Positions 1 to 64,000 of a stretch of 64,000 nucleotides of DNA are shown one piece after another. How positions within the stretch are numbered: the first letter of the stretch is position 1; each line of letters opens with the position of its first letter. The position numbers and the translations under genes were made by a program. Source of the stretch: Nitrospinaceae bacterium (GTDB lineage: Bacteria > Nitrospinota > Nitrospinia > Nitrospinales > Nitrospinaceae). Where the stretch lies: NCBI GenBank assembly GCA_965223665.1, contig OZ245011.1:128001-192000 (forward strand), read 5' to 3'. The notes below the pieces were generated by a model. The model had not been told where the DNA came from. It made no database searches and worked only from the letters and a program-made list of their open reading frames with translations.

Positions 1-1401
1 GTTTGCCTGACCTTTGCTTTCTTTCATAACTTTTCCAACGAAAAAGCCTATTAACTTTTCCTTCCCGTTTTGAAATTCTTTTACTTGAGAAGGGTTGCTG
101 GCAAGGACTTCATCCACAATTTTTTCAATTGAGGACTCATCGGAGATTTGCTCTATGCCCTTTTCTTTTATAATTAATTCTGGAGATTTTCCTGATTTGT
201 AAGCTTCTTCAAATACAGATTTAGCCATTTTGCCACTGAGAGAACCCTTGTCTATTAACTTTAAAATATCCGTTAAAGCTTTTGGAGTTAACGGACAATC
301 CTGAATAGTTTTATCATCGTTTTTTAGTTCACGTAATAATTCTCCCATTATCCAATTACTAACAATTTTAGGTTTGGGGAATAGCGAAACACATTCTTCA
401 AAATAATTTGATAGTGGCCGGGAGGTGGTAAGGACACCAGCATCATAAGCAGGGATTTGATAGTCTTTAACAAATCGGTTTCTCTTTTCTTCGGGTAATT
501 CTGGGATTGTTTTTTCAATTTTTTGTATCCAGCCTGGATCGCAAACAATTGGAACTAAATCTGGCTCAGGAAAATACCTATAGTCATGCGCCTCTTCTTT
601 GGATCGCATTGAATAAGTAACACCTTTGTTAGAGTCAAATAATCGAGTTTCCTGGGTCACCGAATCCCCTTGGTCTAGTAATTGAGTTTGTCGTTTGATC
701 TCATATTCTATAGCTTTTTGAACAAATTTAAATGAGTTGATATTTTTTAATTCAGTTTTCGTTCCTAATTCTTTTTGGCCTATAGGTCTAAGAGATACAT
801 TCGCATCGCACCTAAAACTACCTTCTTCCATATTACAGTCGCTAATATCTATATATTCTAGAATTGATTTTAACTCTGTTAAATATTCTCTAGCCTCTTC
901 CGGAGAACTTAAATCGGGTTCGCTTACAATTTCAATGAGAGGAATTCCAGTTCTGTTAAAATCTACGTAGCTACTTCCGGGTTGACCCAGATTACTCCCA
1001 TGGATTGACTTTCCGGCATCCTCTTCCATATGAATTCTGTTTAACCGTATCTTTTTGGTTTTCCCCTTTGATTGGATATTAATATGTCCTTTGCAACCAA
1101 TAGGAAGATCAAACTGAGAAATCTGATACCCTTTAGGAAGATCAGGATAAAAGTAATTTTTTCGAGCAAATTGATTCATTGGCTGAATTTCGCAATGAGT
1201 TGCAAGGCAGGCTCGCATTGCAAATTCCACTGCTTTTTTGTTTAAAACGGGTAATACTCCAGGCATTCCCAAACAAACAGGACAAGTGTTTTCATTGGCG
1301 GCGTTACCAAACTGGGTGGAGCAGGAACAGAATATTTTTGTTTCAGTTTTCAACTGGGCATGGACTTCTAATCCAATAACAGTTTCATAAGTTTGTTGCA
1401 T
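1..1401 (-). CDS. gatB: Asp/Glu-tRNA amidotransferase subunit B (3' end runs off the window)
   Basis: Not in the ORF track. Manual minus-strand translation from ATG 1401 gives [27 protein letters not shown]...[15 protein letters not shown], then [10 protein letters not shown] and YRYFPEPDL. Confidence 0.96.
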
Positions 1402-1416
1402 TTAATTGATTTTTTT

Positions 1417-1445
1417 AAAGAAATACAGCCCCACCATAGGGGCTG
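1417..1445 (-). terminator. Intrinsic terminator-like hairpin downstream of the SDR gene
   Basis: CAGCCCC-N6-GGGGCTG stem (1426-1445) followed on the minus strand by TATTTCTTT. Confidence 0.5.
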
Positions 1446-1512
1446 AATTGAATATTTATTAAGTTTAATTAGAATTCTATAATTTGCAGGGAAGCCCGTC
1501 AAGCCAATGAAA

Positions 1513-2253
1513 TTATAAGGAGGTATATCCTCCATCAATGGGAATTACTGTACCCGTAATAAACGAGGACTCATCACTTGCTAAAAAAAGGCAAAGGTTG
1601 GCAACCTCCTCTGGTTTTCCAAATCTTCCTAAAGGGTAACCCTTTATCCATTGATCCATGAGCTCTTTGTTTTGCCGCAATTCTTCAGTCATTTCTGTTT
1701 CAATCATTCCAGGACAGATGGAGTTTGATCTTATACCTAATGGACCGTATTCCACTGCAATGGATCGACTGAATTGGTTCAATGCTGCTTTAGAAGTATT
1801 GTAAGCTGAAGCCATAGGAGTACCAACTAAGCCAAGTATAGAGCTGATATTTATTATAGAACCGGATTTTTGGTAAACCATTTGGGACAAAACTTCACGA
1901 GTCAATTGAAACACACCTCTTAAATTTATATTTATTACATTATCCCAGGTTGCATCATCCATTTCATGAAGGGAAGCCATGGAGAAAGTACCAGCATTGT
2001 TCACTAAAATGTCGATTCGGCCACCCTGGTTGAGGGTTTGATTTACCAAAGACTTAGTATCTGAAGATTGAGTAATATCACCCTGGATTATTTTGATATT
2101 TGGACCCAAATTTAATTGAGCTTGGTCCAATCGATCTTGTCTGCGCCCAAAAATAAAAACTTGAGCTCCTTCTTTGATAAAAGCTTGTGCACACGCGAAT
2201 CCTATTCCTGTGGCGCCTCCTGTAATAATTGCAGTTTTTCCATCTAATCTCAT
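1513..2253 (-). CDS. Short-chain dehydrogenase/reductase (FabG-like)
   Basis: TGGATGIG, NNAG and YNTSK (YxxxK) motifs. Start moved to ATG 2253 (MRLDGK). Confidence 0.92.
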   Translation of the reverse strand: MRLDGKTAIITGGATGIGFACAQAFIKEGAQVFIFGRRQDRLDQAQLNLGPNIKIIQGDITQSSDTKSLVNQTLNQGGRIDILVNNAGTFSMASLHEMDDATWDNVININLRGVFQLTREVLSQMVYQKSGSIINISSILGLVGTPMASAYNTSKAALNQFSRSIAVEYGPLGIRSNSICPGMIETEMTEELRQNKELMDQWIKGYPLGRFGKPEEVANLCLFLASDESSFITGTVIPIDGGYTSL

Positions 2254-2362
2254 TTTGGTCACTTTAAATGCATATCTTAATGGACTTCTATATAATAAGA
2301 CCAAGATTATACACCTATATGATGAATTTGGAATTGCTTATAGATAAAGTAATGAGGTATGT

Positions 2363-2620
2363 ATGAAGTGGTTGTATTATGGATTTGGTGGATTCATTGG
2401 ATTTGTGTGCGCCTTGGTTATTAGTATGATTTTTATTGCCCTAGAAAATTCAGAGCAATTATTAACCAATTTTGGTCGGGATTATGGGGTGTTTGGGCAA
2501 TATTTACTCAAGCTGTTTAATGCGTTGCCTTTTTTTGGTATTGTTATTGGATTACTTTTGGTTCGACTTATGTTTTCCAAAGAATTTGATAAAAATGAGT
2601 CTGATCAAAATATAGAATGA
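2363..2620 (+). CDS. Small two-TM hypothetical membrane protein
   Basis: GAGG RBS, two hydrophobic segments, fills an intergenic gap. Confidence 0.7.
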   Translation: MKWLYYGFGGFIGFVCALVISMIFIALENSEQLLTNFGRDYGVFGQYLLKLFNALPFFGIVIGLLLVRLMFSKEFDKNESDQNIE

Positions 2621-2696
2621 TACGGATTGTATTAGGGTTAAATGATTTTAAATCAATGTTAGAATGAATGTGAATAAATTAGATTTCTAAAAAACA

Positions 2697-2906
2697 ATGG
2701 ATAAAAAATTCAACGAAAATATACTTAAAGCGTTAGAAACCACTCATGAGGCATTAAAAATTTGTAAGCAAGCCATGATTGATGCCAATGATGAAACTTG
2801 TCGTGCCATGTATTCATCCATTATTAAAGATTGTGAAAAGCATGTGAAAATGTTGAAAGGGGAAATTGAATTACATAAGGTGCAAAAAAAATGGGATGGT
2901 AATTAA
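2697..2906 (+). CDS. Small helical protein, ferritin-like half-domain
   Basis: 69 aa. ...DETCRAMYSSIIKDCEKHVKML resembles a ferritin/rubrerythrin ExxH helix. Stop overlaps the next start (TAATG). Confidence 0.7.
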   Translation: MDKKFNENILKALETTHEALKICKQAMIDANDETCRAMYSSIIKDCEKHVKMLKGEIELHKVQKKWDGN

Positions 2907-3574
2907 TGCGCATTTTGATTGTTGAAGATGAAAAAAAAGTTGCAGGTTTTATTAGAAAAGGTTTGGAAGAAGAGACTTATGCTGTTGATGTAGCCTTTGA
3001 TGGTGATGAAGGGCTTGGATTGGCTGAAATGAATCAGTATGATTTAATCATACTTGATTTGATGTTACCAAAACTGAATGGATTGGAAGTTCTTTCTCGC
3101 CTTCGAAAGAAAAACATAAATACCCCCATTTTGCTTCTTACTGCTAAAGATTCTGTTGAGGATAAGGTGGAAGGTTTGAATCAAGGGGCTGATGATTATT
3201 TAACTAAACCTTTTGCTTTTTCAGAATTGCTGGCCAGAGTGAGGTCATTATTGCGACGAGGTCAAATTGAGACCAAAACTGTGCTTCAGGTTGGTGACTT
3301 AACTTTAGATCTGGTAAGCCACAAGGTTATTCGAAATGACGAAGAAATCGAATTGACGGGAAAAGAATACAGTCTGTTAGAATACTTTATGAGAAATAAG
3401 GATAAAGTCCTTACACGAACCATGATAGCAGAACATGTTTGGGATTATAATTTTGACACCTTTACAAATGTGATTGATGTTTATGTAAATCATCTTAGAA
3501 AAAAAATTGATAAAAAGTTTCCCTCCAAATTGATCCATACTTTAAGAGGTGTCGGATATGTTATGAAGGAATAG
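2906..3574 (+). CDS. OmpR-family response regulator (CusR/CzcR-like)
   Basis: MRILIVEDE, DLMLP, KPF and VIDVYVNHLRKK...TLRGVGY winged helix. Confidence 0.95.
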   Translation: MRILIVEDEKKVAGFIRKGLEEETYAVDVAFDGDEGLGLAEMNQYDLIILDLMLPKLNGLEVLSRLRKKNINTPILLLTAKDSVEDKVEGLNQGADDYLTKPFAFSELLARVRSLLRRGQIETKTVLQVGDLTLDLVSHKVIRNDEEIELTGKEYSLLEYFMRNKDKVLTRTMIAEHVWDYNFDTFTNVIDVYVNHLRKKIDKKFPSKLIHTLRGVGYVMKE

Positions 3575-3577
3575 AAA

Positions 3578-5008
3578 ATGTTTTTTAATTCTATCCGTTC
3601 AAGATTGACGGCGTGGCATGTGACTTTACTAGGCACTGTGCTTGTATTGTTTAGTATCCTTCTTTATGGTTTTTTATCCAACCGGTTGCACGAAAGTGTA
3701 GATAACTCATTAAAAATTTCGGCAACAGTTGTTCGTAAGACAGCCTTATTGCAATATTCCCGGACTCCTTTGCCGGGATTAGAACATTTTTTCGAGCAAT
3801 TTTTGGGTTATAGCAACTTAAATAAGTTTTATAGAATTTATGACGGTTCGGGTAATGTGGGTTCAAGGTCGAAAGGTGTGGATGCTTCCAAGTTTCCTTT
3901 AACTCAGGAAGCATATGCCCGTGCATTGAATGGGGAAGAAACTTATGAGACTTTCATTGTAGAAAGTGAACACCCAATTCGTGTGATTACTATGCCGGTG
4001 ATTAGAGATCAATCTTTAGTGAATTTGGTTCAGGTTGGGACTAGTTTATCTTCGGTTCAAGAAACATTGAAAAACTTAAGAATTTTTCTGTTTACGGCAG
4101 TTCCGGGAATTCTCATTTTAAGTGGTTTCGTAGGTAGATTAATTGCTCGTAGATCTTTGAAGCCTGTAACTAATATTACCCAGACTGCTAAAGAGATTGC
4201 TGATGGAGCGGATTTAAAGCAAAGGATTCCTGTAGCGGAGGCGCAGGATGAAATTGGAGTTTTAGCAAAAACTTTTAACAAAATGATGGATCGCCTGGAA
4301 AACTCTTTCAGTCAGATCAGACAATTTAGTAGCGATGCTTCTCATGAGTTGAGAACGCCACTTACTGTCCTAAAAGGACAAAGTGAGCTTGGATTGAGTA
4401 AGTTAAGGACACCTACAGAGTATCAAGAGGTTTTGTCAAGTAATTTAGAAGAAATAAATTTTATGTCTCGGATCTTAGATGATTTATTTATTCTTTCTAA
4501 ATCTGATGAAAATCAAATTCCTATGCATTGGAGCGAAGTAGACTTTAAAGCTGTATTAGAAGAAATTTGCAAAAATGCTGAAATCCTGGCGGATGAAAAA
4601 GGGGTGAAAATAAAAATAGCATATTTAGATTCAGTAAATTTAGTTGGGGACCCCCATATGTTGAGGCAAATGGTTTGGACTCTTTTGCACAATGGAATTA
4701 AATACTCTCAGCCAGGTGGTGAAATACGAGTGACTCTGCAAAACTTGAAAGACTCCGCTTATTTCACCATTCAAGATACAGGGATTGGTATTCCTGAAAA
4801 TGATCTCCCAAAAATTTTTGACCGATTTTATAGGGTCGATAAAGCGCGATCGCGTGTTGAGGGAGGGAGTGGGCTGGGTTTAAGTATTTGTAAGCATATT
4901 GTAGAACGTCATAATGGAACGATTGATGTTGAAAGTAAGTTTGGTGTAGGAACAAAATTTAAAATTCACCTTCCTAAAGAAAAAAACCCACATGATAAAG
5001 CCATTTAA
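3578..5008 (+). CDS. HAMP sensor histidine kinase (CusS/CzcS-like)
   Basis: Two TM segments, HAMP, H-box DASHELRTPL, N-box NGIKYS, DTGIGI and GSGLGL. Confidence 0.95.
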   Translation: MFFNSIRSRLTAWHVTLLGTVLVLFSILLYGFLSNRLHESVDNSLKISATVVRKTALLQYSRTPLPGLEHFFEQFLGYSNLNKFYRIYDGSGNVGSRSKGVDASKFPLTQEAYARALNGEETYETFIVESEHPIRVITMPVIRDQSLVNLVQVGTSLSSVQETLKNLRIFLFTAVPGILILSGFVGRLIARRSLKPVTNITQTAKEIADGADLKQRIPVAEAQDEIGVLAKTFNKMMDRLENSFSQIRQFSSDASHELRTPLTVLKGQSELGLSKLRTPTEYQEVLSSNLEEINFMSRILDDLFILSKSDENQIPMHWSEVDFKAVLEEICKNAEILADEKGVKIKIAYLDSVNLVGDPHMLRQMVWTLLHNGIKYSQPGGEIRVTLQNLKDSAYFTIQDTGIGIPENDLPKIFDRFYRVDKARSRVEGGSGLGLSICKHIVERHNGTIDVESKFGVGTKFKIHLPKEKNPHDKAI

Positions 5009-5110
5009 GGTTTCTCGTTATTATTTTGTGAATCATTTATTTTTATGAGTTTTGATCTTATTTGATTTTGCTTTAGAATAAATAGATAAACATATTTTTT
5101 AGAGGATTAA

Positions 5111-6025
5111 ATGCGGCATTATTGGCCTTTAGGTCCCGTACTTGTTTTTGGAGAAGTATTGTTTGATGCATTTCCTGAAAAAACATGTTTGGGGGGAGCC
5201 CCATTTAATTTTGCGTTTCATCTGGTCAAATTAGGGTTGCCCGTCCACTTTATTAGCTCCATAGGGGATGATTCGCAGGGTGAAGAAATTATTGATTTTG
5301 GAATTCGAAACGGATTTCCGCTTTCTGGGATTCAAAAGGATCCAGACCATCCCACAGGAATGGTGCAAGTAACCTTGGATGGTAAGAAAAGCCCAAGTTT
5401 TGAAATTCTACCAAATAGAGCGTTTGACTATATTAGGTTCAATGAGTTTTTAAATAACCTTCTGAAAGATGAGATTCCCCTTATTTATTTTGGAAGTTTG
5501 GCGCAAAGAAACGAAACTTCAAAAAAAACCTTAGAGTCTATTTTAAAAAGATGTTCCTTCCGATCAAAAGTTTTTGTAGATTTAAATTTAAGAGCACCTT
5601 TTTATAACAAAGAATTGGTGGAAAAAATTTTAGGGTGTTGCGATTTCTTGAAAATAAGCATGGAGGAATTACAGGAGATCAAAAATATTTTTAATCTCAC
5701 TGGATCAATAAGCCAAATAGGAGTCCAGTTGTTGACCCATTTTAAGATTGGCTCCCTGTGTGTTACCCAAGGAAGCAATAGTAACCTTCTTTTTGACACC
5801 GGGAAGAGAGAGCCTTTGATTTGCCCGGTGCAATCCAATGAGGAAATTGTTGATACTGTTGGGGCGGGTGATGCTTTCTCCGCAATGCTCGCATTAGGTT
5901 TTTTGGCGGGATTTCCTCGGAAAACAATTTTAGATCGGGCAACAGAATTTGCTACTAGATTATGTAGTGTTAAGGGGGCGTTGCCTTTAGATGAGTCGTT
6001 TTATAAACCCTATCGATTTGAATAA
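5111..6025 (+). CDS. PfkB-family carbohydrate kinase, probably fructokinase
   Basis: GEVLFD, GGAPFN and DTVGAGDAF motifs; overlaps the sps start. Confidence 0.9.
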   Translation: MRHYWPLGPVLVFGEVLFDAFPEKTCLGGAPFNFAFHLVKLGLPVHFISSIGDDSQGEEIIDFGIRNGFPLSGIQKDPDHPTGMVQVTLDGKKSPSFEILPNRAFDYIRFNEFLNNLLKDEIPLIYFGSLAQRNETSKKTLESILKRCSFRSKVFVDLNLRAPFYNKELVEKILGCCDFLKISMEELQEIKNIFNLTGSISQIGVQLLTHFKIGSLCVTQGSNSNLLFDTGKREPLICPVQSNEEIVDTVGAGDAFSAMLALGFLAGFPRKTILDRATEFATRLCSVKGALPLDESFYKPYRFE

Positions 6026-8196
6026 TGTCTGAAAACACTAAAGGGATTTATCTTCTGTTATTCAGTATTCACGGGCTTGTTCGTTCGCATGATTTAGAAA
6101 TGGGACGAGATGCTGATACGGGTGGACAGGTAAAGTATGTTTTAGAACTTGCAGAACAATTGTCCCGTCGACCTGAAGTAGAGAGGGTGGATTTGTTTAC
6201 TCGCCAAATAAGAGACCGAAAAGTATCCTCCGATTATTCAGTTCCCATTGAAGAAATTTCACCCAAAGCAAGGATTGTTCGTATTCCCTGTGGAGGGGGA
6301 AAATATATTCGCAAAGAATTATTGTGGAATCATTTGGATGAATACGTCGATAAAACTTTAAAATTTATTAAGAAAGAAGAATTGAATCCACATCTGGTTC
6401 ACGGTCATTATGCAGATGGTGGTTACGTTGCAATGACATTGGCAAATTTTTTGGGAGTACCATTTATTTTTACAGGACATTCTTTGGGGAAAAGTAAAAA
6501 TGAAAAGTTGTTGGAAGATGGTTGGACTTCTGAAGATATAAATAAAAAATATCACATGGAACATAGGATTGAAATTGAAGAAAAAATTATGGGTTGTGCT
6601 GATTTGGTGTTTACCAGTACCCAACAAGAGATTGATAAACAATATGGCCTTTATGGTAACCGTTCTATTCCAGAGTTTATTGTTAATCCCCCTGGATTAG
6701 ATTTAAAGAGGTTTTATCCCTTTTATGATGAAGAGCATTTGGATGAATCTGGTAAACAAGCGAGGATGGCAATTCAAAATGAATTGAACCGTTTTTTTCT
6801 GGCACCTGAAAAACCATTGATTCTGGCATTATCTCGTCCGGATAAACGAAAAAACATTTCATCTTTAATTCAGACATTTGGAGAAAGTAAGGATTTGCAA
6901 GCCATCGCAAATTTGGCTGTGTTTTGTGGGATTAGAAAAAATATTTTAGATATGGAAGAGAATGAGCAATCGGTACTGACTGAAACACTTTTGCAAATGG
7001 ATAGGTATGATTTATATGGAAAAATGGCTATCCCTAAAAAGCATGACTTTACATTAGAAGTTCCTGAATTATATCGAATTGCTGCAATGAGGAGAGGAGT
7101 ATTTGTAAACCCTGCACTTACAGAGCCATTTGGTTTAACTTTACTGGAGTCGGCGGCTTGTGGATTGCCAATTGTTGCTACAAACGATGGTGGACCCGTT
7201 GATATTATTAAAAATTGTAATAATGGTGTTTTAGTGGATGTTTCTGATATTGAGAAAATCGGGGAGGCCGTTAAAGAAATTCTAGTCGATGAAGAAAAAT
7301 GGAAACAATTTTCCATCAATGGAATCAATAATGTGCGATCCTATTATTCTTGGGATGCTCATGTGGATAGATATTTAGAGCGTATTCATTCTATGAAAAG
7401 TTTGAGCCTGGAAAGAAAGTTTAATATTTCAAATGGTGCACCCATTGGAAGAAAAATGATCCAAATCAATCGGATGGTTATAACAGATATTGATAATACA
7501 TTGACCGGGGATGATGAGTCACTGGAGCAATTTTTAGAAACAATCAATTCGCATAAAAATAATGTGGGGTTCGGGGTGGCAACAGGAAGAAGTATTAATT
7601 CTGCTTTAGAATTTTTACAAGAAAATAAAGTTCCAATACCTGATGTTCTTATCACTTCGGTTGGTAGTGAGATTTATTATAGTGGCAAAAATTATTTGGA
7701 TAATGGATGGTCTGTTCACATTCAGCAAAAATGGGAAAAAGAAAAAATCAAAAAACTTCTGGCAACATTACCTTTCTTAAATCCGCAAGAACCAGAAACT
7801 GAGAGACTTTATAAAGTTAGTTATTTTATGGAACCCAAAGAAGGTTATTTAGAGCAAATTCATGATCTACTCACTAAAAATAGATGTAGATATAATTTGA
7901 TTTACTCGCATCAGCAATTTTTAGATGTATTACCTCAAAGGGCTTCTAAGGGAAAAGCCATTAGGTATTTGAGTTATAAATGGGAAATTCCATTAGAAAA
8001 TATTTTGGTTGCAGGTGACTCTGGAAATGATGAAGAGATGCTCCGGGGAGATCCCTGGGGAGTAATTGTCGGCAATTATAGTGAAGAAATGGAAAGGCTT
8101 AAGGGAAAGCGTAGAATTTATTTTTCAAAGAAAAATTTTGCGGCAGGCGTAATGGATGGTATTAGGCATTATCGATTTTTAGGAGGTTCAGATTGA
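6025..8196 (+). CDS. sps: Sucrose-phosphate synthase with C-terminal sucrose-phosphatase-like HAD domain
   Basis: SIHGLVR...GRDADTGGQVKYV, HGHYADG, EPFGLTLLE; HAD motifs DIDNT and GDSGND. Confidence 0.93.
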   Translation: MSENTKGIYLLLFSIHGLVRSHDLEMGRDADTGGQVKYVLELAEQLSRRPEVERVDLFTRQIRDRKVSSDYSVPIEEISPKARIVRIPCGGGKYIRKELLWNHLDEYVDKTLKFIKKEELNPHLVHGHYADGGYVAMTLANFLGVPFIFTGHSLGKSKNEKLLEDGWTSEDINKKYHMEHRIEIEEKIMGCADLVFTSTQQEIDKQYGLYGNRSIPEFIVNPPGLDLKRFYPFYDEEHLDESGKQARMAIQNELNRFFLAPEKPLILALSRPDKRKNISSLIQTFGESKDLQAIANLAVFCGIRKNILDMEENEQSVLTETLLQMDRYDLYGKMAIPKKHDFTLEVPELYRIAAMRRGVFVNPALTEPFGLTLLESAACGLPIVATNDGGPVDIIKNCNNGVLVDVSDIEKIGEAVKEILVDEEKWKQFSINGINNVRSYYSWDAHVDRYLERIHSMKSLSLERKFNISNGAPIGRKMIQINRMVITDIDNTLTGDDESLEQFLETINSHKNNVGFGVATGRSINSALEFLQENKVPIPDVLITSVGSEIYYSGKNYLDNGWSVHIQQKWEKEKIKKLLATLPFLNPQEPETERLYKVSYFMEPKEGYLEQIHDLLTKNRCRYNLIYSHQQFLDVLPQRASKGKAIRYLSYKWEIPLENILVAGDSGNDEEMLRGDPWGVIVGNYSEEMERLKGKRRIYFSKKNFAAGVMDGIRHYRFLGGSD

Positions 8197-10610
8197 AAAT
8201 AATTAATAATTTATCGAATCTTCTTTCTGTTAAAGAGATTCGGTGTTTCCGTGAATTTATTTATGAACTAAACCACTCTTCCTCAAAACATCTTTTAAGA
8301 AATGAAATTTTATTGAAGTTTAATGATTTCATATCTCAAAAAAATGGAAATGCACAGGTTGATCAATTAAAAAGTTTTTTATCTAAAACACAAGAAATGC
8401 TTTTAATGGATGAATTTGTTGTTTTGCTTTATCGAACTCGCGTGGCTAATTACGAATTTTATCGTATTCATGAGGGAGAAGATCAGATAGATTCACTGAC
8501 TTCGGAAGAATTTTTGGATTACCGGGAGACTCTTGCAGGTCAGTCCTATCTTCCTGCCGAGAAGAAATTACGTCTTGATTTTAAACCTTTTTATAGCTTT
8601 GGACCTGTTATCAGAGACCATCGCAAGATAGGTTCCGGACAAAGGTTTTTAAATAGTTTTATGGCTGGAAAACTACAAAATGAACCGGAAAAGTGGCACC
8701 ATTATTTATGCGAGTTTTTGAAAATTCACTCCATTAATGATGAACAAATTTTAATTGATGGAGAAGTAATTCAGGGACCTACCCACCTATTTGAAGCAGT
8801 TCAAAAAGCCATATCGCAATTAGAAGAATTAAATGCTGAATTGCCTACGCAGGAAATCAAAGGATTATTAAATGCTTTAGGAATCCGTGACGGTTTTGGA
8901 AATACTGTTGGCAAGACCTTAAGTAATCTCCAATTACTTGCGAATCTTTTTGAAGAACCCAACTCAGATTATTTAGAAGATTTCATCTCTACAATACCTA
9001 TGATTTCTCGAGTAGCTATCATTTCTCCTCATGGATGGTTTGGGCAGGATAATGTTTTAGGACGTCCAGATACGGGAGGGCAGGTTGTTTATATTCTTGA
9101 TCAAGTAAAGGCATTAGAAAAATTTTTAATGGAGTCGATGCAATCCGCTGGCTTGAAAGTTGAACCGAAAATAATAATATTAACAAGATTGATTCCTGAA
9201 AATGAGGGAACCACAAGTAACCAAAGGTTGGAGAAGGTTCATGGAACTAAAAATTGCTGGATACTGCGAGTGCCTTTTAGAGATGAGAACCAAAATATTA
9301 TTCCGCAATGGATTTCCCGATTTCATATTTGGCCCTTTTTGGAGCAATTTGCTTTAGATGCAAAAACAGAATTGCAAACCGAGTTAGGAGGTAAGCCGGA
9401 TTTAATTGTTGGGAATTATTCGGATGGAAATTTGGTGGCTTCCTTATTGTCTTCTTGGTTGGGGGTCATCCAATGTAATATTGCTCATGCCTTAGAAAAA
9501 TCCAAATATCTTTTTTCAGCGCTATATTGGAAGGAAAATGAGGAGGATTACAATTTCTCTCTTCAATTTACTTCTGATCTTCTTGCTATGAATCGTGCAG
9601 ATATTATTATTTCCAGTACAGCTCAGGAGATTGCAGGTACGGATACGGTAATGGGTCAATATGAATCGTATTGTCTATTCTCGATGCCGGATTTATATAA
9701 AGTTGTAAATGGAGTAAATTTATATCATCCAAAATTTAACGTGGTTTCTCCCGGTGTAGATGATGCTCTTTATTTTCCCTATGACCAGCATGAAAGGAGA
9801 ATGCAAAATCAAACTAAAGAACTTACCGAAAGATTATTTTATCAAAAGGGAAACGATATTTTTGGAGAATTAGAAGATCCGGAAAAAGTAACTATTTTTA
9901 CCATGGCTCGGTTAGATAAAATTAAAAACCTAACAGGATTGGTTGAGAGTTTTGGTGAAAATAAAAAACTTAGAGAAAAAGCAAATTTGATTTTGGTGAC
10001 ACGTGCAATTCGGGAAGAAGGAATTGTAGATGAAGAAGAGTTACATGAACTTAAAAAGATGTATCGGCTCATTGATGAATTCAATTTGTGGGGTAGTCTT
10101 CGGTGGATAGAAAACTCTTCACGTCAAAATGGTGCTGAAATGTATCGAATTGTTGGTGATCGGAAAGGGATATTTGTTCAGCCTGCATTATTCGAAGCAT
10201 TTGGATTGACGGTTTTAGAGTCCATGGCCACTGGTTTGCCCACTTTTGCCACACAATTTGGAGGTCCTTTAGAGATTATTCAGGATGGACAAAATGGTTT
10301 TTTGATCAATCCCACTCAAGCTTCCCTTCTTACCCAACCCATTTTAAAATTTTTGGAAAGATGCGAAGAGGATCCTACTTATTGGGAAAAAATTTCTAAA
10401 GCTGGCATTTCACGAGTTCAGGAAGCTTATACTTGGAAACTGTATTCTGAAAAACTAATCAAGTTTGCCAAGTTATATGGGTTTTGGAATTATTCAGAAT
10501 TTGGAGATGAGAAAAATGAAATAGATCAATATTGTTCATTGCTATTTCATTTAATCTATAAAGTTAGGGCAGAAAAACTATTAGGAATGAAAGAGGAAAT
10601 TAAAATTTAA
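8193..10610 (+). CDS. sus: Sucrose synthase
   Basis: SPHGWFGQDNVLGRPDTGGQVVYILDQV, GNYSDGNLVA, MARLDKIKNLTGL and QPALFEAFGLTV; 805 aa. Confidence 0.95.
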   Translation: MKIINNLSNLLSVKEIRCFREFIYELNHSSSKHLLRNEILLKFNDFISQKNGNAQVDQLKSFLSKTQEMLLMDEFVVLLYRTRVANYEFYRIHEGEDQIDSLTSEEFLDYRETLAGQSYLPAEKKLRLDFKPFYSFGPVIRDHRKIGSGQRFLNSFMAGKLQNEPEKWHHYLCEFLKIHSINDEQILIDGEVIQGPTHLFEAVQKAISQLEELNAELPTQEIKGLLNALGIRDGFGNTVGKTLSNLQLLANLFEEPNSDYLEDFISTIPMISRVAIISPHGWFGQDNVLGRPDTGGQVVYILDQVKALEKFLMESMQSAGLKVEPKIIILTRLIPENEGTTSNQRLEKVHGTKNCWILRVPFRDENQNIIPQWISRFHIWPFLEQFALDAKTELQTELGGKPDLIVGNYSDGNLVASLLSSWLGVIQCNIAHALEKSKYLFSALYWKENEEDYNFSLQFTSDLLAMNRADIIISSTAQEIAGTDTVMGQYESYCLFSMPDLYKVVNGVNLYHPKFNVVSPGVDDALYFPYDQHERRMQNQTKELTERLFYQKGNDIFGELEDPEKVTIFTMARLDKIKNLTGLVESFGENKKLREKANLILVTRAIREEGIVDEEELHELKKMYRLIDEFNLWGSLRWIENSSRQNGAEMYRIVGDRKGIFVQPALFEAFGLTVLESMATGLPTFATQFGGPLEIIQDGQNGFLINPTQASLLTQPILKFLERCEEDPTYWEKISKAGISRVQEAYTWKLYSEKLIKFAKLYGFWNYSEFGDEKNEIDQYCSLLFHLIYKVRAEKLLGMKEEIKI

Positions 10611-10613
10611 GAA

Positions 10614-11081
10614 TCAACGAATCCAAACTAGAGGCCTATAAACCCATGCTTTGTCTCCTACCGCATCAACTACACGGACCCAATTATTTTTGACTCGAAG
10701 TACCTTCATTGAAAAGTATTTATCTACAGGACTCCATCGGACCGCGGGGAACTTTGTTCCAGGCCCGGTACGTAAGTTCGTTTTATTTTGTTTGATGACA
10801 GCGCATTTGATTTTTTTAGTAGTCAATCGTTGGTGAACCCAATAGATATCCCCATCCAAATCTTTAATTCGAAGCCAATTCTTTTTCTTTGCAAGTTGTT
10901 TGAAAGGCATGTATTTATAAACTTCCCAAACTTTCTCATATTTAAGACCAGGACCTTTCCTTAAATTTGCTCTTTTTTCTTTAATACATAAAGCTTCGCT
11001 ACTGTTTGAAAAAAGAACTGTTAAAAGGGACAAAAAAAGGAAAATGTTAATGGATTTTTGCAATAAACGGTACATTGTCAT
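10614..11081 (-). CDS. Secreted tandem bacterial SH3-domain protein
   Basis: Signal peptide, then two repeats NLRxGPG...W(I/V)xVxD.xGD.xWV. Start moved to ATG 11081 (11075 also possible). Confidence 0.85.
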   Translation of the reverse strand: MTMYRLLQKSINIFLFLSLLTVLFSNSSEALCIKEKRANLRKGPGLKYEKVWEVYKYMPFKQLAKKKNWLRIKDLDGDIYWVHQRLTTKKIKCAVIKQNKTNLRTGPGTKFPAVRWSPVDKYFSMKVLRVKNNWVRVVDAVGDKAWVYRPLVWIR

Positions 11082-11289
11082 AGATAAAAAAATGGAAATA
11101 TAAAGGATATGAAATGGATTCGTTAAGAATTGGATTAAAAAAAATGGAACTCCAGTTTTCAGCAAATGGGCTAAAACTATTGGTTTCCGTCTCCCATTGA
11201 AACTTAGCTTAACATGCTTAAGTTCAAGATTCAATTTTCTAATATTTTCTCCATCGGTTATAAAAAATATTGTATTTATTTAACCTTGG

Positions 11290-11318
11290 TTGACGCGTTG
11301 ATAGCCCTGATTTACTAT
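11290..11318 (+). promoter_or_regulatory. Sigma70-like promoter for the GT2 operon
   Basis: TTGACG-17 nt-TACTAT about 40 nt upstream of ATG 11359. Confidence 0.55.
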
Positions 11319-11358
11319 CAAGGAGAAACTAAATTTGGAATAAAAAATTACCCCCAAA

Positions 11359-12498
11359 ATGATTTTTTTAAACTTTTTGCAATTTTTCTTGATATTGGGA
11401 GTTGTGACTTACCTCGCTACAAACCTTGTCCATTTAGTAAGAGTTCAGGTCGCCAAGGGAGGCTTATCGTTTATGCCTTTAGTATCAGTTTGCGTTCCTG
11501 CTCGAAATGAGGAACGCGATATTGAGAATTGCTTACGTTCATTGCTTTCACAGGATTATCCGAATTTTGAAATAATAGTTGTCGATGATGGGTCTACTGA
11601 TAATACTTCCCTAATTTTAGAAAAATTAAAAACAGAATTTCCTGAATTAATCGTTATTTCCAGCGGTCCTTTGCCTACCGATTGGTATGGAAAACCCTAT
11701 GCTTTGCACCAAGCGAGTCAAATTGCTAAGGGAGAGATTTTATTATTTACTGATGCGGATCCTGTTTTCGAAAAAGAGGCTTTGATATCGGCCGTTTACA
11801 TGATGAACAGCAATCAATTAGGTTTGTTATCTTTAATGCCTCGTGCAGAATTTAAATCATTTTGGGAAAAAGCAGTTCAACCCTTAATCTTTGCATTTAT
11901 TGCAGGATTAACGCGTTTTAAAAATGTGAATAATTCTAATCACCCCTCTGCAATGGGAGTGGGAGCCTTTTTAATGATTCGGAAAGGAGTTTATCAAAAT
12001 ATTGGAGGCCATGAGATTTTAAAGCAGGCGATATTGGAAGATATTGGTTTAGCAAAATTGGCTAAGCAATATGGAGCGAAAACTATGATTGCGGACGCCA
12101 AGAACATCTATTCTATTCGAATGTATCATTCGTTAGGGGAGATTTGGGAAGGTTGGCGGAAGAATATTTTTTTGGCTTTAAAAAAATCTGTCTTAAAAAC
12201 TTTATATTATGTATTTTTGATATTAGGGTTTTTGGTGACACCTTGGATTCTTCTATTTTATAACATAGTTGTAGGTGCAAGTCTTTGGCTTATATTTTTA
12301 AGCGGTATAGGAGTATTTTTATTAATAATGGCCGAATTGTCATTGTGTCACGAGCTGGGTTTAGAGAAGCATAACTTATTGTGGTTTCCATTAGGGGCCA
12401 TTGTAATGTGTGGAATATTTATGAATTCTATGTTTTATATCTTGATCAGGAGAGAGTCCCAGTGGAGAGGAAGAATTTATAGAAATCCTATAAAGTAG
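11359..12498 (+). CDS. Membrane GT2 glycosyltransferase (HpnB/CrtQ/CruC-like lipid glycosyltransferase)
   Basis: VPARNEE, DDGSTD, WYGKPYAL, TDAD, ED, RMY...WEGWRKN and C-terminal WRGR; TM helices. Confidence 0.85.
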   Translation: MIFLNFLQFFLILGVVTYLATNLVHLVRVQVAKGGLSFMPLVSVCVPARNEERDIENCLRSLLSQDYPNFEIIVVDDGSTDNTSLILEKLKTEFPELIVISSGPLPTDWYGKPYALHQASQIAKGEILLFTDADPVFEKEALISAVYMMNSNQLGLLSLMPRAEFKSFWEKAVQPLIFAFIAGLTRFKNVNNSNHPSAMGVGAFLMIRKGVYQNIGGHEILKQAILEDIGLAKLAKQYGAKTMIADAKNIYSIRMYHSLGEIWEGWRKNIFLALKKSVLKTLYYVFLILGFLVTPWILLFYNIVVGASLWLIFLSGIGVFLLIMAELSLCHELGLEKHNLLWFPLGAIVMCGIFMNSMFYILIRRESQWRGRIYRNPIK

Positions 12499-12564
12499 AC
12501 TTATTAGTAAATAAAATTTGTTTTTGAATTATTAAGATAAGCATGTAATCAAGGAATTTAAAGT

Positions 12565-13500
12565 ATGGACATTTACGCAAAATGGTTTACCAAAGCTGGA
12601 CTTATTTATTTAATTATTGGTGTTTTTCTAGGTATAGGAATAGGAGTTTCTCCTGAATGGGGTCAAAGGTTGCGTTTTGTTCACATACATTTCAATTTAT
12701 TGGGATTTATGACCATGATGATTGCCGGTGTGGCTTATCACGTTTTGCCACGATTTAATGCAAACCCTGTTCCCTGGCCGGATGGGGTTAAATATCATTT
12801 TTATTTACAGAACATTGGATTGTTGGGAATGTGTGGAGTGCATTTGGCTGGAGGAATTTGGAGTGGAGGAGGCCTTCAAGTATTATTTGTGGTCTTTGCT
12901 CTTATAGCTGGTGGAGGAGTATCCATTATGTTTTATAATTTGTATATGGTTTTACAACCGGGAAAAAGTTCTGAAACCAATGCAATCAATCCCCAAATGA
13001 AAGTCGGAGACATTTTAGATAAGTTTCCACATACTCTCCAATTATTTATTGCTAATGGATTTAATTCATTAAATAACCCGGTAGCTCGAAAAACTTTTGC
13101 TCAAATGGTGAGTCTCGAAAATGCTTGTAAAAAACATGGTGTGAATTTAAGCGAGTTTATGCAGAAATTAAATAGTGTTGTGCAATCCTCCTCGGGAACT
13201 AGGCCGAGAGATTCTGAAAAGAAGACTGAATCTTCTTCGATAAAAAGTGGAGAGGTTCCGGTAGGTAAAACAATTAATAGAGGGGAATTTTGTACTTTGG
13301 ATGTAATGGTTGGAAGTTTAATCAAGGTTTATCCTCAAACGAAGGGCATATTTGAAAAACACTATGGAGAGGATTGCTTTTCCTGTCCAGGTCAGGTCTT
13401 TGAAACTATTGAGCAAACGGCAAATATGCATAATCTGAGCCCTGATCAAATATTAAAGGAAATCAATGAAGAGATTTCTATTTCCTTAAAGGATTCATAA
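12565..13500 (+). CDS. Membrane protein: heme-copper oxidase subunit I-like 4-TM fragment plus two DUF1858-like domains
   Basis: RFVHIHFNLLGF...YHVLPRF; then I.PQMKVGDILDKFP...SLENACKKHGVN and VGSLIKVYP...CFSCPGQVFETIEQ. Confidence 0.7.
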   Translation: MDIYAKWFTKAGLIYLIIGVFLGIGIGVSPEWGQRLRFVHIHFNLLGFMTMMIAGVAYHVLPRFNANPVPWPDGVKYHFYLQNIGLLGMCGVHLAGGIWSGGGLQVLFVVFALIAGGGVSIMFYNLYMVLQPGKSSETNAINPQMKVGDILDKFPHTLQLFIANGFNSLNNPVARKTFAQMVSLENACKKHGVNLSEFMQKLNSVVQSSSGTRPRDSEKKTESSSIKSGEVPVGKTINRGEFCTLDVMVGSLIKVYPQTKGIFEKHYGEDCFSCPGQVFETIEQTANMHNLSPDQILKEINEEISISLKDS

Positions 13501-13502
13501 TC

Positions 13503-13829
13503 GTGGGAGAAAATACATTTAAAGATTTTGTGCTAGATCAATTAGAGGAGTTAGAGGGCCTTAGATCCCAAGCTATGTTTGGTGGCTATGGTTTATACAG
13601 TTATGATGTGTTTTTTGGCATCATTTCCAAGGGGCGATTATATTTCAAAACCAATTCAATTTCGCGATCTAGATATGAAAAAGAGGGCATGAGATCTTTC
13701 CAACCCAACTCCAAGCAAACTCTGAAAAATTATTTTGAAGTACCACCAACACAAATTGAAATGAAAGATGAGTTAAGGGAATGGGCTAGAGAGTCTATTG
13801 GTTTAAAGGCCATGGGTGATAAAACTTGA
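13503..13829 (+). CDS. TfoX/Sxy N-terminal domain protein
   Basis: FKDFVLDQL...AMFGGYGLY...FGII...LYFK...YFEVP...W. Confidence 0.85.
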   Translation: MGENTFKDFVLDQLEELEGLRSQAMFGGYGLYSYDVFFGIISKGRLYFKTNSISRSRYEKEGMRSFQPNSKQTLKNYFEVPPTQIEMKDELREWARESIGLKAMGDKT

Positions 13830-14238
13830 GAAATATTTTTTAGTCTTTACACTCAAATAAAATTAGTGAATTGAAAAAACAAGTGATCTCCTAATTTGAA
13901 AGAAGTATTTTGTTTAAAGTATTGCTTTAACTTTTACATTTATTTTTTTCTTGAATGATATAAATAAAACCTTTGAAATCAACTAATTAGTAATCGATGT
14001 TTTTGGGTTTTTAAAAAAAAGAGGGTTAAGCGATATTTAATTAGTGAATGGAGGAAACTTGTGTTAAAAGGTTATTAGAGGAGGAAAGGTTTCTAGGACT
14101 GGGGATGAAATTCTTCCCGATTTTCAAGGTTTTTTTATTAGTGTTTCCCCTGTTTGGCCGACCTCATTTATAAATTGGGAACGCGGTTGTTTAGGTTTCG
14201 TGGTATTCCCCCAACTTGGTTTAAGGAGCAAAAGTGTT

Positions 14239-14439
14239 ATGGCTGTGGGTAAGGTAAAATGGTTTAACGAAAGTAAAGGTTTTGGTTTTATTGAATCACA
14301 AGATGGAGAAGACATCTTCGTTCATTTCTCAGAAATTCAGGCGAAAGGATTTAAGACTTTGAAAGAAGGTCAAGAAGTTGAGTTTGAAAAAACTATGGGG
14401 AAAAAGGGCCCCCAAGCCTCCAACGTTATTCCCAAATAA
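14239..14439 (+). CDS. Cold-shock protein
   Basis: GKVKWFN, KGFGFI and DIFVHFS. AAGGAG RBS supports a start at 14239. Confidence 0.96.
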
Positions 14440-14454
14440 AACCGTTTAATCTAG

Positions 14455-14497
14455 AAAAATCCCCAGCAGGAAGAACCCCCTGCTGGGGATTTTTTTT
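14455..14497. terminator. Bidirectional intrinsic terminator
   Basis: AAAAATCCCCAGCAGG-loop-CCTGCTGGGGATTTTTTTT between convergent genes. Confidence 0.9.
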
Positions 14498-14520
14498 GAA
14501 GTATTTTAGTGAATAAAAAG

Positions 14521-15645
14521 TTATCCAGAAAATAGTTTCCTTATTTTTATAAAGGGATATATCATTTGAGACCAAAAATGATTGTCCAGCTTCTCACCAA
14601 ATAATCCATAGGACTTTGGTTCATTTTTGTCTTTAGGTAAGTAAAATGTGCCAAAAACCCAGTCGATTCCTGAAAAGAAAGTTGCATAATTTTTGTTGTA
14701 AACCTCGGTGTCCGAATGGTGCCACCTATGGAAAAGTGGGGTGGCAAATACGAAGTTAAGAAAACCGTAAGATATCTTTACATTAGAGTGAATGTACATT
14801 CCATAAGCACGCCGAAACGGCATGCAAAGAGAATACACAAAGGGATCTTCAAAAAATAATATTAAAGTGGTCAGACTAAATAAATAGGAAATATGATTAT
14901 TAATGGGATGGAATCTTTCATTGGTGAGCCAATCCAATTCCTTAGGTGCGTGATGAATTGTATGAAAAGGCCAAAGAAATTTAGAATGCATCCAGCGATG
15001 TCTCCAGTATCCTACAAAATCCACCAAGAAAGTTGCCAGTAATAATTGAAAAAATATTGGCCAATTGACAATGGATTTTCTTAACTGGAAAAACCAACCA
15101 CTCCATCCTTCAGTGGCTTTTCCAGAAAATTGCTCGTTCACTAAATGTAATTTAACGATCGACTTTTGGGTTGCGGAATTGGATATTGAATTTGGAGAAG
15201 GTTGAGCTAAAGCTTGGGTAATGAAGGTTTTGGTTATAATCAAACCAGGGTGTTTTTCCAGGATGATAAAATGATCATTCCCCTTGAAATTTTTCTCAGG
15301 AACATATGAAAAACTCCCTATAGAATCAAATTTTATTTTTCCAAATTTCGGGTGTTCTTTTAAAGAATATTCAGTCTTATTGACTTCGTTTACTTTTCCT
15401 TGAGAAGGTGTTATTCCCCAAAAATTATTTATTAGTACCATTTGAAGTAAAAAACTTGCAGGATAAATGAGGATAGGTAGGACATAAGAATAAATCAAAT
15501 CCAGATAAGTATCTTTCCTCAATAACTTTTGTTTTTGATGCGCAGGGATCAGAATTTCAAGAAGAATAAAGAAAGCTCCTGCCCATAAAAGTATGCGGGT
15601 ATGCGGCCAAAAATATGACTCAATGTAATTAATGAAATCTATCAA
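14521..15645 (-). CDS. Sterol desaturase / fatty-acid hydroxylase family protein with an inserted Ig-like segment
   Basis: His boxes HRWMH, HTIHH, HSN and HRWHH. About 100 extra aa including GSFSYVPEKNFKGNDHF. Confidence 0.85.
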   Translation of the reverse strand: MIDFINYIESYFWPHTRILLWAGAFFILLEILIPAHQKQKLLRKDTYLDLIYSYVLPILIYPASFLLQMVLINNFWGITPSQGKVNEVNKTEYSLKEHPKFGKIKFDSIGSFSYVPEKNFKGNDHFIILEKHPGLIITKTFITQALAQPSPNSISNSATQKSIVKLHLVNEQFSGKATEGWSGWFFQLRKSIVNWPIFFQLLLATFLVDFVGYWRHRWMHSKFLWPFHTIHHAPKELDWLTNERFHPINNHISYLFSLTTLILFFEDPFVYSLCMPFRRAYGMYIHSNVKISYGFLNFVFATPLFHRWHHSDTEVYNKNYATFFSGIDWVFGTFYLPKDKNEPKSYGLFGEKLDNHFWSQMIYPFIKIRKLFSG

Positions 15646-15794
15646 TATAGCCCTTAATACCTAATGTGATTTCTAAAGTATTTTTTTTAGGTTAAGGGGT
15701 ATTTAAAAATTGAGCAAGTTGATTGAAATGTTGAAGGGGGAATCATGATTGATTTTTTGGGAAATACCTTTTAAGACTAGGAAAAATTAATCCC

Positions 15795-16586
15795 CTATTC
15801 ATTGATTTTTTTCGCTTCTTGCCAATATTCTTCCATTTGTCCAAGGGGGGTTTCTGTTAAGGTTTTACCTGAGCTTTTAACCTTTTGCTCAATATATTTA
15901 AAACGTTGGATGAACTTTTTGTTTGTTAAGCGCAAGGCTTCTTCAGCATCTATTTTTTTGAAACGTCCAATATTTACCAATACAAATAATAAGTCCCCAA
16001 ACTCTTCAGTAATCTCTTTATTGTTATCCCTCTTTAATGCTTCTTTAAATTCATTTATTTCTTCATTTAATTTTTCAAGAACATCATCAATTCGATCCCA
16101 ATCGAATCCCTGCTTAGCAGCTTTCTTTTGTAACTTTTGAGCCCGGGCCAAGGAGGGTAAATTTTTGGGGACATTGTCTAGAATGGATGGATTATCTTTA
16201 TTGGTTTTTTCCTTTTTTTTGATGTCTTCCCATTGTTCAATTACTTCATCAGGAGTTTCTAGTTTTTCTTTAGCAAATACATGAGGGTGCCGTCGAACCA
16301 TTTTTTCACTCAGATTTTCTATAACCTCACTAATACCAAATTCGTTTAGATTCTCAGAAATTTTTGAATGAAATAAAATTTGATACAATAAATCTCCAAG
16401 CTCGTCTTTTATTTTCTCTGGGTTATTGCTGTCTAAGGCATCAAGAGTTTCGTAGCTTTCTTCCACAAGGTAGGGTTTTAGAGATTCACGGGTCTGGACC
16501 CGATCCCAAGGACATCCATTTTCTCCCATAAGTGTATCGACAATGCGCATTAGCTTGCTAAAGGCTTCTCCAGGGTTATTATCCAT
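15795..16586 (-). CDS. mazG: Nucleoside triphosphate pyrophosphohydrolase MazG
   Basis: GCPWDRVQT, EESYE, DELGDLL, RRHPHVF and a second EEFGDLLF domain. Confidence 0.95.
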   Translation of the reverse strand: MDNNPGEAFSKLMRIVDTLMGENGCPWDRVQTRESLKPYLVEESYETLDALDSNNPEKIKDELGDLLYQILFHSKISENLNEFGISEVIENLSEKMVRRHPHVFAKEKLETPDEVIEQWEDIKKKEKTNKDNPSILDNVPKNLPSLARAQKLQKKAAKQGFDWDRIDDVLEKLNEEINEFKEALKRDNNKEITEEFGDLLFVLVNIGRFKKIDAEEALRLTNKKFIQRFKYIEQKVKSSGKTLTETPLGQMEEYWQEAKKINE

Positions 16587-16613
16587 TTAATAAAGATTCC
16601 TTAAGGTAAAAGA

Positions 16614-17753
16614 TTAGGAAATAAACTCAAGGATTACAGTGTCTGCCAAAAGCAATCCTTTATCAGTTAGAGTTAAATAGTTTTCTTCAAAACTTATTAA
16701 ATTGTTCTTCAAAAGTTTCTCAATGACATCCGAGTATACGGATTGAATAGAAACTTTAAACTTTTGTTCGAATTGATTTAGGTTGACCCCAGACCGCATT
16801 CGAAGACCCAACATTAGGGTTTCCCCCATGGATTGTTTTTTATTTAGCTTTTCTTCACTTTGAGCTGCGGTTCCATGGTTTTGGACTTCCTTAATATAGT
16901 GTGCAGGTAGATTATAATTTTTATGTCTCACTCCATTTAAATATGAGGTTGCTCCAGCCCCGAGACCCAGGTATTCTCCATTTTCCCAATAAAGAATATT
17001 ATGCCGGCACTCCCTTCCTGATTTGGAGTAGTTAGAAATTTCATAATGGTTATAACCCGCATTTAAAAGAATTCGAATAGTGGTTTGGAATTGTGATAAT
17101 TGAGAATCTTCTGAAGGCATTACCAAATCTCCACAATCTTGATATTTATAAAAGCGAGTGCCAGGTTCAATCGTTAAATTATAAGCAGAAATATGCTCTG
17201 GGTTCAGAGCTATAGCTAACTTTAAATTTTTTTCCCAGGTTGACAGGGTCTGATTCGGTAGAGAAAACATAAGGTCTAAAGATAAATTATCAAAATCAGC
17301 TTCCCTGGCTTTTTCCACAGTTGAATAAATTTCATCCACATTATGTGTTCGTTCTAAATATATTAACTCTTCCGGAGAGAAAGATTGAACTCCAATACTT
17401 ATACGATTAAATCCAGCTTCTTTTAATATCTTTAATTCTTTTCCATCAATGGTAGCGGGATTTGCTTCAGTGGTGATTTCCGCATTTGGTACTACATCGA
17501 ATTCATTAAAGCAGGATTTTAAAATGTGACTTAAGGTATGAAAGGGGAGGGTAGTAGGTGTCCCACCACCAAAAAAAATACTGGAAATTTTTGTATTTTG
17601 AGATAAATTCTTAGAGTAATACATTAACTCGGCCAAAAGAGCATCTGTATAAGAATCCATTTCTTGTAGATTGATATCATGGGAGTTAAAATCGCAATAC
17701 CCACATTTGTGGATACAATAAGGTATATGAATGTAGATTCCTAATGGTCTCAT
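16614..17753 (-). CDS. hemW: Radical SAM heme chaperone HemW
   Basis: YIHIPYCIHKCGYCDFNS, GGGTPT, YEISNY and HNILYW. Start moved to ATG 17753. Confidence 0.9.
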   Translation of the reverse strand: MRPLGIYIHIPYCIHKCGYCDFNSHDINLQEMDSYTDALLAELMYYSKNLSQNTKISSIFFGGGTPTTLPFHTLSHILKSCFNEFDVVPNAEITTEANPATIDGKELKILKEAGFNRISIGVQSFSPEELIYLERTHNVDEIYSTVEKAREADFDNLSLDLMFSLPNQTLSTWEKNLKLAIALNPEHISAYNLTIEPGTRFYKYQDCGDLVMPSEDSQLSQFQTTIRILLNAGYNHYEISNYSKSGRECRHNILYWENGEYLGLGAGATSYLNGVRHKNYNLPAHYIKEVQNHGTAAQSEEKLNKKQSMGETLMLGLRMRSGVNLNQFEQKFKVSIQSVYSDVIEKLLKNNLISFEENYLTLTDKGLLLADTVILEFIS

Positions 17754-17826
17754 GATAGGTTCTTGGTTTATGTTATTACCTATAATACAATGCAATTCGC
17801 CAGCAGGTTTGAATTGATTTTTATAA

Positions 17827-18756
17827 ATGAAGGAGAATGAAATTTTAACGCCCGAAAATATAGAGTTTAAATCTGGTTATGTTAGCCTGATTGGTAAACC
17901 CAATGTTGGAAAGTCTACTTTATTAAATCATTTGGTTTCAGAAAAAATTGCTGCAATATCCCGTCGTCCTCAAACCACTCGAAATAAAATTACAGGTGTG
18001 TGTCATTTATCGAGGGGGCAAATAATTATACTCGATACCCCAGGAATACATAAGGCCTCCACCAAACTTAATCAAGTAATGGTGCAAACTTCCTTAAATA
18101 CCTTTGGTGATGTAGATATTATTTTATTTATGATAGATGCTCGGCAGAAATTTGGTTCTGAAGATGAGTATGTTTTGGAATCTTTAAAAAAGACTTCATT
18201 ACCCAAATTTTTAGTAATAAATAAAATTGATTTGGTTAGTAAACCTGATCTTCTGAAACTTATTGATGATATGTCGGAAAAGGAAAAATTTTTAGAAATA
18301 ATTCCAATTTCTGCCTTGCAAAAAGATGGGTTGGATCTATTGAAGAACGTTCTTTTAAAATATTTGCCAGAAGGTCCTCCCTATTTTCCAAAAGATATGA
18401 TAACAAATTGTCCTGAACAATTCTTAGCGGAAGAAATTATCCGCGAAAAAATAATTCGACAAACTCATTTTGAGATTCCTTATGCTGTAGCGGTGGTGGT
18501 CGAGAGCATGGTGAATGGAAAAAATGATGTGATTATCATCGATGCAAATATTTTTGTAGAAAGAGCCAGCCAAAAGAAAATTATTATTGGTGAAAAGGGA
18601 AGCCTGCTTAAAAAGATTGGTAGTTCCGCACGCTTAGAAATTGAGAAACGTTTTGGTAATAAAGTGTATCTAAATTTGTTCGTAAAGGTAAAAGAGAAGT
18701 GGCGGGAAAATTTAAGAGATATTCGTGAATTTGGTTATAGTCATGGTCACAATTAA
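17827..18756 (+). CDS. era: GTPase Era
   Basis: GKPNVGKST, PQTTR, DTPG, NKID and KH domain. Confidence 0.96.
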   Translation: MKENEILTPENIEFKSGYVSLIGKPNVGKSTLLNHLVSEKIAAISRRPQTTRNKITGVCHLSRGQIIILDTPGIHKASTKLNQVMVQTSLNTFGDVDIILFMIDARQKFGSEDEYVLESLKKTSLPKFLVINKIDLVSKPDLLKLIDDMSEKEKFLEIIPISALQKDGLDLLKNVLLKYLPEGPPYFPKDMITNCPEQFLAEEIIREKIIRQTHFEIPYAVAVVVESMVNGKNDVIIIDANIFVERASQKKIIIGEKGSLLKKIGSSARLEIEKRFGNKVYLNLFVKVKEKWRENLRDIREFGYSHGHN

Positions 18757-19507
18757 AACAGATCAAGAAATTGAAGTTATGCGGCGTTCTTGTCAATTAG
18801 CTGCAGAGGTTTTGCTGATGATTGAATCGTATATTAAACCTGGCATAACCACAGACGAATTAAATGATATCTGCCATGATTATATTATTAAGAAAGGTGC
18901 CATCCCCGCACCCCTAAATTATCGTGGATTTCCCAAAAGTATTTGTACCTCAGTCAATGAAGAAATTTGCCATGGAATTCCCTCTTCTCGAAAACTGCGC
19001 AATGGAGATATGGTCAATATTGATGTTACCACCATTGTGGATGAATTTCATGGAGACACTAACCGAACGTTTTTTGTAGGAAAACCTCGAAAAGCAGCCC
19101 TTCATTTAGCTCAAGCAACTAAAGAAGCCTTGCAAAAAGCGATTGAAATTGTAAAGCCAGGTGCCCATTTAGGAGATATTGGGGCAACCATTCAACAATA
19201 TGTTGAAGCAAAAGGATACTCCGTTGTTAGAGAATTTTGTGGGCATGGTATTGGTCGTAAATTCCATGAAGAACCTCAAATATTGCATTTTGGAAACTTT
19301 GGCCAGGGAATGGAAATTAAAAAAGGCATGACTTTTACGATTGAGCCTATGGTTAACCTGGGAAAACCTGATTTGAAAATCTTGGACGATAACTGGACCG
19401 CTGTGACTTTGGACGGTTCTCTTTCCGCGCAATTCGAACATACTCTCCTTGTAACTTCCGACGGTGCCGAAGTGATGACCCGTATTCCCGGAGAAACCAG
19501 TTTTTAG
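18743..19507 (+). CDS. map: Methionine aminopeptidase type I
   Basis: SICTSVNEEICHGIP, GHGIG, FTIEPM and SAQFEHT. Start at 18743 (MVTIKT). Confidence 0.96.
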   Translation: MVTIKTDQEIEVMRRSCQLAAEVLLMIESYIKPGITTDELNDICHDYIIKKGAIPAPLNYRGFPKSICTSVNEEICHGIPSSRKLRNGDMVNIDVTTIVDEFHGDTNRTFFVGKPRKAALHLAQATKEALQKAIEIVKPGAHLGDIGATIQQYVEAKGYSVVREFCGHGIGRKFHEEPQILHFGNFGQGMEIKKGMTFTIEPMVNLGKPDLKILDDNWTAVTLDGSLSAQFEHTLLVTSDGAEVMTRIPGETSF

Positions 19508-19598
19508 TTTGCGATATTCCTTTTTTATAATATAACCTTTATATAATTAAAAATTCATGAGGTAATCCCACCACTTACCAAAGAATTTAGGAGGTTTT

Positions 19599-20069
19599 AT
19601 GCAGGGCGATGAAAAGATCATTGAAGGATTAAATGAAGTGTTGACGGCAGAATTGACAGCTATCAACATATATTATATCCATTATAAAATGCAGAAGAAT
19701 TGGGGCTTTGACAAGTTAGCTGAGCATGCACGGGAAGAATCAATGGGGGAAATGAAACATGCGGATGCAATCATTGAACGAATTTTGTATTTGGATGGAA
19801 CTCCAAACATGGCTCGCTATGACACCGTTTTGGTTGGCGACTCCTGTGAAGAGCATCTACGCAATCAATATGAAATTGAAAAAAAACATGTTGATCGTCT
19901 CAAAAAAATTATCAGTCAGTGTATTGAATGTCAGGATTTTGGTACGAAGGAGATCCTCGATAGCATTTTAGAAGATACAGAAGAAAGTTGTGATTGGATT
20001 GAAACCCAATTTCAACGAATTCAAGATGTTGGTATTCAAAACTACCTTGCCGAGCATATGCATTCATGA
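19599..20069 (+). CDS. bfr: Bacterioferritin with an atypical ferroxidase centre
   Basis: MQGD, E18, EMKHAD (E51/M52/H54), RILYLDGTPN, E94; AGGAGG RBS. Confidence 0.92.
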   Translation: MQGDEKIIEGLNEVLTAELTAINIYYIHYKMQKNWGFDKLAEHAREESMGEMKHADAIIERILYLDGTPNMARYDTVLVGDSCEEHLRNQYEIEKKHVDRLKKIISQCIECQDFGTKEILDSILEDTEESCDWIETQFQRIQDVGIQNYLAEHMHS

Positions 20070-20080
20070 TTTCATGGATA

Positions 20081-20108
20081 GTGCCCTGGTCTGTTTTTGC
20101 CAGGGCAC
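20081..20108. terminator. GC-rich hairpin just after bfr
   Basis: GTGCCCTGG-N10-CCAGGGCAC perfect 9-bp stem; no clear U-tract. Confidence 0.45.
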
Positions 20109-20546
20109 ACCCTAATATGAAATTAATAGGGAATAAAATGGTTTTCTCAATTGACTCCTCCAACTGTGCTTGATTTTTTTTTGATTCGTCAAATTTGGAT
20201 TATTCTCTCCTGTTTTTAATTTTTGAAACCACTAGTTAAATTTAAAAAAATTTTATTTAATTATTTAAGGAAACTTATCATTCCGTGCCTGTTAAGGATC
20301 AAAGTGAAACAAAGCATACTTTTTGTGAAATTGGATAGGTAGAGAAAAACAGAATAATAAATTGAATCAGAGTGAATAATTCTCTTAAAACTCCTCATTA
20401 CAAAACCAGCTCTCCTTATTTAGTTTGTTACATACAAAAAAATTGAACAAATAATTGTTATTTTTTGCGCAGGATTGTAAGGAATTAATTTATAAGTCCT
20501 TATAAATTAAATATTTAGAGTTTTTATAGAATTTTTCTTTTTAATA

Positions 20547-20575
20547 TTGACAATGATTCTCAATTTCTATATAAA
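20547..20575 (+). promoter_or_regulatory. Sigma70 promoter overlapped by Fur box 1
   Basis: TTGACA-17 nt-TATAAA. GACAATGATTCTCAATTTC (20549-20567) matches 14/19 of the Fur consensus GATAATGATAATCATTATC. Confidence 0.75.
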
Positions 20576-20589
20576 TATTAAACATTAAT

Positions 20590-20608
20590 GATAATGATTT
20601 TCAAAATC
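20590..20608 (+). promoter_or_regulatory. Fur box 2
   Basis: GATAATGATTTTCAAAATC, 15/19 match to the Fur consensus, just downstream of the predicted transcription start. Confidence 0.78.
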
Positions 20609-20626
20609 TTTTTAGGCGGCGATATT

Positions 20627-20887
20627 ATGGCTAATTCAACAGAATTCACTATAAAAGTTTGTCAAGGGCCGGGGTGTAAGGCATGGGGTGCAGAAGGGCT
20701 TTTAAAGGAGCTTGTCAACCGGACAGGTATTAAATCCTCAAAGAATGGAAAAAAAGTTTGTGGTGCTCCCTGTATGAATCGCTGTGGCGGTGGAACCTCT
20801 GTACTGGTTGGTGATGATCAATCATTTATGAAAATTCGTGAATCTTCTCTTTCGTCTATGCTCTGTACCTTGCCGGCTTCAGCCTGA
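20627..20887 (+). CDS. Thioredoxin-like [2Fe-2S] ferredoxin domain protein
   Basis: IKVCQGPGCKAWGA (Cx4C) and PCMNRCGGG (Cx3C). Start moved to ATG 20627 because the ATG at 20588 overlaps Fur box 2. Confidence 0.78.
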   Translation: MANSTEFTIKVCQGPGCKAWGAEGLLKELVNRTGIKSSKNGKKVCGAPCMNRCGGGTSVLVGDDQSFMKIRESSLSSMLCTLPASA

Positions 20888-20939
20888 GGCAATTTTATTC
20901 GGTGGGAATTACCTCCTCCAACTGAAGTCGGCAGGTACA
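20864..20939 (+). promoter_or_regulatory. Long RNA hairpin spanning the ferredoxin stop codon and containing an anti-Shine-Dalgarno sequence
   Basis: TGTACCTTGCCGGCTTCAG pairs with CTGAAGTCGGCAGGTACA; inner GAGGCAATT pairs with AATTACCTC. Confidence 0.6.
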
Positions 20940-20975
20940 TGTTTTATGACTTTATTTTCCCCATGGGGAGGTTTT

Positions 20976-21292
20976 ATGAGCATAGTGATTGTTGGTGGGT
21001 TGGATTGCTGGAAGCGCATATATGAAATACAGGGGAAAAGATTAGGTATTTAGTTTAAGGTTTTGGAGGGAAAGTTCCTGCTTTAGTGAAAAGAATTTCC
21101 AGGGTGGAGGGTATTGCTGTATTTACAAGTATGGTTTCTCACCCTTTTTTGGATGAGGTCAATCAATCTGCCCGTTGAAATAAAATTATGATCATCAGAA
21201 TAAATACAAGCAGTGCTTCTGGGCTTAAGCGCTGTTTAGTGGAATTTTTTAAATACCGACAAAGCCAAAATCGTTTTTTGTTTTTGGCTTAA
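20976..21292 (+). pseudogene. DUF2325-family pseudogene
   Basis: GGGGAGG RBS, then MSIVIVGGLDCWKRIYEIQGKRLGI*FKV / frameshift / GGKVPALVKRISRVEGIAVFTSMVSHPFLDEVNQSAR*NKIMIIRINTSSASGLKRCL. Stops at 21051 and 21176; one base missing near 21061-21064. Confidence 0.72.
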
Positions 21293-21335
21293 TTTTTTGT
21301 TGGATCGAACCATTAGTTGAGGAGGTAATTAAGTA

Positions 21336-22658
21336 ATGAAACAGTTAAGTAGGATGGCTGGAGTTTTGGCTTTTGCTTTCTGGGTTATGATGACCCTGGG
21401 AGGTTTGCCTAATGCTCTTGCCGCAACAGGGGATGATGCGGGAGATGATGACATTATCATTATCGAAGAGGAAGGCGCGGATGATATTGGAGAGTTGTCC
21501 AACCAATTCGATCTATTAGCCGATGAAATCACAGAAATTCGTGATACGTTTGGAAGTTTTAGAAAGAATGTGAACGTCACTGGTTATGGGGAAGTGCATA
21601 TTAACGCTCCAACAGATGGCGGAAACACGGTATTTGATGCGCATCGGTTCGTAATCGGTATTAATGCTCGATTTACCGATTGGATTTTTCTTAATGTCGA
21701 AGTGGATTATGAGCATGGTGCGCAGCAACTTGAATTTGAAATGGGATATTTGGATTTTTTAATTAATCCTCTTTTTAACCTGCGGGTGGGTGTCGTTTTG
21801 ATTCCTGTTGGCTTTCTCAACGAATACCATGAACCGGTTTTCTTCTGGACTGTAGAACGCCCTCTATTACAAAGCCAAATTATTCCCACGTCTTGGCAAG
21901 GAACAGGTGGAGGTGCTTTTGGAACAGTAAATGCTTTAGGTGGAATCAACTACCGTCTATATGTCGTAAATTCACTTCAATCAGTTAGGCCTAACGGGTT
22001 TGGTTCAGGTTCCGGTGTTGGTAATGGGGGCAATTCTGGGCGTTTCCGTTCCTCAAGTGGAATTCGAAGTGGTAGGTTGCAGCCTAATAATGCAATTGGT
22101 GAAGATATTGCGGTTACTGGTCGTTTGGAATTTACCGGTCTGTTTCCTGGTTTACAAGTTGGATTGTCATTTTGGACTGGCGATACCACTCATGAAATCA
22201 TTCAAGCTAATGGACGCACCACGCTTCTAGAGGCGGATGTGAAGTTTCGAATCCAATGGTTTGAAATGAATGCAACTATTGCCAATATTCATGTGAACGA
22301 TGCCGAAGTTATAAATGCTTTTATGACTACTCAAGTCGCAGCGGGAGGAAACCAAAATGTCGCCTCGAATATGTTGGGATATAATATTCAAGTGGGTGTC
22401 CATGTTCCTCAATTGTTAAATATGGGGACAACCCAGGATTTTGTTGTTCACTTTATGTATGAGTTTGTCGATACACAGGATTCGGCTGCACCGGGTTTTG
22501 CCAATCTGGCTCAATTTGAACGTGATGTGTATACTGCCGGTTTTGCTTGGTTTGCCACTCCCAATGTGGCTTTGAAAGCTGACTTTACGCATGTAACAAC
22601 TGGCGTCGGTACTTCTACAAGTACCGCTAACTTTGGTATGGCCTATATGTTCTTTTAA
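21336..22658 (+). CDS. Outer-membrane beta-barrel porin, probably iron-regulated
   Basis: Signal peptide, acidic/coiled N-terminus, GYGEVH...FDAHRFV...EVDYEH...GFLNEYHEP..F..VERP, C-terminal Phe; GAGGAGG RBS. Confidence 0.8.
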   Translation: MKQLSRMAGVLAFAFWVMMTLGGLPNALAATGDDAGDDDIIIIEEEGADDIGELSNQFDLLADEITEIRDTFGSFRKNVNVTGYGEVHINAPTDGGNTVFDAHRFVIGINARFTDWIFLNVEVDYEHGAQQLEFEMGYLDFLINPLFNLRVGVVLIPVGFLNEYHEPVFFWTVERPLLQSQIIPTSWQGTGGGAFGTVNALGGINYRLYVVNSLQSVRPNGFGSGSGVGNGGNSGRFRSSSGIRSGRLQPNNAIGEDIAVTGRLEFTGLFPGLQVGLSFWTGDTTHEIIQANGRTTLLEADVKFRIQWFEMNATIANIHVNDAEVINAFMTTQVAAGGNQNVASNMLGYNIQVGVHVPQLLNMGTTQDFVVHFMYEFVDTQDSAAPGFANLAQFERDVYTAGFAWFATPNVALKADFTHVTTGVGTSTSTANFGMAYMFF

Positions 22659-22728
22659 TGTTAGGCTTGGTTTTAAAACAAATCATACATTAATAATTTT
22701 AATAAAATTTTGATATATAGAGGAAATT

Positions 22729-23304
22729 ATGTGGACAAAAAATAATAAACCTTCTTTCCAAAATGTTTGGACATTTGGCTTGTTGTTGACATTCTTTTTG
22801 GCAAGTTGGTTCGCTAACCCGGTTTGGGCAGCGGACGCCAGTTCCAAAGAAAAAGCCATCAGAGCGGCATTTTCTGGGGCCGATAAAATCGTTAAAAAGA
22901 AAGTCTGGATTAATGATATTCAGAAACGGAAAATAAGTAATATCTGTAAGCAAGTTATAGAGGACAAAAGAGTAAACTATTTTGTTGGCTATAAAGGGGG
23001 TAAACCTCTAGGATTTGCAACTATTGAAACTGTTAAAAACAGATCTTTCCCAATAACCTATATGACAGTTCTTAATGAAGATGGTTCCGTTCAGGATGTT
23101 AAAGTCCTGGACTATCAAGGACCTCGTGGTAACTTTAGTGTTCTTAATGATTCCTGGTTGGACCAATACGATGGTAAAAATGCGGATTCTGATTTTAGTA
23201 ATCCAACCAAAGTCGTGGGTGCCAGAATTGCTATTCGGACTATCAATAACGGAGTTTATAAAGCCGTCGCGGCTTATAAGGTATTGATGTTAGATAAGAA
23301 ATGA
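22729..23304 (+). CDS. Exported FMN-binding domain protein, paralog 1 (degenerate flavinylation motif)
   Basis: Signal peptide; PITYMTVLNEDGSVQDVKVLDY; VVGARIA where TGAT is expected. Confidence 0.78.
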   Translation: MWTKNNKPSFQNVWTFGLLLTFFLASWFANPVWAADASSKEKAIRAAFSGADKIVKKKVWINDIQKRKISNICKQVIEDKRVNYFVGYKGGKPLGFATIETVKNRSFPITYMTVLNEDGSVQDVKVLDYQGPRGNFSVLNDSWLDQYDGKNADSDFSNPTKVVGARIAIRTINNGVYKAVAAYKVLMLDKK

Positions 23305-23328
23305 TTTAAGGAAAGTTTAGTTTAAAAA

Positions 23329-23967
23329 TTGTTAAAGTTTTTGAAATTTAATGAAGGAAATACTTCTGCCCAATCCTGGAATGTTTTCAGGATTGGGTTG
23401 TTGTGTTTGGGATTTGTTATTCTTTTTCTTCCCTTGGATTACAGTCTTGCTCAGGATAAAGACAAGAAAGAAGAAGAGGAGGAATACGTTGAGCGGGTTT
23501 TCTTTACCAAAAAGCAGGCATTGAAGCATGCTTTTCCTGGAGTAAAAAAATTTAAAAAGAAAAAAGTATGGTTAACTCCTTCTCAACGAGAGGCAATCAG
23601 CAAAATTACTGGTGAAAAATATAATGAAAGACGCATCACTTTTTTTGAAGGCATTAAAGGTGATCAAACCCAAGGTTTTGTGACCATTGGAAACGAAATT
23701 GGACGATCTTATCCAATCACGTTTATGGTGGTTATTACACCTGAAGGAACCGTTAAGGATGTGGAGATCATGGTTTATCGGGAACCTCATGGCTGGGAGG
23801 TGCAATTTGAATACTTCATGAAACAGTTCTTTGGACGTGATGCAAGCAACCCTTTTGATAATATAAATAATATTACAGGTGCTACTCTTTCAGTACGTTC
23901 TATGACTAGGGGAGTAAAAAAGGCAGTGGCAGCTTATAAAGTATTGTTCTTAGATAAAGTAGAATAG
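23329..23967 (+). CDS. Exported FMN-binding domain protein, paralog 2
   Basis: PITFMVVITPEGTVKDVEIMVYREPHGWEV...F..QF and NITGATLS ([S/T]GA[S/T] flavinylation motif). Confidence 0.85.
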   Translation: MLKFLKFNEGNTSAQSWNVFRIGLLCLGFVILFLPLDYSLAQDKDKKEEEEEYVERVFFTKKQALKHAFPGVKKFKKKKVWLTPSQREAISKITGEKYNERRITFFEGIKGDQTQGFVTIGNEIGRSYPITFMVVITPEGTVKDVEIMVYREPHGWEVQFEYFMKQFFGRDASNPFDNINNITGATLSVRSMTRGVKKAVAAYKVLFLDKVE

Positions 23968-23986
23968 TTCTAATTAAATCAGGTAT

Positions 23987-24976
23987 TTAATTTTCCAAAA
24001 TAGAAATAATTTTATGGGTAATTCTTTCCAATCCCTTCCCATCAATCAACCTTTTCCCCGTCTCACTCATTTGTTTTCTTTGGTTTGAGGAAAGACTTAA
24101 TTTTTTGATTAAATCGTTTTCATTCCAGTTGTTAGCTGAGCCTAAAAAATAAGTAGCACCTTTTTGTTCAATAGACTGTGCTATTTTGCTTTGTTGTTCT
24201 ACTTGCGATATGACAAGTGTAGGGCTACCCACACAAAGTGCCTCATGCAAAGTTACTCCCCCCGAGCAAATGACCAAATCATGATTAAAAAGAATTTCAG
24301 CGAGAGACGCTATAGGACCTTCCACTTTTACTTTAGAAAAATTTTGGTTCAGAGATTTTAGGGATTCTTGGTTTTTAAAACCCGGTCCTTTTAAAATTGT
24401 TAGATCTAAATTTGGATAATGAGTAAGGATACTTCTTGCAATGGGTTCGGATAAATTAAAGGGATCAGTTCCTCCCATAGTTATCAATACAGAGTTGATG
24501 TTTTTCGAAATAATTTTTTCTTTTTGATGAAAATTTTTAAATGCCGGATCAATTAGCGTGTAGGATAAGCCAAACAAGCCTAAATAATTTTCAACGTCAC
24601 TAAGGGGCTTAACTGGAGTTATATTGCAGTCAACTAAAATGTCGACATAGGATCTACCATCCCCCAAATCCTCAAAACTTACAATCTTTGCTTTGGATTT
24701 TAAATTTTGTATAAAATCTGATTTAGTATCATTAATATCTAAAATGATGAGATTGGAGTTTATTAAGTCCTTCTGTGAGGAAGTGTATAATTCTTCAACA
24801 ATTTGAAACTTTAATTGGTTTGTCTTTAATAGATTCTTGGCAGGCATGTAGTCTTTGATGAATAAAGTAACGTTTATTCCTGCTGACTTTAAGGAATTAG
24901 CTAAATGTATTTGACGGTGAAGATGTCCCAATCCTTCCTGGTGAGACCCTTTGCATAAAATGGAAATTTGAGTCAT
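23987..24976 (-). CDS. SpsG/PseG-like GT-B fold nucleotide-sugar hydrolase or glycosyltransferase
   Basis: GSHQEGLGHLHR, ITMGGTDP, SGGVTLHE and IDGKG. Confidence 0.8.
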   Translation of the reverse strand: MTQISILCKGSHQEGLGHLHRQIHLANSLKSAGINVTLFIKDYMPAKNLLKTNQLKFQIVEELYTSSQKDLINSNLIILDINDTKSDFIQNLKSKAKIVSFEDLGDGRSYVDILVDCNITPVKPLSDVENYLGLFGLSYTLIDPAFKNFHQKEKIISKNINSVLITMGGTDPFNLSEPIARSILTHYPNLDLTILKGPGFKNQESLKSLNQNFSKVKVEGPIASLAEILFNHDLVICSGGVTLHEALCVGSPTLVISQVEQQSKIAQSIEQKGATYFLGSANNWNENDLIKKLSLSSNQRKQMSETGKRLIDGKGLERITHKIISILEN

Positions 24977-25018
24977 TGGAAAAATATAAGGATAACGCTA
25001 TCCAAATGGTTAAATGAC

Positions 25019-26029
25019 TTAGGAGGCTTTTGCTAAAGAGGTTGAAGTCTCAGAAGTATTCCAATTAGTTTCTTTAATTGATTCCGGGGTGCTGATGGTA
25101 CCTTTATTGACCCAGGAAAGAATCTCTTTATCTGAATATTTAACAGCCAATTTTTCTTTATTACGCCCTGCCAATGCTTTTGGTAGCCGGAGAAAAGCTT
25201 TAAATAAAGCTATCCAAAACCTAAATTTTAACCGGAATAAATCTTTCAATAGAAATATTGGAATATAAATTAGGAATTGCCTGGTAAGATCAGAGTCCAA
25301 TATATTTTTAAATATAAATAAATAATTATTGCGTGCTGAAATGATACTTAATTGTCGAACTTTCTCCTGTTTGGTAATGGTCCCTCTAACCTTATGGTAT
25401 GCAATAGACTGAGGTTCGTATTTTATATCCCAACCACGTTTCATGGCTCGATAAGAAAGGTCGATTTCTTCATAATATAGAGGGTGATATAGATTATCAA
25501 AACCTCCGAGTTCTAAGTATCTTTTTCGATCAACCATCATAGCCCCACCGCAAGCGAATAGGGTTTGACTTGAAGCAAAAGGCGGTTTGTCATATAAATA
25601 GAAATGGCCGTTATTAAAATAACCACCTCGATTTCCATAAAGGAAAGTTGTTTCATCAAAATCAAAAATCTGACCACTTACTGCAAAGACATTTCCTCTA
25701 TCAAAATGGCAAGACAATTGGACCAGTGAATCAGGATGCAATTTTATATCGTTATTCAGTAACATGATAATTCGAGAATCTGTCAAATTAGCGGCATAAT
25801 TATTTGCACCCTGGAAACCTAAGTTTCGCGGAGTTTTTTCGCGACGGATACTGGGGAATTCATTCTTCAAAATCTCTAAGCTATTGTCTGAACTACAATC
25901 ATCAATAACCATGATTTCATAGGAATGTTGGCTATCATTATTAACGGCTTTAATTATTGTCGGTAAGCACTCTCTTAACAAATCTTGGCCATTCCAATTT
26001 GTGATTATAAGAGTGATATCTGGTTTCAT
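25019..26029 (-). CDS. GT2 glycosyltransferase (rhamnosyltransferase-like)
   Basis: TNWNG, DDCSSD, NLGF, LLNND and YYEEIDLSYR. Start moved to ATG 26029. Confidence 0.88.
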   Translation of the reverse strand: MKPDITLIITNWNGQDLLRECLPTIIKAVNNDSQHSYEIMVIDDCSSDNSLEILKNEFPSIRREKTPRNLGFQGANNYAANLTDSRIIMLLNNDIKLHPDSLVQLSCHFDRGNVFAVSGQIFDFDETTFLYGNRGGYFNNGHFYLYDKPPFASSQTLFACGGAMMVDRKRYLELGGFDNLYHPLYYEEIDLSYRAMKRGWDIKYEPQSIAYHKVRGTITKQEKVRQLSIISARNNYLFIFKNILDSDLTRQFLIYIPIFLLKDLFRLKFRFWIALFKAFLRLPKALAGRNKEKLAVKYSDKEILSWVNKGTISTPESIKETNWNTSETSTSLAKAS

Positions 26030-26066
26030 TGAGGGAGGTCTCCTATAAATGGTTCCAGTAGAAAAT

Positions 26067-27143
26067 TTATTGATCAATAAATTGGCGAATAATGGGAAGA
26101 ACTTCGGAGTCGCCATTTAAGCGTACTTTATCTTTAACGGTAATTTGGAGCACTTTCTTGATAAATTCTTCCCAATGTCCGGGAAAGAATTTTTCTGGAG
26201 GAATAATCAATCCAACTTCCTTTTCCAAAAGGAAGTTTTCCATAGCTTGGTATTCTGCAAAATTCTCTCTAGAACAGGTTAGCACTGGTTTTCCGTGCGT
26301 AAAAGCTGTGGCGAAAGTAGAATAGCCTGCCTTGGTGAGGACAATATCGGAACTGGCAATCAAGTCTGGAAAAAGATAATCCTCATTTACTATTAGCAAG
26401 TTTTTTATTTGGTCTGCTTCTTGGATAGGATCCCGGGAGATAAAAATGGCATCCGATATTTTTTCCAGTTGAGACCAATCAATCAGAGAAGAATCCAGTA
26501 ACCCCAGATAAATAAATACCAAAATTTTATTTTCAAAATCTATGGAAAAATCAGTTTCTAACTGATTCCGAATATTCTGACCCTTTAAGCTAATAAAACC
26601 CACCTCTTGTTTATTTTCTATATAGTCATTTTCAATATGACATTGAGGTAAAATTTGCATGGTTGTTGCGTTGTATTCTTTTTTGAGATTTTGAAGAAGT
26701 GATGAAAAATTTTTGGCATTTGGAAACTTCGAATAAATATCATACCAGGTAAAATTACTCAGTAGGAGAGCTGGAATTCCTAATTCTTTTCCCAGTTTAA
26801 TGGGAAAACTGGGCACATCACAAATAATTAATCGAATATTATTTTTTTCCAACCATTGTCTTTCGTTTTGATATTTTTGTTGGGAATTTGTATAAAAAGC
26901 CAAAGAATTCTCTAAAGTAGTTTTTTCATCTACTTGGATAAAATTGTGTTGGGCGCAGCCAGCATCTACTGCAAGAGAAGAGTATTTATGTTTTATATTT
27001 TGTAGTAAAAATACCTTTTCTGGAATTTCCGTCCTTATATGAACGAAAAATTCCTGGGAAAGTTTTTTTAAAACAGCGGCAGATCGAACAGCATGTCCAT
27101 ATCCGTGACCACTAATATAATAGGCGAGGTGGGGAGATCCCAA
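26067..27143 (-). CDS. GT-B glycosyltransferase-like protein (similar to the L-arabinokinase N-terminal domain)
   Basis: YYISGHGYGHAVR, SNFTWYDIY and DIVLTKAGYST. Confidence 0.75.
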   Translation of the reverse strand: MGSPHLAYYISGHGYGHAVRSAAVLKKLSQEFFVHIRTEIPEKVFLLQNIKHKYSSLAVDAGCAQHNFIQVDEKTTLENSLAFYTNSQQKYQNERQWLEKNNIRLIICDVPSFPIKLGKELGIPALLLSNFTWYDIYSKFPNAKNFSSLLQNLKKEYNATTMQILPQCHIENDYIENKQEVGFISLKGQNIRNQLETDFSIDFENKILVFIYLGLLDSSLIDWSQLEKISDAIFISRDPIQEADQIKNLLIVNEDYLFPDLIASSDIVLTKAGYSTFATAFTHGKPVLTCSRENFAEYQAMENFLLEKEVGLIIPPEKFFPGHWEEFIKKVLQITVKDKVRLNGDSEVLPIIRQFIDQ

Positions 27144-27200
27144 TTTTTAGGATGGTTTAGTTTTTATTAGAATGCAATTAATAATAGAAATCTGTAAATA

Positions 27201-27818
27201 TTAGCTTTTAGGAGTATAGCGAAATTGGCAAAATGACCCAAGCTTAGCGAATGTATTAGACAGTTTTAAATTTACATAATCTTTTCTAGCTTCTGATGGT
27301 ATTTTATCAAACATACAAGCAGTTTCAATCCAATCTGTTCGACCTAACCTGATAAAAAACTGAGAAAACCAGCATTGTTTCATTTTGTAATTCCATTCTT
27401 TCTCATCAGCTTTTTTGGTTTCTAACATGAAATGTCGCCAAGTATAAACATCGTCAACTTTAGGAACATTATTTTCTACAAAAGTTTTGAACGGGTTGTC
27501 TGAGGCTTTTTCTTTTTCAACCAAGGCATCTATTTCGGGTTGCAGCCACTTAGTAAATGCTTCGGTAATAAACCCTCGGGCCTTTACCTGGTTAATGTTT
27601 ATATCATCTAGTGTGGCATGAGCGGTATAAATAAATATTCCTATCGTGGACAAAAATTGTTCTTCGGGAGATAGAGAGTCTGCATCCTCAAATTGCCAAA
27701 GCTGGATAAAATGCTCTCTTATTTTTTCTTTGTCAAGATCTTCTATATCTAAATGAACTAAAATAGGGTCGATCCGTTTTCCCGGTTCTGATGAATTCTC
27801 TTGATTACCTTCAGACAT
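27201..27818 (-). CDS. ATC-hydrolase-like (L-2-amino-thiazoline-4-carboxylate hydrolase family) domain protein
   Basis: C-terminal three-Cys pattern KQCWFSQFF...ACMFD...TFAKLGSFCQFRY. Confidence 0.6.
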   Translation of the reverse strand: MSEGNQENSSEPGKRIDPILVHLDIEDLDKEKIREHFIQLWQFEDADSLSPEEQFLSTIGIFIYTAHATLDDININQVKARGFITEAFTKWLQPEIDALVEKEKASDNPFKTFVENNVPKVDDVYTWRHFMLETKKADEKEWNYKMKQCWFSQFFIRLGRTDWIETACMFDKIPSEARKDYVNLKLSNTFAKLGSFCQFRYTPKS

Positions 27819-28031
27819 GTCTTTGCCTCAAATATGAATAACTCGAATAATCTACATATTAGCTTATCGAATATTCTGATTGATTGATTTCTAGGGTAGT
27901 AAAAATACCACATTAAAAAGTAGAATATCAAGGCCTGTACATTAAAGAACTTACAGATAGTGTAGGATTGTTCCATTTTTTTGTGGGATAGTGCAAATCT
28001 GATATAAAATAGCCTTTTTCCGAGTGTATTT

Positions 28032-29144
28032 ATGAATTTAAAAAACATAGATGTTGTCATTATCGGTGCAGGAGTGATTGGTCTTAGCATTGGATTAAGG
28101 CTAAAGCAAAATGCGCCTCAATTAAGAGTAGCTGTTATTGGAGACCCGATGAATTCAATTATGGCCTCTCGCGCGGCTGCAGGAATGCTGGCAGCATATG
28201 GTGAATGTGATACCGCAGACCCTTTTTTTGAATTTTGCCGTATTTCTTTAGACAAATATCCATCCTATATACAGGAGTTGGTTAAGATTAGCGGGAAACA
28301 TGTTTATTTATCCATGGCCGGTTCTATAATGCCGGTTAACTTTCTTGAAAATCGTGTGGATGAACGCATAAGATTTTTTCAAGATCATCAAATTCCGTAT
28401 GAATTGTGGAGTATTTCTCAGGTTCGTGAAAGATTACCCTATCTTTCAAAAAATTGTGGTGAGGTTATTTGGGTTGGTCAAGGTCAGGTAAATAACCGTC
28501 AAATGCATGATGCTCTTGCAGTGGCTTTAGAAAAAGTTGGAGTGGAATTGATTGCTGAAAATGCGACTGGTTTTCATCGCATTGGAAATTCCATTCGATC
28601 CGTTGTAACAGACACCGGGGAAATAGAGGGCAATCAATTCATTTTAGCGTCGGGTAGCTGGTCTCAACAATTAGCAAAAATTTTGGATGTTTCTTTGCCA
28701 CTAAAACCAATAAAAGGCCAGATGTGTCGAGTTTTTGTCGATGATCATAAATTGGAATATACCATACATGGAATTCTAACTTATATAGCTCCCTGGAGAG
28801 AAGGGCAGGGGTTTGTTTTAGGATCCACCATGGAGGATAGAGGATTTAATCCTTTAATTGAAAAAGATGTGATACAAGGTTTGATTGATCGTGCGTCTGC
28901 AATTGTCCCTTCCATAAAATCTGCGCCACTTGTGGAGTCATGGACCGGTTTACGACCCGCCGCGGAGGATTTAATGCCGATCATGGGTGCAAGTCAGCGA
29001 TATCAAAATTTATTTTATTCCACCGGACACTATCGAAATGGGATTTTACAAACTCCTCATCAAGCAGATTATGTGGCCTCTGCTGTATTAGGGACTTTAA
29101 AGCAACCCATTAGTGAATTCGATCCTGCTCGTTATGATTTGTAG
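28032..29144 (+). CDS. thiO: Glycine oxidase ThiO-like FAD oxidoreductase
   Basis: GAGVIG, ASRAAAGML, PIKGQ, GLRP and GHYRNGIL. Confidence 0.8.
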   Translation: MNLKNIDVVIIGAGVIGLSIGLRLKQNAPQLRVAVIGDPMNSIMASRAAAGMLAAYGECDTADPFFEFCRISLDKYPSYIQELVKISGKHVYLSMAGSIMPVNFLENRVDERIRFFQDHQIPYELWSISQVRERLPYLSKNCGEVIWVGQGQVNNRQMHDALAVALEKVGVELIAENATGFHRIGNSIRSVVTDTGEIEGNQFILASGSWSQQLAKILDVSLPLKPIKGQMCRVFVDDHKLEYTIHGILTYIAPWREGQGFVLGSTMEDRGFNPLIEKDVIQGLIDRASAIVPSIKSAPLVESWTGLRPAAEDLMPIMGASQRYQNLFYSTGHYRNGILQTPHQADYVASAVLGTLKQPISEFDPARYDL

Positions 29145-29153
29145 GGAGTTCCT

Positions 29154-30530
29154 TTGAAGCATTTTTCAAAAGAAAGTTCAAATATCGACCCGGAATTACT
29201 AAAGGACCAAGAATTTATTTGGCATCCTTGTACTCAAATGAAAGATCATGAGAGTGATCCTCCTTTGTTAGTTGATAATGCTCAAGGGGTATACTTATAT
29301 GATCGCGAGGGTAATAGTTACATTGACTGCATTTCCTCATGGTGGGTTAACCTGTTTGGCCATAATCATCCACAAATCAATCAAGCTATAAAAAACCAGT
29401 TAGAGAAAATGGCGCATGTTATGTTTGCGGGTGTTACACATCAGCCTGCTATTGATCTTGCCGGCAAATTGGTTCAATTATCTTCTCCAAATCTTCAAAA
29501 AGTTTTTTTTTCTGACAATGGATCCACCTCAGTTGAGATTGCTCTTAAACTTAGTTTGCAATATTGGCGTCAAACGGGAAGGCCTCAAAAAACCAAATTT
29601 GTTTATTTGAAAGATGCCTATCACGGTGAAACGCTAGGGGCTTTATCCATATGTGGAATGGATTTATTTCGCGATAAATTTGAAAAAGTGTTATTGGCTA
29701 ATGTTCAAGTAGATGGACCGGACTGTTTTAGATGCCCCTATGATTTAACACGAGAAACCTGTAAAGCAGAATGTTTTGATTCTATGGAAGCAGTTTTAGA
29801 AAAGGAAAATGAAACTATTGCAGGGATTGTAATTGAGCCGCTGGTGCAAGGAGCCGCAGGAATGAAAATGTATCCCCCTGTTTATCTAAAAAAGTTGGAA
29901 ACAATATGCCAACAATTAAATGTTCATACTATTTATGATGAAGTTGCTGTAGGATTTGGCAGAACAGGTTCACTCTTCGTTTCAGAAAAACATGGTTTAA
30001 ATCCAACATTTCTTTGTTTGTCTAAAGGGATTACTTCAGGATATCTTCCTCTTGCGGCCACTTTGACGGAAGATAAAATATATGATGCTTTTTATGATGA
30101 CTTTTCTACCTTCAAACTATTTATTCATAGTCATTCTTACTCAGCAAATCCTTTAGCTTGTTCGGCGGCAAATGTTTCATTAGATTTGTTAGATGAAGAA
30201 AGTTTTTGGGAAGGTTTGGAAAAAAAAGTTAGACAATTGGGAAGATACTCCGACCAGTTTTCGTCTTTAAAATGGTGTGGTGAATTTAGACAAACGGGAA
30301 TGATAGTTGCAGTAGAGTTGTTAAAAAATATAGAAAGTAAGACTCCTTTCCCAGTCCAGGATCGCATTGGTTACCAAATTTATTTGGAAGGCTTAAAACG
30401 TGGTATATTTTTAAGGCCATTAGGAAATGTTATTTATTTTCTTCCTCCTTTAATCATTAATGAGGAGGAAATTCAATTTATGATGGAAACGGCTTTTGAG
30501 TGCATAAAGTTTGTTTTAAATGGTAAATGA
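29154..30530 (+). CDS. bioA: Adenosylmethionine-8-amino-7-oxononanoate aminotransferase
   Basis: IWHPCTQM, SSWWVN, DNGSTSVE, YHGET, DEVAVGFGRTG, SKG and LRPLGN. Confidence 0.95.
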   Translation: MKHFSKESSNIDPELLKDQEFIWHPCTQMKDHESDPPLLVDNAQGVYLYDREGNSYIDCISSWWVNLFGHNHPQINQAIKNQLEKMAHVMFAGVTHQPAIDLAGKLVQLSSPNLQKVFFSDNGSTSVEIALKLSLQYWRQTGRPQKTKFVYLKDAYHGETLGALSICGMDLFRDKFEKVLLANVQVDGPDCFRCPYDLTRETCKAECFDSMEAVLEKENETIAGIVIEPLVQGAAGMKMYPPVYLKKLETICQQLNVHTIYDEVAVGFGRTGSLFVSEKHGLNPTFLCLSKGITSGYLPLAATLTEDKIYDAFYDDFSTFKLFIHSHSYSANPLACSAANVSLDLLDEESFWEGLEKKVRQLGRYSDQFSSLKWCGEFRQTGMIVAVELLKNIESKTPFPVQDRIGYQIYLEGLKRGIFLRPLGNVIYFLPPLIINEEEIQFMMETAFECIKFVLNGK

Positions 30531-30531
30531 A

Positions 30532-30900
30532 ATGTATGAAGTTATTGTACAGACTGAATTTTCAGCGGCACATCGATTGCGTCTTTACGACGGCAAATTT
30601 GAAAATTTACATGGCCACAATTGGACGGTAAGGGTGACGGCACTATCAAAGGACCTTGACAAAATTGGCGTTGGCGTAGATTTTGTTTTGTTAAAAGACC
30701 GTACGGAGAAAATCTTGTCTGCTTTAGATTATAAAAACATAAATGAAGTACCCCCCTTTGATGAAAAGAATCCCTCTGCAGAGAATATTGCTCGTTGGGT
30801 TTTTGATAAATTAAAGGAAGAATTTGATGACGATCGAGTAAAAATTCAGAGGGTTCAGGTCAACGAAATGCCCGGATGCGGGGCAGCCTATTTTGAATAA
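30532..30900 (+). CDS. 6-pyruvoyl-tetrahydropterin synthase / QueD family protein with PTPS-III motif
   Basis: FSAAHRL, FENLHGHNW, DF and NPSAENIA; the catalytic Cys of QueD is absent. Confidence 0.88.
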   Translation: MYEVIVQTEFSAAHRLRLYDGKFENLHGHNWTVRVTALSKDLDKIGVGVDFVLLKDRTEKILSALDYKNINEVPPFDEKNPSAENIARWVFDKLKEEFDDDRVKIQRVQVNEMPGCGAAYFE

Positions 30901-30907
30901 AATTTCC

Positions 30908-32560
30908 CTATTTCACACCCAGGGTCTTACCCTCGATTACATCAATGTTTTCGGCTTGTGGTTGTTTTGGTAAGCCGGGCATTCGTAATATGTCGCCGGT
31001 AATGGGAATTAAAAATCCCGCTCCGGCAGCAATCAATATCTCTTTTACCGTTACGGTAAAACCGGTGGGTCGGCCCAGGGCTTTGGGATCATCACTAAGG
31101 GATTGTTGAGTTTTAGCAATGCAAACTGGAAGGTTGTTATAGCCGAGATTATTTATAGATTTTAAGTCCCTCTTAGCCTTCTTGGTATAAGTAATTTTTT
31201 CTGCGCCATACATTTTGTTTGCTACTTTCCAAATTTTAGTTTTTACGTCTTCTTCCCAAGAGTAAAGAGGGCAAAAAGGTTCTGATTCTTTTTCAGCATA
31301 TTTCATTACGGTTTCTGCTAATTCAATAGCACCTTCCCCTCCTTTTTCAAAATGATTTGCAACAGCGAAAGGAACTTTTAGTGATTCCTCGCAATGTTTA
31401 CGAACAATATCAATTTCCTCGAGGGTGTCATTGCTGAATTTATTTAAGCAAACGACAGGGGGTTCGCAAAATTGTTTAATGTTTTCTACATGTTTGTCCA
31501 AATTTGCCAATCCTTTTTGAATGGCTTGAGGGTTGACTTGACTAAGTTCGTTCTTAGTAATCCCTCCGTGCATTTTTAACGCTCTGCAAGTCGCTACTAA
31601 AACTACGGCAGCTGTATCTAATTTGGCACTTTGGCATTTAATGTCAAAAAACTTTTCTGCTCCTAAATCAAACCCAAACCCTGCTTCTGTAATAGCCCAA
31701 TTTGCGAGACTCATAGCCATTCTGGTGGCTATTACGGAATTACATCCATGGGCAATATTTGCAAATGGTCCTCCATGGACAAAAGTGGGTACTCCTTCTG
31801 AGGTTTGGACTAAGTTTGGTAACAAGGCATCCTTTAATAATGCTGTCATGGCACCTGTTGCTTTTAAATTTGATGCTTTAACAGGTTCACCTTCATATGT
31901 GAATCCAACTAAAATCCGATCGATCCTTTTTTTTAAATCTTCAAAGCTTTCTGCAAGACAAAGGATAGCCATGATTTCAGACGCAGCTGTTATATCAAAA
32001 CCTCCTTCTCTGGGAATTCCTTGAAGGACGCCCCCAAGTCCAAGGATTATATTCCGAAGTGACCTGTCATTCATATCAATCACCCGTTTCCAAGTGATTC
32101 TCCGAGGGTCAACACGTTGTTCTTTTTCTTCTCTGTAAATTCGATTGTCCAGTAAAGCGGCAAGTAAATTATTTGCTGAAGTTACTGCATGAAAGTCACC
32201 TGTAAAATGTAAATTGATTTCATCTGCAGGAATTAATTGGCTTTTTCCTCCACCCGTCGCCCCTCCTTTCATACCCAAACATGGCCCCAAGGAGGGTTCC
32301 CTTAGGGCTAAACATACTGATTTATTTAGTTTTGCAAAAGCTTGTCCCAGCCCGATTGTCGTTGTAGTTTTTCCCTCCCCTGCGGGAGTGGGCGTGATTG
32401 CAGAGACAAGAATGAGTTTTCCTTTTTTAGCCGTCTTATCCAAAACATTTAATAAAACTTTGGCTTTTTGATTTCCATAAAGAAGGTAATCCTCTGGATT
32501 TAAGCCTAATTTTTCTGCAATTTTTTGAATGTCCTCACCTGCAATGTTTTTCATGCTCAT
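30908..32560 (-). CDS. fhs: Formate-tetrahydrofolate ligase
   Basis: TPTPAGEGKTT, KGGATGGG, HGGPFANIAHG, TEAGFG and MPGLP. Confidence 0.97.
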   Translation of the reverse strand: MSMKNIAGEDIQKIAEKLGLNPEDYLLYGNQKAKVLLNVLDKTAKKGKLILVSAITPTPAGEGKTTTTIGLGQAFAKLNKSVCLALREPSLGPCLGMKGGATGGGKSQLIPADEINLHFTGDFHAVTSANNLLAALLDNRIYREEKEQRVDPRRITWKRVIDMNDRSLRNIILGLGGVLQGIPREGGFDITAASEIMAILCLAESFEDLKKRIDRILVGFTYEGEPVKASNLKATGAMTALLKDALLPNLVQTSEGVPTFVHGGPFANIAHGCNSVIATRMAMSLANWAITEAGFGFDLGAEKFFDIKCQSAKLDTAAVVLVATCRALKMHGGITKNELSQVNPQAIQKGLANLDKHVENIKQFCEPPVVCLNKFSNDTLEEIDIVRKHCEESLKVPFAVANHFEKGGEGAIELAETVMKYAEKESEPFCPLYSWEEDVKTKIWKVANKMYGAEKITYTKKAKRDLKSINNLGYNNLPVCIAKTQQSLSDDPKALGRPTGFTVTVKEILIAAGAGFLIPITGDILRMPGLPKQPQAENIDVIEGKTLGVK

Positions 32561-33174
32561 GGGTTAAATTTTTCCTGAGTTAAAAATTGAATTAGTTTAG
32601 GGTCCTCAAACATTTTTTTCAATGTAAAGGAGAGACCATCATTTATAAATTGCTCATTCATAAATTTTCCAGAGAGAGCTTTTTGTGACTTGTTTTTAAT
32701 AGTTGTGTATTTATTCTTAAAAAAATATTTTTGATTTTTTGCCGTAACCTTTAATAAAACCGTGAGTTGAGCAAAAATTGTGGGAAGTTTTAAACTTAAG
32801 TTTTCACTTTTGTAATTCAATTGAAGTTTGGCTAAGTCAACGCGAATTTTTTTATTTGCTTTAGTGCTTTGTCTTGTTATTCTAAAACCCATTTTTTGAA
32901 ATCCTTCCTCTACTTTGTCGTAAACTGCGTCCTTAACACTGGAGCCAGGGTATATATTAATGGTTTGGAATGATCTTTTTTTCCCTTTTAGTCCTGATTG
33001 ACTTTTATAAATTGCCCCCTGTGGTCGGGTATCAATAACTTGAATGGCTAAAATTGAATTTTTTCCTAATTGGGAGGGTTTGACAAAGACATGAGGTCGA
33101 ATATCAACTTTGTGATCATGGGTGCAGGCTAAAATTAAAGCCATAATTGGAATATACTTTAACCAATTATTCAT
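32557..33174 (-). CDS. Lipoprotein, YajG-like
   Basis: Lipobox LILAC; V.DTRP and GFQKMGF patterns; ends DPKLIQFL. Confidence 0.7.
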   Translation of the reverse strand: MNNWLKYIPIMALILACTHDHKVDIRPHVFVKPSQLGKNSILAIQVIDTRPQGAIYKSQSGLKGKKRSFQTINIYPGSSVKDAVYDKVEEGFQKMGFRITRQSTKANKKIRVDLAKLQLNYKSENLSLKLPTIFAQLTVLLKVTAKNQKYFFKNKYTTIKNKSQKALSGKFMNEQFINDGLSFTLKKMFEDPKLIQFLTQEKFNP

Positions 33175-33179
33175 TTGCC

Positions 33180-33707
33180 CTATTCCAATTTATGAATACT
33201 TGTGTGAAAATCACTTTGAATTTTTCTTCTAAACAAATCCCTACGGCTGATTAGCCGATCTAAAAATAAAAGACCATTAAGATGATCCATTTCATGTAAA
33301 ACGGCTCGGGCTTCATATCGTTCCATTTTATATTTTTGTGGTTGTCCAAAAGGATCTTTGGCTGTTAGAGTAATGAATTTAGCGCGCTCCACATTTCCAA
33401 TATATTCTGGTACCGATAAGCATCCCTCTTTTCCTACAGATCTTCCACTTTGTGAAACGATTTGAGGATTGATTAAAATCATTTTACCATGGTGTTTGAT
33501 ATTTGGTTTACCAGAAACATCTACAATAATGATTTGCTGGAAGCGACCTACCTGAGGAGCGGCAATACCTACACTTCCTGGGCTTGCGAGCATTGTTTCT
33601 TCTAAACTTGAAATAAATTCTCGAATTTCTTCGTCAAAAATATTAACGGGCTTGGAAATCTGCTTCAGCCTTGGGTCAGGGTAAGTTAATATTTTTAGTA
33701 AGGCCAT
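33180..33707 (-). CDS. def: Peptide deformylase
   Basis: GIAAPQVG, EGCLSVP and HEMDHL. Confidence 0.96.
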   Translation of the reverse strand: MALLKILTYPDPRLKQISKPVNIFDEEIREFISSLEETMLASPGSVGIAAPQVGRFQQIIIVDVSGKPNIKHHGKMILINPQIVSQSGRSVGKEGCLSVPEYIGNVERAKFITLTAKDPFGQPQKYKMERYEARAVLHEMDHLNGLLFLDRLISRRDLFRRKIQSDFHTSIHKLE

Positions 33708-33712
33708 TTTTA

Positions 33713-34237
33713 TTAACCTAGCATAATATCAATGGGTTCAATTTTTGTTTCTAAATTTTTTTCTGAGGAAATTTGTTTTAATGTCTCTTCTACTAACCTA
33801 TAGCCTTTCGTAGCAATCCCATCTATTTGCATTATGTAAATTGGGCTATCAATGGAACCTCCTACATCAGTTTCTAAATTTAAAATGTTTAAACCGCTTT
33901 CTGCTAATACGTTGGTGACTTCGGCGACAATTCCAGTTCGATCAGCCCCAAATACTGTAATTCGCACGTCGGGCTCGAGATGTTTTAGTAACTCCCCTTC
34001 AATTTCATCTAAATGAAAATTCAATTTAAGTGATTTGGAAATAGGAGTTAAGAGATCTGTTAAACTTTGGCTAGAAAGATTGGTACAAACCATCAGCATT
34101 ATTGAAAAATTGCCTCCTAATCTTGCCATTGAGGCTTCGCCTAAATTGCAGTTGCCTTTATAAAGTGTTTTTGTGATTTTTGCTACGATTCCAGGTTGGT
34201 CTTTTCCTACTAACGTAAGCATGTACCAGGTTTTCAT
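33713..34237 (-). CDS. Tandem ACT-domain protein (GcvR-like)
   Basis: GKDQPGIVA and GADRTGIVA ACT repeats. Start moved to ATG 34237. Confidence 0.88.
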   Translation of the reverse strand: MKTWYMLTLVGKDQPGIVAKITKTLYKGNCNLGEASMARLGGNFSIMLMVCTNLSSQSLTDLLTPISKSLKLNFHLDEIEGELLKHLEPDVRITVFGADRTGIVAEVTNVLAESGLNILNLETDVGGSIDSPIYIMQIDGIATKGYRLVEETLKQISSEKNLETKIEPIDIMLG

Positions 34238-34359
34238 AATCTGTTCCAAAAGGTAAACTGTTTTCGTCAAAGAAGTATTTAATTGAATATGATTATTTTA
34301 AATTACAAGAAAAAATAAGTTTGTCAAGGGATGGGGTATTGGTATGTTTGGAAAAAGAT

Positions 34360-35100
<741 letters not shown>

Positions 35101-35248
35101 TTATATTTTAAACTGTTATAAAATTAAAGATACTAATGTTAAGGTTTTAAATTCCAATAGTTTGGTTTAAAGGCCTTTGTAATTTTGCTATAATTCTTTT
35201 GGTAATAAAGGAAAGTTGAAAAGTCGATTATATCCGGAGAATCTCGAA

Positions 35249-35539
35249 ATGAGTTCTAATAAGTTAGATGTTATCTGCCCATGCTGTGAAGCTCGTTTAC
35301 AGGTAGATAAGAAAACGGGCGAAGTATTGTGGAAAGAAGAAAAGAAAAAAGAACATGGTTCTTTGTCAGATATGGTGAAAAACTTAGATTCTCAAAGGAA
35401 AGAAGCGGAATCTTTATTTAAACAGCGAAGCGAAATTGAAAAAGACCGAACTCGAATTTTAGATGAGAAGTTTAAAGAAGCTCAAAAGAATGTAGATAAA
35501 ACTGATGATAAACCATTAAGAGATTTTGACTTAGATTGA
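35249..35539 (+). CDS. Hypothetical protein with N-terminal CPCC knuckle and coiled coil
   Basis: GGAG RBS; VICPCCEARLQVD..TGEV; ends RDFDLD. Confidence 0.75.
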   Translation: MSSNKLDVICPCCEARLQVDKKTGEVLWKEEKKKEHGSLSDMVKNLDSQRKEAESLFKQRSEIEKDRTRILDEKFKEAQKNVDKTDDKPLRDFDLD

Positions 35540-35540
35540 T

Positions 35541-36305
35541 TTATAATTCTATTTCCAAACCATCATAAGCCAATTCTACATTATCAGGTAATTCATTACT
35601 TACTGTTTTGTGGTCGTAGGTATGGTTAATATGAGTCAAAAATGTGCGTTTAGGTTTTAAGTTTGAGACCACCTCTAAAGCTTCAGATAAACAAAAGTGC
35701 GTTGGATGTGGTTTAAATCCAACCGAATTAATTATTAAGGTATCCAATCCTATTAGCGAGTTTTTGGATTCCTTAGGTATTCCACTTCCATCCGTTATAT
35801 AAGCCATATTTCCAAACCTATAACCTAAAATAGTCAGACTTCCATGGTTTATTGGGATAGGGGTTATAAGAGTATCCTTCAATTCAAAGGGTTTATTTTC
35901 AACGGTATGTAAAACTAATTGTGGAATCCCACCTCCTTCTGGTCGGTTCCCATTAAATATATATCCAAAGTTTTTCTTTATCATAGATAAGGTAACTTCA
36001 TTCCCATAGCAAGGGATAACGGCCTTATTGAAAAAATTAAAGCACCTTAATTCATCAATTCCATGAACATGATCTGCATGGTGATGAGTGTATAAAACAG
36101 CCTCTATATGAGTTATGTTATAACGTAAGCATTGTTGCCGTAAGTCAGTGGAAGTGTCTACCAGAAAGTTAGCCCCATTATTTTGTATTAATATTGATGC
36201 TCTTAATCGCTTATTAAATGGGTCTTCGGATTGGCATACCTCACAACTACAACATAAAGAGGGAACTCCAGTGGAGGTTCCTGAGCCTAAAAAAATAATT
36301 TTCAT
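35541..36305 (-). CDS. Metallo-beta-lactamase-fold hydrolase (PhnP-like)
   Basis: LGSGTSTGVP, CxCxxC, THHHADH, THI.H and AYDG. Confidence 0.9.
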   Translation of the reverse strand: MKIIFLGSGTSTGVPSLCCSCEVCQSEDPFNKRLRASILIQNNGANFLVDTSTDLRQQCLRYNITHIEAVLYTHHHADHVHGIDELRCFNFFNKAVIPCYGNEVTLSMIKKNFGYIFNGNRPEGGGIPQLVLHTVENKPFELKDTLITPIPINHGSLTILGYRFGNMAYITDGSGIPKESKNSLIGLDTLIINSVGFKPHPTHFCLSEALEVVSNLKPKRTFLTHINHTYDHKTVSNELPDNVELAYDGLEIEL

Positions 36306-36309
36306 AAAA

Positions 36310-37209
36310 TTAATGCTTCATATTGCAAAGGACTTCTGAGGAGCCGCAGGGATTGATTTCAAATTGTATCGTAGAATGGGTGATATTAAATTTTTCCTGT
36401 AAGAGTCTTTTGGCATCTTGTAATATTTTTTCAGCCTGATGAATTTTTTGAGCTTTGATCAATGCATGGGTGCTAAGAGCATAAATATTGGAACAAATAC
36501 ACCAAATGTGTAGCTCATGAATATCTTGAATTTCAGGTAATGAAGACAGTTCATTTTTAACTTCGGAAAGAGAAATTCCTTTTGGAACCCCCTCTAGTAA
36601 AATATGTACTGAATCGGCAATTATTTTCTTTGCAATATGGATTAAAAATAGGGAGATGGAAATTGCAATGATGGAATCGAGGAGGTACCAATTGGTAAAC
36701 CACATAATCAAGCCTCCTGAAATGACTGCCACGGAAGATAAGGTGTCCCCTAAAACGTGAAAGAAAGCCCCCTTTACATTTAGGTCTTGTCCATGGTTGG
36801 CATGAGCGGCATCCTTTAGAAAATAGATTACTGCCAGGTTAGCTGCTAATCCAATGAGAGCAACCCAAATTAATGTGACACTTTGTACTTCCTGGGGGTT
36901 TTGAAACCGCTCATAGGCTTGCCAAGCTATTCCAAGTGCCATGGCTAAAAGAAGGAGACCGTTAATAAAAGCGGCAAAAATCTCCATCCGATGATATCCA
37001 TAAGTTTTGGTGCTGGTAGAGGGTTGGGCGGCAATTTTTAAAGCAAACCAACTCAATCCTAAGGAAAAGGAATCTGTAAGCATATGAGCAGCATCGCTAA
37101 TAAGAGCCAAGCTATTGGAAATAACTCCCCCTACGACCTGTACGCCCATTATCAAAAGGGTAAGTATTAGGGCAAATTTCAATCTATTTTGGACAGAATG
37201 GGTATCCAA
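36310..37209 (-). CDS. Cation diffusion facilitator (CzcD/ZitB-like)
   Basis: SLALISDAAHMLTD, TYGYHRME, HVLGD, HELHIW and HSTIQFE. Confidence 0.93.
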   Translation of the reverse strand: MDTHSVQNRLKFALILTLLIMGVQVVGGVISNSLALISDAAHMLTDSFSLGLSWFALKIAAQPSTSTKTYGYHRMEIFAAFINGLLLLAMALGIAWQAYERFQNPQEVQSVTLIWVALIGLAANLAVIYFLKDAAHANHGQDLNVKGAFFHVLGDTLSSVAVISGGLIMWFTNWYLLDSIIAISISLFLIHIAKKIIADSVHILLEGVPKGISLSEVKNELSSLPEIQDIHELHIWCICSNIYALSTHALIKAQKIHQAEKILQDAKRLLQEKFNITHSTIQFEINPCGSSEVLCNMKH

Positions 37210-37378
37210 CTTTTTCCTGAATGCAAACGTTATTAGAAAAAAAAATTGCCATATAATCTGATTAGTTCTTTTTTCATTTTATGGTGGAGTTGGATACCTG
37301 TCAAGAATGACCTCACGATGTTTCTCGTTGATTGCCAAATCCAGGCAGTTAAACTATTAGAACAATGTTGGCAAAGTA

Positions 37379-37729
37379 TTGATTAGGAAAATTGGAATGT
37401 TAAGTTATTGGTGGATAGGTTTTCTATTATCTATAATTTGGGGAATAATTGTAGGATTCTGGATATATGCAAGGTTTTTATCAAAACTCCGTGATCAGCA
37501 CCCTAGTCAATATTTAATGCTAGGATCTCCCACCCTGTTAAATCGTTCTATTCGGAAGGGTATTGCACTACAGAAGTTTATTTACAGTTCTCAAATTAAT
37601 TCATTGAATGACCATGAGTTATTAAAAGACTGTTGGTTTATACGCTGGTTCAATATTATTCTAATTGGGACAGTTTTCATTTGCTTTATTTTTGGTCTTG
37701 TCAATACGTTTAATGTTGTAAAGGGGTAA
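37379..37729 (+). CDS. Hypothetical two-TM membrane protein
   Basis: Two hydrophobic helices around LRDQHPSQY..LGSP. Start uncertain. Confidence 0.6.
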   Translation: MIRKIGMLSYWWIGFLLSIIWGIIVGFWIYARFLSKLRDQHPSQYLMLGSPTLLNRSIRKGIALQKFIYSSQINSLNDHELLKDCWFIRWFNIILIGTVFICFIFGLVNTFNVVKG

Positions 37730-37847
37730 ATTTCTTCAAATAAAAAGATTCTATAAATGGGATATAAAGGGAATTGAATCAAGGTGGATTTTTTGCTAGA
37801 TTATATCCCCTCATCTGATTTTTTATCTCATATATAGGAGTGAAAAT

Positions 37848-38435
37848 ATGTCAACTTTAGTTGCCCAACCGGCGCCTGATTTTTCTGCCCAAGCCGTGAT
37901 GGCAGACGGGTCTTTTAAGGAGATCAAGCTTTCGGATTACCGTGGCAAATACGTTATTCTTTTCTTTTATCCTTTGGATTTTACTTTCGTATGTCCTACC
38001 GAAATTATTGCATTCAGCGAAAAAATTGCTGATTTTAAAAGCCGAAATGCAGAGGTTTTGGGTGTTTCTATAGATAGTCAATTTTCTCATTTGGCTTGGA
38101 GAAATACAGACCGTAAAAAAGGTGGATTAGGGAATATTGATTATCCATTAATTGCCGATATTGATAAAAATATTAGTCGAGATTATGGTGTTCTCGCTGA
38201 TGGTGGAATTGCTTTTAGGGGATTATTTTTAATTGATAAAGAAGGAACCGTTCAGCATGCCTTGGTAAATAATTTGCCCCTTGGCCGTAATGTGAATGAG
38301 GCCCTTCGAATGATAGATGCTTTACAGCACCATGAAAATCATGGGGAAGTTTGTCCTGCGAATTGGGAAAAAGGTGAAGACGCCATGAAACCAGGCCCCA
38401 GTGAATCTCAAGAATACTTCGAAAAGCATAATTAA
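37848..38435 (+). CDS. ahpC: 2-Cys peroxiredoxin (AhpC/TsaA)
   Basis: [14 protein letters not shown] and GEVCPANW. Confidence 0.95.
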
Positions 38436-38473
38436 TTTTGGCCTAACTTTTAACCAGTAAATTTAAAAAAGAG

Positions 38474-38505
38474 AAAAGGCGGAGCCTCTTGGCCCCGCCT
38501 TTTTT
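38474..38505 (+). terminator. Intrinsic terminator after the peroxiredoxin gene
   Basis: AAAAGGCGGAGCC-TCTT-GGCCCCGCCTTTTTT. Confidence 0.75.
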
Positions 38506-39270
38506 ATGCATATGATTTTATTAACAAATGATGATGGATTCTATGCAAAAGGTATCCAAAGCCTTTGGCAAGAACTATCTGCAGTTGATGATGTTGTAAT
38601 TATTGCCCCTGATGCAGAACAGAGTGCAGTGGGACATGCCATAACCTTATCTAATCCTTTAAAAGTTCAAAAAGTTGAACCAGAGGGAAAATTGGTTGGT
38701 TACATGGTGAATGGGACTCCCGCTGATTGCGTTAAAATCGGAATCACTGAATTACTGGAGGAGCCTCCTGATATTGTTATTTCTGGAATTAATCAAGGGG
38801 GAAATTTAGGAACGTGTGCTATTTATTCGGGGACAGTTTCGGCTGCCACAGAAGCTGCAATAATGGGCATTCCTTCCATTGCCGTTTCATTAAATTCGTT
38901 TGAGTTTTTTGACTTTTCTTCTGCCGGATCTTTTGTACGACAATTTTATCCACAAGTTATCGAGAGAGGACTTCCTGAAGGAGTCTCCTTAAATATTAAT
39001 GTGCCTGCAATCAAGCGGGAAGATATTCGAGGTGTGGTATTTACTCGTCAGGGAAAATCTAGAGTGATAGAAACATTCGATAAACGGGTAGATCCAAGAA
39101 ATAATGTTTACTATTGGTTGGCAGGGGAGATGAAGTTTGAAGAAGCGGATCCGGGTACGGACTGCGAAATGGTTTTGGAAAATTACATTTCAATAACTCC
39201 AATCCACTTTGATCTTACTCATTATAAAACTTTAGAGTTGCTAAAAAGTTGGAAGATCTCTTTTGATTAA
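38506..39270 (+). CDS. surE: 5'/3'-nucleotidase SurE
   Basis: ILLTNDDG, GTPADCV, SGINQG.N and YSGTVSAA. Confidence 0.96.
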   Translation: MHMILLTNDDGFYAKGIQSLWQELSAVDDVVIIAPDAEQSAVGHAITLSNPLKVQKVEPEGKLVGYMVNGTPADCVKIGITELLEEPPDIVISGINQGGNLGTCAIYSGTVSAATEAAIMGIPSIAVSLNSFEFFDFSSAGSFVRQFYPQVIERGLPEGVSLNINVPAIKREDIRGVVFTRQGKSRVIETFDKRVDPRNNVYYWLAGEMKFEEADPGTDCEMVLENYISITPIHFDLTHYKTLELLKSWKISFD

Positions 39271-39300
39271 TTGCAGAACCAATAAGAAAGTAATTCAACT

Positions 39301-39346
39301 AAAAAAATAGCGAACTAAGGTAGAACCCTAATTCGCTATTTCTCTT
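39301..39346. terminator. Terminator between convergent surE and pnp
   Basis: AATAGCGAA...TTCGCTATT stem flanked by A7 (the U-tract for pnp). Confidence 0.75.
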
Positions 39347-39361
39347 ATAAAAATTAGATGA

Positions 39362-41464
39362 TTATGATTGTGCCGCTGCAGCTTCTTCTCGCATAGCCTC
39401 TTTACGGCTGAGTTTGACTTTTCCATTGCGGTCTACATCAATTACCTTAACTACAATCTCATCACCCTCCTGAATTTCATCGCTAACCCGTTTGATTCGA
39501 CGATCACATATTTGGGAAATGTGAACCAATCCATCTGTGCCGGGAAAGATTTCAACAAATGCTCCGAAATCCATTATTTTCTTAACTTTCCCTAGATAAA
39601 TTTTTCCGATTTCGACTTCTTGGATCAGGTTGTTAATTCGGTTGATTGCATCATCGGAACCTCCTGCATCACTGGAGGCAATGGTGACTAAACCATCATC
39701 ATTGATATCGATAGATACACCAGTTTTTTCAATAATGTCTTTAATAACTTTTCCACCTGGGCCAATAACGTCTCGAATCTTATCGGTTGGGACTTTCATG
39801 GTAGTGATTCGCGGAGCAAATTGTGACATCTCCTCTCTTGGTGTCTCAAGGGCTTGTGCCATTTCATCCAAGATGTGGAAACGCCCATCCTTTGCTTGTT
39901 GAAGAGCTGTTGCCATAAGTTCTTTGGTCAAGCCTCCAATTTTAATATCCATTTGTAAAGCAGTAATTCCCTTGCGAGTTCCAGCAACTTTAAAGTCCAT
40001 ATCTCCTAGATGATCTTCATCACCCAAAATGTCAGATAAAATTGCTACGCGATCATCTTCTTTTATTAGCCCCATGGCGATACCAGCAACAGGCGATGTT
40101 AATGGAACACCTGCGTCCATCATAGATAGTGCCCCACCGCAAACCGAAGCCATTGAAGAAGAGCCGTTGGATTCTAAGATTTCGGAAACAAGTCTGATTG
40201 TGTAGGGAAAAGTCTCTTTTGATGGTAGAACTGGGATCAATGACCGTTCAGCAAGCATACCATGTCCAATTTCCCTTCTTCCAGGATTGGCCATGAATTT
40301 AACTTCTCCGGTACAAAATCCCGGGAAATTATAATGAAGCATAAATGATTTGTTGCCACGAAATTCAAGATTGTCCATTCGTTGTTCATCGGATACGGTT
40401 CCTAAAGTTGTAGCAACTAAGGCTTGTGTTTCACCTCGGGTGAATATGGCGGATCCATGAACTCTCGGGAGATAACCGACTTGGCAGTTGATTGGGCGAA
40501 TATCAGTCAAGCCTCTGCCATCAATGCGAACTTTTTTCTCTAATATCATCTCACGCATGGATTCTTTTTCAATACCATGAAAGATTTCGCTTAACTCGGA
40601 TTGCAAATCCTCATCACCTTCTGGATTAATATTTTGAGCCATTGCTTCTGCTGCATTTGTCAAAGCCTCTTTGCGCTCTTTTTTATCGGCAATTTGCATG
40701 GCAGATTCAACACTGGCTTGAGTGGTAGTTTTAACTTTGGTGATTAGCTCTTCGTTTTTTTCGGGAATTTCGACTGGTGCCTTTTCTTTGCCAATCATTT
40801 CTCTAAACTTAATTTGGAGCTCGACGATTTTCTTTATTCGATCATGCCCAAACTCTAAAGCGTTCATCATTGTTTCTTCATCTAATTCATCGGCTCCTGC
40901 TTCTACCATTACTAGAGCATCTGCGGTCCCTGCCATTAATAGATGAAGGTCGCTTTGTTTTTGTTCTTCGTAAGTTGGGTTGATTACAAACTCACCCTCA
41001 ATTCTACCCACCCGAACCCCTGCAACAGGGTTTTCAAAAGGAATGTCTGAAATTAAAAGGGCAGTGGAAGCACCAGAGAGTGCAATTACATCTGGGGGAT
41101 TTTCTTGGTCATGAGAAACAACTAAACAAACTACTTGAGTTTCTGTCCGAAATTCATCGGGGAAAAGAGGGCGAATAGGACGATCAATTAATCTGCTGGT
41201 TAAGGTTTCATGATCTTGGGGACGGGCTTCACGTTTTAGAAAGCCACCCGGGATTCGACCTGCTGCGTACGTTTTTTCTCGATAATCTACCGTAAGGGGG
41301 AAAAAATCAACTCCTTCTTTTGCTTGTTTCGCCATGGTTGCTGTGACAAGCACCATAGTGTCTCCATAACGGACCACAACTGATCCGTTGGCTTGTTTGG
41401 CCAGCCATCCAGCCTCGAATGACAAAGTCTTGCCATCCAGATCCATCTCTATTTTTTGTTGCAT
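39362..41464 (-). CDS. pnp: Polyribonucleotide nucleotidyltransferase
   Basis: DFFPLTVDY, SRLIDRPIRP, RREIGHG, SNGSSSMASVC, GDMDFKVAG; KH and S1 domains. Confidence 0.98.
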   Translation of the reverse strand: MQQKIEMDLDGKTLSFEAGWLAKQANGSVVVRYGDTMVLVTATMAKQAKEGVDFFPLTVDYREKTYAAGRIPGGFLKREARPQDHETLTSRLIDRPIRPLFPDEFRTETQVVCLVVSHDQENPPDVIALSGASTALLISDIPFENPVAGVRVGRIEGEFVINPTYEEQKQSDLHLLMAGTADALVMVEAGADELDEETMMNALEFGHDRIKKIVELQIKFREMIGKEKAPVEIPEKNEELITKVKTTTQASVESAMQIADKKERKEALTNAAEAMAQNINPEGDEDLQSELSEIFHGIEKESMREMILEKKVRIDGRGLTDIRPINCQVGYLPRVHGSAIFTRGETQALVATTLGTVSDEQRMDNLEFRGNKSFMLHYNFPGFCTGEVKFMANPGRREIGHGMLAERSLIPVLPSKETFPYTIRLVSEILESNGSSSMASVCGGALSMMDAGVPLTSPVAGIAMGLIKEDDRVAILSDILGDEDHLGDMDFKVAGTRKGITALQMDIKIGGLTKELMATALQQAKDGRFHILDEMAQALETPREEMSQFAPRITTMKVPTDKIRDVIGPGGKVIKDIIEKTGVSIDINDDGLVTIASSDAGGSDDAINRINNLIQEVEIGKIYLGKVKKIMDFGAFVEIFPGTDGLVHISQICDRRIKRVSDEIQEGDEIVVKVIDVDRNGKVKLSRKEAMREEAAAAQS

Positions 41465-41492
41465 TAAATATCTCCAATCTGTGTATCATAAT

Positions 41493-41762
41493 TTACCGTC
41501 GGATACCTAGGTCCTTAATAATGTTTTGGTAAGAACTGAAGTTCTCTTTCTTTAAATGATCTAATAACTTTCGCCTTCGATTTACAATTTTTATCAAACC
41601 TCGGCGAGAATGGTGATCCTTATTATGAGTCTGAAAATGTTCAGTTAAATAGTTGAGGCGATTTGTTAATAAAGCAATTTGAACCTCAGAGGACCCTGTG
41701 TCCTTTTCATTTAGACGGTATTTGTCAATAATAGAAGCTTTTGCTTCTTTTGTGAAAGCCAT
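41493..41762 (-). CDS. rpsO: 30S ribosomal protein S15
   Basis: DTGSSEVQIALLT and KDHHSRRGL; GAGGAGG RBS before ATG 41762. Confidence 0.98.
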   Translation of the reverse strand: MAFTKEAKASIIDKYRLNEKDTGSSEVQIALLTNRLNYLTEHFQTHNKDHHSRRGLIKIVNRRRKLLDHLKKENFSSYQNIIKDLGIRR

Positions 41763-41795
41763 AGCCAACCTCCTCTATCGAATTGGCAATGCCGT

Positions 41796-41897
41796 AAGGT
41801 TGTTGAATGTTTTTGCAGAGAAGATTCTTTTGGGAGAATCACTTCCCTTAAAATAATATGCTTCAGAGAATCTTACCTGTAAAAACATTCCAACCTT
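41796..41897 (-). promoter_or_regulatory. Long structured rpsO leader (candidate S15 autoregulatory or processing element)
   Basis: About 30-bp imperfect inverted repeat enclosing a small GGGA...TCCC hairpin. Confidence 0.55.
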
Positions 41898-41918
41898 TCC
41901 AGCAACATAAGTTAATAA

Positions 41919-42851
41919 CTAAACTAAAACACGTTTTAATTTAAAAGCAATTTTCATTGAATCAATATTTTTAAACTCCTCCTGATTTACAAGAGGATCT
42001 ACTATAGCAATTAAATCATTTTCTGAACTTAAAACCCGAAGGTTCATTCCCGGATAAAATTCACTGGGTACCTTTTTTATATATCTCTTTAAAATTGGTA
42101 ATCCATTAACAATGGGTTTTTTTTCTTCAGAAAAAATACTTATTTCAGGGAGAAAATCCAAAGCTTGTTCCGTTTTTAATAATTTTTCGGTAAGGGTACC
42201 TTGGGCTTGGGCTTGATTAAGTTCTTCTAAAGTGATTGATGATTGGACGTTGAAATGACCTACCTGTTCTCGAACTAATTGAGTTAAATGAGCACCACAA
42301 CCTAGTTTTAAACCTACATCATGGCATAGGGTACGGACATAAGTTCCTGCCGAGCATACCACCCTAAAAGTAACTTGATTTCCATCCTTATTCAAAAATT
42401 CAATGGAATAAATGTCTACCGTTACCGGGTCTCTATTGATAGTAATACCATTTCTAGCTAATTTGTAAAGTGGAACTCCATTTTTTTTCTTAGCTGAGAA
42501 CATGGGGGGTGTTTGCTGTTGTTTCCCTATAAAATTCTTTAATACTTTCTTTATATCCTCACTAGAGATATTATTGGCGTCCCCAAGGCTAATTATCTTA
42601 CCGGTAGAGTCTTGTGTGTCTGTAGACTCACCTAATTTCATTGTGGCCGTGTAACTTTTATTTAGGCGAGTCAAAAATTGAATGATTTTGGTTGATCGAT
42701 TAAGACAGATAGGCAAAACACCTTCTGCTAGGGGATCCAGTGTTCCTATATGGCCTGCTTTTTTTACATTTAGAGTATTTTTTACGGATTGGACCATTGA
42801 AAAAGAGGAGGGCCCTGCGGGTTTATAAATATTGACAATACTATTCATCAT
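41919..42851 (-). CDS. truB: tRNA pseudouridine(55) synthase
   Basis: KAGHIGTLDP, PPMFSAKK..G.PLYKLAR and CSAGTYVRTL. Start near 42851/42848. Confidence 0.96.
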   Translation of the reverse strand: MMNSIVNIYKPAGPSSFSMVQSVKNTLNVKKAGHIGTLDPLAEGVLPICLNRSTKIIQFLTRLNKSYTATMKLGESTDTQDSTGKIISLGDANNISSEDIKKVLKNFIGKQQQTPPMFSAKKKNGVPLYKLARNGITINRDPVTVDIYSIEFLNKDGNQVTFRVVCSAGTYVRTLCHDVGLKLGCGAHLTQLVREQVGHFNVQSSITLEELNQAQAQGTLTEKLLKTEQALDFLPEISIFSEEKKPIVNGLPILKRYIKKVPSEFYPGMNLRVLSSENDLIAIVDPLVNQEEFKNIDSMKIAFKLKRVLV

Positions 42852-43185
42852 GCAATCGATTGATAAGCTTTGTAATTTTTTCAACATGTTCCGCGGACTC
42901 ATCGATTTTAAATTCGAGTTCGGGAATATATTTTAAATATAAATTTTTGCCTAATTGATTTCGAATAAATCCTTTGGCGCTTTTTAATCCGTTTAAACTT
43001 TCTTCTTTTTTTATTTCATCACCCATAATGCTAACAAAAACCTTAGCGTGTTTTAAATTATTACTCAATTCTATTTTAGTCACGGTTACAAACCCAATTC
43101 TTGGATCCTTTAACCCTCTCATTATTAGAGAGGATATTTCTTCTAAAAGTAACTCTTGGACTCTTTGTGATCTTTTGAAACGCAT
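42841..43185 (-). CDS. rbfA: Ribosome-binding factor A
   Basis: LKDPRIGFVTVT, AKGFIR and IPELEF. Confidence 0.96.
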   Translation of the reverse strand: MRFKRSQRVQELLLEEISSLIMRGLKDPRIGFVTVTKIELSNNLKHAKVFVSIMGDEIKKEESLNGLKSAKGFIRNQLGKNLYLKYIPELEFKIDESAEHVEKITKLINRLHDE

Positions 43186-43209
43186 CTTTTAGCCCGCAAA
43201 TGGGAATAA

Positions 43210-43512
43210 TCAAAAGGATTCCTTTCCCAAATTTATGATTTCGACATCGTGGCTTGTCATTTCTGCTAAATGCATGTTATCAATGAAGTTGACCACTTGT
43301 TGAATTAACCCCTCTAAATATTGGGCATCTCCACTTACTGCGGCGATACCCAAATGCAAATTTTGCCAAATATCCTGATCCCCGACCTCAGCTATGGAAA
43401 TATTAAATTTATTTTTTACACGATCTTTAATGGTACGAATAATGCGTCGTTTCCCTTTAAGGGAACTATTTCCGTGCAAAAAAAACCTTATGGAACAACA
43501 ACCCACATGCAT
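43210..43512 (-). CDS. DUF503 (YlxP) protein
   Basis: SLKGKR...FNISIAEVG.QD; usual position between infB and rbfA. Confidence 0.92.
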   Translation of the reverse strand: MHVGCCSIRFFLHGNSSLKGKRRIIRTIKDRVKNKFNISIAEVGDQDIWQNLHLGIAAVSGDAQYLEGLIQQVVNFIDNMHLAEMTSHDVEIINLGKESF

Positions 43513-43568
43513 GGGATAAACTAATTATGAATTATATTTAAGTTGATATTTAATTGCTTAACAGGATC

Positions 43569-45974
43569 TTAAACTGGCTCTTTTTCCAGGATATAAGGTT
43601 CAATAATATCGCCTGACTTTAAATCCTGGTATTTTTCAAATGAAAGTCCACACTCATAACCCGAAGCAACTTCCTTAACATCGTCTTTAAATCTTTTTAG
43701 CGAATTGATTTTCCCATCATAAATCACTACGCTATCTCGAACCAACCGAGCCTGAGTATTTCTTTCAATTTGTCCAGATAAAACAAAACAACCTGCAATA
43801 TTTCCCACTTTGGGAATATGAAAAACTTCCCGGACTTCGGCGCGGCCCATTACTTTTTCTTTAAAAGTAGGTTCTAGTAGTCCTTCCATTGCTTTTTTAA
43901 TATCGTTTATAGCATCATAGATGACACTGTAAAGTCGTACATCAACCTTTTCTTTCGAACTCATTATGCTTGCTTTTTCAGTAGGTCTTACATTAAACCC
44001 AATAATAATCGCAGTTGAAGCGCTGGCTAATAGTATGTCTGATTCAGTGATTCCACCGACAGCGTCATGGATTACTTTAACGCGAACCTGATCATTATCT
44101 AATTTAGAAAGAGCTTCTTTGACAGCTTGGATAGAACCTTGAACATCGGCTTTAATGATTAAGCTAAGCTCATGAATTTTGCCCTCCAGGATTTGCTGAT
44201 GGAGGTCTTCCATGGTGATCCGAGGTTTTTGAGCCAAAGCAGTTTCTCTTTGTTTTTGAACTCGTAATTCACATAGTTGACGAGCACGTTTTTCATCTTT
44301 GACTACCATAAATTTATCGCCGGGTTCTGGGACCTCAGGAATCCCAATAATTTCAACCGGCATACAGACCGTTGCTTTGGAAATATTTTTTCCTTGATCA
44401 TTGGTTAAAGCTCGCGCTTTGCCAAAATAATTACCAATAATGTAAGGGTCGCCCACGTGCAAATTACCCTTTTGAATGATCACCGTTGCAACGGGTCCTC
44501 GACCTTTATCTAATTTTGACTCAATGACTATTCCTCTTCCTCTAAGCTTTGGGTTTGCCTTTAATTCCATAATTTCAGCTTGAAGTAAAAGTAGCTCAAG
44601 AAGATTATCAATTCCTAAATTCATTTTGGCAGAGACTTCAGTAAATATGGTTTGGCCACCCCAATCCTCCGGTAAGAGGCCTAATTCTGCTAATTGCTTT
44701 TTAACTTCATCTGGTTTTGCATCAGGCTTATCAATTTTGTTAATTGCTACCAGCAAAGGGACATTAGCAGCATTTGCATGATCTATAGCCTCTTTTGTTT
44801 GAGGTTTGATTCCATCGTCTGCGGCTACCACTAAAACGACTATATCCGTAATTTGTGCTCCACGAGCTCGCATAGCGGTAAAAGCTTCATGACCAGGGGT
44901 ATCAAGAAAAGTTATTGAAGACCCTTTTACTTTGGCTTGGTAGGCTCCAATGTGCTGAGTGATTCCCCCATGCTCACTTTCAGTAATATTGGTTTTTCGT
45001 ATGGCATCTAAAAGTGAAGTTTTACCATGATCGACATGGCCCATAATGGTTACGATTGGAGGGCGCAATTGATGATCTGAAGGTAAATCCTGTTCTTCTT
45101 CTTCAAATTCAAGTTCCTCTTCCTCCTGAACCTTTTCAACTTCAAACCCGCGTTGATCTGCAATTTTGGAAGCCATCTCAAAGTTCAAACTTTGATTGAT
45201 AGTGGCCATTACACCTAAACCCATAAGTTCTTTAATTATATCGTTTGCGGTACAGTTTAATTTTTCAGCTAAATCGCGAAGTTGAATGTTTTCACCAATT
45301 TGAACAGTTTCAAAACTTTCTTCTTCCGTGACTTCGGTTGGAGCCGGAGTGGAAGCGGGAGTTGATTTTTCATCGGGAGATATTGATTCATCTTTTTTTG
45401 ACTCTTGAGTTTTTGCGCTTTCTTTTACTTTTTTTGTCGGTTTATCTTTAACTTTTTTAATATCTCCGAGTTCTTCAAGTTCCTCGGGTTTTACAATTCT
45501 TAAGCTAGGCTTTTTAGCTGCTTTTAATTTATCGGCTATGGGGGCTTCGCCTTCTCCTGGCTTTTGAGGTTTTTTTGAAGAATCGGTAGTTTTTTCTTTA
45601 TCAACCTCTTTAAGGGCAGCTTTCACTTTTTTTACAGGTTTGGTGGTTTTTGGTGTATCCGTGGTACTCTCTGCTTTTTTTGCTTTGGTGGTCTTGGGGG
45701 GAGAGGATTTTTTAGCTTTTTTAGTTTCTGATTTCGTCGATGTTTTCTTTTTAGTTGTGGCTTTGGTAGCAGCTTTTTTCTTGGTTGTGGTTTTCTTTTT
45801 ACTTTTTGGCGCTAATTTTTCCGAAAAAAATTCTCTGAGATAATTGGACATTTCTTCATCAATTGAACTCATATGGTTTTTTACTGGGTAATCTTTTTCT
45901 TTGAGTTCATCAATGATCTGGTCGTTAGAAACACCCAACTCTAACGCTAATTTGTTAACCCTAATTTTCGCCAA
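43569..45974 (-). CDS. infB: Translation initiation factor IF-2
   Basis: RPPIVTIMGHVDHGKTSLLD, DTPGHEAF and NKID; AGGAG RBS before TTG 45974. Confidence 0.98.
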   Translation of the reverse strand: MAKIRVNKLALELGVSNDQIIDELKEKDYPVKNHMSSIDEEMSNYLREFFSEKLAPKSKKKTTTKKKAATKATTKKKTSTKSETKKAKKSSPPKTTKAKKAESTTDTPKTTKPVKKVKAALKEVDKEKTTDSSKKPQKPGEGEAPIADKLKAAKKPSLRIVKPEELEELGDIKKVKDKPTKKVKESAKTQESKKDESISPDEKSTPASTPAPTEVTEEESFETVQIGENIQLRDLAEKLNCTANDIIKELMGLGVMATINQSLNFEMASKIADQRGFEVEKVQEEEELEFEEEEQDLPSDHQLRPPIVTIMGHVDHGKTSLLDAIRKTNITESEHGGITQHIGAYQAKVKGSSITFLDTPGHEAFTAMRARGAQITDIVVLVVAADDGIKPQTKEAIDHANAANVPLLVAINKIDKPDAKPDEVKKQLAELGLLPEDWGGQTIFTEVSAKMNLGIDNLLELLLLQAEIMELKANPKLRGRGIVIESKLDKGRGPVATVIIQKGNLHVGDPYIIGNYFGKARALTNDQGKNISKATVCMPVEIIGIPEVPEPGDKFMVVKDEKRARQLCELRVQKQRETALAQKPRITMEDLHQQILEGKIHELSLIIKADVQGSIQAVKEALSKLDNDQVRVKVIHDAVGGITESDILLASASTAIIIGFNVRPTEKASIMSSKEKVDVRLYSVIYDAINDIKKAMEGLLEPTFKEKVMGRAEVREVFHIPKVGNIAGCFVLSGQIERNTQARLVRDSVVIYDGKINSLKRFKDDVKEVASGYECGLSFEKYQDLKSGDIIEPYILEKEPV

Positions 45975-46013
45975 AAGCAACACTCCTATGTATGGTGAAT
46001 TGATATAAAATTT

Positions 46014-47747
46014 TTAAACGTTTTCGTATTTTTCCATATGTAACTTTGCCTGACTCAAAATAAATTGGGCCGTATCCTCATCGATTCCTTCGATAGAAAT
46101 CAGTTCTTCAATTGGAGTCACCGACAACTCGGCAATGGTTTGAAAATCATTTTCTTGCAACGTTTTAATGATGGTGCTATCCACTTTTGTTAGCTCTTCA
46201 AGACCAAATTCCTGGTCTTCCTCTAATTCTTCTTCTTGAGCAGCCTCTTCTGCAGAATTAACTACACTCTCTTCTTCAGACTCTAAAGTTTCTAATTCAT
46301 TTTGCGGTATTTGCTCTTCATCCAGCTCCAAGCTAGGCTCTTCTTCAGAAGATTCTTCGGAACTATCCGAAAATAATGAATCGACTTCACTTTTTTCTTT
46401 AATATCCGGGGCGGTGTAAACTAAATTATCTTCAATCTCAGGTGAAACAATTTCGGTGGAAGAAGCTGGTTTTCTATTTTTAATATATTCTTCCGAGAAA
46501 CTGACAAGAGCTTCAGCTTTCTTTGGGCCGACTCCTTGAATCTTAATTAGTCCTTCTACCCCTTGGCTCAACACTTCATCAAAAGTTACTACATTATTTG
46601 CAAATAAAATAGCAACTAACTTTTCACTAAAACCTTTAGTGTTTTTAATAATTTCAATGAAGTCTTCCTGCGGTTCTTTCTTTTTTACAAAAAGATCAGT
46701 TGCGCTTAAAATTGATTGGGCCTCTGACTCGCCTTTAATATCAATTTTCCATTTAACTAATTTCGCTGCCAAACGAACATTCTGACCTTTCTTTCCTATT
46801 GCTAATGACATCTGGTCATCGGCAACGATGATTGTCATATGTTTTTCTTCTTTGTTAGTGACAATTCTTGAAATTTTTGCTGGACTTAATGCATTGCGAA
46901 TGAAAATCTCAGGGTCTTCAGAGTATTCTACGATATCTATCTTTTCACCACGCAACTCTTGCACAATTGATTGAACTCTTAGGCCTCGCATTCCAACACA
47001 AGCTCCCACGGCATCAATGTCTCTATCATTGGTTCGAACGGCAATTTTTGTGCGACCATTAGGTTCTCTCACAATCCCCATGATTTCCACCATGCCTTCA
47101 CTTATTTCAGGAACTTCAAGTTCAAATAATCTTTTTATCAAGCCGACATGGGTACGAGAAAGAATAAGTAGGGTATTTTTAGAGGTTTTTTTTACTTCAA
47201 GCACATAGGCACGGACGCGATCTCCACGATTGAACTTTTCTCTGAAAACTTGTTCTCTTCGCGGTAATACTCCTTCAGCACGACCCAAATCTACAATAAT
47301 GTCTCCATGCTCAAATCGTTGCACTATGCCACTAAGAAGTTCATTTTTTTTGTCCTGAAATTCGTTATAAACTATTTCGATTTCAGCCTCTCGGACCTTT
47401 TGTAAAATGACTTGTTTGGCTAATTGAGCTGCAATGCGTCCTAAATTTTCTAATTTTTGTGGAATTAGAATGGTTTCCTTTAATTGAGCTTCAGGAGATA
47501 TTTTTGATGCTTCTTTTAAAGAAACTTCGAGATCTGGGTCTTTAACTTTAGAAACTACCGTTTTTTCAGCAAATATTTCAATTTCACCATTCTCCAAATT
47601 AAATTCACTATGAAGAATTACTTCAGGGGGCATTTTTTTTCGCGCGGCTGCCTCCACGGCTGATTTTATTGCTTCTATCAAGACATCTTTATCGATGCCT
47701 TTTTCTCGGCAAAGCTGATCAATGATATGGATTACTTCTACGGTCAT
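46014..47747 (-). CDS. nusA: Transcription factor NusA with an extended acidic C-terminus
   Basis: GRIAAQLAKQVI, S1/KH, GACVGMRG.RV, AIGKKGQNVRLA and two HhH regions. Confidence 0.97.
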   Translation of the reverse strand: MTVEVIHIIDQLCREKGIDKDVLIEAIKSAVEAAARKKMPPEVILHSEFNLENGEIEIFAEKTVVSKVKDPDLEVSLKEASKISPEAQLKETILIPQKLENLGRIAAQLAKQVILQKVREAEIEIVYNEFQDKKNELLSGIVQRFEHGDIIVDLGRAEGVLPRREQVFREKFNRGDRVRAYVLEVKKTSKNTLLILSRTHVGLIKRLFELEVPEISEGMVEIMGIVREPNGRTKIAVRTNDRDIDAVGACVGMRGLRVQSIVQELRGEKIDIVEYSEDPEIFIRNALSPAKISRIVTNKEEKHMTIIVADDQMSLAIGKKGQNVRLAAKLVKWKIDIKGESEAQSILSATDLFVKKKEPQEDFIEIIKNTKGFSEKLVAILFANNVVTFDEVLSQGVEGLIKIQGVGPKKAEALVSFSEEYIKNRKPASSTEIVSPEIEDNLVYTAPDIKEKSEVDSLFSDSSEESSEEEPSLELDEEQIPQNELETLESEEESVVNSAEEAAQEEELEEDQEFGLEELTKVDSTIIKTLQENDFQTIAELSVTPIEELISIEGIDEDTAQFILSQAKLHMEKYENV

Positions 47748-47750
47748 GGT

Positions 47751-48215
47751 TTAATTTATTTTTATTTCAAGTTTAGCCGATGCAATATTATCCATGGGAA
47801 TGGATATAGTTTTCTCACCGACATCTAAAAAAAGAGTGCTCTCTTTGAAGTTCTCAATGATCCCTGTATATTTTCGTTTTTCTTGAATGGGAGAAAATAA
47901 TGAAACTTGGATTGATTTTCCTAAATACCTTAAAAAATCTCTATCCTTTTTTAAAGGCCGATCTAAACCTGGCGAAGATACTTCCAGGTAGTATCTATTT
48001 GGAATTAGATCTTCTACTTCAATGATATCTTCGATTTGTCGACTTATTTTCTTGCAGTCCTCAACAGTAATACCATTTTGTTTATCAATAAATACTCTTA
48101 GAAACCAATCTTTCCCCTCTTTTTTGTATTCAATGTCAACCAACTCTAAATTTGCATTTTCAACAATTGGTAAAACGAGCTCTCTAATCGATTGGGAAAC
48201 GGAACTCTTGACCAT
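47751..48215 (-). CDS. rimP: Ribosome maturation factor RimP
   Basis: LRVFIDK..GIT.EDC and YYLEVSSPGLDRPL. Confidence 0.97.
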   Translation of the reverse strand: MVKSSVSQSIRELVLPIVENANLELVDIEYKKEGKDWFLRVFIDKQNGITVEDCKKISRQIEDIIEVEDLIPNRYYLEVSSPGLDRPLKKDRDFLRYLGKSIQVSLFSPIQEKRKYTGIIENFKESTLFLDVGEKTISIPMDNIASAKLEIKIN

Positions 48216-48300
48216 AATTGTTGATTATTTTTATTTCTGGCCCTTAAGGGGAACTTGACGCCAGATTTACAATTTAAATGAATGAACCAAGATTAGCCAA

Positions 48301-48330
48301 AATAAAAGCGGGCCTAAGCCCGCCTTTTGC
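48301..48330 (-). promoter_or_regulatory. rimP-leader terminator-like hairpin
   Basis: Minus strand reads GCGGGC-TTAG-GCCCGC-TTTTATTTT upstream of rimP, as is typical of rimP-nusA leaders. It could also terminate proS. Confidence 0.75.
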
Positions 48331-48410
48331 AGACCAATCAATTTTGAGAAAATTTTACAGAATCTAGGGAGAGGATTCAAGGAAAATCGTAAATACCTAA
48401 CAATTTGAAT

Positions 48411-50120
48411 TTAAAGGGCTTCAAGGATACTTGGTATAGTTTCTAATACTTCTGGGAAATCATAAAGTTCGGAATTGCCAGAATGTCTAATTTTTACCTC
48501 AATTTTCCCTGCATCCAAGTTTTTAGGACCAATAATCATTTGCAACGGAATTCCCAATAAGTCTGCATCTTTCAGCTTTGCTCCCAATCGGTCTGTCCTA
48601 TCATCCAAAAGGGTTTCAATGTTAAGTTTTTTTAGGGTTTCATAGGATTGAATACATGCTTCCTTTAAAGCGTGATCAGAAAAGTTAACGGGAATAATAG
48701 CTGCTTGAAAAGGTGCAAGTGGAACAGGCCAAATGATACCATTATCGTCATGATTTTGCTCAATAGCAGCTGCAGCTGTTCTTCCAACTCCTATTCCATA
48801 ACATCCCATTAACATGGTTTTTTCTTTGCCCTGATGATCTAAGAAATTAGATTTTAAGGCAGAGCTATATTTATCTCCTAAAATGAAAATGTGCCCCACC
48901 TCAATACCCCGACGAATTTTATAATACCCGTTTTCGCATTTTGGGCAAGGATCACCTTCTTCTATCGTTCGTAGATCGCCAGATTTTTTTATCTCGAAAT
49001 CACGACCTATCTGCACACCGGAAAAATGAGCATCTTGAGTGTTTGCGCCTGTAATTAAATTGTGCATTTGGCTAACTTCATAATCCGCAAAAATTTCTAA
49101 ATTTAAATTAACAGGACCTAAAAAACCAATAGGAAAATTTGTTTGTTCTTTTACTTGTAATTCATTAGCTGGGTGTAGCCAGTCACAACCAATAAGGTTT
49201 TTTAGTTTTGTGGGGTGAATCTGTCGATCGCCTCTGACTAAACCTGCGACAAGACCGTTTTCTGTTTCAAAAATAATTGTCTTTACAATATTTTGAGGAG
49301 CCACATTTAAAAATTTACTAACTTCTTCAACTGATTTTTTATTGGGAGTCTCAATTTTTTTTAATGAATCAATGTTATTTGGAGATGATGAAGGCAATGG
49401 TAATTTTGAAGCTGCCTTTTCGATATTTGAAGCATAATCACATTTTTCGCAAAAACCGATCTCGTCTTCTCCGGAATCAGCAAGAACCATAAACTCATGT
49501 GAAAAGCTTCCACCAATTGTTCCTGAGTCTGCCTCAACCATTTTGAAATCCAATCCGCATCTTTCAAAAACTTTACAATAGGCTTGTCTCATTTTTTCAT
49601 AAACTTCCTGTGTGCTTTCTTGATCTACATGGAAGCTATACGCATCCTTCATCATAAACTCTCTTCCACGCATTATTCCAAAACGTGGTCGAACTTCATC
49701 TCGAAATTTGGTTTGGATTTGATAAAGGATAAGCGGGAGTTGGCGATAGGATTTTACCTCTTTACGAACAATATCCGTAATAACCTCTTCATGGGTGGGG
49801 CCGTAGCAAAACTCTCTATTATGCCTATCTTTAATTCGTAATAATTCTTTGCCATAAAGACCCCAACGGCCACTTTCCTGCCACAGTTCGGCTGGTTGGA
49901 TACTAGGGAGGAAAACTTCTTGACCACCAATATTATTCATCTCTTCTCTTATAATTTGTTCTACTTTTTTAAGAACACGCAAGCCTAAGGGCAGAATAGA
50001 ATAAACACCTGAAGCCAGTTGACGAATCATGCCTGCACGTACCATTAGCTTATGACTGATAACCTCTGCATCTGAAGGTGACTGTTTAAGTGTAGGAATG
50101 AAAATTTGAGAATATCGCAT
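48411..50120 (-). CDS. proS: Proline-tRNA ligase (with editing domain)
   Basis: GPTHEE, QTKFRDEVRPRFG.MRGREF.MKDAYSF, GIEVGHIF and MGCYGIGV. Confidence 0.98.
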   Translation of the reverse strand: MRYSQIFIPTLKQSPSDAEVISHKLMVRAGMIRQLASGVYSILPLGLRVLKKVEQIIREEMNNIGGQEVFLPSIQPAELWQESGRWGLYGKELLRIKDRHNREFCYGPTHEEVITDIVRKEVKSYRQLPLILYQIQTKFRDEVRPRFGIMRGREFMMKDAYSFHVDQESTQEVYEKMRQAYCKVFERCGLDFKMVEADSGTIGGSFSHEFMVLADSGEDEIGFCEKCDYASNIEKAASKLPLPSSSPNNIDSLKKIETPNKKSVEEVSKFLNVAPQNIVKTIIFETENGLVAGLVRGDRQIHPTKLKNLIGCDWLHPANELQVKEQTNFPIGFLGPVNLNLEIFADYEVSQMHNLITGANTQDAHFSGVQIGRDFEIKKSGDLRTIEEGDPCPKCENGYYKIRRGIEVGHIFILGDKYSSALKSNFLDHQGKEKTMLMGCYGIGVGRTAAAAIEQNHDDNGIIWPVPLAPFQAAIIPVNFSDHALKEACIQSYETLKKLNIETLLDDRTDRLGAKLKDADLLGIPLQMIIGPKNLDAGKIEVKIRHSGNSELYDFPEVLETIPSILEAL

Positions 50121-50254
50121 AATAAGTATTTAAATGATTTGATTACATCAGATGATTATTCAAATCATTAACAAAAAGCACCTAACCAAAGTTAGGCATT
50201 AACGATTTAAAAACAATTAATTTATTCTTAATCTTAAATGGGAAAGCGCGGAGG

Positions 50255-52000
50255 TTATACTGGCGTTTTGGTGGAATACAACTCCCGAGCCAATTCAATA
50301 TCCTGCGGAAAGTGTATTTCCAACCAACCTTTATGGATTTCTAAGTAATGTATATCAAAACCACGATCGACCATTTCTTGAAGTAGGTCTGTAAATCGAA
50401 ACTTAGAAATATCCTCAGCCTCTTGGATTTTTCCGACATGATTTTTGACACAATCATCGTAAGTATTTAAAAACTGCTCAGCTCCCCTTGGAGAGAACTT
50501 TGCCAACCCAACAAATTCATGGGTTGAGATGCTTGAGTCAATTCTCTTGCCGATTTTAGCAACTGTATTTTGATAGTCAAAGTTTATGTTGCGACGGAGA
50601 CGATTTTTTTTATTCTTGCTTACTACAAAATCCTGTAATTTTCCCGGAGTAGGCCCAAGGTATTGAATGGAATTGTCAACGACAACTACAATATCTTCTT
50701 TACAAGCTAATAATTGGCTGAATATGTTTTCAGCGACTAACAAATCGGAATATAAAATCAGAAATCCATTTTGAAGCTTATTTTTAGCCGCTAAAATTGA
50801 ATGAAGTTCGGTTCCTTTTTTGTAGTCAGTATGATGTATAAAGTTAACGCCTTCAGCACTCATTTTGCCGTTTTCATATCCCGTAATTACATTGATATCA
50901 GTTAAAAAATTTGCGTTCAGTGCTTCAATTTGCCTTTTCAAAAGGGTTTTTCCTGAAATTTCAAGCATGGCTTTGGGTATACTTCCAATAGCGGACTGAA
51001 GATCAGGGGCCGAACCTGCAGCTGGAATAATTACGGGTATATTTTTATTGGAAACATCCTGCTTATCTTTTTCTTTTACATCCAGAAATCCAACTGCTTC
51101 AAAAATTTCCTTTACCGGGGTGCAAAATGGGTCTGCTTCGAAAGATCGTTGATTTAACAATATGGATCTTGTCGTATCCATCATGGCTTTATAAGCTGAC
51201 CGTAAAAGATGGTTTGCATAAATAATAATTTGAAATCCTGATTTTTGTAATTCTGATTCCACAATGTTGTTATAAGTGGTAGGTACACAAACCAGAGGTT
51301 TTTTTACTCCCAATTCAGCTTGAAGGTCTTGATATTTTTGTGCGAACTCTAAAATTTCCCCAGGGTCTTTTGATTTTGAATGGATCATTATCCCATCTGC
51401 CCCTGCGGTTAAATATGCGCGAGCCCTTTGTAGAGCATCCTTTAATCCTGTTCCTGCAATCAGGCTTTCCAAACGGGCGATAATCATAAAGTCCGGTGTC
51501 ATTTGAACCTCTTTGCCTCGACGAATTTTGTGCGCAAATACTTCCGGTTCTTGCAACGATTGATTGGTTCCAGCTTCTAAGCTATTTCTCTTAGGAAATA
51601 CTTTGTCTTCAATAATGACAGCTGAAACTCCTGCACGTTCTAACTTTGAAACCGTATATTCAAAAATATTTGGATCTCCGCCCGTATCGCCATCAACAAT
51701 CATGGGTTTCCGAGTGACCGCTAGAATTTCGTTGATCGTATGAAATCGGGAATCAAAACTAATAACTTCAATATCTGGGTGACCTTTGGAGGCTGAATCT
51801 GTCAAGCTGCTTTCCCAAATAGCATCAAATTCTCTAATTATAGTATCATTTTCAAAAGTTCCCTCAATTCGAGCACAATCTGCAATAATACCGCTCAATC
51901 CATTGTGGGCTTCCATTACTCGAATAAGTTTTCCCTGGTTCAATAGTTTTCTTAACTGGTTGCGTCGGTTTTCGGGTAATATTTTACTTAAAAGAGTCAT
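50255..52000 (-). CDS. pepM: Phosphoenolpyruvate mutase fused to a C-terminal nucleotidyltransferase-like domain
   Basis: EAHNGLS, DGDTGG, PepM signature EDKVFPKRNS (EDKx5NS), IYANH; then IIPAAG...PKAML...YSDLL...GWLEI. Confidence 0.92.
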   Translation of the reverse strand: MTLLSKILPENRRNQLRKLLNQGKLIRVMEAHNGLSGIIADCARIEGTFENDTIIREFDAIWESSLTDSASKGHPDIEVISFDSRFHTINEILAVTRKPMIVDGDTGGDPNIFEYTVSKLERAGVSAVIIEDKVFPKRNSLEAGTNQSLQEPEVFAHKIRRGKEVQMTPDFMIIARLESLIAGTGLKDALQRARAYLTAGADGIMIHSKSKDPGEILEFAQKYQDLQAELGVKKPLVCVPTTYNNIVESELQKSGFQIIIYANHLLRSAYKAMMDTTRSILLNQRSFEADPFCTPVKEIFEAVGFLDVKEKDKQDVSNKNIPVIIPAAGSAPDLQSAIGSIPKAMLEISGKTLLKRQIEALNANFLTDINVITGYENGKMSAEGVNFIHHTDYKKGTELHSILAAKNKLQNGFLILYSDLLVAENIFSQLLACKEDIVVVVDNSIQYLGPTPGKLQDFVVSKNKKNRLRRNINFDYQNTVAKIGKRIDSSISTHEFVGLAKFSPRGAEQFLNTYDDCVKNHVGKIQEAEDISKFRFTDLLQEMVDRGFDIHYLEIHKGWLEIHFPQDIELARELYSTKTPV

Positions 52001-52292
52001 TTATTTTCGTCTCAAAAATTTCGTGATTTAGATATTCCCTAATCCATGAAGCTATATAAATTTCTTCGGTATCGTAATTTTTAAAGGCTTCAATCAGAAC
52101 TTTCATTTGGTTCAAAATTGGAAGTTTTTTATCTAAAAAAACTAATCCTTTTCCATTTAATTTGCAAAACCCACTTTTAATAGGGATATCTTCATTAGAA
52201 AGGTTAAAATATTGGATATCAATTCCTAATTTATCTGCCACCGATTTTAATTCTTCCCACCGCTGGTCATTATTATAGGTTTTGGCTAACAT
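51984..52292 (-). CDS. Conserved-looking hypothetical protein
   Basis: LKSVADKLGI...SGFCKLNGK.LVFLDK; overlaps the pepM start. Confidence 0.75.
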   Translation of the reverse strand: MLAKTYNNDQRWEELKSVADKLGIDIQYFNLSNEDIPIKSGFCKLNGKGLVFLDKKLPILNQMKVLIEAFKNYDTEEIYIASWIREYLNHEIFETKINDSFK

Positions 52293-52320
52293 AAATACCC
52301 TTTAAGCCATTGAAATTAAG

Positions 52321-53691
52321 TCAGTTAATAATTCTCATGATATCATTATAAAAAGCAAAAATCATTAGAGATATGAGCATAAATAATCCAACTTGCGAAG
52401 CTCGTTCTCGATTTTTCTCGCTTACGGGACGGCCTTTTATCATTTCAATTAAAAAGAAGAAAATGTGACCACCATCTAAAATTGGAATGGGCAATAGATT
52501 TAATAACCCCAGGTTAATACTTAAAAGGGCGGTTAATCGAATGAGTTCGTTAAAGCCCTGTTTTGCCTGTTCACCATATATTTGAAAAATCAGAATAGGG
52601 CCACCTATGCTTTCGGCGGAAATTGAACCGAATATCATTTTTTTTATGCTGGTAAAAATTAGATAGATTAATTTCCCAGTTTCAATAAATGAACGTTTAA
52701 TTGCTCCAAAAAAACCATATTGCTCGAGAATCAGGTCTCCTGTAATGGCAATTCCTAACCAGCCCAACTCTATTTCTTTTCCGTTTTCATCTTGAATGAT
52801 TTTAGATTCAGGAGTTACTTTGATTTCTAAATCTAGCCCATCTCTTTTGATTTGAACATTTAACTCTTTTCCCGCTTTGTCTTTGGTGGTTTCTTTAAGA
52901 TCGGTCCAACTACGGATTTTTGTTCCATCAATGGAAACTAATTGATCTCCCTCTAATAATCCCGCTTTATGAGCTGCTGAGCCCTCTTTGACATAGCTTA
53001 TATTATGAACCAAAGGGTTAATGCCAATCAGTCCCACCCTTTCTTTTTCTCCAAATAAATCAGGAACTTCTTCCGTGACAGGAGTGATTCCTACTTCAAA
53101 AAGTTCTTTCTTATCCCTTTCAATTAAAAACTTTAGTTCTTTGTTTGGGGAATTGCGAACAATTTTCACTAGCCGATCCCAAAACTGAATTGGTTGGCCT
53201 TCGACTTCGACTATTCGATCACCTGATTTTAGTCCTGCTTCTAAGGCGGGAGAAGAATCTCTAACAGTTCCAATGGTGGTTCCTAAGGTAGAAACACCGT
53301 TCATATAAACTACAACATAAATTGCTATAGCAAATAATATGTTAAATAAGGGGCCCGCAAATGCGATAGCCAACCTATGGAGGACAGGTGCAGTTGAAAA
53401 AGAACCTTTGCTATCTTCAAGTTCTTCGCCCGGGTCCTCTCCTTTCATTTTTACATAGCCTCCTAACGGAATGGAGGCAATTAAATATTCAGTGCCTGAT
53501 TTTGTAAACCCTAAAAGTTTAGGGCCAAATCCCAGGGCAAATTTTTCGACTATGACTCCGCATTTTCTAGCAACCAAAAAATGCCCAAGTTCATGAACAA
53601 AAATTAAAGCTGCCAAACCACCAAGAAACACTACCATCTTAGTGCCAAATGCAAAAAAAGATTCTAATGAAAAAACTGCTGTTTCAATCAT
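52321..53691 (-). CDS. rseP: RIP metalloprotease RseP
   Basis: HELGH, PLGGYVKM, two PDZ domains and NLLPIPILDGG. Confidence 0.96.
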   Translation of the reverse strand: MIETAVFSLESFFAFGTKMVVFLGGLAALIFVHELGHFLVARKCGVIVEKFALGFGPKLLGFTKSGTEYLIASIPLGGYVKMKGEDPGEELEDSKGSFSTAPVLHRLAIAFAGPLFNILFAIAIYVVVYMNGVSTLGTTIGTVRDSSPALEAGLKSGDRIVEVEGQPIQFWDRLVKIVRNSPNKELKFLIERDKKELFEVGITPVTEEVPDLFGEKERVGLIGINPLVHNISYVKEGSAAHKAGLLEGDQLVSIDGTKIRSWTDLKETTKDKAGKELNVQIKRDGLDLEIKVTPESKIIQDENGKEIELGWLGIAITGDLILEQYGFFGAIKRSFIETGKLIYLIFTSIKKMIFGSISAESIGGPILIFQIYGEQAKQGFNELIRLTALLSINLGLLNLLPIPILDGGHIFFFLIEMIKGRPVSEKNRERASQVGLFMLISLMIFAFYNDIMRIIN

Positions 53692-53693
53692 AA

Positions 53694-54374
53694 TTAATTT
53701 GATTTTTTATCTGAAGAAGTAAAGTCAATCAACTCAACACCTGGCGGAACCTGGAAATGAAAAGTTTCATCAGGAGTGTCGGGATTGATCGTAATGTTTG
53801 TAAAGATCATTTCTGTTTGATTACCTAGTTTATCGTAAACTCGGGAGCCAATTATCTGATAACTACTATTGTCCGCAAATATGGTCATCCGGTCAATATT
53901 ATCATTGGATTCTTTAGGAATTAATTCGACACTTACGGAATCTTTATTTCGAGTTACTTTCCCAATATTAAACGTTTGGGTTAGTTTCCCTTTCCCTGCT
54001 AGAAACAGGGCGGGAGTATTTGAAGAATAAATGCTTCCAATTTGCATTTTAGTAACTTGGCTTTCTTCAGGCAAAAAAAGCCAAAGAGCTTTTGCATCAC
54101 TAATTAGTATTTGCGGGTCCGGAGCAGTGTAATCCCATTTCATACGTCCAGGTTTTTTAATAATTACTTCACCTTTTGCAGTTTGAGTTTGGCCCATTAC
54201 TTTTAAAAATGATTTTTGGATGAAATCAGCTTTAAATGTTTGGGTTTCGTCATACCGCTTTTGAATAGCATCAATTATGTTTTGGGAATCATTGGCAAAT
54301 GCAGTTTGAGACCAGAAATAAAAAATAAAAGCGGTTATCAAAAAACGATTTGTTTTGAGGGCGGCTGAAAACAT
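53694..54374 (-). CDS. lolA: Outer-membrane lipoprotein carrier LolA
   Basis: Signal peptide; ADFIQ, KKPGRMKWDY..P..Q and FHFQVPPGV. Confidence 0.9.
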   Translation of the reverse strand: MFSAALKTNRFLITAFIFYFWSQTAFANDSQNIIDAIQKRYDETQTFKADFIQKSFLKVMGQTQTAKGEVIIKKPGRMKWDYTAPDPQILISDAKALWLFLPEESQVTKMQIGSIYSSNTPALFLAGKGKLTQTFNIGKVTRNKDSVSVELIPKESNDNIDRMTIFADNSSYQIIGSRVYDKLGNQTEMIFTNITINPDTPDETFHFQVPPGVELIDFTSSDKKSN

Positions 54375-54385
54375 TTATTTTCTTC

Positions 54386-55000
54386 TTATATTAAATTAAC
54401 TTTTCTATTATTTATCTGTATTTTTTTTTCTGCGATTAATTTAATGGCCTCCGGATAGATTTTATGCTCCTGCTCCAAGATCCGTTTGGATAGTGATTCT
54501 TCATCATCATTGTCTAAGACAGGAACGACAGCTTGAAGTATGATAGGCCCAGAATCCACCTCTTCGTTCACATAGTGAACGGTACAACCAGAAAATTTAA
54601 CACCATAATCAATTGCTTTTTGTTGCACATTTAATCCCGGGAATGCTGGAAGTAGGGAAGGGTGAATATTTATAATTTTGTTTGGAAACGATTGTATGAA
54701 TTCTTTCCCTAGAATTTTCATGTAACCTGCCAAGCAGATCAAGTCTACATTATGTTCTTTTAGTTCAGTGGCCAAAGCCAAATCATAATCAGATTTGGAG
54801 TTAAACTTCTTAGGGTCCAAAAAAATTGACTTTATTCCATGGCTCTTTGCTCTTTCCAAAGCAGGTGCATCCTTTTTGTTACTTAAAATGATTTCAATGG
54901 TTGCTGGAATGTTTCCCCGAGAAATTTGATCAATAATTGCTTGCAAATTGGTTCCCCGACCGGAAACCAGGACACCGATTTTTAAATCATCCGAAGCCAT
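54386..55000 (-). CDS. purN: Phosphoribosylglycinamide formyltransferase
   Basis: SGRGTNLQA, LAGYMKIL, NIHPSLLP, GCTVHYV and DSGPII. Confidence 0.97.
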   Translation of the reverse strand: MASDDLKIGVLVSGRGTNLQAIIDQISRGNIPATIEIILSNKKDAPALERAKSHGIKSIFLDPKKFNSKSDYDLALATELKEHNVDLICLAGYMKILGKEFIQSFPNKIINIHPSLLPAFPGLNVQQKAIDYGVKFSGCTVHYVNEEVDSGPIILQAVVPVLDNDDEESLSKRILEQEHKIYPEAIKLIAEKKIQINNRKVNLI

Positions 55001-55071
55001 TATTGGTAAGATCTCAAAAAGTTTAGAGGCAAAGAAAAAATGTAAGTTTTAAAATATTCATAGTTGTATAC

Positions 55072-57285
55072 TTAAACAGCTACGGGTTGCAAAATGTCTG
55101 CCTGTATTTGTTTTAACAAGCCTATGTTTTGTGTATGGCCAGATTTATGGGCTTTTATATAACCTCGGATTGGTCTGCCAAGTAAGTAAAAGTCTCCCAA
55201 TATGTCCAAAATTTTATGTCGAGCAAATTCGTTTTCATAACGCAATTTCGTATTTAAGACTTTTTGGTCTCCCAAAAGAATAAAGTTGTCAAGTTTACCC
55301 CCTGCGCCAAACCCCATTTTTGTTAACTGCGCAACTTCTTCGACAAATCCAAAAGTTCTAGCCGGAGCAATTTCTTCTTTAAATCCTTTAGAGTCAACAA
55401 ACTCAAAGGTGTGATCCATAACTCCAATGGGTGCAGGATATTCCATATGGTACGACACTTTGAAACCATTATAGGGTTCAATGCTAATGGAAGGTCCCTT
55501 TTCATCCTCTGCTCCATAACTATAAGTTTTGTCAATTATTAATTCGTCCATAAGCTCGTCTTGTTCTTCAAATTCACCATCTTCAATTAATTGACAAAAA
55601 TCTTTTGCCGACCCATCCATCACTGGAGCTTCATCACTGATTTTAATAAGAAGATTTGAAATGCGATACATATGCAAGGTGGCCATTATATGTTCAATGG
55701 TTAGAACAGATGAATATCCTTTTTTCAGACAGGTTGCATAATCAGTAGATTGGACATTTTCTAAACGGGCGGGAATAGTATCTCCGCTAGAAATATCCCC
55801 GAATACAATTCCACTCCCTGGTGGCATAGGTTGCATAATTAAACCTGTTTTTATTCCAGAGTGCAGTCCATGGCCGCAAAGCACAACACTACGTTTAAGT
55901 GTTCTTTGGAATTGATGTTGAGGCGAACCACTTTTGGCAGCACTTAACGGAAGAACAATATTATGTTGCTGAAGTTTGGTTTTTAGTTTGTCGGTATCAG
56001 TTTTTAATGTTTTACTTGTTTCATCTAAATTCCATTTGTTTTTTCGAAGATGATGAATAATAAATTCACGCTCCCAGCTTCTTTCTGCATCTTGTAATGA
56101 GTCAAAGCTTTCAAATACCGACTTATCCCAATGTTGTTCCAGGTTGCGAATGGATTCGGGTAAGTCATGGAATCGAATGGGATCCTTTGAAGGAACTTTA
56201 GATGAAAGTTGATCTAGAACTTTCCTTAATTCCTTTAAATTTTCTGGCCACTCATATCCCATTAACGCCTTAAGAGCTTCCTCAGAAATATCCCTTGGGC
56301 TGTGTCCGCTTTCTTCCGCCTGCTCCGCAAAGTATTTTTCCACTAGATTCGGAATGAGAGCTGAGTTTTCTCTTAGGGGAGAAATGGTTAATTGGTTCTT
56401 ATTTAAAATCTGATATAGATCTTTATTAAATTTTCCTTTATCTACCAACTCCTGTAAATTTTGGGTTGTTGAAGCAAAAATTCGGTTAGGAAGTAGTTCT
56501 AAGTTTGTATTTCCTTCGGATCCTTTATATGCCAAAACTTCGGCTAATTTTTCTTGAAGTGTTTTATTTAGGCCTTCTATATTTTTTAAATAAATTGATC
56601 TGGGGTTATAAGAAGGTTCAGAATTTTTATTATCCGTTTTTGATTTTCGATTAGTAATAAAAAGCTCAGATTGGACTGCAGATTTGGTTCGAATTGCACA
56701 ATTTACCTTTACTAAGGGATATTGGGAATTTTTACTTGCATTATGGATAGCCTGAGCAATAAATTCTTTTGCTGTACCAATTTCTCCAGTAATTATCACA
56801 GGTTCGTTATTTTTAGAGGCATCATTTATTCCTCTTTTAACGTCTACCATGAGTTGGAAACAATGAGGAAGTTCTTGCTTTCCTAAAGACTTTTTGCCAT
56901 TAGAATGAAATCTGGTTTTTTGAAGTTGGAGGGCTTTTTCTACAGATTGAACTAACTCATCTAATGAGAATGGTTTCTCAATAAAATCATATGCTCCCAA
57001 CTTTGTGGCTTTGACGGCCGTATCTACTGTCCCATGACCAGACATAACAAGTACTTCTATTTCAGGGTGGTAGGTTTTAACGGTTTTCAAAACTTCAATG
57101 CCATCCATTCCAGGGATCCAAATATCAAGAAGAATTAATTCGGGTGGATCAGCCTGGATCATTTCCAGGGCAGTAATTCCATCTTCTGCAGTAGTGATTT
57201 CATAACCTTCATCTTTTAAAATATCCTGAAGAGAAGATACAATATTTTTTTCGTCGTCAACGATTAAAATTCTTTCTTTAGACAA
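55072..57285 (-). CDS. lpxC: Fusion: NtrX/NtrC-like receiver, degenerate AAA+, HTH and LpxC (UDP-3-O-acyl-GlcNAc deacetylase)
   Basis: One ORF. REC: VDDE, LDIW, MSGHG, KPF. LpxC: QRTL...G.GLHSG, TIEH, EAPVMDGSA, IAPARTFGF, HKILD.LGD, SGH. GGAGG RBS before TTG 57285. Confidence 0.92.
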   Translation of the reverse strand: MSKERILIVDDEKNIVSSLQDILKDEGYEITTAEDGITALEMIQADPPELILLDIWIPGMDGIEVLKTVKTYHPEIEVLVMSGHGTVDTAVKATKLGAYDFIEKPFSLDELVQSVEKALQLQKTRFHSNGKKSLGKQELPHCFQLMVDVKRGINDASKNNEPVIITGEIGTAKEFIAQAIHNASKNSQYPLVKVNCAIRTKSAVQSELFITNRKSKTDNKNSEPSYNPRSIYLKNIEGLNKTLQEKLAEVLAYKGSEGNTNLELLPNRIFASTTQNLQELVDKGKFNKDLYQILNKNQLTISPLRENSALIPNLVEKYFAEQAEESGHSPRDISEEALKALMGYEWPENLKELRKVLDQLSSKVPSKDPIRFHDLPESIRNLEQHWDKSVFESFDSLQDAERSWEREFIIHHLRKNKWNLDETSKTLKTDTDKLKTKLQQHNIVLPLSAAKSGSPQHQFQRTLKRSVVLCGHGLHSGIKTGLIMQPMPPGSGIVFGDISSGDTIPARLENVQSTDYATCLKKGYSSVLTIEHIMATLHMYRISNLLIKISDEAPVMDGSAKDFCQLIEDGEFEEQDELMDELIIDKTYSYGAEDEKGPSISIEPYNGFKVSYHMEYPAPIGVMDHTFEFVDSKGFKEEIAPARTFGFVEEVAQLTKMGFGAGGKLDNFILLGDQKVLNTKLRYENEFARHKILDILGDFYLLGRPIRGYIKAHKSGHTQNIGLLKQIQADILQPVAV

Positions 57286-57328
57286 GGAAACCTCCAAGTT
57301 TGGGGAGTCATCATTGATGGGATTTAAG

Positions 57329-58006
57329 TCAACCGGCTGGCGCAGGTTCGACTAGATTTGAAAATACATATTCCTCGTGTTTTTGAAAATCAAAATAAAA
57401 AATGGATTTCCCAATTTTTAAAAAGTTTTTTTCATATTTAGTCTGAGGAATTCCATTCCTAACATGGGAAAACCCACTTTTTTTGTTAAGGTTCAACAAA
57501 CTAGGCTCTTCTTCTAAATAAGATAACATTTCTGTTGCATAGGGTTCAAAATCAGTAGCAATTTTTAACGTGCCTCCTGGGGCAATCTTTTGGGCTAACA
57601 CATTAATGAAGTCAGGTTTGATTAACCTACGCTTAATGTGTCTTTTCTTTGGCCACGGATCTGGGAAGTTAATAAAAATTTCATCCAACTCACCATCTTT
57701 AAAAAGAACCGGTACTCGCTCCTTAGCATCCCCATAAATGATTCGTACGTTTGGAATTTGAAAACGATCTAACTTCATAATCGTTTTGCGGATGCCCTTA
57801 TGGTAAAAGTCAAGGCCTAAAAAGTTGCTATTCGGGTCACTAATAGCCATATCTAATAAAAATTTTCCATTACCAAAACCAATTTCTAATTTTAAGGGTT
57901 TTTGGCATTTAAAATTCTCATCCCAATTTGGATAAACATCTGTATCTATAAAAAAGGGGTGACCGGACGCAATTTGTTCAAAAGGAATTAATGGCTTTGA
58001 GGACAT
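57329..58006 (-). CDS. trmB: tRNA (guanine-N7)-methyltransferase
   Basis: LEIGFGNG, NFPDPWPKKRH.KRR, ATD and TKYE. Confidence 0.96.
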   Translation of the reverse strand: MSSKPLIPFEQIASGHPFFIDTDVYPNWDENFKCQKPLKLEIGFGNGKFLLDMAISDPNSNFLGLDFYHKGIRKTIMKLDRFQIPNVRIIYGDAKERVPVLFKDGELDEIFINFPDPWPKKRHIKRRLIKPDFINVLAQKIAPGGTLKIATDFEPYATEMLSYLEEEPSLLNLNKKSGFSHVRNGIPQTKYEKNFLKIGKSIFYFDFQKHEEYVFSNLVEPAPAG

Positions 58007-58032
58007 TAGTTTAAGTTAATTGGAGTTATTTT

Positions 58033-58500
58033 TTATTCATCATGTATTGTTTTTATTTGAATGACTTCATATTCCAAGCTTTCTCCACCAATGGAGAGAG
58101 AAATTTCGTCTCCTTCCATTTTACCTAAAAGAGATCGGCCAATAGGGGAAGCTAATGAAACTTTTCCATCCTCCGGTGAAACTTCTTCTGGAAAAACCAG
58201 GAAGTAAGTTTTTTCCTCACCTGAATTTGCATTCTTTAATACTAATGAACTACCAAGTCCTGAACGATCTTTTGGAATCCGATCAATATTGATTGCCATA
58301 ACATCACTAATTCGCTTTTGTAATTGAGAAATTCTTGCCTCTAAAAACATTTGCCTTTCCTTAGCGGCCTTATATTCAGCGTTTTCACTTAAGTCTCCCA
58401 TTTCTGTTGCCGTTTTAAGAGCTTTGGGAATATCGATCTCAAGTTCATTTTTTGATTCCATTAAGGATTTTTCTAATTTATCAAGAATAGGTAATCTCAT
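58033..58500 (-). CDS. greA: Transcription elongation factor GreA
   Basis: GDLSENAEYKAAKE and SPIGRSLLGK.EGD. Confidence 0.93.
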   Translation of the reverse strand: MRLPILDKLEKSLMESKNELEIDIPKALKTATEMGDLSENAEYKAAKERQMFLEARISQLQKRISDVMAINIDRIPKDRSGLGSSLVLKNANSGEEKTYFLVFPEEVSPEDGKVSLASPIGRSLLGKMEGDEISLSIGGESLEYEVIQIKTIHDE

Positions 58501-58652
58501 AATCGATTTAATTTTTCTTCAGAAGGAAATTGGAAAATAAAAAATTGTAAAATAAGTAGTGACATTAAAGGAATGGAGCAATATAGGGGCTTCCCTTAAG
58601 CTTATAAAATAGCATAATTAGCAGGCAAAAAACTAGAGTTTCAATGATTGTT

Positions 58653-59216
58653 TTAAGGTGAATTGTTTAAGGTTTTAGGATTTCCTGGGCCTTTTTTATG
58701 GGGTTCAATAATCGATAGTCGGACTTTTGCGATCCCCTCGTTTGCTAATCCTAATATTTTGGCGGCTTTGTAACTAAGGTCTATAATCCGGTTTTTTACG
58801 AAAGGTCCGCGATCATTGATTCTAACCACAACTTCTTTACCGTTTTCCAGGTGGGTAACTCGGACTAAGGAATTAAAAGGAAGTGTTTTATGTGCAGCAG
58901 TTAAAGAGTACATATTAAAATGCTCTCTATTAGAAGTAAATTCTCCATGAAATCTTTTACCATACCAGGAAGCTATTCCTTCCTGGGAAAAACCCTTAGA
59001 GTCCTTCAGGGGATAGTAAACTACTCCCTTCACCCCATAGGGTTTAAAATACTTCGATAATTGCCCAGAATCTCTAAGTGCTTGTTGTTTTGCCATTTGG
59101 ATAAACAGTAAGGACGAGGCTGAGCAGGTAAGTATTGCTGGACCAAATATAAATCCAGGTAGCAAAAATAACAAACTAAAAAAGAGTAGATACTTTATTT
59201 TATAGATTGGGACCAT
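58653..59216 (-). CDS. rlpA: RlpA-family lytic transglycosylase (DPBB domain)
   Basis: [18 protein letters not shown] and [14 protein letters not shown]. Start uncertain. Confidence 0.9.
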
Positions 59217-59589
59217 TATTTTCTAAGAATTAGTCTTTTTTTGAAAAAGATTGATTCGGCTATCCGATTCATTTACTTTTAGATTTTGTGGGTGATTATA
59301 ATTACTAGCGACCTTTGCTCTTAAAACTTTAAAAATAAAAGGATTGTGGGAGGGGTAGTATTCCCAGAACTAATTGAATCTAAAGGGCTAATTTGGCTTG
59401 TTTAAGGATTAGTAAAGTAAATTTTTTTATAAGCAGTTGGCAAGGATAAAATAATATCCCCAAGGAAAATCTCTTATAAATATTTGACTTTTAACGCTAT
59501 ACTGAAATTAGTCAGCTAATTTTTTAGAATCCAATATCTTTACGTCTTCTGATGGTTTACCTAGGAGAAGATTTATAATTTGTTCCTAA

Positions 59590-60444
59590 ATGCGCGAAGT
59601 CTTACTAAAGTTAATTGAAGAAAAAAGTAATATACCCCCTTTGCCTGATATTCTTTTGAGGTTGGAGTCAAAAATTGAAGATCCGAAGAGTAAGGTCAGT
59701 GATATTGCTATTCTAATTGAAACGGAACCCATCTTAGCGGGTAGATTAATTAAATTGTCGAATAGTGTTTTTTTTGGAGGTGGGAGAGAAAAGGTAGAGC
59801 ATTTACATAAAGCCATTCTTCGTTTAGGTCTAAAAATGATTTTGGATTTAGCTTATACCTTGGAAATCCCCAAAATATTTTCAAAGGGAAATGCATTCGA
59901 TCAAAAAAAGTTTTGGCAACATTCCTTAGCGGTGGCAATTTTATCAAGATTATTAAGTACGGAAATAAAGGCTTTTAATACCGAACCAGATTTATGTTAC
60001 CTCTCAGGATTAATGCATGACATAGGAATTTTGGTTTTTAATTTTTTAATTCCATCAAAATATGCGGGTTTTCTTCAGCAAATTAAAGGTTCCGATTGTC
60101 CCCTTGAGGAGTTAGAAAGAGAAGAATTTGGAATAGCTCATCCGGAACTGGGATCTCTTTTTATCAAGAAATGGTGGCCGGTACCCAGTGAAGTTGTGAC
60201 TGCTGTGGATAAACATTATTTAAGAGCTTCTGAAAAAGGAAAAAACTATCCAGAACTTTTAGTCGTAATTTTAGCGAACTCTATCGCAAATAACTATCAA
60301 ATGGGTCACGAAATTTGTAATGACGTGGAGCCATTTAATTCGAAGTTTATTGAAACATTGGGGATAGGAAATCGACAAATGGAAGATATTGTTGATGAAA
60401 CGCGTGAAAGCCTACAAATGGCTAAACAGGTATTGTTTAAGTGA
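59590..60444 (+). CDS. HDOD-domain protein
   Basis: IPPLP, EP.LAGRLIKLSNS, FWQHSLAVA, GLMHDIG and HPELG. Confidence 0.92.
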   Translation: MREVLLKLIEEKSNIPPLPDILLRLESKIEDPKSKVSDIAILIETEPILAGRLIKLSNSVFFGGGREKVEHLHKAILRLGLKMILDLAYTLEIPKIFSKGNAFDQKKFWQHSLAVAILSRLLSTEIKAFNTEPDLCYLSGLMHDIGILVFNFLIPSKYAGFLQQIKGSDCPLEELEREEFGIAHPELGSLFIKKWWPVPSEVVTAVDKHYLRASEKGKNYPELLVVILANSIANNYQMGHEICNDVEPFNSKFIETLGIGNRQMEDIVDETRESLQMAKQVLFK

Positions 60445-60505
60445 ACTATAAAATTACAGAATCCATGCGGGTTCAATATTTAACTTTTTTTGAGAAATAA
60501 GATCA

Positions 60506-61480
60506 ATGAGGCAAAATAAATTCCGGGTTACTTTTCGAGGGGTTCGTGGGTCAATCCCTTCTCCTGTTTTAGGGGAGGAAATTGAAGAAAAAATTGCTAG
60601 AGCTTTAGAAATGGTTCGGCCGGAAGATTTAAAAGATGACAATACACGGCATGCTTTTATTGATCAGCTTCCATTACATATTAGGAGTTGTTACGGAGGG
60701 AACTCTTCCTGTGTACAATTAGAGGTAGGGGGAGAACATTTGATTTTTGATTGTGGCACTGGACTTCGAGTGTTGGGAAATATATTAATGAAAAAAGAAT
60801 TTGGACGAGGAGAAGGGGAAGCGCATTTATTTTTGTCCCATACTCATTGGGATCATATTATGGGGATCCCTTTCTTTGTTCCCTTTTATGTATCTGGAAA
60901 TAAATTCAAAATTTACGCAGTCCACCCAAATATAAAAGAGCGTCTCATAGGACAACAAAAGTATGAGTACTTTCCTGTTTCTTTTAATTCTTTTGCGGCA
61001 TCTGTGGATATAGTGAGTCTAGAAGAGCAAAAGATATTGAAAATTGGGGACGCCACTGTGACCTGGAAAGAGATGGACCACCCTGGTCGAAGTTTTGCTT
61101 TCCGAGTCGATTATCAGGGTAAGAGTTTTGTGTATGCTACGGATGCTGAGTATAAGCAATTAGCAGATGAGGACCTTCAACCTACAATCGACTTTTTTAA
61201 GGACGCGGATTTACTGGTATTTGATTCTCAATATACCTTTATTGAAGGAATTGAAAGAGAAGATTGGGGGCATAGCTCGACATTTATTGGAGTGGATATT
61301 GCTACCCAAGCAGGTGTGAAACAAATTGCTTTTTATCACCATGAGCCTACCTATAGTGATTTCAAATTAAACAATGTATTTCAGCAAACACGAAAATATT
61401 TAAAAGCCATAAACGAAAATGGAAGTCTAAAAATGTTTTTATCTTATGAGGGACTGAGCATGGACTTGTTAAAATGTTAA
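60506..61480 (+). CDS. Metallo-beta-lactamase-fold hydrolase
   Basis: GVRGSIPSP, YGGNSSC, DCGTG, SHTHWDH, WGHS and HHEP. Confidence 0.9.
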   Translation: MRQNKFRVTFRGVRGSIPSPVLGEEIEEKIARALEMVRPEDLKDDNTRHAFIDQLPLHIRSCYGGNSSCVQLEVGGEHLIFDCGTGLRVLGNILMKKEFGRGEGEAHLFLSHTHWDHIMGIPFFVPFYVSGNKFKIYAVHPNIKERLIGQQKYEYFPVSFNSFAASVDIVSLEEQKILKIGDATVTWKEMDHPGRSFAFRVDYQGKSFVYATDAEYKQLADEDLQPTIDFFKDADLLVFDSQYTFIEGIEREDWGHSSTFIGVDIATQAGVKQIAFYHHEPTYSDFKLNNVFQQTRKYLKAINENGSLKMFLSYEGLSMDLLKC

Positions 61481-61614
61481 GGTTATTTTTTCCCGCCTAA
61501 AAATTTTTATTTTTGCCCACCGTTGAATTTCTTTATTCTTTAAAAAATAAAAATCATCAGAGTAGATAAAAAAGTGTTATAAAAATTAGGTTTTTATTTC
61601 CCAGACATTGCTAT

Positions 61615-64000
61615 ATGGAAACCCCAAATAATAATCTTTTTCGCTTCGCGATAGACCGGGGGGGTACATTCACTGATATTTATGCAGAGGTTCCTGGTAA
61701 ACCCGGTTATAGAATTCTGAAATTATTGTCCGAAAATCCGGAGCATTACGTGGATGCTCCCTGGGAAGGAATTCGGAGAATTTTAGAAGAATGTACAGGG
61801 CAGTCTTTGCCAATAAGTGGATTTGATACCTCTGCCATCGAGTGGGTTCGTTTGGGGACAACGTTAGCAACCAATGCTCTTTTAGAAAGAAAAGGTGCTA
61901 AAACGGCACTTTTAATAACAAAGGGATTTGGTGATTTATTATCTATTGGGAAACAAAATCGTCCCAAACTATTTGATTTAAATATAAAGAAGCCAAGACC
62001 CATTTATGATTTTGTGTTGGAAGTTGAGGAGCGAGTACGTCTTTTAAAGGATAAGGAAAATTCAAATTCTTCCAAGGTGGTTGTATGTAAATCAGGAGAT
62101 TTAATTGAAATAATTAAAAGACCGGATGAAAGTTTATTAAAAGACTCCCTCCGGAAACTTCTAGAAAAAGGAATTCAAAGTCTAGCAATAGTTTTCATGC
62201 ATTCTTATATTTATCCAGACCATGAGAAAAAAATCGGAATTCTTGCCAAGCAACTGGGATTTAAAAATGTCTCCTTATCCTCACAAGTTATGCCGCGGAT
62301 TAAGATGGTTGATCGGGGACAAACCTGCACGCTGGATGCCTATCTCACTCCTAAAATTCAAGAATACTTAAATACCTTTCAGGCTAATTTAAATAAAAAA
62401 AACACTGAGATGTTTTTTATGCAATCAGACGGCGGTCTAGTTACGCCTAAAAAGGTAAGAGGTAGTCACTCTATTCTATCGGGGCCCGCAGGTGGAATTA
62501 TTGGTTATGCAAAAACCTTATACAATTCTAAGCAACCAACTCCAATTATTGGCTTTGATATGGGAGGGACATCAACGGATGTATCTCGCTTTGATGGTCA
62601 ACTGGAATGGACTTATGAAACAGAAAAAGCAGGGGTCCATATTCAGTCACCTCAGCTCGATATTAATACCGTTGCGGCTGGGGGTGGATCACGATTGTTT
62701 TTTAATAACGGGATGTTTCAAGTGGGCCCTGAATCTTCAGGAGCAAACCCCGGTCCAATTTGTTATCGAAAAAAGGGTTGGTTATCTGTTACAGATGCAA
62801 ATTTATTTTTAGGGCGTATTTCCCCCGAATTTTTCCCAAAAATTTTTGGTCCCCAAAATGATGAACCTTTAGATGGAGAAAGTACAAAAGCGTCCATAAT
62901 CAAGCTTAGAGATGAGATTAATGAATTTCAAGTTAATAAAAAGTTGCGAGTTTTGAGTGCTGAGGAAGTTGCTTTGGGATTTATTCAAGTGGCAAATGAA
63001 ATAATGGCCAGATCAATCCGAGAGATAACAGTGGCAAGGGGTCATGATGTTCGTGATCATATTTTGGCCTGTTTTGGCGGGGCAGGTGGACAGCATGCAT
63101 GTTCTCTTGCCAAGTCCTTAGGCATCAGCAAGATATTAATACATCGTTTTGCAGGAATTCTATCTGCTTATGGACTAGCTTTGGCGAATGTCGTAGTTGA
63201 AAAACAAGCTCCTGTATCACAGGAGTTAAAATCTGATAGCTTTTTCCAGCTAAATCCTAAATTAGAAGAATTAGAGAATGGTGCTATTCAAGATTTAATA
63301 GAACAGGGAGCAGAAAAACTAAACATTACCTGTACACGATTTTTAAATCTCCGTTATGAAGGGACTGATACGCAAATAATGGTTTCTCAGCCGGAGGATC
63401 ACGATTTTCTCAAAGCGTTTAAAAATATTTATTCCAGAGAATTTGGTTTTGATTTAAATAATCGAAAAGTTTGGGTTGATGATGTTAGGGTTCGGGCTGA
63501 ATTTGAACCTTCAGGGATAAAAAAGCAAGCGTTGGATTTTGAAAAATGTACTACAGAATTAGAATGTGTGACTCCCTGTTACTTTGAAAATGGCTGGTTA
63601 GACACTCAAGTTTATTTAATGAATAAAATAAATCCGGGTGATCCCGTTAAAGGACCCGCCATTTTAATAAGCGATACCTCCACCGTAGTTATCGAACCTG
63701 GGTGTGTATCAAAAATTAATCAATTTGGAGATGTAGAAATAGATGTTCCAAAAGAGGAGGTAACAGAAAAAAGTTCGTTGTCTCGGGATCCGATTCAACT
63801 GGCTATCATAAGTAATAAATTTATGTCTATAGCTGAGCAGATGGGTAGGACTTTGCAGCGAACGGCAATATCGACCAATATAAAAGAAAGACGGGATTTT
63901 TCTTGTGCTATTTTTGACCCCAAGGGAAACCTGGTAGCAAACGCTCCTCATCAACCTGTGCATTTGGGTTCTATGGGGGAGGCAATCCGATCTCAAATTA
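61615..64000 (+). CDS. ATP-dependent 5-oxoprolinase, fused hydantoinase A+B type (runs off the window)
   Basis: Not in the ORF track. From ATG 61615: FAIDRGGTFTD, GTTLATNALLERKG, SGPAGG, DMGGTSTDV, FGGAGGQH; then, in frame, IAEQMGRTLQRTAISTNIKERRDFSCA and VHLGSM. Confidence 0.94.
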   Translation, partial: METPNNNLFRFAIDRGGTFTDIYAEVPGKPGYRILKLLSENPEHYVDAPWEGIRRILEECTGQSLPISGFDTSAIEWVRLGTTLATNALLERKGAKTALLITKGFGDLLSIGKQNRPKLFDLNIKKPRPIYDFVLEVEERVRLLKDKENSNSSKVVVCKSGDLIEIIKRPDESLLKDSLRKLLEKGIQSLAIVFMHSYIYPDHEKKIGILAKQLGFKNVSLSSQVMPRIKMVDRGQTCTLDAYLTPKIQEYLNTFQANLNKKNTEMFFMQSDGGLVTPKKVRGSHSILSGPAGGIIGYAKTLYNSKQPTPIIGFDMGGTSTDVSRFDGQLEWTYETEKAGVHIQSPQLDINTVAAGGGSRLFFNNGMFQVGPESSGANPGPICYRKKGWLSVTDANLFLGRISPEFFPKIFGPQNDEPLDGESTKASIIKLRDEINEFQVNKKLRVLSAEEVALGFIQVANEIMARSIREITVARGHDVRDHILACFGGAGGQHACSLAKSLGISKILIHRFAGILSAYGLALANVVVEKQAPVSQELKSDSFFQLNPKLEELENGAIQDLIEQGAEKLNITCTRFLNLRYEGTDTQIMVSQPEDHDFLKAFKNIYSREFGFDLNNRKVWVDDVRVRAEFEPSGIKKQALDFEKCTTELECVTPCYFENGWLDTQVYLMNKINPGDPVKGPAILISDTSTVVIEPGCVSKINQFGDVEIDVPKEEVTEKSSLSRDPIQLAIISNKFMSIAEQMGRTLQRTAISTNIKERRDFSCAIFDPKGNLVANAPHQPVHLGSMGEAIRSQI

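Follow-up and report, generated by a model that had tools for sequence, protein, structure and literature searches.

A hairpin with an anti-Shine-Dalgarno-like loop across the stop codon of a putative Fur-controlled 2Fe-2S gene in Nitrospinaceae

The sequence analysed here, called the window in what follows, is a stretch of 64,000 nucleotides from a Nitrospinaceae bacterium. The region of interest begins, on the forward strand, with a small open reading frame at positions 20627 to 20887, closed by a UGA at 20885-20887. Its product has 86 amino acids, a Cx4C...Cx3C cysteine pattern and the C-terminal tail MLCTLPASA. An earlier note, made from the sequence alone, had called it a [2Fe-2S] protein: the cysteine pattern is there and NuoE-family matches are obtained, but the profile search against PF01257 yields an E-value of 3.6e-4 and 20.9 bits, under the cut-off of 24.8 bits. 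These data weakly suggest a thioredoxin-like 2Fe-2S protein of ferredoxin type, and we refer to the gene as the FeS gene. Orthologues are found in 64 of the 102 genomes of the order, with an aligned protein of 84-88 amino acids; judged by this alignment, the product is a normal conserved protein and no leader peptide.

Direct reading places the promoter of this gene at 20547-20575 (+ strand), with a -35 element TTGACA at 20547-20552, a spacer of 17 nucleotides, and a -10 element TATAAA at 20570-20575. The -35 element and the spacer form a 17-nucleotide Fur-box-like palindrome, at 20547-20563; with up to three mismatches allowed, no other site in the window matches the box that precedes DUF2325 in family f2. 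The promoter element is kept in 9/9 related loci inspected, and so is a second site read directly in the 5' leader, AATGATAATGATTTTCAA at 20587-20604 (+ strand), which we take to be a Fur box from its resemblance to the Fur consensus. A second basis for this reading is the Fur-family gene (PF01475, E 1.1e-12) that adjoins the FeS gene in genome G023.

The next gene, at 20976-21292 on the same strand, had been labeled DUF2325. The label holds for the family, the intact orthologue of the same-genus genome G001 (105 amino acids) matching PF10087 with an E-value of 1.7e-22; the copy in the window is a pseudogene, broken by an in-frame TAG at 21051, a frameshift near 21066-21075 and an in-frame TGA at 21176. 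Identical lesions appear in Logan contigs of four runs from one sample, DNA-type contigs that confirm the sequence only. The last gene, at 21336-22658 (+ strand), encodes a porin-like outer-membrane beta-barrel protein of 440 amino acids: the match to OMP_b-brl is weak (E 0.015, under the cut-off), and direct reading finds a signal-peptide-like N-terminus and a C-terminal ...MAYMFF. Orthologues exist in 26 of 41 related genomes. The ribosome-binding region of the porin, at 21315-21330 (+ strand), contains the Shine-Dalgarno sequence (SD) GAGGAGGU at 21319-21326, which a small local hairpin at 21311-21338 displays in its loop; an AU-rich hairpin with a T-run directly precedes this ribosome-binding site (RBS).

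The end of the FeS gene takes part in a larger structure, the 76-nucleotide hairpin at 20864-20939 (+ strand), whose 5' arm is formed by the end of the reading frame, its final codons and the UGA. Its main stem has 19 base pairs, with one bulge and one G.U pair, and its apical region has 37 nucleotides. The minimum free energy (MFE) is -36.6 kcal/mol, with a z-score of -5.83 relative to 200 dinucleotide shuffles (mean -19.3, standard deviation 3.0), none of which folds as well: the hairpin announced in the earlier note is indeed there. The apical region carries the anti-Shine-Dalgarno-like motif ACCUCCUCC at 20911-20919 (+ strand), part of the longer anti-SD, 20907-20923, of that note; its letters ACCUCCU are identical to the 3' end of the 16S rRNA of the same genome. 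Of the 17 anti-SD bases, the MFE fold engages 9 in pairs, and the probability of being unpaired is 0.66-0.85 across the ACCU core at 20911-20914; in the closed hairpins of G015, L059 and L060, the motif is wholly unpaired. Since the motif is mostly exposed in the closed hairpin, opening the stem is not needed to free the anti-SD, and to call the hairpin and the RBS duplex mutually exclusive, as had been done, is an overstatement.

The eight nucleotides that follow the stem contain five U in the window and four in G001, and no U-tract follows it in the other clade of relatives described below. The hairpin lacks the GC-rich stem directly followed by a U-tract of an intrinsic terminator, and a scan of the G006 region reports no terminator-like sites, with a loop limit of 3-8 nucleotides that would miss such a hairpin anyway. 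In Rfam 15, at E-values up to 1, no family matches the strand of the hairpin in the window, the opposite strand has a chance match to mir-652 (E 0.16), and the loci of six relatives yield zero matches. A bacterial SECIS element, suggested by a UGA with a downstream hairpin, was rejected: Aragorn finds 44 tRNAs, none for selenocysteine, and the read-through frames past the UGA extend for 12-45 codons and are not alike. The many G.U pairs assign the RNA to the forward strand; a ribosome-binding site or reading frame under the motif on the minus strand was also discarded, as direct reading of the window, G006 and G015 finds no start codon suitably spaced from such an SD.

Hairpins bearing the motif are present in ten loci, from four Nitrospinaceae genomes and six metagenome contigs, L059 to L064, which come from coastal-sediment samples; these are 4 of the 30 FeS loci of the order and all six close metagenome relatives. 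In each of the ten, a single hairpin carries CCUCCUC, and its 5' arm is made of the terminal codons and the stop of the orthologous FeS gene, so that translation to the stop must open the arm. The letters CCUCCUC in the apical part are invariant, and the remaining loop and the inner stem vary. The form CCUCCUCC occurs in nine loci and CCUCCUCG in L064; the window has CCUCCUCCA.

Two comparisons bear on selection. Between the window and G001, the hairpin is identical at 75 of 76 positions, and its non-coding part at 51 of 52, the sole change turning a U-A pair into U.G; elsewhere, three coding regions are 86.8-88.2% identical, the 36 nucleotides that come next 75%, and the bfr-FeS spacer 60%. 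In the other clade (seq­uences numbering seven, six of them distinct), the hairpin has 29 pairs, with 93% of cells paired against at most 56% when the register is slid, and five pairs show compensatory changes, a count equalled in 1 of 500 shuffles. The inner-stem sequences of G006, G015 and L059 are wholly different. The whole 37-nucleotide apical region is unchanged between the two species of genus g1, which exceeds what an 8-nucleotide anti-SD needs. A covariance model of the other clade, run on 102 genomes, retrieves only its own training genomes, and gives the window hairpin 11.6 bits (E 0.77), which is no recognition; the two forms are consequently taken as homologous from their position, their common 5' arm and the motif.

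The element was never met away from the FeS-to-porin junction in the genomes of the order that were searched. The porin gene follows the hairpin in nine of the ten loci, the contig of the tenth (L062) stopping within DUF2325; DUF2325 has decayed independently in relatives, and the hairpin persists nonetheless. Genome G009 keeps the FeS gene, its tail and its promoter, has neither DUF2325 nor the porin, and has lost the apical hairpin along with the motif, an observation on one genome that would favor an action in cis. In genomes G002 and G012, which possess the porin but lack the FeS gene, the motif is absent. These comparisons support a functional, selected RNA element, apparently an RNA module maintained by selection in a small clade of Nitrospinaceae, with CCUCCUC as its most conserved part; it is thus reasonable to read the motif as an anti-SD.

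A single transcript from the FeS gene through the hairpin to the porin is plausible from the arrangement of the locus. In the other clade, direct reading shows that the Fur-box/-35 element that f2 has before DUF2325 is reduced to a 13/17 remnant, with no -10. Between hairpin and porin, a promoter scan of the gene strand reports no sigma-70-like site for either the window or G006; the scanner's -10 rule makes it overlook even the conserved TTGACA-17-TATAAA promoter, and its scans are uninformative. Two features speak against a single transcript, the AU-rich hairpin with its T-run before the porin RBS and a weak promoter-like site within DUF2325 in G001. In the other clade, the porin is preceded by a box with TGGCA that resembles a sigma-54 site; it was rejected, direct reading finding its -12 GC absent.

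As the earlier note had it, 20907-20923 is complementary to the porin RBS: direct reading gives 12 contiguous pairs, a one-base bulge, then 4 more pairs, and RNAduplex evaluates the duplex at -24.1 to -26.2 kcal/mol. The window contains 13 inverted pairs of 12-mers within 600 nucleotides, compared with a mean of 8.8 and a maximum of 19 in 30 Markov-simulated windows: the perfect 12-mer pair is by itself ordinary, its placement on the porin RBS is not. When the 4833 crude start regions of the genome are ranked by duplex energy with the loop, that of the porin is 5th. The announced pairing of about 8 nucleotides with the DUF2325 RBS, 20965-20972, is also found, with 8 base pairs, one of them G.U, and -15.6 kcal/mol.

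The relatives do not share this extended pairing. In the interval from the DUF2325 stop to the porin ATG, G001 differs from the window by three substitutions, each of which hits a paired position and lacks a compensating change; they leave 13 of the 16 pairs and -17.7 kcal/mol, versus -26.2 in the window, equivalent to rank 316 of 4833 instead of 5. The uninterrupted match between loop and porin RBS, 12 pairs long in the window, falls to 8 in G001 and to 5-6 in the other clade, where six sequences were compared and the porin RBS ranks between 991 and 3172 of 4833, no better than an average start region. The same holds for the DUF2325 start regions outside the window genome, with ranks of 393-3857. 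Among the relatives compared, the flanks of the loop and those of the RBS do not covary. By this comparison, the extended 12+4 pairing is specific to the window genome; elsewhere, the loop and the porin RBS share the generic core only, an observation that runs against an action in cis.

The motif lies 190-500 nucleotides from the porin RBS. In nested folding, the probability of their pairing stays about 0 unless the RNA upstream is kept unpaired throughout: with everything upstream of 20900 single-stranded, it rises to 0.5-1.0 and the pairing becomes the MFE structure, and with 20860-20900 forced open, the fold proposed in the earlier note, it is about 0.005. A search of whole loci for a conserved cis partner of the loop picks the porin RBS only in the window and G001. 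A recurrent partner about 136 nucleotides upstream coincides with the Gly-Gly-Gly codon run of the CGGG motif; this site being weak in the window, we judged it to be a codon effect. Pairing of the 5' arm of the inner stem with the DUF2325 RBS was also rejected, as no better than background, and the stem persists where DUF2325 is deleted.

The earlier note had proposed, from these pairings, an Fe-S-sensing leader-protein attenuator in which a ribosome at the UGA frees the anti-SD and turns the porin off, and a stalled, cluster-free nascent chain turns it on. The stop codon does lie in the 5' arm in all ten loci, the freed anti-SD can form its strong duplex in the window genome, and that duplex prevails when the whole upstream RNA is held open. 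However, the extended pairing, strong in the window only, is neither conserved nor compensated in relatives, an outcome that the note had itself named as refuting a long-range porin switch; the motif is mostly unpaired before any opening, forcing the arm open has almost no effect, no arrest sequence is indicated, and the product is a normal conserved protein. We regard this attenuator as very improbable, and a switch flipped by translation termination, or by Fe-S loading of the nascent protein, is not supported. The main rival of the reading preferred below, and an alternative already offered in the earlier note, is a trans-acting riboregulator, in our estimate somewhat unlikely: a stable 3'-derived small RNA, released from the Fur-controlled FeS mRNA or terminating it, whose CCUCCUC loop would be a seed for the SDs of other mRNAs, for example in iron sparing. 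It would explain why the motif is invariant despite differing downstream RBSs (GGAGGG vs GAGGAGG) and the loss of DUF2325, and why the full apical region is unchanged in g1 while the porin RBS flank drifts; the moderately U-rich tract after the stem in the window also fits. The architecture matches that of a cuckoo/CcsR module, which has a variable stem and a loop with CCUCCUCC(C), comes from the 3' UTR of a small-protein gene and is released by RNase E, as given in the parts of PMC4615179 and PMC8034643 drawn on here, and the part of PMC9410917 used describes Fur-controlled small RNAs, IsrR and FsrA, that hit SDs through C-rich single-stranded regions. On the other side, the other clade has no U-tract or terminator-like site after the hairpin, which leaves the formation of a 3' end unexplained; there is a single module rather than two to four; the element is confined to one junction; and G009, which retains the FeS gene and its promoter but not the downstream genes, has lost both motif and apex.

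The hairpin might also be a site of processing, stability or termination, namely an RNase III-type site, a 3' stabiliser, or a full or partial terminator uncoupling the FeS mRNA from the downstream cistrons, with a loop motif that binds a protein or has no SD-related role. A long (25-30 base pairs), nearly perfect intercistronic duplex suits such a function, relatives of genus g4 carry a canonical terminator at the same position after the FeS gene (direct reading), hairpins bound by proteins likewise tend to vary in the stem and keep the loop constant, and the frozen apical region in g1 fits a protein or tertiary contact. We nevertheless hold this explanation to be unlikely: it does not tell why the fixed letters are exactly the anti-SD core of 16S rRNA, the other clade lacks a U-tract, and no known Rfam family was matched.

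Our preferred reading, to which we give a probability of roughly 0.4, is that of an anti-SD module, on a Fur-controlled transcript, that would damp downstream ribosome-binding sites in cis. The final 7-8 codons of the FeS gene, its UGA and 50-70 nucleotides of downstream RNA make up the module, whose apical part presents the invariant CCUCCUC(C), the letters of the 16S rRNA anti-SD core. Carried on a presumed iron-regulated FeS-(DUF2325)-porin transcript, the exposed motif may pair with the SD of a downstream cistron, chiefly the porin. Such pairing would reduce the access of ribosomes, and probably the stability of the mRNA, so that porin output would be set relative to that of the first gene. 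In the window genome, a generic contact of 5-8 base pairs would have been lengthened to 12+4.

Nitrospinaceae are the ocean's main nitrite oxidisers, and their iron demand is high. It is tempting to see at this locus a cuckoo-like anti-SD RNA module outside Alphaproteobacteria, one that marine nitrite oxidisers carry over the stop of a Fur-controlled 2Fe-2S reading frame, and with it the first RNA regulator of iron homeostasis for Nitrospinota. It would act either as a brake, coupled to translation, on an outer-membrane channel under iron control, or as an iron-sparing RNA from the 3' end of an mRNA; we hold this picture as a whole to be rather doubtful. A narrow literature search, not aimed directly at the question, met no RNA regulator in Nitrospinota. 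A conserved, covarying RNA element in a putative Fur-box-controlled operon ending in an outer-membrane channel would give concrete, testable access to how Nitrospinota control iron after transcription. Hairpin loops with CCUCCUC(C), catalogued as a family so far only in Alphaproteobacteria in the sources drawn on, also arise elsewhere. The locus would also be a natural case of an aSD-like sequence selected for, such sequences being normally selected against inside mRNAs (PMC12697547, in the part used).

Among known systems, IsrR and FsrA (PMC9410917, same part) share with the hairpin an upstream Fur-box promoter and a C-rich unpaired loop motif suited to G-rich SDs; they come from genes that stand alone and end in a terminator of their own, contain several C-rich regions, and have no sequence or synteny relation to it. 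In B. subtilis, the sections cited of a preprint (Gill et al. 2025, PMC12697547) describe aSD-like 8-12-mers that pair in vivo with SDs several hundred nucleotides away, speeding mRNA decay and cutting translation, and that are depleted from genes. The hairpin likewise offers a pyrimidine-rich stretch hundreds of nucleotides from an SD with which it can pair on a presumed common transcript, and the match of 12 nucleotides in the window equals their 12-mer reporters; in contrast, the Nitrospinaceae motif appears selected for, and is held in a structured loop. A related long-range anti-SD:SD case is the UCCCCUG motif of the icaR 3' UTR (PMC3868564, as far as cited here). There, as in Gill et al., the aSD lies downstream of the blocked RBS, whereas that of the hairpin is upstream of the candidate porin RBS and downstream of the FeS RBS. 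Pairing of the icaR type with the RBS of the FeS gene itself was considered and rejected: direct reading of the FeS start regions finds a weak or absent SD (for example in G015 and L059), none complementing the loop, and self-repression thus does not fit.

The closest comparison is with the cuckoo/CcsR/alpha-r14 (NfeR1) RNAs of Alphaproteobacteria, which, in the portions of PMC4615179 and PMC8034643 cited, have variable stems and a fixed anti-SD-like loop motif, CCUCCUCCC; NfeR1 pairs with translation-initiation regions (PMC10746234, in part). The published screen, in the same portions, reports the cuckoo family in Alphaproteobacteria only, in 78 of 2,680+9 genomes. Both systems combine variable stems with a fixed loop, the stem of the Nitrospinaceae form showing its five compensatory pairs. 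They differ in the number of adjacent hairpins, 2 to 4 per cuckoo RNA (PMC4615179) and one here; in size, the Nitrospinaceae form being longer (25-30 base pairs in three helical segments) and overlapping the stop codon of a reading frame; in the motif, CCUCCUCCC versus CCUCCUC(C), the full 9-mer occurring in G015 only; in the upstream gene, DUF1127 for cuckoo and a 2Fe-2S protein here; and in the host. Membership of the hairpin in the cuckoo/CcsR family is not supported; a likeness to the cuckoo/CcsR mechanism is, by analogy, possible.

Read along the forward strand of this Nitrospinaceae genome, the region holds bacterioferritin (bfr, 19599-20069; PF00210, E 2e-31), a conserved promoter at 20547-20575 (TTGACA, 17 nt, TATAAA) with two Fur-box-like sites overlapping and following it, a small thioredoxin-like 2Fe-2S ORF (the FeS ORF, 20627-20887), a hairpin at 20864-20939, the DUF2325 gene (20976-21292) and a 440-aa outer-membrane beta-barrel, here called the porin (21336-22658). 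Two paralogous secreted proteins with FMN-binding/RnfG-like domains follow 3' of the porin on the same strand, at 22729-23304 and 23329-23967 (PF04205, E 5e-9, for the second); an iron-regulated redox system of the outer membrane or periplasm may include them. The promoter with its two Fur-box-like sites (20547-20604) is highly conserved and occurs at the same place in 8 relatives. The iron link is supported by the Fur-family gene (PF01475, E 1.1e-12) that adjoins the FeS ORF in the related genome G023. A 17-nt box of type TTGAnAATnnTnaTCAA lies upstream of DUF2325 in family f2 and directly upstream of the porin in genome G012: throughout the order, the porin thus seems to be a member of a Fur-type regulon.

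The 5' arm of the hairpin is the end of the FeS ORF, including its UGA. The structure has a minimum free energy of -36.6 kcal/mol (z -5.83), and none of 200 shuffles is as stable. Compared with G001, a sister species of the same genus, 75 of 76 positions are identical, the sole change preserving a U.G pair, and 51 of 52 are identical in the non-coding part, against 86.8-88.2% in the coding DNA of bfr, FeS ORF and porin, 80.8% in DUF2325, 75% in the 36 nt 3' of the hairpin and 60% in the spacer between bfr and the FeS ORF. The second clade, which includes G006 and G015, has a hairpin in which three helices lead up to an apical loop, with 29 consensus pairs and 93% of cells paired (slid registers reach at most 56%); compensatory changes affect 5 pairs, a number equalled in 1 of 500 shuffles. 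The loop motif CCUCCUC is invariant while the inner-stem sequences are wholly different among members; ACCUCCU also forms the 3' terminus of the genome's 16S rRNA. The second-clade covariance model scores the window hairpin at a non-significant 11.6 bits (E 0.77) and finds no further match in 102 genomes. What links the two forms is consequently not a model: it is their position, the coding 5' arm that they share, and the motif. Four other readings were rejected: a SECIS element formed with the UGA, self-repression through the FeS ORF's own RBS, a plain terminator, and membership of any Rfam family.

Orthologues of the FeS ORF occur in 64 of 102 genomes of the order, and those of the porin in 26 of 41 related genomes. 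At 30 FeS loci, the CCUCCUC hairpin follows the stop codon in four: the window, G001, and two genomes of a second genus, G006 and G015. An unbiased, protein-based scan of metagenomes yielded 7 loci: hairpin and motif are present in all six close ones (49-54% identity) and absent from the seventh (26%). L060 equals L061 at the hairpin locus, and L059 and L062 are near-identical there. Family f2 has the Fur-box promoter of DUF2325 at the hairpin's position. Three loci of genus g4 (L006, L008, L023) have the FeS ORF, then a canonical GC-stem and T7 terminator, then directly the porin with SD GGAGGAGGU; on direct reading they contain neither DUF2325 nor the anti-SD hairpin.

In one respect the locus departs from the earlier note's description: DUF2325 is a pseudogene in the window, disabled by a frameshift between in-frame TAG and TGA codons, and the sequence is identical in contigs from four runs of one sample. 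The gene is intact in G001, G006, G015 and L059, and in L062 up to the contig end; the window, L060/L061, L063 and L064 have lost it through lesions or deletion. Three metagenome lineages have deleted or truncated it independently and keep intact neighbours on both sides, FeS ORF and hairpin as well as porin. This is the repeated loss of one gene out of a conserved operon, and the hairpin is independent of DUF2325. At the end of the pseudogene (about 21256-21300), 40 nt ahead of the start of the porin, lies an AU-rich hairpin with a T-run behind it, conserved in G001, which might weakly terminate or attenuate transcription.

The complementarity reported between 20907-20923 and the porin RBS (21315-21330) is real: 12 contiguous pairs, a one-base bulge and four more pairs, at -24.1 to -26.2 kcal/mol. 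Inverted 12-mer pairs at most 600 nt apart are commonplace (13 in the window versus 8.8 simulated), yet the porin start region comes fifth as a loop partner when all 4833 crude start regions in the genome are ranked. G001 differs by three substitutions within the 43 nt that precede the porin ATG, all at paired positions and none compensated, leaving 13 of 16 pairs, -17.7 kcal/mol and a rank-equivalent of 316/4833. Six second-clade sequences have GGAGGG as porin SD, which forms 5-6 bp with the loop and ranks 991-3172 of 4833; their DUF2325 RBS is no better a partner (393-3857 of 4833). The extended pairing is thus neither conserved nor covarying in relatives, and is peculiar to this genome. What is conserved is a generic anti-SD opposite generic SDs. 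A small local hairpin (21311-21338), with the start codon within its stem, presents the porin SD in its loop, where the loop of the anti-SD hairpin could conceivably make contact.

We give a probability of roughly 0.4 to action of the anti-SD in cis, on the downstream RBS of its own transcript. The element is confined to loci where the porin follows the FeS ORF. Genome G009, in which neither DUF2325 nor the porin follows, keeps promoter, ORF and tail and has lost the hairpin apex and motif (a single example); in G002 and G012 the porin is present, and both FeS ORF and motif are absent. Of the internal Fur-box promoter seen in family f2, direct reading shows only a remnant after the second-clade hairpin, matching at 13/17 and lacking a -10, so that the porin probably relies on read-through past the hairpin. 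PMC12697547 describes SDs of B. subtilis affected by aSD-like 8-12-mers hundreds of nucleotides away. A small RNA with a C-rich loop, acting in trans, is a somewhat less probable candidate: the module resembles a single unit of the cuckoo/CcsR RNAs, Fur-controlled sRNAs bearing C-rich loops have precedent (PMC9410917), and the motif is unaffected by changes in downstream RBSs; the restriction to FeS ORF-porin loci and the single loss in G009 argue against it.

A hairpin serving processing or protein binding seems unlikely. Least credible by far is the Fe-S-sensing attenuator of the earlier note, in which a ribosome at the UGA frees the anti-SD and turns the porin off: its extended pairing exists in this genome only. 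Nor need the hairpin open for the anti-SD to be free, the motif being already mostly unpaired in the closed form; opening 20860-20900 alone gives the pairing with the RBS a probability of about 0.005, and it is predicted only with all upstream RNA held open.

A second hairpin type has two copies elsewhere in the genome, at C1:2238711-2238756 (-) and C2:35725-35768 (+), 94% identical over 53 nt. In both, a stem of 13-14 bp carries a loop of 18 nt that includes ACCUCCUC, and a T-run follows. Each copy adjoins a divergent ORF, putatively HTH/XRE-like by its peptide, and is thus possibly a small RNA or mobile-element leader.

The cuckoo/CcsR RNAs (PMC4615179, PMC8034643) carry the loop CCUCCUCCC on variable stems and are cut out of a small-protein gene's 3' UTR. 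The hairpin at 20864-20939 likewise has an anti-SD-type loop motif and variable stems on the 3' side of a small-protein gene and would, by this analogy, fall among the known hairpin-loop anti-SD riboregulatory modules. What sets it apart is the phylum, the gene context and the architecture, a single long hairpin across a stop codon.

Follow-up and report, generated by a model that had tools for sequence, protein, structure and literature searches.

In a Nitrospinaceae bacterium, the cell's only LpxC is predicted to form the output domain in a response regulator of the NtrX type, where it would serve as the deacetylase. It is encoded in the 64,000-nucleotide stretch of contig OZ245011.1 analyzed here (positions 128,001 to 192,000; hereafter the window). 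LpxC is the enzyme that commits the cell to the synthesis of lipid A for the outer membrane, and it is both the flux-controlling step of that synthesis and a major antibiotic target. Since the only LpxC is made as the tail of a two-component protein, the enzyme itself is probably the point at which a membrane sensor kinase directly governs the synthesis of the outer membrane. In the reading that we prefer, to which we assign a probability of about 60%, phosphorylation of the receiver domain (REC) by an NtrY-type kinase would tune LpxC post-translationally.

The gene occupies a single frame on the minus strand (Table 1), confirming an earlier sequence-only reading of the window, which had reported one uninterrupted ORF. 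The TTG at 57297 is the first in-frame start and defines the 741-aa frame used for all residue numbers of the fusion protein given below. The translation start is likely the TTG at 57285, as judged from the upstream GGAGG, from the family consensus N-terminus MxKERILIVDDE, and from the 737-aa database protein P0001, which is 100% identical to the fusion from that codon. From the N- to the C-terminus the protein comprises a receiver, a sigma54-type AAA+ domain, a lid, a weak set of HTH-like helices and a complete LpxC domain, beyond which it extends by just 9 residues. Pfam and NCBIfam profile matches across the whole protein support the same architecture as read from the letters. The motifs on which that reading relied are all in place, namely VDDE (13), LLDIW (56), MSGHG (85), EKPF (107), GEIGTAKE (171), IYLKNIE (235), FIIHHLRKNKW (412), TIEH (533), HKILD (694) and KSGH (718).

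Table 1. Coordinates of the fusion gene, its parts and its neighbors in the window
Feature	Position	Strand	Details and basis
REC / AAA+ / lid / HTH-like / LpxC fusion gene	55072..57297	-	741 aa from TTG 57297; stop codon 55072-55074
Probable true start	57283..57295	-	GGAGG 57291-57295, 5-nt spacer, TTG 57283-57285; 737 aa
Receiver (REC)	56941..57270	-	residues 10-119; Pfam Response_reg, 110 bits
Degenerate sigma54-type AAA+ core	56389..56850	-	residues 150-303; Pfam Sigma54_activat, 86 bits
Walker A GEIGTAKE	56764-56787	-	motif columns of alignment
Walker B remnant IYLKNIE	56575-56595	-	motif columns of alignment
AAA+ lid	56128..56361	-	residues 313-390; Pfam AAA_lid_14, 48 bits
HTH-like three-helix segment	55966..56097	-	residues 401-444; alignment to Brucella NtrX 5m7n and AF2 helices
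LpxC (UDP-3-O-acyl-GlcNAc deacetylase) domain	55102..55908	-	residues 464-732; Pfam LpxC and TIGR00325
rlpA-like DPBB, upstream	58653-59216	-	Pfam
greA, upstream	58033-58500	-	Pfam
trmB-type methyltransferase, upstream	57329-58006	-	Pfam
purN, downstream	54386-55000	-	Pfam
lolA, downstream	53694-54374	-	Pfam
rseP-type M50 protease, downstream	52321-53691	-	Pfam

An assembly or frameshift artefact joining two genes can be regarded as refuted, since the same frame recurs in more than 100 independent genomes. A stop or frameshift at the junction had been named beforehand as an observation that would speak against the fusion; none was seen in public contigs from four runs (two samples of one study, possibly the source of the window itself), which cover the gene with 0 differing letters and 0 indels; among the public runs listed as containing the stretch there was no RNA run. 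The region joining the regulator part to LpxC, QFQRTLKRS, contains neither a Met nor any other start-like residue, which also led us to reject separate translation of LpxC from an internal start.

The C-terminal domain matches LpxC over its full length. The Pfam LpxC profile (PF03331, cut-off 27) is matched at 263.7 bits and covered from position 1 to 267 of 268, and TIGR00325 (lpxC) scores 221.3 bits, exceeding its cut-off of 187.25. The domain can be aligned end-to-end with the structures of Pseudomonas aeruginosa LpxC (174 bits), such that TIEH, HKILD and KSGH of the fusion pair with TVEH, HKILD and KSGH of the latter. The motif residues E535/H536, H694/K695/D698 and H721 are invariant in 32/32 fused sequences, as would befit the retained zinc-binding and catalytic motifs of the sequence-only reading; the roles of zinc ligands (His, His, Asp) and catalytic Glu/His are assigned to them after work on the E. 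coli and P. aeruginosa enzymes. Whether this is the only lpxC had been left as a question, and the host genome (G000, 98.6% complete) yields no second LpxC match; LpxB, LpxD and LpxK are found in it alongside the fused LpxC.

Searches by domain architecture, as suggested by the same reading, reveal that the fusion is widespread over several phyla. The best 120 database relatives all share it, and within Nitrospinota a single LpxC match is found in each of 108 of 120 genomes, the frame that holds it nearly always measuring 670-800 aa, rather than the two separate genes which had been named as contrary evidence. Records that bear the labels Tectomicrobia, Acidobacteriota, Thermodesulfobacteriota, Binatota or Thermodesulfovibrionia contain fused forms too, and in 5/5 fusion-carrying genomes from other phyla the fusion is the sole LpxC match. 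The fusion probably arose once. In a tree made by a quick search and with many open forks, 65 fused LpxC domains are split from 49 free ones (the best 49 of more than 594 candidates) by one branch with an SH-aLRT of 100, and none of these 49 nearest free sequences is nested among the fused ones. The fused clade additionally bears a signature in its LpxC domain (V472, T484, G485, H542, L550, K552, C568, Y620, L674 and T683, together with small indels), with the position of K552 being occupied by Glu/Asp in free LpxC.

Across all fused forms compared, only REC and LpxC are constant, with REC always joined to LpxC, while the intervening modules come and go. Families f5 and f7 have lost the AAA+ domain, as have 26/65 fused rows, and the tree implies at least eight changes between long and short forms, with the AAA+ and HTH modules lost repeatedly. 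The mean pairwise identity is 75% for both REC and LpxC, as against 41% for the AAA+ domain and 37% for the lid. This pattern bears on the notion of a neutral frozen accident, whereby ntrX and lpxC, as neighbors, became joined and left the receiver as a passenger that regulates nothing. Neighboring genes do fuse, but we consider this account very improbable given that receiver and LpxC evolve at equally slow rates, that the residues of the phospho-site are kept over several phyla, that each of the internal domain changes has left REC in frame with LpxC, and that no reversion to a free LpxC is seen among the 49 nearest free sequences.

Inspection of the receiver alignments shows a complete phosphorylation site, with the acidic pair D14/D15, the phospho-acceptor D58 (codon 57124-57126), S86 and K108; the acidic pair, phospho-Asp and Lys had all been correctly picked out from the sequence. 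D14, D15, D58 and K108 are invariant in 71/71 long forms, and S86 is found in at least 90% of them. In the 16 short forms the equivalents D8, D9 and K103 (P0154 numbering) are likewise invariant, and the phospho-Asp is kept in 15, the exception being P0140. Phosphorylation is not universal in the family because two members, P0139 (Ser) and P0140 (Asn), have replaced the phospho-Asp.

In contrast to the receiver, the AAA+ module is decayed, and the dead ATPase of the sequence-only reading is borne out. The Walker B Asp-Glu and the arginine finger are needed for ATP hydrolysis in this class of domains, and the GAFTGA loop contacts sigma54. The GAFTGA loop is absent in 29/29 long fused rows, which have a variable Ser/Lys-rich loop instead (residues 218-229, disordered with pLDDT<50 in the AF2 model); the Walker B Asp-Glu is kept in 0/19 rows of families f1-f4, with the window protein having Asn-Ile; and the second Arg of FRxDLYYRL, presumably the arginine finger, is kept in 0/29 long fused rows. 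The Walker A defect noted earlier is genuine in the window protein, but its Gly-to-Ala change is confined to the host genus (the window and G018): GxxGxGK is kept in 17/19 rows of families f1-f4, and G171, G174 and the Walker A Lys, K177, are invariant in 71/71 long forms. In our reading the AAA+ domain is a relic of a full NtrX that is unable to contact sigma54 or to hydrolyze ATP, may still bind nucleotide, and would act as a spacer or scaffold at most.

The segment between the lid and LpxC had been described as a Fis-like HTH. It does align with the HTH region at the C-terminus of Brucella NtrX (5m7n) and is modeled as three helices (401-419, 424-430 and 435-444; AF2 pLDDT of the block ~78-89), but Pfam HTH_8 has no match in the window protein at E<0.1. 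By single-protein Pfam scans and precomputed domain lists of relatives, HTH_8 is matched in L002 (27.8 bits) and L040 (20.4 bits) and is listed for many rows of a wider set; for the 120 best database relatives its accession, PF02954, is listed in no case. The segment is kept in 14/24 Nitrospinota rows with a mean identity of 49%, is missing in the other 10, and could not be recognized in the majority of short forms. In the host genus it may retain some DNA binding. Accordingly, one might suppose that in the lineages keeping the HTH, including the host genus, the protein is mainly an NtrX transcription factor and LpxC a constitutive passenger, with the fusion providing co-expression or fixed stoichiometry. 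The conservation of the helices among the keepers and the HTH_8 matches in relatives would suit such a role, as would a study with ChIP-seq sites in which an alphaproteobacterial NtrX binds DNA without sigma54 (PMC7240162). However, REC-LpxC persists where the HTH has been deleted, and DNA binding therefore cannot explain why the fusion is kept; this, along with the lack of an HTH_8 (PF02954) match in the window protein and of such an entry for its 120 best relatives, renders the supposition unlikely.

Structure models agree with a string of confidently folded domains on flexible connections. The full-length AF2 model has confident domains but a pTM of 0.49, with linkers 130-141, 387-398 and 451-459 at pLDDT<50; the short form reaches a pTM of 0.69 and has a 42-residue disordered linker (128-169). 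In view of these pTM values we name no REC-LpxC contact surface, and a complex prediction of REC 1-128 against LpxC 460-741, run without controls, scored 0.00 and is informative neither way. The same predicted disorder could be recruited for a different outcome, in which the receiver sets the amount of LpxC, with phosphorylation or the linkers gating proteolysis as a phospho-degron counterpart to the FtsH/LapB turnover of E. coli. Enterobacterial LpxC control is indeed known to act by degradation, as stated in a 2025 review (PMC12444477), and the genome has an ORF with LapB-like TPRs and a zinc ribbon (99.6 bits, below the 363-bit cut-off). This ORF is the second PF18073 match; the first is RadA, with a zinc ribbon only. 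Against this, no protease link was seen in the data, and the retention of REC and LpxC with loss of the middle suits control of activity and of stability equally; we consider it an improbable alternative to tuning of LpxC by NtrY-dependent phosphorylation.

The source of the phosphate in that preferred reading is suggested by gene neighborhoods. No kinase gene was detected by Pfam in the upstream same-strand stretch 57329..59216 (-), where the order rlpA-like/greA/trmB-type is one that recurs in the f1-f4 loci. The statement that no kinase is adjacent is thus correct for the window, yet the same genome carries an orphan NtrY ~99 kb from the fusion (L020 5767-8082), with NtrY_N, HAMP, PAS, HisKA and HATPase_c domains, no adjacent regulator and a preceding DUF4390 gene; its genomic coordinates are G000:C1:281769-284081. 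In families f5, f7 and f9, which are deep Nitrospinota lineages, an NtrY-type gene lies directly upstream of the fusion, and the same holds for 12/31 fused loci of a wider genome collection. The flanking purN, lolA and rseP genes are also retained in distant relatives; L053, for example, has the order DUF4390, NtrY, fusion, purN, lolA, rseP. An NtrY orthologue is present in 103/120 Nitrospinota genomes and in 54/57 of the high-quality ones. Further, among the NtrC-type paralogues that contain a REC, the closest five show 29-34% identity, and four of these adjoin one of the weaker kinase matches. The kinase is unlinked to the fusion in the host genome and throughout families f1-f4, and for the host the NtrY-fusion pairing hence rests on orthology and exclusion. 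On these grounds the orphan NtrY with its DUF4390 partner appears to be a clear candidate for the cognate kinase.

Control of LpxC by the receiver, as first proposed from the sequence, gains support from the constant retention of REC and LpxC, the conserved phospho-site, the lack of any free LpxC nested among the fused ones in the tree, and the adjacency of NtrY in many relatives, while its mechanism is something that we still infer. NtrY, whose gene follows that of a DUF4390 (PlrP-like) periplasmic partner, would sense an envelope or periplasmic cue and pass phosphate to Asp58 of the receiver. The phosphorylated receiver, probably by dimerization or by docking via the flexible linker, would then change the catalytic output of the LpxC joined to it, or the availability of that domain, and the level of lipid A synthesis would thereby be set post-translationally, with either sign of the effect being compatible with this scheme. 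More tentatively, NtrY, DUF4390 and REC-LpxC might constitute a dedicated ancient phosphorelay which reads the envelope and switches LpxC within seconds, without transcription or proteolysis. Were this so, envelope homeostasis would be the ancestral job of NtrYX, the puzzling effects on lpxC and LPS in ntrYX mutants of alphaproteobacteria would be a remnant of that link, and the pseudo-ATPase with its invariant Walker A Lys might add sensing of nucleotide, i.e., of the energy state. The receiver-LpxC protein, with no second LpxC beside it in members of at least six phyla or groups by label, offers a ready and biochemically simple test case for direct phospho-control of outer-membrane synthesis. 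The fusion can also be regarded as a "Rosetta stone" tying NtrYX signaling to LpxC, and its family as a record of the stepwise turning of a transcription factor into an enzyme regulator.

Among known systems, the closest counterpart of the N-terminal half is NtrX. Its best solved relative is Brucella NtrX (5m7n, 217 bits), along the whole of which residues 10-443 align with the same succession of REC and AAA+, the HTH-like segment of the fusion falling on the C-terminal HTH region; its best NCBIfam model is NtrX (NF051870), which scores 272.2 bits and so stays under the cut-off of 600. In the alignment the AAA+ domain of Brucella NtrX also lacks GAFTGA; unlike the fusion, it retains both the Asp-Glu of Walker B and the Arg that comes second in FRxDLYYRL, and it has no counterpart to the entire C-terminal LpxC enzyme. 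The partner kinase has NtrY_N as in NtrYX systems, and in Bordetella plrP precedes NtrY as the DUF4390 gene does here, while beta-proteobacterial NtrX, too, is without an AAA+ domain, paralleling the short fused forms (PMC13001219). The pathway and the enzyme have already been linked genetically elsewhere, as NtrYX reduces both LPS and the transcripts of lpxC in Rhodobacter sphaeroides, where ntrYX deletion causes an 8.8-fold rise in lpxC mRNA (PMC7240162), and likewise in Caulobacter crescentus, per the 2025 review (PMC12444477). That link runs indirectly, by way of transcription; in the present protein the regulator and LpxC are joined covalently.

The enzyme half resembles LpxC of P. aeruginosa, Aquifex aeolicus and E. 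coli in that it is matched over the full length and keeps every zinc-binding and catalytic motif, and differs in belonging to a distinct clade that is never free. Known controls of LpxC comprise FtsH/LapB/YejM proteolysis, MurA binding and Lon, none of them involving a receiver domain; the 2025 review names transcriptional effects as well, and the words "fused", "fusion" and "receiver" are all absent from it (PMC12444477). No description of a receiver-LpxC fusion was found in the openly accessible literature searched, and within that literature the NtrX-type REC-LpxC fusion is apparently undescribed. LpxC-FabZ (NF009667) likewise joins LpxC to another domain, but there a metabolic enzyme, the dehydratase, makes up the C-terminal part; the window protein was rejected as a member, since its 203 bits fall short of the cut-off of 465 and the match spans only profile positions 4-302 of 464, the LpxC part.

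[quoted passage not shown] In that system LpxC is a protein apart from its regulator, and control is exerted on DNA. The plan of the fusion, i.e., a receiver, a flexible linker and an enzyme that phosphorylation would switch, resembles that of CheB, PleD/WspR and RpfG. These are response regulators with enzymatic output. The fusion differs from them in that its output is a committed-step enzyme of envelope biosynthesis instead of a signaling or chemotaxis enzyme, and in that it goes back to a transcription factor with output modules of its own that are in decay.

The fused gene is a single unbroken frame of 741 codons from the first in-frame TTG, and residues are numbered on that frame throughout. 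The TTG at 57285, proposed as the start in the earlier sequence-only reading, is preceded 5 nt away by GGAGG and gives a 737-aa product with 100% identity to the database entry for the window protein (P0001); on account of this spacing and match it is probably the real start. Each of the motifs quoted in that reading was located where it had been placed. In addressing a stop or frameshift at the junction, 0 letter differences and 0 indels were observed in contigs from 4 public runs, which derive from 2 samples of 1 study and are possibly the window's own source; we regard an artefact as exceedingly improbable. Further, the junction sequence (…QHQFQRTLKRS…) lacks a start-like residue, making a separate LpxC from an internal start unlikely.

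Coordinates of the fused gene, its domains and other genes considered in the text
Feature	Location	Remarks
Fused gene	55072..57297 (-)	
Response_reg	residues 10-119	Pfam, 110 bits
Sigma54_activat	residues 150-303	Pfam, 86 bits
AAA_lid_14	residues 313-390	Pfam, 48 bits
LpxC domain	residues 464-732	Pfam, 263.7 bits
Span of fused-clade LpxC signature	residues 472-683, window ~55249-55884	
Own-genome ntrY	G000:C1:281769-284081, outside window	
ntrY with DUF4390 gene	L020 5767-8731	
PEP mutase fusion	50255-52000 (-)	581 aa; PEP mutase domain, 184 bits
ORF without Pfam family	51984-52292 (-)	102 aa
HDOD + HD domain signalling protein	59590-60444 (+)	
LapB-like ORF	L042 289-1590, own genome, outside window	99.6 bits vs cut-off 363

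Among the other genes of the window, the PEP mutase domain is fused to a MobA-like nucleotidyltransferase domain in a phosphonate-pathway type gene that adjoins the envelope gene cluster. A conserved counterpart of the small ORF immediately follows rseP in each of six other Nitrospinota loci (40-78% identity), and the HDOD + HD gene lies on the opposite strand just past rlpA.

The C-terminal half passes the NCBIfam lpxC equivalog model (221.3 against a cut-off of 187.25) and aligns end to end with the P. aeruginosa LpxC structures (174 bits), with TIEH, HKILD and KSGH in register. Residues E535, H536, H694, K695, D698, H721, T648, F649 and D561, which we take to bind zinc or serve in catalysis, are the same in all 32 fused sequences compared. 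The question of whether this is the only lpxC can be settled for the window's own genome (98.6% complete), where it is the single LpxC match, with LpxB, LpxD and LpxK encoded elsewhere; judged by its sequence, the fused protein is the cell's LpxC. Additionally, the fused clade displays a signature of V472, T484, G485, H542, L550, K552, C568, Y620, L674 and T683, along with indels of 1-3 residues; at position 552 it carries Lys, as opposed to Glu or Asp in free LpxCs. These residues are candidate sites of a regulatory interface.

The best solved relative of the N-terminal half is Brucella abortus NtrX (5m7n, residues 10-443, 217 bits), and NtrX is likewise its best NCBIfam model, although the score of 272 bits falls short of the 600-bit cut-off. 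As far as sequence relationships indicate, this half is a decayed NtrX, i.e., NtrX by descent. The receiver retains D14/D15, D58, S86 and K108. The AAA+ core, on the pattern of its motifs, is predicted to be catalytically dead: GAFTGA is missing in 29 of 29 long forms (fusions with the AAA+ domain), being replaced by a variable Ser/Lys-rich loop that is disordered in the predicted structure (218-229), and the second Arg of FRxDLYYRL, presumably the arginine finger, is retained in none of these 29. Walker B Asp-Glu is retained in 0 of 19 rows from four Nitrospinota families (f1-f4) and reads Asn-Ile in the window protein, unlike Brucella NtrX, which has both the Walker B pair and the FRxDLYYRL Arg. 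The degenerate Walker A noted previously is only partly borne out, in that its Gly-to-Ala change is present in the window protein but confined to its genus, and all 71 long forms retain the motif's lysine and two of its glycines; nucleotide binding without hydrolysis thus appears possible. The Fis-like HTH of that reading is not detected as HTH_8 by Pfam, but the segment is predicted to fold as three helices. The own genome encodes sigma54 and several ordinary NtrC-type regulators (29-34% identity). That the fusion is a still functional transcription factor, with the enzyme as its passenger, we consider unlikely.

Comparison of 21 long forms representing Nitrospinota genera gave mean pairwise identities of 75% each for the receiver and LpxC domains, 41% for the AAA+, 37% for the lid and 25% for the first linker. 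Ten of the 24 Nitrospinota rows have lost the HTH segment, and 26 of the 65 fused rows contain no AAA+. The phospho-Asp is retained in 15 of 16 short forms (those without AAA+), with Asn in P0140; the long form P0139 has Ser at this position, and both proteins may be phosphorylation-independent variants. A neutral fusion, in which the receiver would have no bearing on the enzyme, is very hard to credit. On an unrooted LpxC tree, whose free members are the most similar subset, one branch (SH-aLRT 100) divides 65 fused LpxC domains from 49 free ones, which fits a single origin without reversion. The same tree requires at least eight changes between long and short forms, a count of lower confidence since the tree was built by a fast search and leaves many forks open. 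Among relatives of the distant long form P0128, four proteins (P0329, P0331-P0333) are short receiver(+HTH)+LpxC versions 83-93% identical to a 735-aa long form over common parts, pointing to AAA+ deletions of very recent date in a single lineage.

A single LpxC match occurs in 108 of 120 Nitrospinota genomes (56 of 57 high-quality ones). Nearly all their LpxC frames span 670-800 aa, the shorter ones being contig-end fragments or belonging to two lineages, f5 (514 aa; receiver, HTH_8 and LpxC) and f7 (447 aa; receiver and LpxC). The full architecture recurs in each of the 120 best database relatives; their named sources are Nitrospinota, Nitrospinaceae or Nitromaritima, and the product annotation reads LpxC or NtrX. 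Clustering at 50% identity leaves roughly sixteen long and roughly twenty-five short fused representatives in the library searched, and following P0128 brings up records that bear the label Candidatus Tectomicrobia. In a wider scan with one genome per species, the best 80 of more than 594 loci comprised 29 with receiver and LpxC in one frame, 49 plain LpxCs and 2 split into two overlapping frames (L062 and L063, in MAGs labelled Thermodesulfobacteriota and "delta proteobacterium"), through a frameshift error or else because the gene broke recently. The fused loci carry labels including Thermoanaerobaculia, Holophagae, Acidobacteriota, Syntrophobacteraceae, Desulfomonile, Thermodesulfobacteriota, Binatia and Thermodesulfovibrionia, and in 5 of 5 such genomes tested the fused gene is the sole LpxC match.

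Immediately upstream of the fused gene, families f5, f7 and f9 carry a gene for a histidine kinase, which overlaps the start of the fusion in f5 and f7; one locus (L040) reads mutS, DUF4390, kinase, fusion, purN. NtrY, the orthologue in the own genome (771 aa; NtrY_N, HAMP, PAS, HisKA, HATPase_c), has 54% identity to the f5 kinase, as against at most 35% for any paralogue. Its gene lies ~99 kb from the fused gene, preceded by mutS and DUF4390 and followed by an aldehyde dehydrogenase rather than a regulator, while 4 of the 5 closest NtrC-type receiver-containing paralogues adjoin weaker kinase matches; NtrY is hence an orphan kinase and the fusion an orphan regulator. Of the 120 Nitrospinota genomes, 103 encode an NtrY orthologue (E<=1e-100), as do 54 of the 57 high-quality ones among them. 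Within the best 80 of more than 594 loci, an NtrY-like gene (31-40% identity, full length) is directly upstream in 12 of 31 fused loci, two of them also with DUF4390; where no kinase is adjacent, 5 of 5 genomes contain NtrY-like matches at other sites, four of which reach into the N-terminal region. In seven f1 genomes (G000, G018, G019, G022, G023, G025, G036) the fused lpxC is 93-99 kb away from orphan ntrY and DUF4390, so the separation of an ancestral pair looks like one old rearrangement.

We favor, at roughly 60%, a scenario in which NtrY would phosphorylate D58 and a resulting conformational or dimerization change in the receiver would modulate the attached LpxC post-translationally, the AAA+ module being a putative relic spacer and the HTH a probably dispensable remnant. 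Structure predictions gave confident domains in an arrangement without confidence (pTM 0.49 and 0.69). In R. sphaeroides, ntrYX loss raised lpxC mRNA 8.8-fold and increased LPS (PMC7240162); by analogy, one might speculate that the phosphorylated state restrains LpxC. Control of lipid A synthesis, as surveyed in a 2025 review (PMC12444477), takes in FtsH/LapB, MurA and Lon as well as transcriptional effects of NtrYX and ChvGI, and the words "fused", "fusion" and "receiver" are absent from that review. Phosphorylation might instead gate proteolysis of the fusion, which we consider doubtful. Separately, TPR repeats and a zinc ribbon mark a LapB-like ORF in the own genome, which scores below the model's cut-off; a LapB/FtsH route might also act on this LpxC.

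Regarding precedents, a 2026 paper describes DUF4390 (PlrP) as a third component in a subset of NtrYX systems and beta-proteobacterial NtrX proteins as being without the AAA+ domain, with neither "LpxC" nor "Nitrospin" occurring in it (PMC13001219), and a 2011 study reports a Desulfovibrio regulator with lpxC as its single mapped target (PMC3333781). The fused gene is real, ancient and widespread, and a receiver-LpxC protein is undescribed in the openly accessible main-text literature searched. The fusion fails the defining features of sigma54 activators as well as NCBIfam's cut-off for NtrX; it probably works like response regulators with enzymatic output, and would be one such regulator with a new mode of LpxC control.
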